35,619 nucleotides of DNA from a virus (Duplodnaviria > Caudoviricetes). Below the pieces are notes generated by a model. That model was not told where the DNA came from, did not search any database, and saw nothing but the letters and a program-made list of their open reading frames with translations. A program made the translations under genes and the position numbers. Shown here piece after piece: positions 1 to 35,619 of the stretch; position 1 is the stretch's first letter, and the number at the start of each line of letters is the position of its first letter. Where the stretch lies: IMG/VR virus record IMGVR_UViG_3300025018_000329, positions 1 through 35,619 of that record, one strand, 5' to 3'.

Positions 1-99
1 GTTGAGAGCGTCTAATGGGCCTGTTTTATAGAAAAAGGTGGTTGAAGTAGGGTCATAAGTACCCGTCCCCGTTATTTTTCGGGGAATCTGGGGATCTCC

Positions 100-491
100 G
101 ACCCTACCAAACGCCGCGGGCGGTGTGTTATCATGCCGGGGCGCACCTTAGGCGGCATCTCAGGACGCCGTGTCGCCGTGGGAACGTAATCGCCCCGACT
201 GAGCGGGGCGTGCACACCGGTTTTCCGGACAGTCCGATTCTGGCCCGCCAGAATCGGGCAGGTTCGCAGGGCGGACGGATCTCTGCTTAGAGCCTAAGAA
301 TCTGAGCACCTTTGTGGGGGCTTTCGCCCCCACGCCCCCAACCGGGGACCGCCGGGTCCCCGGACCCCCGGGTCATCGCGAAAACGCGATGACGGATGAC
401 GGAGGAGGATCACCGTCGAGGTTTTTGGTAGGGTCCAAGCATCTTTTGCTGCGCCCTTGCCGTTTAGCTTAAAGGCGGGCGTGCGCGCGTG
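100..491 (-). ncRNA. Candidate large structured non-coding RNA
   Basis: No ORF of 60 aa or more. 13-bp long-range inverted repeat GACCCTACCAAAA (100-112) / TTTTGGTAGGGTC (423-435) encloses at least 5 hairpins (191-210, 232-259, 314-333, 342-363, 372-393). Lies just downstream of a leftward promoter. Strand is inferred from that promoter. Confidence 0.5.
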
Positions 492-497
492 GGCGCG

Positions 498-526
498 AGA
501 CTAGTGGGGTGCAACGTGGGTGTCAA
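498..526 (-). promoter_or_regulatory. sigma70-type promoter pointing leftward
   Basis: Minus strand reads TTGACA (526-521), 17-nt spacer, TAGTCT (503-498); predicted start near 491. Confidence 0.7.
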
Positions 527-647
527 TAGCAATTGGGTCATGGTTGTGTCACAAATTGTTCAGTAGTCTCCGTGTCTGTTCAGTGGGACAGATCCAACGG
601 GTGAATCCTATTGCGTTCTTTCTTGTGGTGGGTCATAACTGACCCAG

Positions 648-1196
648 GTGGCGAAGGGGATCTCACTCCAGATCGTCATGCGACAACTTCGTGGCGCGGA
701 GTACCAAGAGGACGGCGCCAAGTTTCGCGGGATGATCATCAAATCGTGGCTGAAAAGCTTCGAGCATTCGCCGTGGGCGGGTATTTCCAGCCCCACGGAT
801 TATTACACCGTCACGGGCCGGGCCGTCGCCGCCATCTTGGCGCGCCCCACAGTGGCGGTTCACGTGGCGATGCTACCGGAGATCGGCCCCGACGAGCTCG
901 GTGCCTTTGTCGTCGCCGAGACCGCACCCACCTATCCCATCGTCCACTACGCGTATACGACCAACGCGTGGAGGCAGCATGGCATCGCCGGCAAGCTTCT
1001 CGCCCATTGCGTGGGGGGCTCGCCCACGTTTGCCTACACGTTCAAGACAAATAAAACTCGGCATCTCTTGCGGCACCACAGGACGCGGTTTGAGCGCCGC
1101 TATGCCGTCGAGCCCCGAAGCCGCTGGCAATACTTTGACACCCCACGGAGGCCCCATGTCGGGCAGCACGCGCCGCAAGTTGAAAGGATTGGCTAA
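648..1196 (+). CDS. GNAT-family N-acetyltransferase-like protein
   Basis: Acetyl-CoA-binding motif A-like segment IVHYAYTTNAWRQHGIAGKLLAH; first gene of late operon. Confidence 0.65.
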   Translation: MAKGISLQIVMRQLRGAEYQEDGAKFRGMIIKSWLKSFEHSPWAGISSPTDYYTVTGRAVAAILARPTVAVHVAMLPEIGPDELGAFVVAETAPTYPIVHYAYTTNAWRQHGIAGKLLAHCVGGSPTFAYTFKTNKTRHLLRHHRTRFERRYAVEPRSRWQYFDTPRRPHVGQHAPQVERIG

Positions 1197-1434
1197 TCGC
1201 TATGGATACAGACACGGACACGTCATCGACGCCTACAAAAAAATCCGCCGCACCGTCGGCGCCCAAGAGGCCCTCGCCGCCGCCGCCGCTGCCGTCGCAA
1301 CCTATTCGCGGCTCTGCGATGACATCGCCGCCAGAGGCCGTGAGCGTCGACAAGGCCTATCTGATCAGCCGTCGGGGCTTGCCGGACTCGATGCTTGCGT
1401 CGAGCGGCAACACCGCGCTCCAGATCGTGGCTGA
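1156..1434 (+). CDS. Hypothetical protein
   Basis: ATG at 1156 after GGAGG; high GC at third codon positions until ~1340; the tail overlaps the next gene. Confidence 0.5.
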   Translation: MSGSTRRKLKGLANRYGYRHGHVIDAYKKIRRTVGAQEALAAAAAAVATYSRLCDDIAARGRERRQGLSDQPSGLAGLDACVERQHRAPDRG

Positions 1435-1531
1435 CGGCCGATTTTTGGCCGTCCACCGCCGGAGCGCCCAGGGCGCGATCACGACGTGGCTTGTGCCCAT
1501 GAGTAACGTCGAGGGGATGCTCATCAAGTGA
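1340..1531 (+). CDS. Hypothetical small protein
   Basis: 3' part of ORF 1202-1531; GTG at 1340 after GAGG; codon bias switches to this frame here; GTGA overlap with next gene. Confidence 0.55.
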   Translation: MSVDKAYLISRRGLPDSMLASSGNTALQIVADGRFLAVHRRSAQGAITTWLVPMSNVEGMLIK

Positions 1532-2004
1532 GCGTCCGCCTGTACGCGTGCCGTGTTTGTGAGGTGGAGCTTGGCTCCGACACGTCATGCGACGTTTGCG
1601 GCACCTTCAAGGACATGATCGTCGTCATGGGCGATTTGCCCGCGCCTCGCGCCCCATCCAAGGCCGAGCTCGCCATCATGCCGCCCGATCTACTGCCCAA
1701 GCAATCGGCGCTCACGATGGCGCTCTTGAACGACCTCGAGGCGCAACGCAAGTCGCCCGACGGGTGGAGCGCCGGCGATTGCCGGACGCTACTCGCCACG
1801 GGCCAGACGCTCGCGAAGCTTCTCGACGCCTACCGCAAGGTCGAGGCCGATAAGACCCGCCAAGCCGCGGGCCTGAGCGTCGATGAGCAAACCGACCTAT
1901 TCTTGACCGAGTTTTTCGCCAAACTGGCCCCCGACAAGCGGGCCGAGATCGTGGCCGCGGTGACCGCGATGGAGGGCACGGGCCCGGGCGGCGAGCCGCA
2001 TTGA
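1528..2004 (+). CDS. Probable terminase small subunit with N-terminal Zn ribbon
   Basis: CRVC...CDVC then a helical region; upstream of TerL. Function inferred from position. Confidence 0.45.
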   Translation: MSVRLYACRVCEVELGSDTSCDVCGTFKDMIVVMGDLPAPRAPSKAELAIMPPDLLPKQSALTMALLNDLEAQRKSPDGWSAGDCRTLLATGQTLAKLLDAYRKVEADKTRQAAGLSVDEQTDLFLTEFFAKLAPDKRAEIVAAVTAMEGTGPGGEPH

Positions 2005-2411
2005 ACCTCGGCGACGCGCGACTGCCCGGTTCGTTTTGGCGAAAGGTGCGTCTCGGCGTCGGCGGGTGTTGGCTGTGGATCGGGCTCACCGAGAAGGGTT
2101 ACGGCCGCTATAATTTCTCGGCCGGAGGCGGCGAGTTTATGCGCTGGCAAGCCCACCGCTTAAGCTATGCCGCCGCAAACCAGGTCATGTTCCAGCACGG
2201 CCATTCGTGGCAAGTCGATCACAAATGCAAAGTCACCAATTGCGTTAACCCGGCGCACCTCCAGTTACTCACGGATCGCGAGCATTCGGTCAAGGATCGC
2301 ATCCACGACATCTGCCCGCAAGGCCACGACAAGCGCCAGACGGGCCGTCGCGCCTCGGGTAAATGCGTCAAATGCGAAAACACTAAGCACCTCAGGCGGG
2401 CTTACGGATGA
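2001..2411 (+). CDS. HNH endonuclease (homing-type)
   Basis: CWLWIG..GYG..AHRLSY..VDHKC...CVNPAHL plus C-terminal CPQGH..CVKC. Confidence 0.9.
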   Translation: MNLGDARLPGSFWRKVRLGVGGCWLWIGLTEKGYGRYNFSAGGGEFMRWQAHRLSYAAANQVMFQHGHSWQVDHKCKVTNCVNPAHLQLLTDREHSVKDRIHDICPQGHDKRQTGRRASGKCVKCENTKHLRRAYG

Positions 2412-3919
2412 GCGCAAACGCCGCCCTCATGCCCGCTTATTGGGCCGAGCTCAAGAGCCGCGGCACGACGGATCGCGTCGGGCAATTTCGCGAGGGCGTT
2501 CGCAAGCTCGCGCTCGGATGCTTTGAGAAGCAAGCAAACGTCTTGCGTGACCCGCGCAAGTTCAAGAGCGTTCGCTGCCCCCGTGGTGCCGGCAAATCAT
2601 GGGTTGCCATCACGTATGCGCTGCAAAAGATGGCGTCCCAGAACGCCGCGCGCGTGTTCTACATTTGCATGACGAAGCCGCAGCTCGAGCTCATCGTGTG
2701 GATCCTCCTCAAGGAACTTGACGAGCAATATCAGCTGAACCTGCAGTTCAATGAGACCTACAAGCGCGTCATCGCGCCCAACGGCTCGCGCATGTTTTTG
2801 CAGGGGATGGATTCCAAAAACGAGCTCAAGAAATTGCGCGGTTCGTTCTACGATCGGGTGGTCATCGATGAGGCCAAGGATTACTCACCGCTCATCTTAA
2901 AAGAGCTCCTGAAAATCATCCGACCACGCCTCGCGGATCGTAACGGTGACATCTTGCTCATCGGCACCCCGGGCAACGTTTGCGCAGGGATTTTCTTCGA
3001 TGCGACGACCGTCGCGACAAAGGGCGTCGTCCCGTACGGTACGCCGCACACGGGCCCCTATCGATGGTCGTTCCACAATTGGACGTTGCAGGACAACATC
3101 CACGTTCCGCACAACTGGGCCGCGGCGCTCGAGTACAAAGCGGCGCACGGCCTGGCGGACGACGACCCCGAATGGATGACGGAATATCTCGGCGAATGGT
3201 GCCCCGACGCCGACCTCATGGTTTACAAATTCAGCGAGGAGCGCGACGCGTGGGAACCGACGGGCGTGGGCGAAAACGAACACGGCCTATCGCTCGCCCA
3301 CGACTGGCAATATGTGCTCGGATGCGACTTCGGTTGGGAAGATCACTTCGCCATTTGCGTCGTCGCATGGTCGGAGTCATCGCCCGCGCTCTATCAAGTC
3401 TGGGACTACAAAGCGAGGCATTCGACCGTGTCGGACATGGCGCGCGAAATCACTGCCGCGGGCGATATGTTTGGCGACTTCACCGCGATGGTTTGCGACA
3501 CGGGAAACTTCGGCAAGCACCTCATGGAAACGCTAAACGGCGACCATGGATTCTATTTCGAGCCCGCCGAGAAAAAGGAAAAGCGCGACTTCATTACGCT
3601 CTTGAACAGCGACCTCGCGCACGGGCTTCTGAAAATCCGCAAGGGCTCCAACTGCATCGACGACATGGAGATCTTGCAATGGGCCGACGAGCACAAACGC
3701 CGCGAGAATTACGGCACGCCCAACGATAACAGCGACGCGCTTTTGTACACGTGGCGCTTTTGCCAGCACCACAACTATCGCAAGCCCGCCGATGCGCCCG
3801 AGGAGGGCACACCCGAATACGCGCGGCAACAGCGATCGAAAACCATGGATGCCTATCGCAAGCGATTGCGCGATGCGGAGGATCCATTTGCAGAGGACGG
3901 AGACCCCTGGGATGACTAG
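2408..3919 (+). CDS. terL: Terminase large subunit
   Basis: Walker A CPRGAGKS, Walker B VVIDEA, motif III LIGTP, RNase H-like nuclease LGCDFGWED...DNSDALLY. Confidence 0.95.
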   Translation: MSANAALMPAYWAELKSRGTTDRVGQFREGVRKLALGCFEKQANVLRDPRKFKSVRCPRGAGKSWVAITYALQKMASQNAARVFYICMTKPQLELIVWILLKELDEQYQLNLQFNETYKRVIAPNGSRMFLQGMDSKNELKKLRGSFYDRVVIDEAKDYSPLILKELLKIIRPRLADRNGDILLIGTPGNVCAGIFFDATTVATKGVVPYGTPHTGPYRWSFHNWTLQDNIHVPHNWAAALEYKAAHGLADDDPEWMTEYLGEWCPDADLMVYKFSEERDAWEPTGVGENEHGLSLAHDWQYVLGCDFGWEDHFAICVVAWSESSPALYQVWDYKARHSTVSDMAREITAAGDMFGDFTAMVCDTGNFGKHLMETLNGDHGFYFEPAEKKEKRDFITLLNSDLAHGLLKIRKGSNCIDDMEILQWADEHKRRENYGTPNDNSDALLYTWRFCQHHNYRKPADAPEEGTPEYARQQRSKTMDAYRKRLRDAEDPFAEDGDPWDD

Positions 3920-4139
3920 CCGTTATTCAGCCAAAGAAATTGATGCGCTTCTCGAGGTGCTCGAGCGCCACAACGTGCGCTTCTGCAAGATGGGCGAGCT
4001 CGAGGTTCACATGGAGAAGCCCGTCACCAAAGAAGAGCTCGAGGATATTTATCAAACTGGCGACCGCAATTTCAGGCGGATCGAAAACACCCTCTCGCCG
4101 AATTACGGTGGGTTTGCGAGAAGTGATGACAAGCAATGA
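3912..4139 (+). CDS. Hypothetical protein between TerL and portal
   Basis: ATG at 3912 overlapping the end of terL; ATGA overlap with the portal start; coding-like bias. Confidence 0.7.
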   Translation: MTSRYSAKEIDALLEVLERHNVRFCKMGELEVHMEKPVTKEELEDIYQTGDRNFRRIENTLSPNYGGFARSDDKQ

Positions 4140-5998
4140 ACACACCGCCATCCCGTCGCTCTTGGGAAAAACATTGGTTCGAGGAGCCGCCCGAGCGTTT
4201 GCACCGGGTGCTTTTTGATCACGTCGAGCGCATCGAGCAAGATCAAGCCTACGTCGCCCGCTATCACGAGTATTACTCCGAGGTTTACTCGGGGCGCGAG
4301 ACGCATCGATGGGCCTCACCCGGCGCGCATTTCGATCCGCGGCGCGTCTCCGTCAACGACAACCTAGTCAAACAGCTAATTGACTCGGCTCAGAGCATCG
4401 TCGCGCGCGACTTGCCGCGCGTCAAAGTCTTGAGCTCCGGCGGGTCGTTTAGCGATCAACGCAAAGCGCGGGGCCTGACGAAATTTCTCGACGGCGAGAT
4501 GGAACATAAAAAGGTCCGCCGCATCACCCCGGAGGCGTTTCGCTCGATGGGCATCGTCGGCACGGGCGGCGTCAAGGTATTCGGCCGCCACGGCCGTCTT
4601 TGCGTCGAGCGCGTCAACATGGATGACGTGGTCGTTAAAGAGGATGACTGCATCGCCGGATCGTCGCCGCGCGAGATTCACCATCGCGTGGTGATGGATG
4701 TCCGCGCCGCGTGCCGCAAGTTTCCCGAGCACACCGACGCAATTCTCTCGAGCATGAATCGTCGCAGCTACGGTGCCGGGTGGCGCATTCCGCATGACAA
4801 GGTCGTGATGATTGAGTCGTATCGCTTGCGTGACGACCCGCAAGAGTCGGGCGTTTACGCGCTCGTGTGCGAGCAAGAGACCCTAGATCACGCCGCTTGG
4901 GACCACGATTGGATTCCGTTCGAGTTTCAGCGATGGGAAACGCCGCTGAACAACGGCTGGTATGGGGCGGGTATCGCGGAGGAAACGGTCGATCTTCAGA
5001 TCCTAGTCAACCACCTAAACAAAAAAGTTCGCATGGGGCACGATCTAATCGTCAACCCGTCGGTTTACGTCGAGGTCGGATCGCGAACGCTCGCCGAGCA
5101 ATGGACAAACCGCATCGGCGGCTTTCGGTTCTTTCGTGGACAACAGCCGTTTATTCACACGCCGACGGCATTCGGGCCCGAGACCTACAATTACATTGAG
5201 CGGCTCCGGCAGCTTGGCCAAGAGCGTCTCGGCATCTCGCGCATGACCTCGCAGGGCTTTGTGCCGCCGGGCGTGCAATCGGGCGCCGCGGTGCGCGAAT
5301 ACCGCGCCGTCGAGTCGGGGCGGTGGGCCGAGAAATCGGCCGCGAATGACGACTTCTTTAAGCGCATCGCGTTGCTCATGATCCGGGCGACAAAGGAGCT
5401 CGTCTCCGAGGGCCACACGCCGATGACGAAAGCCCGGCTGGCGCGCAACTTAGTGCAGGAGATCCCGTGGGCCGACGTCGACCTTGACGAGGACCGCTTT
5501 GTGTTGACGGTCGAGACCTCGAGTCTTTTTGCGCTCTCGCCCTCGGCCCGGATGGAAAAGGTGCAGGAATGGCGCGCCGCCGGCCACATCGACAAAGAGG
5601 AGTTTCTCGCGCTGTCGGGCAATCCCGACCTTGAGCGATGGAGCTCACGCGCCCAAGCGCCCCATGAGCTCACGGAGATGGTCGTCGAGCAATTGGAGAA
5701 TCTCGAGCAATTAGTGCCGGAGCCGCACTGGCCGTTGCAGCTTTTGCAAAAGAACGTGGCCGAGGCTTACATGCGGGCGCAATTGACGAGGGATTTCCCC
5801 GAGGAGATTGCCGACAATTACGATCGGTTCCTGTCTCTCGTGAACCATCAGATCAAGAAATTGACGGCGCCACCGCCGTCGGCAAACCCCGCGATGGGTG
5901 CCCCGCCACCGCCGGAGCAATTCGCCCAGCAACAGGATCCGGCCGCCGGGCTCGCCGCCGTTATGGGCGGGGCATCGGGGCCCATGGCGCAAGGATAG
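4136..5998 (+). CDS. Portal protein (podovirus-like)
   Basis: 620 aa after TerL; segments WYGAGIAEE and SGAAVRE; Pro/Gln/Ala-rich C-terminal tail typical of P22-like portals. Confidence 0.85.
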   Translation: MNTPPSRRSWEKHWFEEPPERLHRVLFDHVERIEQDQAYVARYHEYYSEVYSGRETHRWASPGAHFDPRRVSVNDNLVKQLIDSAQSIVARDLPRVKVLSSGGSFSDQRKARGLTKFLDGEMEHKKVRRITPEAFRSMGIVGTGGVKVFGRHGRLCVERVNMDDVVVKEDDCIAGSSPREIHHRVVMDVRAACRKFPEHTDAILSSMNRRSYGAGWRIPHDKVVMIESYRLRDDPQESGVYALVCEQETLDHAAWDHDWIPFEFQRWETPLNNGWYGAGIAEETVDLQILVNHLNKKVRMGHDLIVNPSVYVEVGSRTLAEQWTNRIGGFRFFRGQQPFIHTPTAFGPETYNYIERLRQLGQERLGISRMTSQGFVPPGVQSGAAVREYRAVESGRWAEKSAANDDFFKRIALLMIRATKELVSEGHTPMTKARLARNLVQEIPWADVDLDEDRFVLTVETSSLFALSPSARMEKVQEWRAAGHIDKEEFLALSGNPDLERWSSRAQAPHELTEMVVEQLENLEQLVPEPHWPLQLLQKNVAEAYMRAQLTRDFPEEIADNYDRFLSLVNHQIKKLTAPPPSANPAMGAPPPPEQFAQQQDPAAGLAAVMGGASGPMAQG

Positions 5999-6004
5999 GA
6001 ACAC

Positions 6005-7033
6005 ATGGCTGACTTTGAACCACTAAGCATCCCAGAGGCCCAGGGGCTCCGGGCAACCATCGCCGCGGAGTTTGGCGAGGCCCCCGCATCCGAGCCCGCC
6101 ACGGGCCAGTCAGGGGCCGGAGCGGCCGAGCGGGCCGCCATCGCCATGATCCCGGCCGACCAACGGGGGCCCGACCCCGCCCGGGCCGTGGCTGACGCCG
6201 CCGCCGATGTGGGAGATCGGGTGGCCGAGGACATGTCATCCGATGCCGAAGCCACGACCATCGCCGCGGTTCTGAGCTCGGATGACATAATCCGCAAGGC
6301 CAAGGAGCGGGCGCAGAAACGGTCAAAACTTGAGGCCGAGCGCGAGGAATTCGAGCGCCAAAAAGCCGAGTTTGCCGAGCAATACAAGGGCGCCACCGAC
6401 GCCCGGGCGCTCTTGGCGCGGCTTCTCGACGACCCCGAGCAATTCGCCGACGACGCTGGGCTCACCCGCGAAAAGACGCAAGAGCTCGCCTCGCGGCTTT
6501 GGCTCAAAGCGATGGGCGACGATGCCCCCGAGGATTACAAGCGGCAGGTCGCGCAGAAAAAAGCCGAGAAGGCCCCGGAGCTCGTCGACAAAAAACTCGC
6601 CGATTGGCAACGCAAACAAGAGGTGTCACTGTGGGTTGCCAGGACTGACGCGGCCCTCGCGCACGCGAAAGCTAGTGGTGAAATTCCTCACGTCGCCATA
6701 CGTTACGAGGCCGACCCGCAGGGAACTCTTGACGACCTGTGCCTGTTAGCTGCTAAACTACGCAATACAGATACCCCTCCGCAAGATGTGATAAGCATGC
6801 TTGAGGAGTCGCTCGCGGAATACGTGGGGCAATTCGACCCCGTCAGACATAAGCCGCAAACCGGCAAAATAGCCACGGCGCCCGACGCCCAGCAAACGCC
6901 CCCGAAAACGGCCCGGCGGAGTTTATCCAACTTGGATCAATCCACCTCAATGCCACGACGGGAAACGAGCAAGATGTCACGCGCCGAGCTTCGGCAGTCA
7001 TTGATTGAAACGCTCCGTCCCGCTTTTGAATAG
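6005..7033 (+). CDS. Capsid scaffolding protein
   Basis: Between portal and capsid; acidic disordered N-terminus, coiled coil, short helical C-terminus. Confidence 0.7.
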   Translation: MADFEPLSIPEAQGLRATIAAEFGEAPASEPATGQSGAGAAERAAIAMIPADQRGPDPARAVADAAADVGDRVAEDMSSDAEATTIAAVLSSDDIIRKAKERAQKRSKLEAEREEFERQKAEFAEQYKGATDARALLARLLDDPEQFADDAGLTREKTQELASRLWLKAMGDDAPEDYKRQVAQKKAEKAPELVDKKLADWQRKQEVSLWVARTDAALAHAKASGEIPHVAIRYEADPQGTLDDLCLLAAKLRNTDTPPQDVISMLEESLAEYVGQFDPVRHKPQTGKIATAPDAQQTPPKTARRSLSNLDQSTSMPRRETSKMSRAELRQSLIETLRPAFE

Positions 7034-7045
7034 GGAGCTTTTGCC

Positions 7046-8311
7046 ATGACCGCTGTTAACTATGATTCTCGAGCCTCCGGCAATCCGATTTTGAATTCAC
7101 TCAAGCGCGTATACGTGAGCCGCCCGCCCGAGCTCACGTGGAAACAAAAACACGCGCTTCTCGATCATCTGCCCAAGATGAAAGCCTTCGAGGGCGAGCC
7201 GGGCTACTGGATCTGGAATATCGATTACGACCACGCCGCCGTGTCGCAAAACTTTGCACAGGCGCTGGCGAACAGGCGCCCCGGATCAACGATTAAATTC
7301 GGCACCGACGCCGCGGACATCTATTCGGTGGCGCAGTTCGATGCGAAAACGCTCCGGCGCGCCCGCTCCAACGTCGGCGCCTTCGCCGACACCCTCGAGT
7401 CCGCCTATACAAACCACATGAGCGCCGTCATTAAGCGGCTCGCATGGGGCATCTATCGCAACGACAATGGCTATCTCGCAACACTGTCATCCGTCACGGC
7501 GGGCAGCAGTTACGTCACCTTGACCAATCGCCGCGATGTGTATGCGTTTAGCGTGGGCGCGATGCTGGAGTTTGACGACACCGCGACGGGCGCCTCGCCC
7601 AAGGCGGAAACGGGCGCCGACAACTTTACGATTACAAAGATCGACGCCGTCAACGGCCGCTTGTACCTGACGGGCATCGATGGAGCGACCAACATCGCCG
7701 CGAGCGACTACGTTTTTATCCTTGGCGATTCCAAGACCAATCAAGCATCGTTCCTCGGCCTCGAAAGCTATTTCCCGGCCACGGTATCATCGGGCGAGAG
7801 CTTCTCGTCGACCGCGGTCGACCGTTCCGCGATGCGCACCCGCCTTGCGGGCCACTACCTCGACGGCACCTCGATGGCGCTTGACGATGCAATCCAAGAG
7901 ATGCTTCACGAGATCAGCTACACGTCCAACGGCGCGTGCACGGGCATCTATATGGCGCCCGCCAACATGAATGTGCTGGCCCGCCTCTGCGACGCTCAGG
8001 TCGTGCGCGACCCGCTCGGCAAGGGTGGCATCGGCTACTCGGGCTTCGAGTTTGCCTCGGGTGTGCAGGGCAACGTGACGGTCTACGGTGATCCCGCTTG
8101 CCAGTCCACGGATGTGTGGTGCCTCGACACTAATTCAATGGCGCTCGGCCATTTGACTGACGACCTCTGCGAGATCGTCACCGACGGCAACGATCGCCTT
8201 GATCGCGTGTACAACGCCGACAGCGTCGAAGCCCGCTTCCGATCGTGGTGCAACCTTGCTGTTTTCGCACCCGGAAACAACGGCCACATTCTAGTCAACG
8301 CGCCGGCTTAA
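7046..8311 (+). CDS. Major capsid protein
   Basis: 421 aa after the scaffold; GGGAG RBS; capsid-like C-terminus (DSVEARFRSWCNLAVFAPGNNG). Confidence 0.85.
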   Translation: MTAVNYDSRASGNPILNSLKRVYVSRPPELTWKQKHALLDHLPKMKAFEGEPGYWIWNIDYDHAAVSQNFAQALANRRPGSTIKFGTDAADIYSVAQFDAKTLRRARSNVGAFADTLESAYTNHMSAVIKRLAWGIYRNDNGYLATLSSVTAGSSYVTLTNRRDVYAFSVGAMLEFDDTATGASPKAETGADNFTITKIDAVNGRLYLTGIDGATNIAASDYVFILGDSKTNQASFLGLESYFPATVSSGESFSSTAVDRSAMRTRLAGHYLDGTSMALDDAIQEMLHEISYTSNGACTGIYMAPANMNVLARLCDAQVVRDPLGKGGIGYSGFEFASGVQGNVTVYGDPACQSTDVWCLDTNSMALGHLTDDLCEIVTDGNDRLDRVYNADSVEARFRSWCNLAVFAPGNNGHILVNAPA

Positions 8312-8326
8312 TAACCACAGGGAATG

Positions 8327-8346
8327 GGGGCGGGATAACTCGCCCT
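8327..8346 (+). promoter_or_regulatory. Stem-loop after the capsid gene (mRNA stabiliser or partial terminator)
   Basis: GGGGCGGG-ATAA-CTCGCCCT; no U-tract. Confidence 0.35.
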
Positions 8347-8372
8347 CACCCCTCTCTCAAAGGAAATGCGAC

Positions 8373-8777
8373 ATGGCACTCCAAAAGAAAACAAGGGCAG
8401 GCGGCGGGCCGGTACGGTCGAACCTTCTCGACACTTACATGGTTTACCTCCGCGCCGAGACCAATAACATCTCGGCGCCCGATGGCGATGACTCGTCGAT
8501 CAAGGGCACGTGGGGATATACCTCGACGGGCATCATTACGTTTACCGTCAACGCCGCGCAGAAGTTTCGCCGCGTGATTCACGCGACGTGCACGAGCGAG
8601 GAAACCGATCTGAACACCCGCATCGTGTTCGTATCTTATACGCGATCCACGGGCGTCTTGATCTTTCACTTGCAAACGCAGGACGGCGTCTCGGCGCTTT
8701 ATGCCCTCGGCGACACGACTGACAAGACTATGTCGATCGCGTTAACCGTCACTGATAACCCGGTCCATGGAACCTAA
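8373..8777 (+). CDS. Putative virion structural protein
   Basis: Beta-rich, Thr-rich 134 aa right after the capsid; AAGGA RBS. Confidence 0.55.
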   Translation: MALQKKTRAGGGPVRSNLLDTYMVYLRAETNNISAPDGDDSSIKGTWGYTSTGIITFTVNAAQKFRRVIHATCTSEETDLNTRIVFVSYTRSTGVLIFHLQTQDGVSALYALGDTTDKTMSIALTVTDNPVHGT

Positions 8778-9003
8778 GATGGGCATCCCAATGGAAGCGA
8801 TGAAGATCGCGCTTAAAAAGATCGAGACGGTGCCGGCCGACAAGGTGAGCATCTCGAGCGATCCGACGGATATGTCGGAGGAGCAAGAGCAAGAGCTCGT
8901 CGACATTTATCGCGAGATGGAGTCGGCCGGCGATACCAAGGCCAAGGCCAAGGCGCTGGAGAATTTCGTCAAGCTCGTGATGATGTGCGGGGGCGAGGAG
9001 TAA
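8767..9003 (+). CDS. Hypothetical acidic protein
   Basis: Coupled ORF in the morphogenesis operon. Confidence 0.7.
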   Translation: MEPKMGIPMEAMKIALKKIETVPADKVSISSDPTDMSEEQEQELVDIYREMESAGDTKAKAKALENFVKLVMMCGGEE

Positions 9004-9004
9004 C

Positions 9005-9706
9005 ATGCTTCGCACATGGACGTTGCTACAACTTCGGACGCGCGCACGGCGATGGGCGGACATCGAAAACGACACGCACATCACCGACGCCGAGGTGGAC
9101 ACCTATGTGCTCGATGCTATCTCAAGCATTTGGCCGAAGGTGCTCAAGCTAAACCCCGACACGTATCGTCGCGAGGAGACGCTTACGGGTGCAGGGTCGG
9201 CAACGTTTTCGCTCGCATCGGACTATCACTCGACCCTCGGGGTCGATCGCGTCAACTCAAGCGGCGCCATTTTGTGGCGTCTCGAGAGAATACAAACCCA
9301 AGATCGTCACCGCTTCTCAAGCGCGGGCAGTGGTGACGCTCGCGGCTTCGAGCCGCTATACAATAGCAGCGCCCCGGCGACTTCACAGCTTAGGCTCAAG
9401 CCGACGCCGTCGACGGGCGCCACATACCGGCACACCTATCTAGTATCTGCCCCGGTGCTGTCGGCCGACGACAGCACCATCGTTTTGCCGGGCATCGCGG
9501 GCAAGATTGCCACGATGGATGCGGCGGTGCAGTGTATGGTCAAACAGCAAACCGACGCCCGCACGCTCATCCAACTCCTGGGCGCCGCGACGAACGAACT
9601 AAACGAGCTCGCCGAAGCCGCGATGGCGGGCGAGCCCGGGGGCATCGTCGACATTTACGGGGGCGACTGTGGGGACGCCTCTGACTTCGGGGTGACGCAA
9701 GCATGA
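9005..9706 (+). CDS. Head-tail adaptor / tail tubular protein A-like
   Basis: N-terminus TLLQLRTRARRWADIEND..ITDAEVDTYV is typical of podoviral adaptors; size and position fit. Confidence 0.7.
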   Translation: MLRTWTLLQLRTRARRWADIENDTHITDAEVDTYVLDAISSIWPKVLKLNPDTYRREETLTGAGSATFSLASDYHSTLGVDRVNSSGAILWRLERIQTQDRHRFSSAGSGDARGFEPLYNSSAPATSQLRLKPTPSTGATYRHTYLVSAPVLSADDSTIVLPGIAGKIATMDAAVQCMVKQQTDARTLIQLLGAATNELNELAEAAMAGEPGGIVDIYGGDCGDASDFGVTQA

Positions 9707-10461
9707 CGGCAAACGCGATAGTCTCGACGGCCGAGACCTCGCAGCTTCGCGACGACCTTGTCGGGATTCGCCGGATTCCGTTTATGTCGGGTTCCGAGAT
9801 GACCGTGGACGTGCAGGGGCGGGCGGTGCTCAAGCTCGCCCACGGGCTCAAGCGGCCCGTGCGCGGGGTCCTGGGCCTCGAAGAGCCCGTCGGCATTGTG
9901 CAGGGGCAATACGACAAGAGCACCCATGTTTGGGTGGGTAGCGCGGCGCCATGGATCTGCATCGCCGACATTACGACGACGCAAGATGTCACGACGGTCA
10001 CCATCCCGGATCGCGACGGGGACACGGAGCGGGAATATGCGTTTGATATACTTTGGGCGACCGAAACCGGGACCACCGTTGCGCTGGATTTGCGGCCCAA
10101 CGGTGTGACGTCGAACGTGCAAACGGCGCAGCTCTTGATCGACGACGCGGTCGCGACCGCGCAAGAAAACGCATCGTTCCGAATTTCAAACGTCGCCGGA
10201 GCCGCCGGCAACTGGTCACGCATTCGCGGGACGTTCAGCGCCAAAACGGGGACGCCGAGATATATCCAGTGGGTGCACTCCCATCACGATGGTACGGACA
10301 CGCGGCACGCAGCGGGCACGACACGGTGGAGTGACACGACAACAAGGGTCACGTCGCTGGCGTTCACGTCGAGCTCGGCGAGCGACATAAAAGACGGATC
10401 AACGTTTCGTGTGTGGCGCCGGGGACTCGGCCGCAAAACCCTAACCCTGTGGGTGTACTGA
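9703..10461 (+). CDS. Putative tail structural protein
   Basis: Coupled ORF; HGLKRPVRG and terminal TLTLWVY flank a Thr-rich beta region. Confidence 0.55.
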   Translation: MTANAIVSTAETSQLRDDLVGIRRIPFMSGSEMTVDVQGRAVLKLAHGLKRPVRGVLGLEEPVGIVQGQYDKSTHVWVGSAAPWICIADITTTQDVTTVTIPDRDGDTEREYAFDILWATETGTTVALDLRPNGVTSNVQTAQLLIDDAVATAQENASFRISNVAGAAGNWSRIRGTFSAKTGTPRYIQWVHSHHDGTDTRHAAGTTRWSDTTTRVTSLAFTSSSASDIKDGSTFRVWRRGLGRKTLTLWVY

Positions 10462-11579
10462 TGTCACTAGGCACAAGCATGGGGCTTACGCTCCCAACAC
10501 AAGGCACAACGGTTGTATGGGGCACGGCGCTTAACGTCATATTGCAGGCGATCATCGATCGTCTCGAGGCGAAAAACACACCTGCCGGCATGACGATCTC
10601 GGCCGATCTAAGCTTCGATTCAAACGATGCGACAAACGTCGGCGCCGTGCGGCTCTACGCTCAGTCGGCGACAAAATTGGCATCGGGTGATGAGCAAACC
10701 TTGTATGCATACAACGGCGAGCTTTACTTCACCGACAATGGTTTGACGACGGTGCAAATCACGAGCGCCGGAGTGCTCAACGCGGGCGCCGTCGGCGGCA
10801 TCGTGGGGTCCGGGTATGGCACAAATAGTGTTGAGGTGCGATGGGATTCCGGCGGCGACGCCGGCGGAGAATATGAATTCAAACTGGGCTCCGCATCCAC
10901 CGATTTCGCGGCGTGCCGCGCGCTCGCCTATCGCATAAGCTCGGGCATCTATTATCTAGGTCACAAGGTTGACGCCCTTGGCGCGACATACAACATCACG
11001 TGGCCCGCCGCCGCTGCCGCCGGGCTCGTCTATTCAGACTCGAGCGGCAATATTGACTTTGTCACAACGGTGACGCCGGCGCTTACGCTCACCAACTCGC
11101 CGATCGTGCCCGCGGTGCGCTTCTCCGCAAATCAAGTCAAGACAATCAGCATGGCGACGGCGGCGTTGCACCAAAGCCGCGTGCACACGCAATTGGTTAC
11201 CACATACGGTGAGTTTGACGCCACGGGATCGATCAAGTTCACCGCGCCATCGTCGACGGATTATGAGTATGCGCTCATCCCCATCAACCTACTCGTGGGG
11301 GAACGCATCAAGGGATATTCGCTTTATGCGTGGGGCTCCGGGACGACGGGCATTTCGTCGCGGATCTATCGTTTGACCTCGGGCCTACTCAAGGAGGAAA
11401 TCGGTACCGTCAAGTCAACGGCGTTCCTCTCGACGGCACAAACGTTGACGGACACATTCGCGGTGCCGGTCACTGTGGCGCTCGGCACCTCCTATCACGT
11501 GATCGTGTATGTGTCGGCGATGGGCTCCGGAAGCTGCTACGCGATAAGTTTGGCCGTTTCCTACGACAGGACGACATAG
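10461..11579 (+). CDS. Putative tail fibre/spike protein
   Basis: TGATG overlap start; N-terminal GLTLPTQG..WGTALN attachment-like segment; Gly/Ser/Thr-rich; lower GC. Confidence 0.55.
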   Translation: MSLGTSMGLTLPTQGTTVVWGTALNVILQAIIDRLEAKNTPAGMTISADLSFDSNDATNVGAVRLYAQSATKLASGDEQTLYAYNGELYFTDNGLTTVQITSAGVLNAGAVGGIVGSGYGTNSVEVRWDSGGDAGGEYEFKLGSASTDFAACRALAYRISSGIYYLGHKVDALGATYNITWPAAAAAGLVYSDSSGNIDFVTTVTPALTLTNSPIVPAVRFSANQVKTISMATAALHQSRVHTQLVTTYGEFDATGSIKFTAPSSTDYEYALIPINLLVGERIKGYSLYAWGSGTTGISSRIYRLTSGLLKEEIGTVKSTAFLSTAQTLTDTFAVPVTVALGTSYHVIVYVSAMGSGSCYAISLAVSYDRTT

Positions 11580-11582
11580 GAA

Positions 11583-14500
11583 ATGCGATTCGATCCCAAG
11601 TCGGTGGCGATACACGGCGGGATAGATTCCGCAAGTGATCCGCGCCGCGTGGGTGAGCCTTATGTGGTGGACCTTGTCGACGGGGTATTCACGGCAGCGC
11701 CGGGCGTGCGTCGCCGCTTCGGCCACGACCCCGTGCCCACGTTTGACTCCAGCGGGGACGCGATCACGGTCGGTGCGGGGCTTATGACGCGCAATGATGA
11801 GCTTTGTATGCTCGACGACGATCGACTGTACACATACGACGACAAGCGCAATCGATGGATCGACCGCGCGCGGTGCGCATCGGTGCGCATCGGTGAGGAA
11901 AAGATCGCCCATGAGGTCGCCAATCAAACGGAGCCCGTCGTGTGCACCCACAACGATACGACTGTGGTGGCGTGGCTCGACAGTCGCGACTCGATCATTC
12001 ACTACTCGGTGATCAATGCAAGCACGGGGGCGGTGTACACCCAGGACACCGCCATCACGGGCGCAGACCATCCCCGGTTGTGCGTCGCTGGCAACATGAT
12101 CCACTTGTACTATTACAAGGCGTCGGGGACGTCCCTGAACGTCAAGCCGATATTCTCGGGCGACCCACTCGTGACGGGATCACCGGACGTGCAACTTGCC
12201 ACCGATGTCGGCGCCGCAACGGCGTGGAATGTGACGACAGGCTACGATGGGCGCGTTGGGCTTGTCGTTTATCGCACGAGCGGATTCTACTTAAAAGCGT
12301 TCTATGTCACTGCGAAAGGGCAGGTCGCCCCGGCGGCGGGGGCGACGGAGGATACCTATCCGGGGCTCACGACCCTAGCGGATCTCAACTCGGCGGGCAC
12401 GTCGGGTTATATGGCGCAGTCGCTACACGTCGCCACGACGGCGACGCATATGTGGGCGGTGTTCAATCACTCGTCAATCACGCCGCTGATCGTCGCCGCG
12501 ATCCATATTACCCGGGCCACGGCGAATCAACTGAGCGACATCGTCGACTGGTACGGGAATGAAGCGGCAACCTATGGGCTTTCCATTGTGCCCGATCCCG
12601 ACAACGTTGATGTTGCTTACGTGGCCGGCGCAACGGCGAGCGACACCGTGCTCTATGACGTGGACGCCGGCGCACAAAGCATTACGTCAACACAAACCCT
12701 CATGGATGCTACTGTGCAGAGTGCCGGGATCTGGTACGAGGGCAACGCCTATTTTGTCATTGCCCACAACTCGGTGCTCCAATCAACAAACTTTCTCGTA
12801 GATCAAGACGCCGTTATCATCGGCGCGTTTGGGCGCTCAGTGGCAAGCCCGGCGACGACGGTCGGCGGCTCGGTATATTTACAGCCCGGGCGCATCACGC
12901 CCGTAAACGGGTCGGCGACGAAATTCCGTTGGGTGGAAGTCTACCGCGAGCGATTCAAGACCGGCGCGTCGGCCGCCGACGACTACCGCGACGATTTCTA
13001 CGATCAAAAGAGCCTAAAGCTCGTGACGCTCGATTTCGGCGCGGGCGGCAGATACCGGTCAATCACGGTGGGCGGCGCCGCTTACCTCGCCGGCGGCGGG
13101 CAGCTTTGGCATTACGACGGATTCAACTGTGTGGAGTCGGGATTTCATCTCTATCCCGAGGCCAGCGAGATCACCGACTACGACGACACGGGCGGCTCGA
13201 TGACGGCCGGCACATACAATTACCGTGTTTACTATGAATGGCACAACGCGCGCGGCGAGCGATTTAGGTCAGCGTCGCAAACATACACGGCGGTGGTGGC
13301 GGGCGCGAATACCGAAATGAACCTTACGATCCCGACGCTTACGTTCACCAATAAAACGGACGTTTCGATCGTTATCTATCGCACCGAGGCCGACGCCGAC
13401 ATCGTCGGAGGTGCGGTGTTCTATCGCGTGTCGGATGCCGACCCGTCAACGGCCGGCGCGGCGAACGGATATTGCGCCAACACTAAGAGTGCCGCGACGA
13501 TCACGTTTGTGGATCAAATGCCAGACTCGGCGCTTGTGAGTCGCGAATATGACTACATGTCGACGGGCGCGTTTGCCAATATCGCGCCACCGCCGGCATC
13601 CATCGTCGCCGAGGGCAACGGACGGGTGTGGCTCGCGGGTTTTGAGGACGGGAATCAAATCTGGCCGTCTAAGCTTCGCGGCAATGGCGAGCCGGTCGAA
13701 TTTAGTGACGAGCTCGCGTTTATGGTGCCCGACGAGGGCGGCCCCATTACCGCGCTTATGCCGCATCGCAATTTGCTGCTCGTGTTTAAGCGCGACGTGA
13801 TTCTCGCCATCCCCGGGCAGGGGCCCGACGACACGGGCGGCGGTGGTTTTTTCGGCGAGCCGCAGGTCATCTCGCGCGACGTGGGCACAATCAATCAACT
13901 TGGCGTCGTGCAAACACCAGTCGGGGTATTTTTCCAAAGCGACAAGGGGCTCCGGCTTCTCGATGCCGGATTAACTCTCGCGCGCGATCGCGAGGGCTTG
14001 CCCATCGGCGAAAAGGCCCAGCGATGGAAGGCCGCCGACATCAGGGGCGCCGTGGTTGTCGCCGATCAAAACCAGGTGCGCTTCACGACGACGGGTAGCA
14101 GACAACTCGTGTTCGACTATGCCCAAAACGCGTGGTCGACGTTCTCAAACACCCATGGAATCGCGGCGATCATGTGGGATCAACGGTTTGTGTTTCTCCG
14201 TGCCGACGGCCAGGCGTGGATCGAAAACCCCGACAGCTACAACGATGGCGGTTATTCGTACCCTCTGCGCATCTTGGGCGCGTGGCACAAGCCCGACGGC
14301 GCGGGCGCGCAGCGTCTCTGCCGCTTCAAGGCGCTGCACATTCTCGGCGATTATCACAGTGCCCATAAGCTCGTGTGCCGCTTCCGCTACTCGTATCACG
14401 AGGAATATGACGAGCTCACGTTTGACCCCGCGGGCATCGTCGCCACGGACAAGTACGGATATACGGGCGCCTATGGGGCCTTGCCCGTAGTGTACGGGGG

Positions 14501-14684
14501 CGCCGGATCGTCATCGTATCAGGTGACGTTCCACCCACCGCAACAGCGCGCCAAGGCGTTGCAGTGGGAACTCTATGACATACCCACGACGGAGGCCGAT
14601 CGTGGGTATGAGGTGATCGACTTGACGATCGAGGCCGGCATGGATCAGCACGCAAAGAAACTGCCGGCATCGCAAAAAGCATAA
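11583..14684 (+). CDS. Tail nozzle / tubular protein B (P22 gp10 or T7 gp12-like)
   Basis: 1033 aa; starts GGIDSASDP; propeller-like segments (GPITAL..LLVFKRD, GVFFQSDKGL, LVFDY...WSTF); lies before the ejection genes. Confidence 0.75.
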   Translation: MRFDPKSVAIHGGIDSASDPRRVGEPYVVDLVDGVFTAAPGVRRRFGHDPVPTFDSSGDAITVGAGLMTRNDELCMLDDDRLYTYDDKRNRWIDRARCASVRIGEEKIAHEVANQTEPVVCTHNDTTVVAWLDSRDSIIHYSVINASTGAVYTQDTAITGADHPRLCVAGNMIHLYYYKASGTSLNVKPIFSGDPLVTGSPDVQLATDVGAATAWNVTTGYDGRVGLVVYRTSGFYLKAFYVTAKGQVAPAAGATEDTYPGLTTLADLNSAGTSGYMAQSLHVATTATHMWAVFNHSSITPLIVAAIHITRATANQLSDIVDWYGNEAATYGLSIVPDPDNVDVAYVAGATASDTVLYDVDAGAQSITSTQTLMDATVQSAGIWYEGNAYFVIAHNSVLQSTNFLVDQDAVIIGAFGRSVASPATTVGGSVYLQPGRITPVNGSATKFRWVEVYRERFKTGASAADDYRDDFYDQKSLKLVTLDFGAGGRYRSITVGGAAYLAGGGQLWHYDGFNCVESGFHLYPEASEITDYDDTGGSMTAGTYNYRVYYEWHNARGERFRSASQTYTAVVAGANTEMNLTIPTLTFTNKTDVSIVIYRTEADADIVGGAVFYRVSDADPSTAGAANGYCANTKSAATITFVDQMPDSALVSREYDYMSTGAFANIAPPPASIVAEGNGRVWLAGFEDGNQIWPSKLRGNGEPVEFSDELAFMVPDEGGPITALMPHRNLLLVFKRDVILAIPGQGPDDTGGGGFFGEPQVISRDVGTINQLGVVQTPVGVFFQSDKGLRLLDAGLTLARDREGLPIGEKAQRWKAADIRGAVVVADQNQVRFTTTGSRQLVFDYAQNAWSTFSNTHGIAAIMWDQRFVFLRADGQAWIENPDSYNDGGYSYPLRILGAWHKPDGAGAQRLCRFKALHILGDYHSAHKLVCRFRYSYHEEYDELTFDPAGIVATDKYGYTGAYGALPVVYGGAGSSSYQVTFHPPQQRAKALQWELYDIPTTEADRGYEVIDLTIEAGMDQHAKKLPASQKA

Positions 14685-14693
14685 GGGGCAATC

Positions 14694-15398
14694 ATGGGTG
14701 GATCAGAAGCATTTTCCGGAGCGGCGGCGGGGGCGACGGCAGGATCGGCGCTCGGGCCGTGGGGCGCTGCCGCGGGCGGGCTCATCGGTGGCGCGCTGGG
14801 GCTTTTTGGCGGCGGCGGCGAGTCCGACGAGGAACGTCGGATGCGGCTCATGCGCGAGGCCGAGAAGTATACGCAACTTGATCAGTTCGGGATGCTCAAC
14901 GCGCCAGAGTCGCGGGCAACGGGCCGGGGTGCCCTCACTGGGCAACAGGCGCTCATCGCCGACATGATGGCGCGCGCCCAGGGCAACGGGCCGAGTATCG
15001 CCGCCGACGCCGCGATGCGGGCCGGGCAGCGCTCGATGGCGCAGCAAGCGGCGCTCGCCGCATCGGCACGGCCGGGGCAAGGCGCGATGGCGCAACGTAT
15101 CGCCGCCCAGCAAATGGCCAATCAGGGCGGCTCGATTGTCGGCCAGTCGGCGCAAGCGGTGATGCAGGAGCGGCAAGCCGCCCAACAAATGGCGATGCAA
15201 GCCCAGCAACAAATGTATCAAAACGCCCTCGGGTCACAGCAACAGAACTACGCAAGCGACCTCGGCAACATGCAACGCCGCAACGAATTTTACGGGGGCC
15301 TCGACGGCAAACCCGTCGCACAAAGCGGGTGGGAGCAAATGCTCGGCGGTGTGCAAGCCCTCGGCCCCATGATCGGGCAACTCAAGGGAGGCAAATAA
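14694..15398 (+). CDS. Ejection / DNA transfer (pilot) protein
   Basis: N-terminal glycine zipper GAAAGATAGSALGPWGAAAGGLIGGALG; Gln/Ala-rich helix. Confidence 0.7.
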   Translation: MGGSEAFSGAAAGATAGSALGPWGAAAGGLIGGALGLFGGGGESDEERRMRLMREAEKYTQLDQFGMLNAPESRATGRGALTGQQALIADMMARAQGNGPSIAADAAMRAGQRSMAQQAALAASARPGQGAMAQRIAAQQMANQGGSIVGQSAQAVMQERQAAQQMAMQAQQQMYQNALGSQQQNYASDLGNMQRRNEFYGGLDGKPVAQSGWEQMLGGVQALGPMIGQLKGGK

Positions 15399-15399
15399 G

Positions 15400-18315
15400 G
15401 TGCTGGCCCAGGGCCCCTACGGGATGCAATTCGACCCGGTCACGGGTCAGCCGGTATTCCCGGACGCGGCCCCCGCCGACCCGTTCGCCCTCGACGGGCA
15501 AGGCCCCGCCATGCCGGCGATGCCCCCGGGGATGGCGGAGTATCTGGGCCAAACGCAAGCGGCCCCGCCGATGTCGGCGACCCCGTATGTGCCCCCGACG
15601 CCCGCCCCCGTGGCGCCCGTCGCCCCCGGGGCCGTGGCGGCCCCACCCGTGCCCGCCACGGCCCCGGAGCCGGCACCCGCCCCCGTGGCGGCCAAGAAAG
15701 CGCCGGCCCAGGTGGCCGACGACGAGGTCCCGGCGGAGCTTGTGGATTCCCAGGGCGCCGTGATCCCATGGGGCGCCGAGGCTCAGGCCGAGATGATGGC
15801 GGACGTCAATAAGCGCGTCGAGATCGAGCTCAAGCGCGACGGCAACGTGTACACCGACGCCGATGGCATAAGCTTCAGCGTCGACATTCCCGAGGGGTCC
15901 ACCCATGCCGAGGCGGCGCAAATCCTCGAGGACGCCGCCATCGAGTCGGGCCTGCCCATCGCCGACAAGATCACGGTCGACGGCAAGGTCGTCGCCGACA
16001 ACACCGCTGCCGAGGGCCGGGTGTTCCCGGACAAGGGCGCCGTGGTGCCCGCTGACTATGCCGAGCAAATCGCCCAGCAAATCAGCGCCGCCGCACCGAA
16101 AGAGCAACTTGGCGCGCAAGATCGGGCGACTTTCAAAGAGTCAGTCAAAGCGCAACTGGCGGGCGACTCGGAGACGGAGCCGCTTCTCACGAATGCCGAG
16201 GTGTTCGCGCTCGAGCACCCGGGGCAATTCCCCGAGGCCGAGCAATCGGCGATGGACAAATACAACGCACCGCACCCCGATTTCACCGATCCCGACGGCA
16301 CGTTTTCGATGACCCGCGGCGAGGTCGCGCTTGCCGATTCGATGCGATCCGATCCCAGAGCCCGCGAGGCCCGGGGCAAGAAACTCGCCATCGCCAAGGC
16401 GCGACGGGACGATGTCACGGCCCGCGATGTTATCGCCGCACAAAAGGCGGCGGCCGAGCTCGCAAGGGCACACGAGGTCGACACGGTGCGCACGGCCAAG
16501 GCCGTGGCGAAGGTTGAGGCGGAGTTTGCCCCGCGCTTGCGCGAGCAATCCGAGCGCATTCGCAAGCAAACCGTCGATCCCCGCAATCTATTCGCAAGTC
16601 AGTCGACGCTCGCGAATATCATCACGGGGCTTTCGATCTTTATCGGCGGCATGAAGCAAAAGGAAAACGGCGGCCGCAACTATGCGCTAGAAACCGTTTT
16701 CAAGCTCATCGACAACGATATGGCCGCGCAGAAATCCAACATGGCGAACGCGATCGATTCTTACGGGATCATGGAGCGCGAGAAATCGGAGGCCTTGGCG
16801 TCTCCGACCCGCATCGAGGCGGCAAACGCAGCGGTAGGCGTGGCGAAGCTCAACGCGATCGAGGCCGAGGTGAAAGCCCGCTTCGCCCAGATCGAAAACC
16901 CCGACGTCAAGCAACGCGTGCAAGATGTGCTCGACGCGTTCTCGATTCAACGCGAGACCATGATCGCGGCGGCGCAAGATCAAGCCAAAAAGGACATGCT
17001 CCAAGCAAACGACGAGCGTCGCAAAGAGCGCGAGTCGCAAGCCGATGTGACCAAAAAGAACGTAAGCGCCGCGGCCGAGGCCAAAAAAGCGGGGCTCACG
17101 GTCAACGCTGACGGGTCAATCACGCCGCGCGTCTCGAGCCGTGGCCGTGGCGGCGGTGGCCTGCCCAAAAACCCCGACAATGTGACGGTGAAAGAGATAA
17201 CCAAACAAATGGGCGTTCGTGAGAATCAGTATGATCAGATCATCCTACTAGATCCCAACGCTAGCGGGAAGGATCTCACGTACAACGGCGGCAAGGCCGT
17301 GGTGGCCAAGAGCACCGCTGTTTCACAGACGGTTGGTCTCCGAGTCAACATGTTTCACTTGCTCAATGAGCAAATGAGCAACTTGCAAGCGATCGCCCAG
17401 GACGGCAATTGGACGGACACGATCAAGGTGGCCAACTTGACGACGGAGGATCGCGCGGCATGGGATCAAGCCCAGGGATGGGTCGTGCAGGCTCTGAAAT
17501 ATATGCTCGACCTCGGCGCGATGACCCCGAGCGAATACGACGCGGCGGCGAAGCTCGCGGGCGGCAAGGCCACCATCCAATGGGGCACTATTCGCAAGCA
17601 ACTTGTCAAAGCGGGTCGGGCTGCCGAGGGGCTTGTCAATCGCGACGTCGCTCAGGCATCCCCCGGCCAGAAATTTGACCCGCTTAAATTCATCGAGGTG
17701 CGCACGGGCGAGGCGGCGGGCAGTTTCGCCAAACTCAAAAACACCGACGCCGCCAAGGAGCGGTATCAGTCGACCTACAACCGTGCCAAGGCGGGCGCCA
17801 ACCTCGATACAAAGGCCGATGCGCTTATGGAGTTGCACGGCTTGCTCGGCCAGTATTCGCCGAGTGATGCCGGCCGCGGCCCGGACGTCGGCCCCGTGGG
17901 ATCTGTTAGCGTTCGCGCCCTCGACGGGCAGATCAAGAAATACACCTCGCCCGACAAGCTATTCAACAGCGTTGACGCCCAGGTCGACGAATATGACGGT
18001 TTGCTTGCGAACGCGCGCGAGGGCAAGGCGGCCGTGAACCTCAAACCCGGTAAAAAGGGCGGCGTGACGGCGCGCGACAAGCTATTTGACGCCGCATGGT
18101 TTCAGCGATTGTTGCGGAATGACAACGCCGAGACGAAATGGGGACGGGCCGCCCGCGCCTATGCCGACAAGCATGGGTTCAATTACGACAAGTTTGCGGC
18201 CGTGCGCGATTACCCAGCATCGCCAAAAGACACCGAGGAGATGGCCGCCGTCAAAGCAGCGGCGGACGCGGCGCAAGAAAAGGCTTCAAGACTCATGTCC
18301 GTACGGGAACGGTAA
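15400..18315 (+). CDS. Large internal virion / ejection protein
   Basis: 971 aa; GGAGG RBS; Pro/Ala-rich N-terminus, coiled coils, one hydrophobic segment; position. Confidence 0.6.
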   Translation: MLAQGPYGMQFDPVTGQPVFPDAAPADPFALDGQGPAMPAMPPGMAEYLGQTQAAPPMSATPYVPPTPAPVAPVAPGAVAAPPVPATAPEPAPAPVAAKKAPAQVADDEVPAELVDSQGAVIPWGAEAQAEMMADVNKRVEIELKRDGNVYTDADGISFSVDIPEGSTHAEAAQILEDAAIESGLPIADKITVDGKVVADNTAAEGRVFPDKGAVVPADYAEQIAQQISAAAPKEQLGAQDRATFKESVKAQLAGDSETEPLLTNAEVFALEHPGQFPEAEQSAMDKYNAPHPDFTDPDGTFSMTRGEVALADSMRSDPRAREARGKKLAIAKARRDDVTARDVIAAQKAAAELARAHEVDTVRTAKAVAKVEAEFAPRLREQSERIRKQTVDPRNLFASQSTLANIITGLSIFIGGMKQKENGGRNYALETVFKLIDNDMAAQKSNMANAIDSYGIMEREKSEALASPTRIEAANAAVGVAKLNAIEAEVKARFAQIENPDVKQRVQDVLDAFSIQRETMIAAAQDQAKKDMLQANDERRKERESQADVTKKNVSAAAEAKKAGLTVNADGSITPRVSSRGRGGGGLPKNPDNVTVKEITKQMGVRENQYDQIILLDPNASGKDLTYNGGKAVVAKSTAVSQTVGLRVNMFHLLNEQMSNLQAIAQDGNWTDTIKVANLTTEDRAAWDQAQGWVVQALKYMLDLGAMTPSEYDAAAKLAGGKATIQWGTIRKQLVKAGRAAEGLVNRDVAQASPGQKFDPLKFIEVRTGEAAGSFAKLKNTDAAKERYQSTYNRAKAGANLDTKADALMELHGLLGQYSPSDAGRGPDVGPVGSVSVRALDGQIKKYTSPDKLFNSVDAQVDEYDGLLANAREGKAAVNLKPGKKGGVTARDKLFDAAWFQRLLRNDNAETKWGRAARAYADKHGFNYDKFAAVRDYPASPKDTEEMAAVKAAADAAQEKASRLMSVRER

Positions 18316-18318
18316 ACA

Positions 18319-21039
18319 ATGGGGCGCGACAATAATCTATCCTACGGATTTACAAAGGACGGCCAGACGGTATACGTCGACGCCGACGATCCGGCGGAGA
18401 TGTATCGTCGCGCTCAAGACGGATGGGAACCTGACCGGCCCGTCGAGGCCGAGATGTGGGGCAAGAAAGTCGCGCTCGGCCGGGCCTCCGACATCGTCAG
18501 TACGATGACGGCCGGGACGTCCCGCATCAGGGGCGACGAGGACCTCGAAAACGCCCGCGCCAATCGGATCCGAGAAGATGACGCAAGCGGCATCGGCGGC
18601 AAGACTGTCGCGCTCTTGACGGGCATCGGCGATGCGGCATCTCTCGGGGGGACAAAGCTCATTCGCAAGGGCTTCGACCTCGAAACCGAGAAATATCGGG
18701 ACATGTTGAACTACAACCCGGGCACCTACACGGCCGGGCAAATCATCGGAATGCTGACACCCACAGGACGTGGCGCGGGCGCATTGTCGACGGCGAGTAA
18801 GTTCATCCCGGCGGCGGCAGCGAGCCGTCTTGGGGCGTCAGCGGCGGCCAAATGGGGCACGGGGGCAATCGCCCGGGGCGCGATAAGCGGGGCCGTTGAG
18901 GGCGCCGTGGGCAACACGGCGATGACGACGGCGAGCATGATCGCCGAGAACCGACCGCTTACGGTTGAGGCGCTTCTCGCCGCCCCGCTCGTCGGCGGGG
19001 CCCTCGGCGGGACGCTCGGGGCCGCGTTCCCGGCCGCCGGGCAGCTCCTGGGCAAGGCCCGAGGTGAGCCCGACTCACTAGGAATCCTGGGCGGCAAGGT
19101 CGACGACATTGCAGAGGCGGCAGCGATGCGGGGAGACGACGTCGCCGACGCCGTCTCCGGGGCCGCGGGCGGGGCGGAAGCCGCGGGGGCCGCGACCATG
19201 CGGTCGACGCGCCTAAACGCCGTGACGGGCTCGACAAAGGCCGGGCGCGAGACCGTGGCGGGCATGAAAGATCAGTTCGACACGGCCGAGGGCTTTATCA
19301 AGCACCTCGATGACGTGATGGAGACTCACGGGGCCACGATGGCGCGCGAGGAGCGCAACGCGCTTTTCGGGCTCAAGCGCGAAATGCACGACGTCATGCG
19401 GGGTCCCCGGGGCAAGACGGGCATCCGGGCAGTGGTTTTCGACAAGCTCGGCAAGGGCAAGCAACTGTCGGGCTCGCAAGCCCGGAGCCTTGCCGGCGGC
19501 ATGGAGCGGCTCACCAAAAAGCAGGGCGAGGTGCTCGGGCTCCTGGGCGCCAAGGCCACGCGCGAGATGGGGGAAATGGCGGCGGACGTGTCGCGCAACT
19601 TCGCCCGGCTCGCCGACGAAGCCGCAAGCGGGATGGCGACCTCCGCCGACGTCTTGCAAGACACGTTGGGCCGCCTTGGCGTCAAGGGTAAGCACCTCGA
19701 GTCGGCCGCGCCGGCGATGGTGCGGGGCTCCGACGAGTATGTCGCGACGATCGGCAACCTTAACGGCATGGTGCAGAAATCCGACACGATCGTGGCCAAG
19801 GGTCTCGGGCTCGCCGATGATCCCGTGGCCCAGCGTCTTGTCGCCAAAGCCCAGGGCACCCGTGCGGCGCTCGACGATGCCATCGGCGGCGCCGACAACA
19901 TGGTCGAGGCATTCGCAAACTCGGCGCAACCCAACGTGGGCCTAAACGCGTTCTCGCAACACCAGCGGGCCGTGAAAGACTTGGCCGCCCACCTGGGCGA
20001 GACCTTCGACACGCTCACGCCCGTGACCCACGCCGCCGAGAAGGGCGGCATCGGCGCGATGGATCTAGCGGCGGCATCGGAGGCCCTCGGGGTGACCAGT
20101 GTCACCGACGGCATTCCGGGTGCGAAGCTACTCGCCTCGGCGGTGGCGCTCAGGCGGCTTGGCTTGCAAGTCGCCGGCGGTGGCGCGATGGGAAAACTCC
20201 TTGAAGGGGGCGCGATCGGAGCCGTGTCTGGTAGGCTTGCGAGCGCCCTCGGCAAGGCCAAAGACGTCGCCGCGAAAGCGGCGGGGTTTTTCGGCCGAGG
20301 CGTGACGGCGGTGGCCCCGTATGTGGCCCGGAGCTCCGTTGCGATCCTCAATAACGTAATCCATTCGCCGGCCGCGGGTGGACGGGGCAAGGATCTTAAG
20401 ACCCCGGCGGGCGCCTTTGCCCGCAAGTCGGCCGATGTCACCCGGGCCCACACTGACCCCGAGCTCGTGCGCGAAAGCACCCATGCGATCCTGGGCTCCG
20501 TCGCGACATCGTTTCCCGAGCTTGTGATCATGGCGGCCGACAAGGCGCAGCAACGCGTCGGGTATTTGTTCGACAAGATGCCCAAGCCGCCCGACTTTTT
20601 TCCGTTGGGGCGGGGCGGGTGGTCGCCGTCGCGGTCGGAAATTAACACGTGGGCGCGTCACGTCGACGCCGCCGAGAATCCCTTGGGCGTTTTGCAGCGC
20701 ATCGACGCGCTCACCCCCGAGGGCGCCGAGACGATCCGCACGCTCTATCCCGAGATCTTCGGCGAGTTTCAACGCAACATCGTCGCGAACGCCGCCACGT
20801 TACAAAATAAGATGAATCGGCGGCAGCGATATTTGCTTGGGATGCTCATGGATGCGCCGCTCGATGCGACGCAGACGCTAGATTACGCCGCGGCAATGCA
20901 GGGCAATTTTGCTCAGCCCGGCGCGCCGGCAGCGGTCGACCCTCTGGGCGGCCACGTTACGCAAGACGCTAGGGCCTCGCGCGCCATCACGGCCGAGCCC
21001 GCAACATCAGCCGACAGGGCGGCGGGCAGGAGCCGATAA
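18319..21039 (+). CDS. Large internal virion / ejection protein
   Basis: 906 aa; Gly/Ala-rich hydrophobic segments (VGGALGGTLGAAF); third gene of the ejection triad. Confidence 0.6.
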   Translation: MGRDNNLSYGFTKDGQTVYVDADDPAEMYRRAQDGWEPDRPVEAEMWGKKVALGRASDIVSTMTAGTSRIRGDEDLENARANRIREDDASGIGGKTVALLTGIGDAASLGGTKLIRKGFDLETEKYRDMLNYNPGTYTAGQIIGMLTPTGRGAGALSTASKFIPAAAASRLGASAAAKWGTGAIARGAISGAVEGAVGNTAMTTASMIAENRPLTVEALLAAPLVGGALGGTLGAAFPAAGQLLGKARGEPDSLGILGGKVDDIAEAAAMRGDDVADAVSGAAGGAEAAGAATMRSTRLNAVTGSTKAGRETVAGMKDQFDTAEGFIKHLDDVMETHGATMAREERNALFGLKREMHDVMRGPRGKTGIRAVVFDKLGKGKQLSGSQARSLAGGMERLTKKQGEVLGLLGAKATREMGEMAADVSRNFARLADEAASGMATSADVLQDTLGRLGVKGKHLESAAPAMVRGSDEYVATIGNLNGMVQKSDTIVAKGLGLADDPVAQRLVAKAQGTRAALDDAIGGADNMVEAFANSAQPNVGLNAFSQHQRAVKDLAAHLGETFDTLTPVTHAAEKGGIGAMDLAAASEALGVTSVTDGIPGAKLLASAVALRRLGLQVAGGGAMGKLLEGGAIGAVSGRLASALGKAKDVAAKAAGFFGRGVTAVAPYVARSSVAILNNVIHSPAAGGRGKDLKTPAGAFARKSADVTRAHTDPELVRESTHAILGSVATSFPELVIMAADKAQQRVGYLFDKMPKPPDFFPLGRGGWSPSRSEINTWARHVDAAENPLGVLQRIDALTPEGAETIRTLYPEIFGEFQRNIVANAATLQNKMNRRQRYLLGMLMDAPLDATQTLDYAAAMQGNFAQPGAPAAVDPLGGHVTQDARASRAITAEPATSADRAAGRSR

Positions 21040-21041
21040 GT

Positions 21042-21389
21042 ATGTTTGAACTATTCAAAGTGATCTTGGATGGCGGCGGGGTGCTCGCGTTTGCATTCGT
21101 TGTGTGGTGGGAACTTCGCGCCGTGCGCGCGTCCCTTGCCGAGATCTCGACAAACCTCGCGACGAGCCTCGGGCGGCAGCACCAACTCATAGAATGCAGT
21201 GTCAAAGCATGTCCCGTGCACGCGCATCTTGAGCGCCAGGAATTGCGCGAACACGGCGAGCGCCGAGCGGGCGCCGTCAGGCGCCACGCCGACCTGCCGA
21301 TCGTCGCGGATACTCTCGACGAGGGCGACGAGACGGCCGAGGGGTACGACGCCGCGTGGGAGAATAGGGCGGGAACGGGGCGGGAATGA
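21042..21389 (+). CDS. Membrane protein, holin-like
   Basis: N-terminal TM helix GGVLAFAFVVWW and charged C-terminus; directly before the spanins. Confidence 0.5.
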   Translation: MFELFKVILDGGGVLAFAFVVWWELRAVRASLAEISTNLATSLGRQHQLIECSVKACPVHAHLERQELREHGERRAGAVRRHADLPIVADTLDEGDETAEGYDAAWENRAGTGRE

Positions 21390-21751
21390 GTGCACTCACT
21401 ATCGCATCGATCGCCGGTAATGCGATCGCAATCATTGGGGTAACGATCTTAGGAGTCATGTATGGGAACGCAAAAGCCAAGGCATCCAAGCTCGAGGAGC
21501 AATTTCTACATGAGCGCGTTGCCACATTCGTCGTCGCTGAGCGCTCGGCTCGGTTGCAAGACGTCGTCGCCAGCACCACGACCGACCTCGAGGAATGTCG
21601 CGTGGCGTTGGCTAATGCTGGCACCGCTCCTGCTCTTGCCAATCGTTTCAACAACGTGCTCGAGCGGCTCCGTCGCAACGGTCGTCCCGGTGGCGGGGCC
21701 GGGGTGCCTGTCAAGCCCACCGCCGATGCCGCCAAACAAGGAGGCAGGTGA
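21386..21751 (+). CDS. Inner-membrane spanin (Rz-like)
   Basis: N-terminal TM followed by coiled coil; overlapped by a lipoprotein gene in another frame. Confidence 0.7.
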   Translation: MSALTIASIAGNAIAIIGVTILGVMYGNAKAKASKLEEQFLHERVATFVVAERSARLQDVVASTTTDLEECRVALANAGTAPALANRFNNVLERLRRNGRPGGGAGVPVKPTADAAKQGGR

Positions 21752-21926
21752 TTGGGCGAAGTCATTCGGCAATGAGGCAACGTGCGGCACGGGCGATCCC
21801 ATTGTTGACGACTTGGTATGTTTCATGCGCGAGGATTTCGGCGACGTCGTCGTTTATCTCGAGATGCTCGCCGACTATGCGCAAAACGCGTGGACACTTT
21901 GCAAACCAACAGAGGTGACAAAATGA
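21615..21926 (+). CDS. Outer-membrane spanin lipoprotein (Rz1-like)
   Basis: MLAPLLLLPIVSTT-C signal with atypical lipobox, Pro-rich PPPMPP, extra Cys; starts inside the i-spanin. Start uncertain. Confidence 0.65.
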   Translation: MLAPLLLLPIVSTTCSSGSVATVVPVAGPGCLSSPPPMPPNKEAGDWAKSFGNEATCGTGDPIVDDLVCFMREDFGDVVVYLEMLADYAQNAWTLCKPTEVTK

Positions 21927-22177
21927 CGTGGCTCTTGGAAAATTACGGGAAACTATTTGAGATATTCGGGACGGTCGTTACGGCGGCCACGATGGTCGTC
22001 ACGGCCATGGGCGCAATCATGCCGCAAGCAACGTGGGACAATTGGATGCTCAAGAAATTGGCGTGGCTCGCCGACAAGCTCTCGATCTTCACCCCGGATT
22101 CCCTGGGCGCCCGTGCGGTGTTTAAGGTTCTGCCAGACGGGGACTCGGCCGAGCTAAAGAAGATCGGGGGTGTGTGA
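21923..22177 (+). CDS. Holin-like membrane protein
   Basis: ATGA-coupled, GAGG RBS; 84 aa with TM helix IFGTVVTAATMVVTAMGAI then an amphipathic helix. Confidence 0.55.
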   Translation: MTWLLENYGKLFEIFGTVVTAATMVVTAMGAIMPQATWDNWMLKKLAWLADKLSIFTPDSLGARAVFKVLPDGDSAELKKIGGV

Positions 22178-22569
22178 TGGGACAGGTAAACGGGCAGCGG
22201 CTCCGACTCTTGACCGATGCGGTCGTGTCGACGGGGATCACGAAATACTTTTTGATTGACTGCAAAGAAGCCACCCACGTCGGCATCCAATTGCGATGGG
22301 TGACCACGGGGTCCGGCGCTGTGACCGTGACCCTATGGGAAACGTGCGAGGAGCGGCCGTCGTCTGTCCTGCTCGCAGACTTCATGGCGAGCGATGGATA
22401 CTTCTCGGCGATGACTGACGTCACGCTCCTGGGCCCCGCGGCGGCCGCGGCATCGGGCGTCTCGATGGTCAACATCGACAACGTTTGCGGGACCTATATC
22501 CGCGGCAAGATCGCATACGCATCGGGCACAAACGCAACGATTCAAGGTTACGCGGTCGTAAAGGGGTAG
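22174..22569 (+). CDS. Hypothetical beta-rich (virion?) protein
   Basis: Coupled ORF with alternating beta-strand pattern. Confidence 0.6.
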   Translation: MMGQVNGQRLRLLTDAVVSTGITKYFLIDCKEATHVGIQLRWVTTGSGAVTVTLWETCEERPSSVLLADFMASDGYFSAMTDVTLLGPAAAAASGVSMVNIDNVCGTYIRGKIAYASGTNATIQGYAVVKG

Positions 22570-22572
22570 ATC

Positions 22573-23367
22573 ATGGCAACGATGGGATCCACGGGGCTCG
22601 GTGCCGATCACAGAACATGTCACGGGCAGCGCCCTCGCGCCGGACGATCCGTCGGGCACGGGCTCCGCGGCATTGACTGGCCGGACACTCAAGCCAAACA
22701 CACCGCACAACTTGGCTTCGCCGCGACGCTGATCTGGCCATTGCAAAACGCCGCCACGCCGATGACAGAGGCCGTGGATGGCGTATATCCGTGGACCGAC
22801 TGGAATGGGCCGACAACCTACGGCAATGCATCCCCCTATCGCGGGCGCGTCGGGGTGCAGGCGCGGCACAACACGAACGACACGATGGCGGCCGACGCCG
22901 TGTCGGTGACCCCGGGCACTGACTCGTTTTGCTTTGTGATGATTAAGCGGGTGCCAGCGTATTTCACGAGCAATCTTTACTTGCTGTACAAATGGGATGT
23001 GTCGACGGGATTCTACTTTTTTCGCTACGGTACAACCGGCGGTTACGCGTGGACCGTGAGCGATGGAGTCAGCGGCAATGGGCCGACCGTAGCCGCGAGC
23101 GACGCTGTCGGGTATGCCGCAATGTTGTTCGGCGTAGATCGCGTCGCCGAGAAAGCATACTTGGCGATCAAATGCGGCGGTCGGTCGGTCGTGGAGACGG
23201 CCAACATCGTCGGCTATGGGACGCTGTCGAACGCTGGGCACCTATGGGTGCCCGGGCCGGGCGGGAACGAGATCGGCCCTTATGTGTATCTGTCTTATAC
23301 GGTCGGGGCGGGCGCCCGTTTGTACGGGCGTGAACTCGAGACCATCAACAAAGTGTGGGCGGGATAG
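22573..23367 (+). CDS. Putative LamG/concanavalin-like virion accessory protein
   Basis: LIWPLQNAATPMTEAVDG start-of-domain pattern and aromatic-rich beta strands; fold is inferred. Confidence 0.45.
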   Translation: MATMGSTGLGADHRTCHGQRPRAGRSVGHGLRGIDWPDTQAKHTAQLGFAATLIWPLQNAATPMTEAVDGVYPWTDWNGPTTYGNASPYRGRVGVQARHNTNDTMAADAVSVTPGTDSFCFVMIKRVPAYFTSNLYLLYKWDVSTGFYFFRYGTTGGYAWTVSDGVSGNGPTVAASDAVGYAAMLFGVDRVAEKAYLAIKCGGRSVVETANIVGYGTLSNAGHLWVPGPGGNEIGPYVYLSYTVGAGARLYGRELETINKVWAG

Positions 23368-23379
23368 CACGGGGCGCGA

Positions 23380-23925
23380 ATGCAGTGGATCAAAGGAGCG
23401 CCCGTAGTCTCGGGCGACTATGTGATCCACGCCCACGGGCTCACCGACGTGGCCGTCGTTAACGTCGAGGAATCGTGGTTTCACGTCGCCGATATCGCGC
23501 GCCCGCTCTCGCACTGGCCCTCTGATACGTGGCGTTCACCCGCGCCGCTTAAGGTGCCGGGGCTTGTCGATGTGTTGCGCGTTGACTTGCCCACGTATGC
23601 GGTGCCCCGTCGGGCGATGCCGCTGCCGCCGGTCATCGACGACGACATTGCAACGTGGTTCACCACGCGGGCAAGCGCGTCCCTTGCCCCCGACACGTCA
23701 CTCGCCGATGCGATGCGGCAGCTATCGCGCTTTATGATGGTGATCGCCGAGATCCCCGTGTGGCGCGAGCTCACGATTCAGTCGCTCGAATGGCCCGACC
23801 CGCACACCGATCAAGCCTACGGGGACGCCTCGCGCTTCGCCGCCCGCGAGCTTCGGCGGCTTTATGCCCTCGAGGCCCGGCTCGCCCTCGAGGCCCGGCA
23901 GCGGCGCGACAGTGAGCCGTGGTGA
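23380..23925 (+). CDS. Hypothetical protein
   Basis: Last rightward ORF; converges on the methyltransferase stop with a 2-nt gap. Confidence 0.6.
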   Translation: MQWIKGAPVVSGDYVIHAHGLTDVAVVNVEESWFHVADIARPLSHWPSDTWRSPAPLKVPGLVDVLRVDLPTYAVPRRAMPLPPVIDDDIATWFTTRASASLAPDTSLADAMRQLSRFMMVIAEIPVWRELTIQSLEWPDPHTDQAYGDASRFAARELRRLYALEARLALEARQRRDSEPW

Positions 23926-23927
23926 CC

Positions 23928-24890
23928 CTACTCGTCGAGCAGCGCGAACAGCGGGCCATGTTGTTGGGACGGGCGAAGCGGTGGCGCATCGGCCACGGCG
24001 CCCCGGCACGCCGGCGAGAACCATATCGCCTCGAGTGACTTGGTTTTGTCACCGCCGTATGTGTTCGAGCCGCGTTCCCAGGGCACGAGCTCCCAACCCG
24101 GCAAGTCATAGTCGTCGACGTGGCCGCATATCGCGATGCGGAGATTCCCGTTTTGACCCGCCCACGTTGCAACGGCGTCGGCCGTCGGGGTGAAAGACCC
24201 GTAGAGTTTTTCATAGGCGCGATATGGTGGATCGAGGAACACCGCCGTGTTGTCGCCCCCGTAATGATGGTTCAGGCATCGGTGCCAGTCGCCATGGGTG
24301 ACGCGCACGCGCTCAAGGCGGGCTTGCAATCGCCTAAGCCAGTCGAGGGCCGTGCGCCCGCCGCTTGTCACCATCCCCACGTCGCCGTCGCCGCATCGCG
24401 CCAACACGCCCATGCCGGCGCTGCTCGCATGGGGAATCTGTCCCCGTGCTTGCACTCCCCTGCCGGCGTCGCCCGCCCATTCGCACCACCCGCTGCCGAT
24501 CCAGGCGCACTGGCCCCACAGCCACCATCCGGCAACTTGTGCGTCGCCGGGCCATTCCGGATCTTGCAAGGTGTCGCCGAGGCGCATCCGTTGATCGCCG
24601 AGCCACGCGTGGCGGGCGCCCAGGTCGATGTGGCTCACGGGATAGTCGGCCCATGACGCGACGGCGTCGGCGTCATGCTTTGTCGCTCGCCAAAAGTTTG
24701 CAATGAAGCCGTTCAGGTCGTTGACGACCTCGAGGGGCGCGACGTGCGGCGATGCGAGCAGCACCGCCGCCGAACCACAAAACGGCTCGATATATTGCTT
24801 GGGCGTGCCGAGGCGTTCCCAAATGGCATCGACGACGGATCTCTTGCCGCCAAAATACGGGAATGGGGCGCGGAGAGCATCGTCACTCAT
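23928..24890 (-). CDS. DNA adenine methyltransferase (Dam/D12 class)
   Basis: PFPYFGGK, YIEPFCGSAAV (motif I), VVND, VFLDPPY (motif IV). ATG 24890 chosen as start. Confidence 0.92.
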   Translation of the reverse strand: MSDDALRAPFPYFGGKRSVVDAIWERLGTPKQYIEPFCGSAAVLLASPHVAPLEVVNDLNGFIANFWRATKHDADAVASWADYPVSHIDLGARHAWLGDQRMRLGDTLQDPEWPGDAQVAGWWLWGQCAWIGSGWCEWAGDAGRGVQARGQIPHASSAGMGVLARCGDGDVGMVTSGGRTALDWLRRLQARLERVRVTHGDWHRCLNHHYGGDNTAVFLDPPYRAYEKLYGSFTPTADAVATWAGQNGNLRIAICGHVDDYDLPGWELVPWERGSNTYGGDKTKSLEAIWFSPACRGAVADAPPLRPSQQHGPLFALLDE

Positions 24891-24921
24891 GACGCCGAGC
24901 CCATTAGCAGCCGTGGTGACC

Positions 24922-25362
24922 CTACCATCCCCATCGACCCCATTCGTCGTCAATGTAATCGTAGATCAAAGACCAAAACAGCTCATCGGCGTGCATGCGA
25001 TCCGGATCAAACCCGGCGACCATACGGGCGCAATGGGCGAGCTCGTGCGCGAGCTCCGTGTCGGCCAATTTGTCGAAGGTCGGGACGTATATTTCATCGC
25101 ATCCAAACATGAGCCCGCCGACGCACTGGCCGTGCCATAGGACCGATGGGGTCTCCGTCCCGGGGCAAACGGTCGTCGTCCAGTATACCGTCGTCTTGAT
25201 CTCGGCGAGGTCCCACAGGTATGCGTTGCCGACGATGCGGAAAAGGTGCGCCTCGGCCTCGGCCTGATGCGGGCGCAAATCCTTTGAGGCCCATGGTATT
25301 CCGTTGGGGTCCGGGGCAAGGCACGCCCCGGACACGAGGGCAACAATCACGGCATGTCTCAT
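24922..25362 (-). CDS. Putative lipoprotein with HExxH zinc-metallopeptidase motif
   Basis: ATGA-coupled start MRHAVIVALVSGA-C; LAHELAH motif and a downstream His. Confidence 0.6.
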   Translation of the reverse strand: MRHAVIVALVSGACLAPDPNGIPWASKDLRPHQAEAEAHLFRIVGNAYLWDLAEIKTTVYWTTTVCPGTETPSVLWHGQCVGGLMFGCDEIYVPTFDKLADTELAHELAHCARMVAGFDPDRMHADELFWSLIYDYIDDEWGRWGW

Positions 25363-25790
25363 TCCCATTGTGACAACCATTTCCCCAATTCTGCTATCGC
25401 CGGGCGCTCGTCGTCCGGCACCATTTTCCAATATTTGCGCATCGTGTCGATGGCGGCGGCGATCGTGTCCCGCGACGGCCTTGGCGTCTTGTGCGGCAGC
25501 GGGCCGTGGTTGACGTTCGGGGTCACGTCCCACACGATCGCCTTGCGACCGGTCACCGTGCACGGGCGCTCGTCGACCTCGCGGATCAGACCCATCTCGC
25601 GGAGCTCCGTGAATCGTGCGCGCGATTGCGTGTAATTGGCCACGACGCCATCCGCCACATGGCCAAACAATTCGGCCGACGTCGCCGGGCCGTGATGGTA
25701 CAATGCCTTATACACATCGCGGCGGCGCCGTGAGAGCCCGCCGCCCTCGACGAGCGCTCGGTATGCCGCAAGGGACGTGCTCCGGGTCAT
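25359..25790 (-). CDS. Winged-helix DNA-binding protein
   Basis: VYKAL..GPATSAEL...RARFTELREMGLI...TGRKAIVW. Confidence 0.75.
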   Translation of the reverse strand: MTRSTSLAAYRALVEGGGLSRRRRDVYKALYHHGPATSAELFGHVADGVVANYTQSRARFTELREMGLIREVDERPCTVTGRKAIVWDVTPNVNHGPLPHKTPRPSRDTIAAAIDTMRKYWKMVPDDERPAIAELGKWLSQWE

Positions 25791-26002
25791 TTACTCACCC
25801 CCCGGGCGCCGATGTGCCACGGGCAATCGCCGTCGGCGCTGCAATCGTCGGGCGTGCACGGGATCTTGTGCCCCGGGGTACATTCGGACATCGAGTCGCC
25901 GCACGGCACAAGGTCATCGACGGAGCACCCGCACCCAAGGGTATAGAGGCCGTCAAATCCGTTTGCGCGCAGATAGTCTAGAACTATCAGCCTGGCTGTC
26001 AC
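25787..26002 (-). CDS. Small Cys-rich protein
   Basis: GTGA-coupled start; YLRANGFDGL..CGC..DLVPC; 7 Cys. Confidence 0.65.
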   Translation of the reverse strand: MTARLIVLDYLRANGFDGLYTLGCGCSVDDLVPCGDSMSECTPGHKIPCTPDDCSADGDCPWHIGARGVSK

Positions 26003-26301
26003 AGCGAGCACCCGGCCCACGCCCCGGCGGCCCAGTCGGTGACGGCGGCGAGGTGTCGGAGCACCCGGCCCCAATCGGCACGGTCAAGGCAAACCCATGC
26101 GGTGGTGCACACGTCATCGCCGCCCGGAGGGCAGCGCGTCACCTTGACGCAAGAGCCCGGGGCGTCGGGGTCCACGGGGAACGCCCCAGGGCCCTCGCCT
26201 TGCCACGGAGCGGCCGGGGGCGGCTCCGTGGCGCATGGGGCTTTCGGGGGCGGCGGGCAGGCGGACAACGCGAGGAGCGCCCCGATTATGAGCGGGCGCA
26301 T
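25999..26301 (-). CDS. Lipoprotein paralogous to the o-spanin
   Basis: GGAGG RBS; MRPLIIGALLALSA-C canonical lipobox; Pro-rich; C-terminus aligns with 21615-21926. Confidence 0.75.
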   Translation of the reverse strand: MRPLIIGALLALSACPPPPKAPCATEPPPAAPWQGEGPGAFPVDPDAPGSCVKVTRCPPGGDDVCTTAWVCLDRADWGRVLRHLAAVTDWAAGAWAGCSL

Positions 26302-26526
26302 TAGTGCACCTCCACAAGTCGGGCCCGGGCGTCCCGGGCGAGCACCTCGGACAGGGAAATATGGTCGATATGTTTCGCCGTGGACGATGGTGATCGTGAC
26401 GGGGCGCTTGACGCCGAGGGCCGAAAGCGACGCGAGCCGAGCCGAGATCTCGGCCCGCGTCGCCGCGAGATCCGTGACGTCGTCGGCGATGTGGAAAGTT
26501 TCTGTGAACGCATCGGGCAGGGTCAT
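26301..26526 (-). CDS. Hypothetical protein, apparently frameshifted near 26375
   Basis: ATGA-coupled start MTLPDAF. Codon bias moves +1 at GGCGAAACAT into a frame that ends with TAATG overlapping the next start. Confidence 0.45.
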
Positions 26527-27041
26527 CGGGGGCAATCCTTTCGCCGCCATCCTGGGCGCGGCGGGCATTTCCCGTGCACGGCGTCGAGCTCAGAAGCGAG
26601 CGCCGATCGTTGGGGCACGGGCCAATAGCGGACACGTTGACGGCCGGAGTGGTGCAAGAGCACCCCGGCGGGATATGTCAGGTCAAGACACCCGCGATAG
26701 GTGCCGGGCGCCTTGCGGGTCGTGTCGACAAACCATTTGCCATCGGGGGCCAATTTGCCCCACGGCCCGCGATCGATGACGCGCAACACCTCGCGGTCGC
26801 CCGTTTTAGGGTTCTCGACGATCACCCATGAGCCGAGGGCGAGTGTGCGGTGGGCGACGCCCGTGTCGAGCCGGGGCGAGCGCTGGAACCATATCGTCTT
26901 GCCGCCCGCCATCGAGTCGCCGTGGCCGATGACGCGCCCCGTTGACGGGTACACGTCGGCGGCCCGGTAGCCGTAGAGAGTCGAGCCGCACGACTGCGCC
27001 GGGGTCGAGGCCAAAAGCGCGGCGACGAGCTTCGCAATCAT
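26523..27041 (-). CDS. RlpA-like double-psi beta-barrel protein (lytic transglycosylase-like), probably secreted
   Basis: VAHRTLALGSWVIVENP..VIDRGP..LDLT matches the RlpA DPBB signature; hydrophobic N-terminus. Confidence 0.8.
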   Translation of the reverse strand: MIAKLVAALLASTPAQSCGSTLYGYRAADVYPSTGRVIGHGDSMAGGKTIWFQRSPRLDTGVAHRTLALGSWVIVENPKTGDREVLRVIDRGPWGKLAPDGKWFVDTTRKAPGTYRGCLDLTYPAGVLLHHSGRQRVRYWPVPQRSALASELDAVHGKCPPRPGWRRKDCPR

Positions 27042-27418
27042 GCGCCGAGCTCCGGCCACGTGGGATCACCGCTCAAATTGTTGACCTCGATCCCGTGCTC
27101 GCGGGCGTGGATTGCTTCGATGCGCATCCCCGTGGTGATGTGACCGCCGCAAAGCCACAGCTCGTCGCATCGCTCGATGACAGCGCAACACCGTCTGAGC
27201 GCCTCATAGTACGAAGTCGCATCGGGGTGATCGGGCCCTGCGTTGGGGCAATGTGCCTTGGCCACGTCGAGAAATATCTCGCATTCGGTGATCCACGGCG
27301 CGATGAAATGCATCGACGGATGCATGGTGAAAAGCCCCCGGAGCGTATCCTTGGCCCGAAGCAAGTTGTGCACGACGTCGCCGCTCACAGGATGTGCGAC
27401 GTAGATGATGCGCATCAT
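27038..27418 (-). CDS. Nucleoside 2-deoxyribosyltransferase-like fold protein (DUF4406-like)
   Basis: IYVAHPVSGD..N...CDELWLCGG.ITTGMRIE..HA...GIEV. Confidence 0.7.
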   Translation of the reverse strand: MMRIIYVAHPVSGDVVHNLLRAKDTLRGLFTMHPSMHFIAPWITECEIFLDVAKAHCPNAGPDHPDATSYYEALRRCCAVIERCDELWLCGGHITTGMRIEAIHAREHGIEVNNLSGDPTWPELGA

Positions 27419-27789
27419 CTGTCACCACCCTTGCCGGAGAAAATTGCATTCGCGAGCCGGGCGATCATTTTCACGGCGACGCTCGCCTTGGCTGCATCGG
27501 TCGCCGCCACGGCGAGCGCACGGATCGAATCGAGCTCGCGGTATAGCTGCCCCATGTATCCCGTCGCGATCTGGGCATTCTCGGCGAGAAGCAAGAGGGC
27601 GGATAGTTTGTCGGCAGCGACGGCGACCTCGAGCTCGCGCCGCACCCGCGACCTTTGGATGATGTGGGTGATCTCATTCAGGAGCTCATTGACCGGCATC
27701 GGCCGGGGGCGCTCCGAGGGCGTCGGCGTTTCCTCGAACTCGTCGTGGCCGGGGTCCCAAAGATCAGGGTCGCGATTGTCGTCAGTCAT
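27415..27789 (-). CDS. Hypothetical protein
   Basis: ATGA-coupled at both ends; GAGG RBS; helical. Confidence 0.65.
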   Translation of the reverse strand: MTDDNRDPDLWDPGHDEFEETPTPSERPRPMPVNELLNEITHIIQRSRVRRELEVAVAADKLSALLLLAENAQIATGYMGQLYRELDSIRALAVAATDAAKASVAVKMIARLANAIFSGKGGDR

Positions 27790-28220
27790 ATTTCCTCGAT
27801 GCGGACGATCACGCCCGCGCGGTTTGTTTGCTCTTGCGAGCAGTGGCGCTCGATGCCGGCCGGGTTGTCGTCGGTGATAAGCCCGGCCCGGGTAAGCGCG
27901 TCGATCAGCGGCTTGCACCCGGAAATCAGGTTGTCGTCGTCGCGCTCGTACCGCGCGGACTTGTAAATCCTGTGAACGAACACCCGCCGGCGGCCCGTGG
28001 CGACGGGGATGGGGGCGCCGTGTTTCCAGGCCATAAACAGGAGCGCGTAGTCGTCGCGGAACTTGTCGTAAAGCTTTCGCTTCGCCCACGCCCCTTGCGG
28101 GCGCTTGACGACGAGGGCGTTGCCGGACGGGGGCTCGATGGGGAATTCGCGTTCCCAAGCCCCCGGCCCCGCCGGCGGCAAGTCACGGCCGCACCCGCCG
28201 CACACCCGGGCGAGAGTCAC
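27786..28220 (-). CDS. rusA: RusA-like Holliday junction resolvase
   Basis: PPSGN..RDDDNLISGCKPLIDALTRAGLITDD catalytic signature; GTGA-coupled start. Confidence 0.8.
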   Translation of the reverse strand: MTLARVCGGCGRDLPPAGPGAWEREFPIEPPSGNALVVKRPQGAWAKRKLYDKFRDDYALLFMAWKHGAPIPVATGRRRVFVHRIYKSARYERDDDNLISGCKPLIDALTRAGLITDDNPAGIERHCSQEQTNRAGVIVRIEEI

Positions 28221-28615
28221 TTGGCGACCCGCCGCATGATGATGGCAATCTCGGCGGCGTTCGCGCTGTCCTCGACAAACCACGCGGGCGCCGTCGTCAA
28301 AAAAGCCGTGCGGTCGCTCGAGCGCCGGAGCGCGCCGAGAAGCCGCACCGATTCCACGGCCCGGGCCTGCTCGCGCCTCTCGAACACGGGGATACACTCG
28401 GGGCACCGAAACGTCTCGGTCCAGTCGAGGGGCTTCTCTCCCCGCCCACGGAGCGTCCGGCTAGACAGATCAAAACTCCGCTTGGCCTCGGCCGACACCT
28501 CGGCGGAGTCCGGCTTGCGGCAATCCCGGCAAGGCGCCATCGCCACGGTATGCCCGGAGCCGAAGGAGGGCACGGGCAGGGCAATGTCGTCAGTGGAGCT
28601 CGGGGTGGTCATCAT
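28217..28615 (-). CDS. Zn-finger protein downstream of the initiator
   Basis: CRDC...CPEC; occupies the usual helicase-loader position. Confidence 0.6.
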   Translation of the reverse strand: MMTTPSSTDDIALPVPSFGSGHTVAMAPCRDCRKPDSAEVSAEAKRSFDLSSRTLRGRGEKPLDWTETFRCPECIPVFERREQARAVESVRLLGALRRSSDRTAFLTTAPAWFVEDSANAAEIAIIMRRVAK

Positions 28616-29471
28616 GGGAATCCTTCTCAGCCGCGTGGGCCGCGGCTTCTCGGTTGCGCCGATTGATGTCGGCGATTAGGTCCACGGGGTCCGCAAAGCC
28701 CCCGTAATTGGGTTTGCGGGGCGCCGATGGGCCCCCGCCCCTCTTGGCCTCGCGCCATTCCTTGGCGACATCGAGGTTTTTGTGGATGCAGGAGACTTGG
28801 AGGAGAGTCTTAGGGTGCAGGTGATCCCGGTAGGGAGCTTTCCAGTTCGCGAAAGCGTATTCAGTCACGAGCCGGAAATCGTCGGGCGTCACCCCGCCCT
28901 CCATGTTGGCGGCGACGGAGTCGACTAATCCCTTGCGCCATGTGTGCCGCGTCCCGTGGATGCTGTTGAACCATAAAAGGTAGTCGTCTACGACCTGTCG
29001 GGCGGAAGGTTTTGGCGTTTCGGGGACGAGCGCAAGCTGCCCGGAAGGGGCGGAATCCAATGATAATGCTATCTTCCGTTGTAGCGACTTGGCGCGACGT
29101 GTCGCTACATGGAGCGCCGTGTCGCTACAATCTACGGTAGGTTGTGGGAGTACAGACTTGACCTCGCGGCCCCGATGGGGCGGCCGGATCATGGCGCCCC
29201 AATCGACAAAGGCCCCGTATTGGCGCCCGTCCCGCTCATAGCAAGTGACGACGCCGGCGAGCTCGATCTCGCGGAGCCACTTGCGCACATCCTTGATCGG
29301 ATAGGTGCGGCCCCATAGGACGGCGAGAAGGTGCCGATCATCGGCATTGAAGCGGCCCAAGAGGTCGGCGTGGTGCGTGAGTTTGACGGCGAGGGCCCAC
29401 GCGTCACCCGTGAGCCCCGCCATTACCGCATCGTCGACGATATGGGCGCGGTGTGTTCTCTCTGCCGGCAT
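28590..29471 (-). CDS. Phage replication initiator / replisome organiser
   Basis: N-terminal HADLLGRF wHTH-like domain; C-terminal HLHPKTLL resembles the YLRPxTLF conserved phage C-terminal domain; internal iterons. Confidence 0.75.
   Translation of the reverse strand: MPAERTHRAHIVDDAVMAGLTGDAWALAVKLTHHADLLGRFNADDRHLLAVLWGRTYPIKDVRKWLREIELAGVVTCYERDGRQYGAFVDWGAMIRPPHRGREVKSVLPQPTVDCSDTALHVATRRAKSLQRKIALSLDSAPSGQLALVPETPKPSARQVVDDYLLWFNSIHGTRHTWRKGLVDSVAANMEGGVTPDDFRLVTEYAFANWKAPYRDHLHPKTLLQVSCIHKNLDVAKEWREAKRGGGPSAPRKPNYGGFADPVDLIADINRRNREAAAHAAEKDSHDDHPELH
29054..29130. repeat. Putative replication origin (iterons plus AT-rich patch) inside the initiator gene
   Basis: GTCGCTACA at 29101 and 29121 (20-bp period) and inverted at 29080-29088, next to AATCCAATGATAATGCTATCTT. 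Confidence 0.6.
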
Positions 29472-29483
29472 CGTCGTCGCGCC

Positions 29484-30095
29484 TTAGAAGGGGATTTCGC
29501 CGTCGCTCGGGGCCACACTGGCGGTGGACGCGCCCCACTCGGGCATCTCCGACACCGCCGATGATTCAACCCGGGTGCCGATCCACACGAAATACGGGTG
29601 TGACTTGTACTCCGTGAGCCCCGTGGCAAACCGGGTGCCGAGGGGGATAAGCCGCACGGCATTCTTGAGGCTCAGGACCTCGGCCGCGACAATGGCATGG
29701 TATTTTTCCGCCACGGCCGGATCGAGGGTACCGGCCAGAAACTGTTCCTCGTACTCGGCAAACGCCTTGGGGCGCCTTGTGAAGCCGAGCGCCGTCTTAC
29801 CCTTGGCGAACTTGGCCTCGTTCCAGTGGGGTACGTCGCCGACCCCGGCCGGGTAGGAACCCATGCGGTCCAAGGTGTCAGCCATCTTGTCCCGGTGTAG
29901 GGCGCGGTGCATCCACTTCGAGAAGTAGGCCACGTTGTGGAGCGCGTTCTCCGGGATGGCAAACCGGAGCCTCATGCGCTCGTACTTGGGCGAAGATTTA
30001 TCCGCAAAAACCGAGTTTTGCTCGGCGCATTCGTCGCCCAGAAACTCGTGCTCGCCCCAGACCATCGGTGCTCGTTCTTCAAAATCGTCGCTCAT
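29484..30095 (-). CDS. Putative single-stranded DNA-binding protein
   Basis: Acidic C-terminal DGEIPF tail; AAGGA RBS; next to the initiator. Confidence 0.55.
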   Translation of the reverse strand: MSDDFEERAPMVWGEHEFLGDECAEQNSVFADKSSPKYERMRLRFAIPENALHNVAYFSKWMHRALHRDKMADTLDRMGSYPAGVGDVPHWNEAKFAKGKTALGFTRRPKAFAEYEEQFLAGTLDPAVAEKYHAIVAAEVLSLKNAVRLIPLGTRFATGLTEYKSHPYFVWIGTRVESSAVSEMPEWGASTASVAPSDGEIPF

Positions 30096-30114
30096 AATTC
30101 AAGGTCCTTTTGTG

Positions 30115-30678
30115 TTAGATGTGGTCGCAAACGGCAAAAACGCCCCCGTTGTCGAACGCCGATTCAAAGCGGTCGAGATAGGGGCCGAAGTAAAAGAACG
30201 CCGACGGGAATGGGGCGCACGAGCGTTCCCAACGCCCCGTGCCCTCGTTCCAGCGGCTCGCCGGCTCGCCCGTGCCGGGGTCAACAAAGGTGAGCCGGCC
30301 GGGCCACAGATAGACAACTTGGCAAGCCCGGAACGCCTCGCGGAACCATCCTGTGTCCGTGCGCGCCGGGGTCAAAAGGATCGTCTCGCGCGATGCCGCC
30401 TCGGCCACGATCCGGGTGACCCAATGCTTAAGGGTCGACCCGTACGGGGGATTCGCAAAAACGTTCTCGGCCGCGGGCCACTCGCGCGTCCACCCGTGTT
30501 CGGGGCCCGTGCCGGGCGCAAGCCACGACGTGGCGCCGCATGGGTTATCTGCGGAGGCGCAGGGGTCAAGGCCGATGGCGCCGCCCAGGGCCCGCTTGAC
30601 GCGCGTCAGGGCCTCCGGGGGCGTTCGCCAGTCGTGGCGAGACGACGACATAACGGCCGCCATTTCGGCCGGGGTCAA
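30115..30678 (-). CDS. Phage DNA N6-adenine methyltransferase
   Basis: DWRTPP, LDPCA, VFANPPYG, LLTPARTDTGWF, GRLTF, APFPSA. Confidence 0.92.
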   Translation of the reverse strand: MTPAEMAAVMSSSRHDWRTPPEALTRVKRALGGAIGLDPCASADNPCGATSWLAPGTGPEHGWTREWPAAENVFANPPYGSTLKHWVTRIVAEAASRETILLTPARTDTGWFREAFRACQVVYLWPGRLTFVDPGTGEPASRWNEGTGRWERSCAPFPSAFFYFGPYLDRFESAFDNGGVFAVCDHI

Positions 30679-30863
30679 AGTCTGACGCCTCCGAAGCCGA
30701 GAAAGATCTGAACGCCTTGAGGCTCGCAATCGGCGCCCAAGCTCAGGTAATGCGATTTAAGCCGCACCACAGGATGGCGCAGTATTGCGCGATCGGCGTC
30801 AGTCTCGGGCGTCAGGACGACGCTCGGGCCGCCGGGGTGCTCGCCGGACACCTTGGCTTTCAC
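30675..30863 (-). CDS. Hypothetical small protein
   Basis: GTGA/TTGA overlaps at both ends. Confidence 0.55.
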   Translation of the reverse strand: MKAKVSGEHPGGPSVVLTPETDADRAILRHPVVRLKSHYLSLGADCEPQGVQIFLGFGGVRL

Positions 30864-30964
30864 TTGCCGCCCCATCCCCGCCACCCGGCAATGAGCGACA
30901 CGAGCATGACGACGGTCGCCATCGCGAGCAAGATCCATTCGGTGCGCGTGGGCTTCGCCATCAT
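30860..30964 (-). CDS. 34-aa single-pass membrane peptide
   Basis: MMAKPTRTEWILLAMATVVMLVSLIAGWRGWGGK; ATGA-coupled to the M23 stop. Confidence 0.55.
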   Translation of the reverse strand: MMAKPTRTEWILLAMATVVMLVSLIAGWRGWGGK

Positions 30965-31689
30965 CGCACCAACGCTGCCTCGAGGTAGACCCTCGGGTTG
31001 AGGCTGTCGGCATACCCATATCCGTCGGCGGCCGTCCGGCATTCAAAATGGCAATGGGGCGGGTCTCCCGCCACGTCGAGGTCGCCGGCAAGGATCGTTT
31101 CATGGGTGACAGGGTCGCCCACGTTGACCCGGATAGACGATCCCAGGAGGTGCAGGTAGCGGGTTTGGAGCCCGTCGGGATGCATGACGGTGATCATGTC
31201 GCCCTTGCCGCTCTCGAGCGTTCCACGGGCAACGACCTCGCCCCGTCCGTACGCGTACACGGGGCACGGCGTCGGCACGGCCCAGCGCCCCTCGCGCCGC
31301 TTTTTGGGCGGATCCCACCCGGGCACGATCTTAAACATCACATCGGCCCCGTGATGCCCGAGGTACCCGGGGCGGGGCTTGCGAGTAGGATTTTCGGACA
31401 TGTGGCCGCTCGAGATCTCCGGCATGAGCGCCGTCGATTCGCCCTCGCCCGTCGGGACCATCGCGGTACGCAATGGCCACCCCCGTGTGTAACGCGCCGT
31501 CTGCCGCGTCTCCTGCATCGCGGCGGACACCGTGTGCGGGCCAAACTTGCCGTCAGGCACGAGCATGTCGCGCCCGTCGAGGGCGTTCGCATTCCAAGTT
31601 GTTTGGAATTGCCGAACCACTCGGGTGATGTCGGCAAAGTCGTAAACCTTGCCGAGTCCGCGACGGTTGTAATCGTCGGCGGCGCTCAT
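30961..31689 (-). CDS. M23-family peptidoglycan endopeptidase with PG-binding N-terminus (candidate endolysin)
   Basis: VRQFQ..LVPDGKFGPHT (PG-binding); HHGAD (HxxxD), TRYLHL, PHCHFE (HxH). Confidence 0.85.
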   Translation of the reverse strand: MSAADDYNRRGLGKVYDFADITRVVRQFQTTWNANALDGRDMLVPDGKFGPHTVSAAMQETRQTARYTRGWPLRTAMVPTGEGESTALMPEISSGHMSENPTRKPRPGYLGHHGADVMFKIVPGWDPPKKRREGRWAVPTPCPVYAYGRGEVVARGTLESGKGDMITVMHPDGLQTRYLHLLGSSIRVNVGDPVTHETILAGDLDVAGDPPHCHFECRTAADGYGYADSLNPRVYLEAALVR

Positions 31690-31741
31690 CGCACACCCCC
31701 GTTTTCAAGGCGCGGCATTGGCCGTGCGGAGGGGACAAAAA

Positions 31742-31802
31742 CCTGAGACGGGACGCCGAAAAACTTCTCGGGGGAGACGTCAAAAAGGCGCCCCGTCTCA
31801 GG
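31742..31802. repeat. 16-bp imperfect inverted repeat in the attP arm
   Basis: CCTGAGACGGGACGCC (31742-31757) / GGCGCCCCGTCTCAGG (31787-31802), one mismatch. Confidence 0.75.
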
Positions 31803-31856
31803 CAAAAGGAGACCCGGCGAGCCGCGTTCAAGCGTCCCGATCGGGGATTTTTTCAG

Positions 31857-31884
31857 GTTGGTTTTGAGTTGGTTTTGGGTTGGG
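31857..31884. repeat. 11-bp tandem repeats, probable integrase arm-type sites
   Basis: GTTGGTTTTGA-GTTGGTTTTGG-GTTGGG, ~55 bp from the att core. Confidence 0.6.
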
Positions 31885-31938
31885 CCGGAGTGGGCTTCCC
31901 GTGAGGCGGCTTTTTTTGCTAGTGATTTCGGGCTATCG

Positions 31939-31982
31939 GGTGGAGATAAGCGGGATCGAACCGCTGACCCCTTGAATGCCAT
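31939..31982 (-). mobile_element. attP core: 3' half of tRNA-Ala(GGC)
   Basis: Minus strand ATGGCATTCAAGGGGTCAGCGGTTCGATCCCGCTTATCTCCACC has the anticodon loop GGC, T-arm GGTTCGATCC and acceptor strand with U70/A73. The 5' half is absent. Begins 8 nt after the int stop. Confidence 0.9.
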
Positions 31983-31990
31983 GAAAGCAA

Positions 31991-33130
31991 TTACTCGGCC
32001 CTCTTGGCGGGGGTCAACAATTCCAACGATCTGGCGTGCATCGCACGCTTGACGGCGCGTGGCTTGGCGTACGATTGCAACGTCGTGCGCTCGTCGGAGT
32101 GGCCCAGCGAGTCGGCGACGACCCGCCCCGTCGCGCCGCGCTCGATGGCTAAAGTCGCATGAAGTCCGCGCATTGAGTGGGCTGTGACCTCGGGGATCTT
32201 GAGCTCGGCGCAGATTCTCTTGACCGCATGGAGCACCCACGACCGATAGTGGAAAGCGGGCGGGTTTCCGGTTGTGTTTTCGGATGGGCCCCTTGGACGT
32301 AGCTTGCGCGGGTCGGCGGGAAATAGTGGGTCGGTTAGTGGTCGGCATTTGACGTGCTCGGCAAGTATAGATCGCAACGGCTCGGGGACATCGAGCGTTC
32401 GATTGCCGGCGAACGTCTTGATCGAACGTTGACCATTGGCCGTCTCCCCCTCGTGAATCCAAAGCATGTCGCATGGCTTCTCGTTTTCGTCAAGATCCCT
32501 CACTAGGCAAGTGACGATCTCTGACGATCTCATACCAAGTAGGAGTGACATTATCGCCGCAATCGCCCCATGGTCGCCCGCCTTGGCGAGGTGAATTGCA
32601 TGGGAAAGGAACAAACGCGCTGCAGTGAGGCGCAGCTGATCTTTGCCCCTGCGCCGTCGCCCCACGCCCTCGATGTCGGCGAGCGGATTCTTGCGAAGCC
32701 ATTTGTTCTTGACTATCCACGTCGCAAACGTTTTGCACTGCGCGAGGATCCCGCGGTGACTGTCAACGGCGAGCTCCTTGGCGAGTGTTGAGTATCGCGC
32801 ATGGCACCATGCCGCGGTGATCGCCCACACGGGACGGGCGTCGTCGAAGAAGCGCCGGAGCGCCCACGCGGTGTGCTCAATGGACGTCCGCTTGTTACCC
32901 TTGGCGGTGAGATAGTCGACGTATTTCTCGATCGCGACCTCCGTCGTGAGATCGGTCGGGCCAAGCGTAGTCTTGTGGGCGCCGCGCACGTACTCGTCCG
33001 CCTCGTCCTCGTCGGCAAAGCTCACCCGCTTGCACGTGCCGGCGGCGTCAAACACCTTGACGATCCACCGCCCATCGCGGGCGGCGAAATGCGGCCCCAC
33101 GACCCGCGCCCCTTTTCTAGGACGTGCCAT
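31991..33130 (-). CDS. int: Tyrosine integrase
   Basis: LGMRSSEI (R), IKT (K), HSMR (HxxR), LGHS...TTLQSY (H, Y). Confidence 0.95.
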   Translation of the reverse strand: MARPRKGARVVGPHFAARDGRWIVKVFDAAGTCKRVSFADEDEADEYVRGAHKTTLGPTDLTTEVAIEKYVDYLTAKGNKRTSIEHTAWALRRFFDDARPVWAITAAWCHARYSTLAKELAVDSHRGILAQCKTFATWIVKNKWLRKNPLADIEGVGRRRRGKDQLRLTAARLFLSHAIHLAKAGDHGAIAAIMSLLLGMRSSEIVTCLVRDLDENEKPCDMLWIHEGETANGQRSIKTFAGNRTLDVPEPLRSILAEHVKCRPLTDPLFPADPRKLRPRGPSENTTGNPPAFHYRSWVLHAVKRICAELKIPEVTAHSMRGLHATLAIERGATGRVVADSLGHSDERTTLQSYAKPRAVKRAMHARSLELLTPAKRAE

Positions 33131-33250
33131 GGAGTTTGGCCAAATCCCGTGTGATGATCATGCCCCAACTACAGTGCGCCTGAGGTGACATGACAATGAC
33201 TAGACAACGGCTGTGCGAAATATTGCTACATGTAAGCGAAAAACTTCACG

Positions 33251-33283
33251 TTGACACCACACCGTAAAGCACTATGCTTTACG
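33251..33283 (+). promoter_or_regulatory. sigma70-type promoter with overlapping palindromic operator
   Basis: TTGACA (33251) -16 nt- TATGCT (33273); perfect inverted repeat CGTAAAGCA-CTA-TGCTTTACG (33263-33283) covers the -10. Confidence 0.7.
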
Positions 33284-33284
33284 T

Positions 33285-33665
33285 GTGAGCGACATGGCGC
33301 GGTCTAAGCAGGTTTTTGTTAGGTGCACGGACGAGGAATACGACCTTTGGCGGGCGGCCGCTGGGGCCGATTCACGATCGCTGTCATCGCTCGTGCGGCA
33401 TTTGCTCACGCAACACTTGGCCGAGAATCCCTTGCCCGATATCCGTCACGCCCCCGGCGAAACCACGGGCGAGGTCGTCCCGGAGCTTTCGCTTTCCGAT
33501 GCGCAAGCGTACCTGTCCACGCGGCTCGAGCGTTATGCGATCCTAAATGAAAAGCGCCGGACGGAGCCCCTGACGGCCCGTGAGGTTTTCGAACTCCACA
33601 AAATCGAATACGCCAGAGCCGTCGTTGCGGGGGCGTCGGCGTCGGGCAAGGCGTCGGGCAAGTGA
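33285..33665 (+). CDS. Ribbon-helix-helix DNA-binding protein with C-terminal extension (candidate repressor)
   Basis: RSKQVFVRCTDEEYDLWRAAA..RSLSSLVRHLL fits the CopG/Arc/MobC pattern. Confidence 0.75.
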   Translation: MSDMARSKQVFVRCTDEEYDLWRAAAGADSRSLSSLVRHLLTQHLAENPLPDIRHAPGETTGEVVPELSLSDAQAYLSTRLERYAILNEKRRTEPLTAREVFELHKIEYARAVVAGASASGKASGK

Positions 33666-33724
33666 ATGCCGATCACTGCGACGTGGTGACTGTGGGTGTT
33701 ACTGTGGGTGCCGGAGAGGCACTC

Positions 33725-33880
33725 ATGGGAGATCCCAAGGATAGAAAGATCGTCGTGCGGTGCACGGCGGCGGAATATGAGGCGTGGCGGGCGGTGGCGG
33801 AAGCCGGCGAGCGCACGGTTGCGCAGTGGGTGCGTTACCACCTCAACAGGGCAGCAAAACAGATCGGGGGGGGATCATGA
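33725..33880 (+). CDS. Minimal ribbon-helix-helix protein, paralog of the upstream gene
   Basis: GGAGAGG RBS; KDRKIVVRCTAAEYEAWRAVA..RTVAQWVRYHL. Confidence 0.75.
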   Translation: MGDPKDRKIVVRCTAAEYEAWRAVAEAGERTVAQWVRYHLNRAAKQIGGGS

Positions 33881-34242
33881 GGGTACTGACTTGGGCGTTT
33901 GTGGGGCTTGTGAGCGCGGGGTGTGGCAAGCCCGGGGCGATGCCGGTAATCAAGGGCTTGGCCGCCGCCGAATGTGCCGTTGATTGTGTTTGCTCTACGT
34001 GGGTGGCTCGCGAGGTGGACATTTTCACCGAGTCGGCCGACGATTGGCACTCGAGCGGGCGCCCCGAGCGGGCGCGTCGCCCAGGAACACTCGAGGAGCG
34101 GACCATTCACGGGTGTTACCCTAACGCGGAGGAGTGCGGCTTGATAGTCAAATGGGTCACCGATGATGCGGTGTCGATCCTACCCTGCTACCCGTACCAC
34201 ATCGGCTCCGACGGAGCGGCCCACCCGGGCCCGCGCAAATAG
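33877..34242 (+). CDS. Cys-rich lipoprotein
   Basis: ATGA-coupled; MRVLTWAFVGLVSAG-C lipobox; 6 further Cys. Confidence 0.7.
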   Translation: MRVLTWAFVGLVSAGCGKPGAMPVIKGLAAAECAVDCVCSTWVAREVDIFTESADDWHSSGRPERARRPGTLEERTIHGCYPNAEECGLIVKWVTDDAVSILPCYPYHIGSDGAAHPGPRK

Positions 34243-34290
34243 TGGGTCAGTAGTGACCCACCCTCACGGGTGATCCGGTAGAATGGGCGC

Positions 34291-34512
34291 ATGGCATTTC
34301 CGGCAACACCACACGGCCCCTTTGACGACGACGACGCCCTGCCCCCACGGCAGCACCATCCGAGATCGCTTGTCGATATCGGCCGGGCGATGCGCACCAT
34401 CGTGTGCGAGGGCGACGTGTGGGGCGACGGCATCATTGAGGTGGACGGGTTTGTCTATTGGGTGACGGCCGTCAACTTGGCCGAGCGCGAGCCCGACGAG
34501 GATTGCAATTGA
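34291..34512 (+). CDS. Hypothetical acidic protein
   Basis: 73-aa ORF with coding-like bias. Confidence 0.5.
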   Translation: MAFPATPHGPFDDDDALPPRQHHPRSLVDIGRAMRTIVCEGDVWGDGIIEVDGFVYWVTAVNLAEREPDEDCN

Positions 34513-34551
34513 CGCTTGCGACGCACCCCGTGATGGGTGCATGATGGGTGC

Positions 34552-34995
34552 ATGAGCGTCACCCATGAGTCACCCGCAATCCACGACGATGACGATCGTG
34601 CATCCCGGCACGCGTATGTTCTGGCGATGCGCCGCGAGGGTCTGCCATTCCTCGAGATTGGCGCCCGGGCGGGGTACACGAACGAGCGGGCCCGGCAGAT
34701 ATGTGAGCGCGCGATGCGTTTGTGCCGCCGGCACCCGCTATTCCGTGAGGTCAAACAGGTGTGGCCGGAGGTGATGCGCTTTGACACGGCCGCGATCCGC
34801 CGTGGCAGAAAATGGCACCGCCACTGGAATTTGACGTTTCTCCAATTTGTGACGCTGGGCGCGGGTGATGTTACCGTCGAGTTCACCTATACGTCAGGCG
34901 CCGCCGACACGCGGACGGCGATTCACGCTGTGGTCGAGCGCGCCCAGGATGCCGAGGCGCAGTGCCGCAAGGGGGCCGAGAATGCGAACGCTTGA
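34552..34995 (+). CDS. Protein with sigma70 region-4-like HTH
   Basis: MRREGLPFLEIGARAGYTNERARQI matches the TLEEIG...VTRERVRQI-type motif. Start uncertain. Confidence 0.65.
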   Translation: MSVTHESPAIHDDDDRASRHAYVLAMRREGLPFLEIGARAGYTNERARQICERAMRLCRRHPLFREVKQVWPEVMRFDTAAIRRGRKWHRHWNLTFLQFVTLGAGDVTVEFTYTSGAADTRTAIHAVVERAQDAEAQCRKGAENANA

Positions 34996-35308
34996 ATCGC
35001 TCTTGATCCGGTATCTGACGCTCAGGCGCCAGACCTCCGACACAATCACCATCGACGTCCCGGCCGTCCGCGAGATGGCGGCGTGGTTCTACCACGAGGG
35101 CCAATCATGCCACCACGGCCCCCAATGCGGGGGCGAACGGTCGTTTAGGGATGCGTGGGCGGATTACTTCGCCGATGGGGACGACGACGAGGCCATTGCG
35201 AACGTGTCCCCCGTCGGGATGCAAAAGCGCCCGGCGCCCCTTGAGCCGCGCATGGCTTTCGGCGAGGGTTTGGCCGATGATGATGGGGGCAAAGATGTCG
35301 GGTTTTGA
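34982..35308 (+). CDS. Hypothetical protein
   Basis: ATG 34982 overlapping the previous gene; coding-like bias. Confidence 0.55.
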   Translation: MRTLESLLIRYLTLRRQTSDTITIDVPAVREMAAWFYHEGQSCHHGPQCGGERSFRDAWADYFADGDDDEAIANVSPVGMQKRPAPLEPRMAFGEGLADDDGGKDVGF

Positions 35309-35474
35309 GAAAAACTTGGCCGAGGTGCAGGAGCAATTGGCCGGCATGATCGCAGTCGACGATGGCGACACGTTTCGCCCCGACCCGCTCGAGCGATCCT
35401 ACTCAAGGAACGCCGTGGGCCGGGCCCTTGTCCGCGGGAAACGAGCCACCCGCACCATCCGATGGGACGACTGA
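35295..35474 (+). CDS. Hypothetical small protein
   Basis: ATG 35295 overlapping the previous gene; coding-like bias. Confidence 0.5.
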   Translation: MSGFEKNLAEVQEQLAGMIAVDDGDTFRPDPLERSYSRNAVGRALVRGKRATRTIRWDD

Positions 35475-35619
35475 CCCCGGAAACGGGAACGGTTGACCCT
35501 AGCCACCCCGACCCACGGCAAGTGTCTACCCGTAGTGGGTGAGACAGTTATCCGACCACCACCCGTAGTGGTAGGTAAAGAGGGGGGACACCCGCTTTTC
35601 GGATCTCGAAAACTTCTCC

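Follow-up and report, generated by a model that had tools for sequence, protein, structure and literature searches.

A stand-alone paralog of a late o-spanin-like lipoprotein in the leftward operon of a probable myxobacterial phage

A stand-alone lipoprotein encoded in the leftward operon of a temperate tailed phage is a paralog of the o-spanin-like ORF in the late cassette of the same genome, and we consider it, at a rough probability of 40%, to be an old paralog that acts as a second o-spanin by pairing in trans with the single i-spanin-like protein of the phage. The window, that is, the whole stretch of DNA analysed, is a complete record of 35,619 nt that profile and library scans identify as a temperate tailed phage, uncultured. 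Its plus strand encodes the terminase, an SU10-type portal and structural proteins; an operon on the minus strand has integrase, replication and methylase genes. The sequence set that matches it best, probably its source, is an aquifer metagenome. The name "early" for the leftward operon, and for the lipoprotein copy within it, is inferred from gene content. The lipoprotein gene and the late cassette comprise the following features:

25999..26301, minus strand: stand-alone o-spanin-like lipoprotein (early copy), 100 aa, with lipobox LSA-C15, Pro-rich linker, predicted beta-hairpin and C-terminal helix, and 6 further Cys
26307..26313, minus strand: strong Shine-Dalgarno sequence GGAGGTG before the lipoprotein ATG
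21042..21389, plus strand: holin-like small protein with one N-terminal hydrophobic segment, without a family hit and labelled from its position
21386..21751, plus strand: i-spanin-like protein, 121 aa, with an N-terminal TM segment, a helical periplasmic part and one Cys
21615..21926, plus strand: late o-spanin-like ORF (late copy), 103 aa, overlapped in the +1 frame, with atypical lipobox STT-C15 and a very weak RBS
21923..22177, plus strand: second small membrane protein of the late cassette, holin-like

Paralogy and anatomy of the two lipoproteins

The original prediction had aligned the two lipoproteins by eye, and the alignment proved to be significant. BLASTP of the early copy against the late ORF gave 23/77 identities (30%) at E=1e-7, the Smith-Waterman score of 78 was equalled by 0/20,000 shuffles of either sequence, and the ungapped C-terminal block, scoring 63, was likewise equalled by 0/20,000. 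Among 675 six-frame segments, the late ORF was the top non-self match of the early copy (78, followed by a Pro-rich segment at 71), and reciprocal tblastn across the whole genome connected the two at E=5.6e-5 and 1.3e-4. A default all-against-all blastp of the 41 genes did not recover the pair and no DNA-level similarity is left between the copies, indicating that the split is old. Both share Cys 15, another Cys that precedes a PPP run, and the block C..R.D.G.V...L....D.A..AW..C, which spans 28 ungapped residues from Cys to Cys, so that the same residues have been kept by both copies over a long divergence. In each copy C15 is the Cys predicted to carry the lipid, and the cysteines in the quoted "APC/PGC" motifs are the second Cys (C23, C31).

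The early copy begins with MRPLIIGALLALSA followed directly by the lipid Cys, and the motifs quoted for it are present. Its lipobox and RBS had been described as better than those of the late copy, and both descriptions hold. In a pattern match made without a signal predictor, the early lipobox fits [LVI][ASTVI][GAS]C whereas the late STT-C15 does not, and STTC has 0 occurrences in SpaninDB table S1, in which other x-x-T-C boxes were searched in part. With a generic anti-SD sequence, the early RBS scored -10.6 kcal/mol, the 2nd strongest of 27 genes, as against -1.5 kcal/mol for the late copy, the weakest (27th of 27); the late ORF still looks translated, since codon bias in its non-overlapping part is normal. 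The early frame is intact with a GC3 of 0.84, and 15 of its 86 mature residues are Pro. Its highest 19-residue hydropathy, 1.09, lies at the N-terminal signal, and a unimolecular spanin of the T1 gp11 type was rejected for lack of the C-terminal transmembrane segment that this type requires.

Several features set the early copy apart. An 8-residue insertion bears an extra Cys pair, and the six periplasmic Cys exceed the maximum of four among SpaninDB o-spanins. The net charge of the helix is 0 in the early copy vs -3 in the late copy, so that the early helix, being less acidic, may be a poorer match for the basic i-spanin. The two copies are alike in having Ala at +7, which according to PMC5562445 is a sign of inner-membrane retention in Myxococcus xanthus; by the M. 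xanthus rule this suggests that both copies would be retained in the inner membrane, although the rule may not hold for this host. Single-sequence AlphaFold models were weak (mean pLDDT 57.5 and 47.3), the early copy being modelled as a hairpin and a 23-residue helix at moderate confidence, and fold searches returned nothing significant (BFVD best E=1.1, PDB best Z=4.2). A complex prediction with two i-spanin and two early lipoprotein chains scored 0.00 with an uncertain partner fold, and speaks neither for nor against pairing.

The late cassette and resemblance to known o-spanins

The late ORF overlaps the i-spanin-like gene by 137 nt in the +1 frame and starts at 0.63 of the length of the 121-aa protein. 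Overlapped +1 architecture is typical of spanins (PMC6139136), and we infer that the late pair is a two-component spanin. The late copy thus has a type II inner-membrane protein encoded close by and the early one does not, in agreement with the original prediction that the latter has no adjacent i-spanin: no TM partner lies beside it and the nearest candidate is 4,248 nt off on the opposite strand. Apart from the spanin-like pair, the late cassette holds the two small membrane proteins and no recognisable endolysin or other wall hydrolase. The cassettes of two related Myxococcota prophage contigs, G180:C39 and G215:C3, differ from that of this phage; in the equivalent place of G180:C39 (locus L085, 524-1900, minus strand) there is an ORF with two hydrophobic segments and an internal lipobox after them, followed by genes for a helical protein and a hydrolase-like protein, all named by eye.

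The o-spanin identity of either copy is based on anatomy, gene architecture and a profile resemblance below significance, with no family hit. No match of either copy in Pfam, PHROG or NCBIfam passed E=0.1, the best being phrog_3198, an Rz-like spanin, at E=0.73 over residues 8-31. Two o-spanin families were compared directly, that of T4 PseT.2 and that of Bdellovibrio phages, the likeness to the latter having been noticed in SpaninDB table S1. Profile comparison with hhalign gave P=0.002 and a probability of 15% against T4/T5 o-spanins and P=0.037 against Bdellovibrio-phage o-spanins, BLASTP against the latter gave E=0.7-0.9, and hmmsearch was not significant against either set. Membership in the T4 PseT.2/T5-type family therefore finds no significant sequence or profile match, and the similarity lies below the 40% identity over 40% length that SpaninDB uses; for the Bdellovibrio phi1402 family there is likewise no significant sequence match.

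When the 41 phage genes were ordered by hhalign P-value against the T4/T5 o-spanin profile, the two copies took the first two places, and the TM protein at 21386-21751 ranks 1st of 41 against the i-spanin profile (P 0.004-0.012 overall with the i-spanin test included). A 24-column profile, built solely from 12 T4/T5-type and 3 Bdellovibrio-phage o-spanins, gave the late block the top rank among 43,788 windows and the early block rank 28; column-shuffled profiles equalled the late rank in 8/1,000 cases, the early rank in 78/1,000 and both in 1/1,000, and with the Bdellovibrio profile alone the early block ranked 325th. This rank test is biased in favour of the resemblance, as the families were chosen after it had been seen and the anchor was set by hand. 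At the sequence level, the likeness of both copies to the C-terminal helix of o-spanins from T4/T5 and Bdellovibrio phages, clearer for the late copy, stays below family significance, and the profile ranks support the reading that they work like a helix-type o-spanin, not that they belong to either family.

The duplicate is known from one genome alone. A word search of 5.8 billion proteins with both copies returned only the record of the window itself, and IMG/VR, JGI metagenomes and INPHARED held no homolog of either copy beyond that record. The sole other match in a phmmer search of 1.84 billion proteins (E=8e-5) was a repetitive protein of 1,727 aa and was discarded, and the best ESM Atlas match, at 0.78, is a lead only. 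In 401 Myxococcota genomes, searched with two alignments (A1 and A4), 49 matches at E<=0.1 and 17 at E<=0.05 were near chance, and the top 8 were mostly off-frame, none of them a lipoprotein.

The leftward operon and the probable host

The genes around and upstream of the early copy that bear on its role are these:

24922..25362, minus strand: second predicted lipoprotein, with a HELAH motif, unrelated to spanins and without a family hit
26301..26526, minus strand: gene X, ~74 codons, whose start overlaps the stop of the RlpA-like gene and whose shifted-frame stop overlaps the lipoprotein ATG
26523..27041, minus strand: RlpA-like putative lytic transglycosylase with an N-terminal signal-like segment (TIGR00413 E=0.0026, below the curated cut-off)
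30961..31689, minus strand: M23 peptidase, candidate endolysin, at the head of the leftward gene run (PF01551 E=2.4e-10; phrog_6700 endolysin E=6e-6)
31991..33130, minus strand: tyrosine integrase, the basis of the host assignment to Myxococcota

From RusA down to the gene carrying the HELAH motif, which we take to be of HEXXH type and possibly a zinc peptidase, adjacent genes overlap throughout, by 1 to 7 nt each time, indicating that the lipoprotein gene is an integral part of the operon. Directly downstream of it lies a gene for a 71-aa Cys-rich protein without a family hit (25787-26002, minus strand). The M23 peptidase and the RlpA-like protein, the latter encoded two genes upstream of the early lipoprotein and matched in 17/391 Myxococcota genomes at E<=1e-8, are the only two recognisable wall hydrolases of the genome, and both belong to this integrase and replication operon. 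These hydrolases were overlooked in the original prediction, and a dispersed lysis system, as in T4, would be a simpler reading than a decoy; because the lysis genes look dispersed, the early position needs no decoy explanation. With 41 genes scored, no i-spanin-like TM segment was found in the leftward-operon genes, and tblastn with the i-spanin over the genome uncovered no second i-spanin remnant.

In gene X, codon bias favours the +1 frame from about 26373 onwards, and the shifted reading beats the unshifted one by 35 bits, a margin equalled by 0/3,811 control windows; the frameshift is an insertion, an assembly error or a programmed shift. The unshifted frame, as assembled, runs into the lipoprotein in frame, which explains a 175-aa database call, and the RBS of the lipoprotein itself would still yield the 100-aa form. 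Among contigs matching the region of gene X and the lipoprotein there was no variant, the single covering contig being probably the same DNA. Gene X was also considered as a decayed i-spanin and rejected, as it has no TM segment and no i-spanin similarity (1,696/3,000 shuffles score as well).

The host is likely a member of the Myxococcota, as judged from tyrosine integrase matches. An 11-codon motif of the integrase was found at 65 genome loci; record titles give Myxococcales, Polyangia or Kofleriaceae for 59 of these, delta proteobacterium for 2 and Pseudomonadota for 4. The best integrase match has 39% identity over 388 aa. The capsid profile matched in 4/401 Myxococcota genomes, and a capsid-pattern scan of genome contigs gave no match. 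None of the cultured phages is close: of 59 records with terminase matches, the 15 listed align over <=35% of the protein, with identities of ~30-36%. A Kofleriaceae element (L025, 7211-14742) has a similar integrase (39%) adjoining an M23 gene, among otherwise non-phage neighbours. Elsewhere in the window, two tandem Arc/ribbon-helix-helix repressor-like paralogs (33285-33880, plus strand) diverge from the integrase behind a 10-of-12 sigma-70-like site at 33251-33278, and two distinct adenine DNA methyltransferases (PF02086 and PF05869, at 23928-24953 and 30115-30729, minus strand) are encoded by this single 35-kb phage. Promoter and terminator scans of the window were near chance, and no RNA data are listed as carrying its sequence.

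Possible roles of the lone copy and known systems

Given the paralogy, the early copy would most readily be explained as a working o-spanin. It would be lipidated and exported, and would accumulate before lysis without harm, since intact peptidoglycan blocks spanin action, as is established for lambda and T4. On wall breakdown it would meet the i-spanin-like protein, encoded 4.2 kb away, in trans, and would there supplement or replace a late copy that is weakly translated, poorly signalled and overlapped. At 30% identity with no DNA similarity, it may have arisen by an old duplication or by pick-up from a related phage. Homology, the intact frame, the consensus lipobox, the strong RBS, the tight operon coupling and two hydrolase-like genes in the operon vs none in the late cassette favour this reading. 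The six periplasmic Cys, together with the Ala at +7 in both copies, speak against o-spanin identity, and the largest spanin gene separation in PMC6139136, ~1 kb, counts against trans pairing over 4.2 kb. Of the four roles first proposed for the lone copy, that of an alternative partner is the best supported, while those of decoy, exclusion factor and fusion factor are without direct support.

The early copy could instead have become an envelope lipoprotein outside lysis, derived from an o-spanin and now serving superinfection exclusion, envelope remodelling with its RlpA-like and HEXXH neighbours or outer-membrane exchange as cargo. We regard this as doubtful. It would fit the greater distance of the early copy from known o-spanin helices (rank 28 vs 1), the insertion with its extra Cys pair and the two other predicted exported proteins of the operon, and myxobacterial prophage regions do encode lipoproteins that are exchanged between cells, according to PMC5562445; PMC6372800 gives traAB alleles for Haliangium and Sorangium. 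Such exchange makes a role beyond the infected cell conceivable. The residues retained by the early copy are, however, those shared with the late copy, library scans gave no similarity to any exclusion family, and both the host and its exchange system are putative. An improbable alternative is that the early copy is the idle left-over of a second lysis cassette, made up of the RlpA-like protein as endolysin, a lost i-spanin and an o-spanin; it does lie two genes behind a wall hydrolase with the frameshifted gene X in between, and duplication-then-deletion intermediates have been proposed for spanin architecture (PMC6139136). Yet frame, signal peptide, RBS and GC3 (0.84) are all intact and the block is conserved despite 70% divergence, and gene X, with neither a TM segment nor i-spanin similarity, does not supply the lost partner.

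The decoy reading, in which an earlier and more strongly expressed copy would tie up the i-spanin or the late o-spanin without supporting fusion and thereby slow or moderate the rupture of the outer membrane, seems to us quite improbable. The far stronger RBS and the altered helix charge would suit it. So would the in-frame upstream extension that exists as assembled: reading through it, were this to happen, would yield a 175-aa form anchored in the inner membrane. It is the holin, however, that determines when lysis occurs, and spanins act only after wall breakdown, which leaves little need for a brake. The decoy was also marked down because the early copy keeps the Pro-rich stretch, a motif essential for fusion in lambda Rz1 (PMC5295617). 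In the literature searched, an "anti-spanin" or "spanin inhibitor" has two passing mentions, neither describing such a protein. We think it more unlikely still that neither copy is a spanin; the two would then be members of an unnamed family of phage lipoproteins that does something else, and the late cassette would only look like a spanin pair. The lack of a family hit, the atypical late lipobox (STTC), the shared Ala at +7 and the different cassettes of the related prophage contigs point that way. Against it, the late ORF overlaps in the +1 frame the gene of a type II membrane protein where the structural genes end, and the late block ranks 1st by profile. Least probable of all is a scheme in which the two paralogs tune fusion in a myxobacterial phage, the lone copy being the first natural anti-spanin, which binds the i-spanin without fusing, perhaps in an outer-membrane form and a gene X read-through form anchored in the inner membrane, and is perhaps passed to neighbours by outer-membrane exchange.

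If the preferred reading of a second o-spanin working in trans is true, spanin genes can sit >4 kb apart on opposite strands, past the current 1 kb annotation limit, and such pairing could account for some "spanin-less" phages. A single i-spanin with two natural partners that are 30% identical to each other would also let binding and fusion residues be told apart. Lysis in myxobacterial phages is little charted, as SpaninDB table S1 gives no match for Myxococcus or Mx8. PMC6139136 proposes duplication as a route between spanin architectures, and a stand-alone duplicate of a phage's own o-spanin was not described in the literature searched; the lone-duplicate pattern is thus foreseen there but not shown in the searchable literature.

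Among known systems, the lambda Rz1 protein, compared at the level of overall layout, shares the lipid Cys, short linker, second Cys and proline run, and differs in being short, without a long helix and embedded in Rz. The o-spanins of the Bdellovibrio phages phi1402, phi1422 and MAC3UK (SpaninDB family phi1402) align gap-free with the C-terminal block, including the D and the last Cys, and share the overlapped architecture and a host from the former Deltaproteobacteria; they match pairwise at E=0.7-0.9 and are themselves predictions, and no o-spanin paralog was found in phi1402 or phi1422. T4 PseT.2/PseT.3 and the T5-type proteins (NC_000866; 12 o-spanins aligned) likewise have a lipoprotein with a Pro-containing linker, strand-turn-strand and a D...L...Y helix ending near a Cys, and in T4 the spanin genes lie beside pseT/alc, away from holin and endolysin. 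The T4 o-spanin is, however, single-copy and adjacent to its i-spanin, and the T4/T5-type proteins have no significant sequence match with the early and late copies. Phage lipoprotein genes without a linked i-spanin are reported for 31 genomes in PMC6139136, and these too are stand-alone lipoproteins without a neighbouring type II membrane protein; whereas those genomes have no identified spanin pair, the phage described here has a complete predicted pair together with a lone paralog of its o-spanin.
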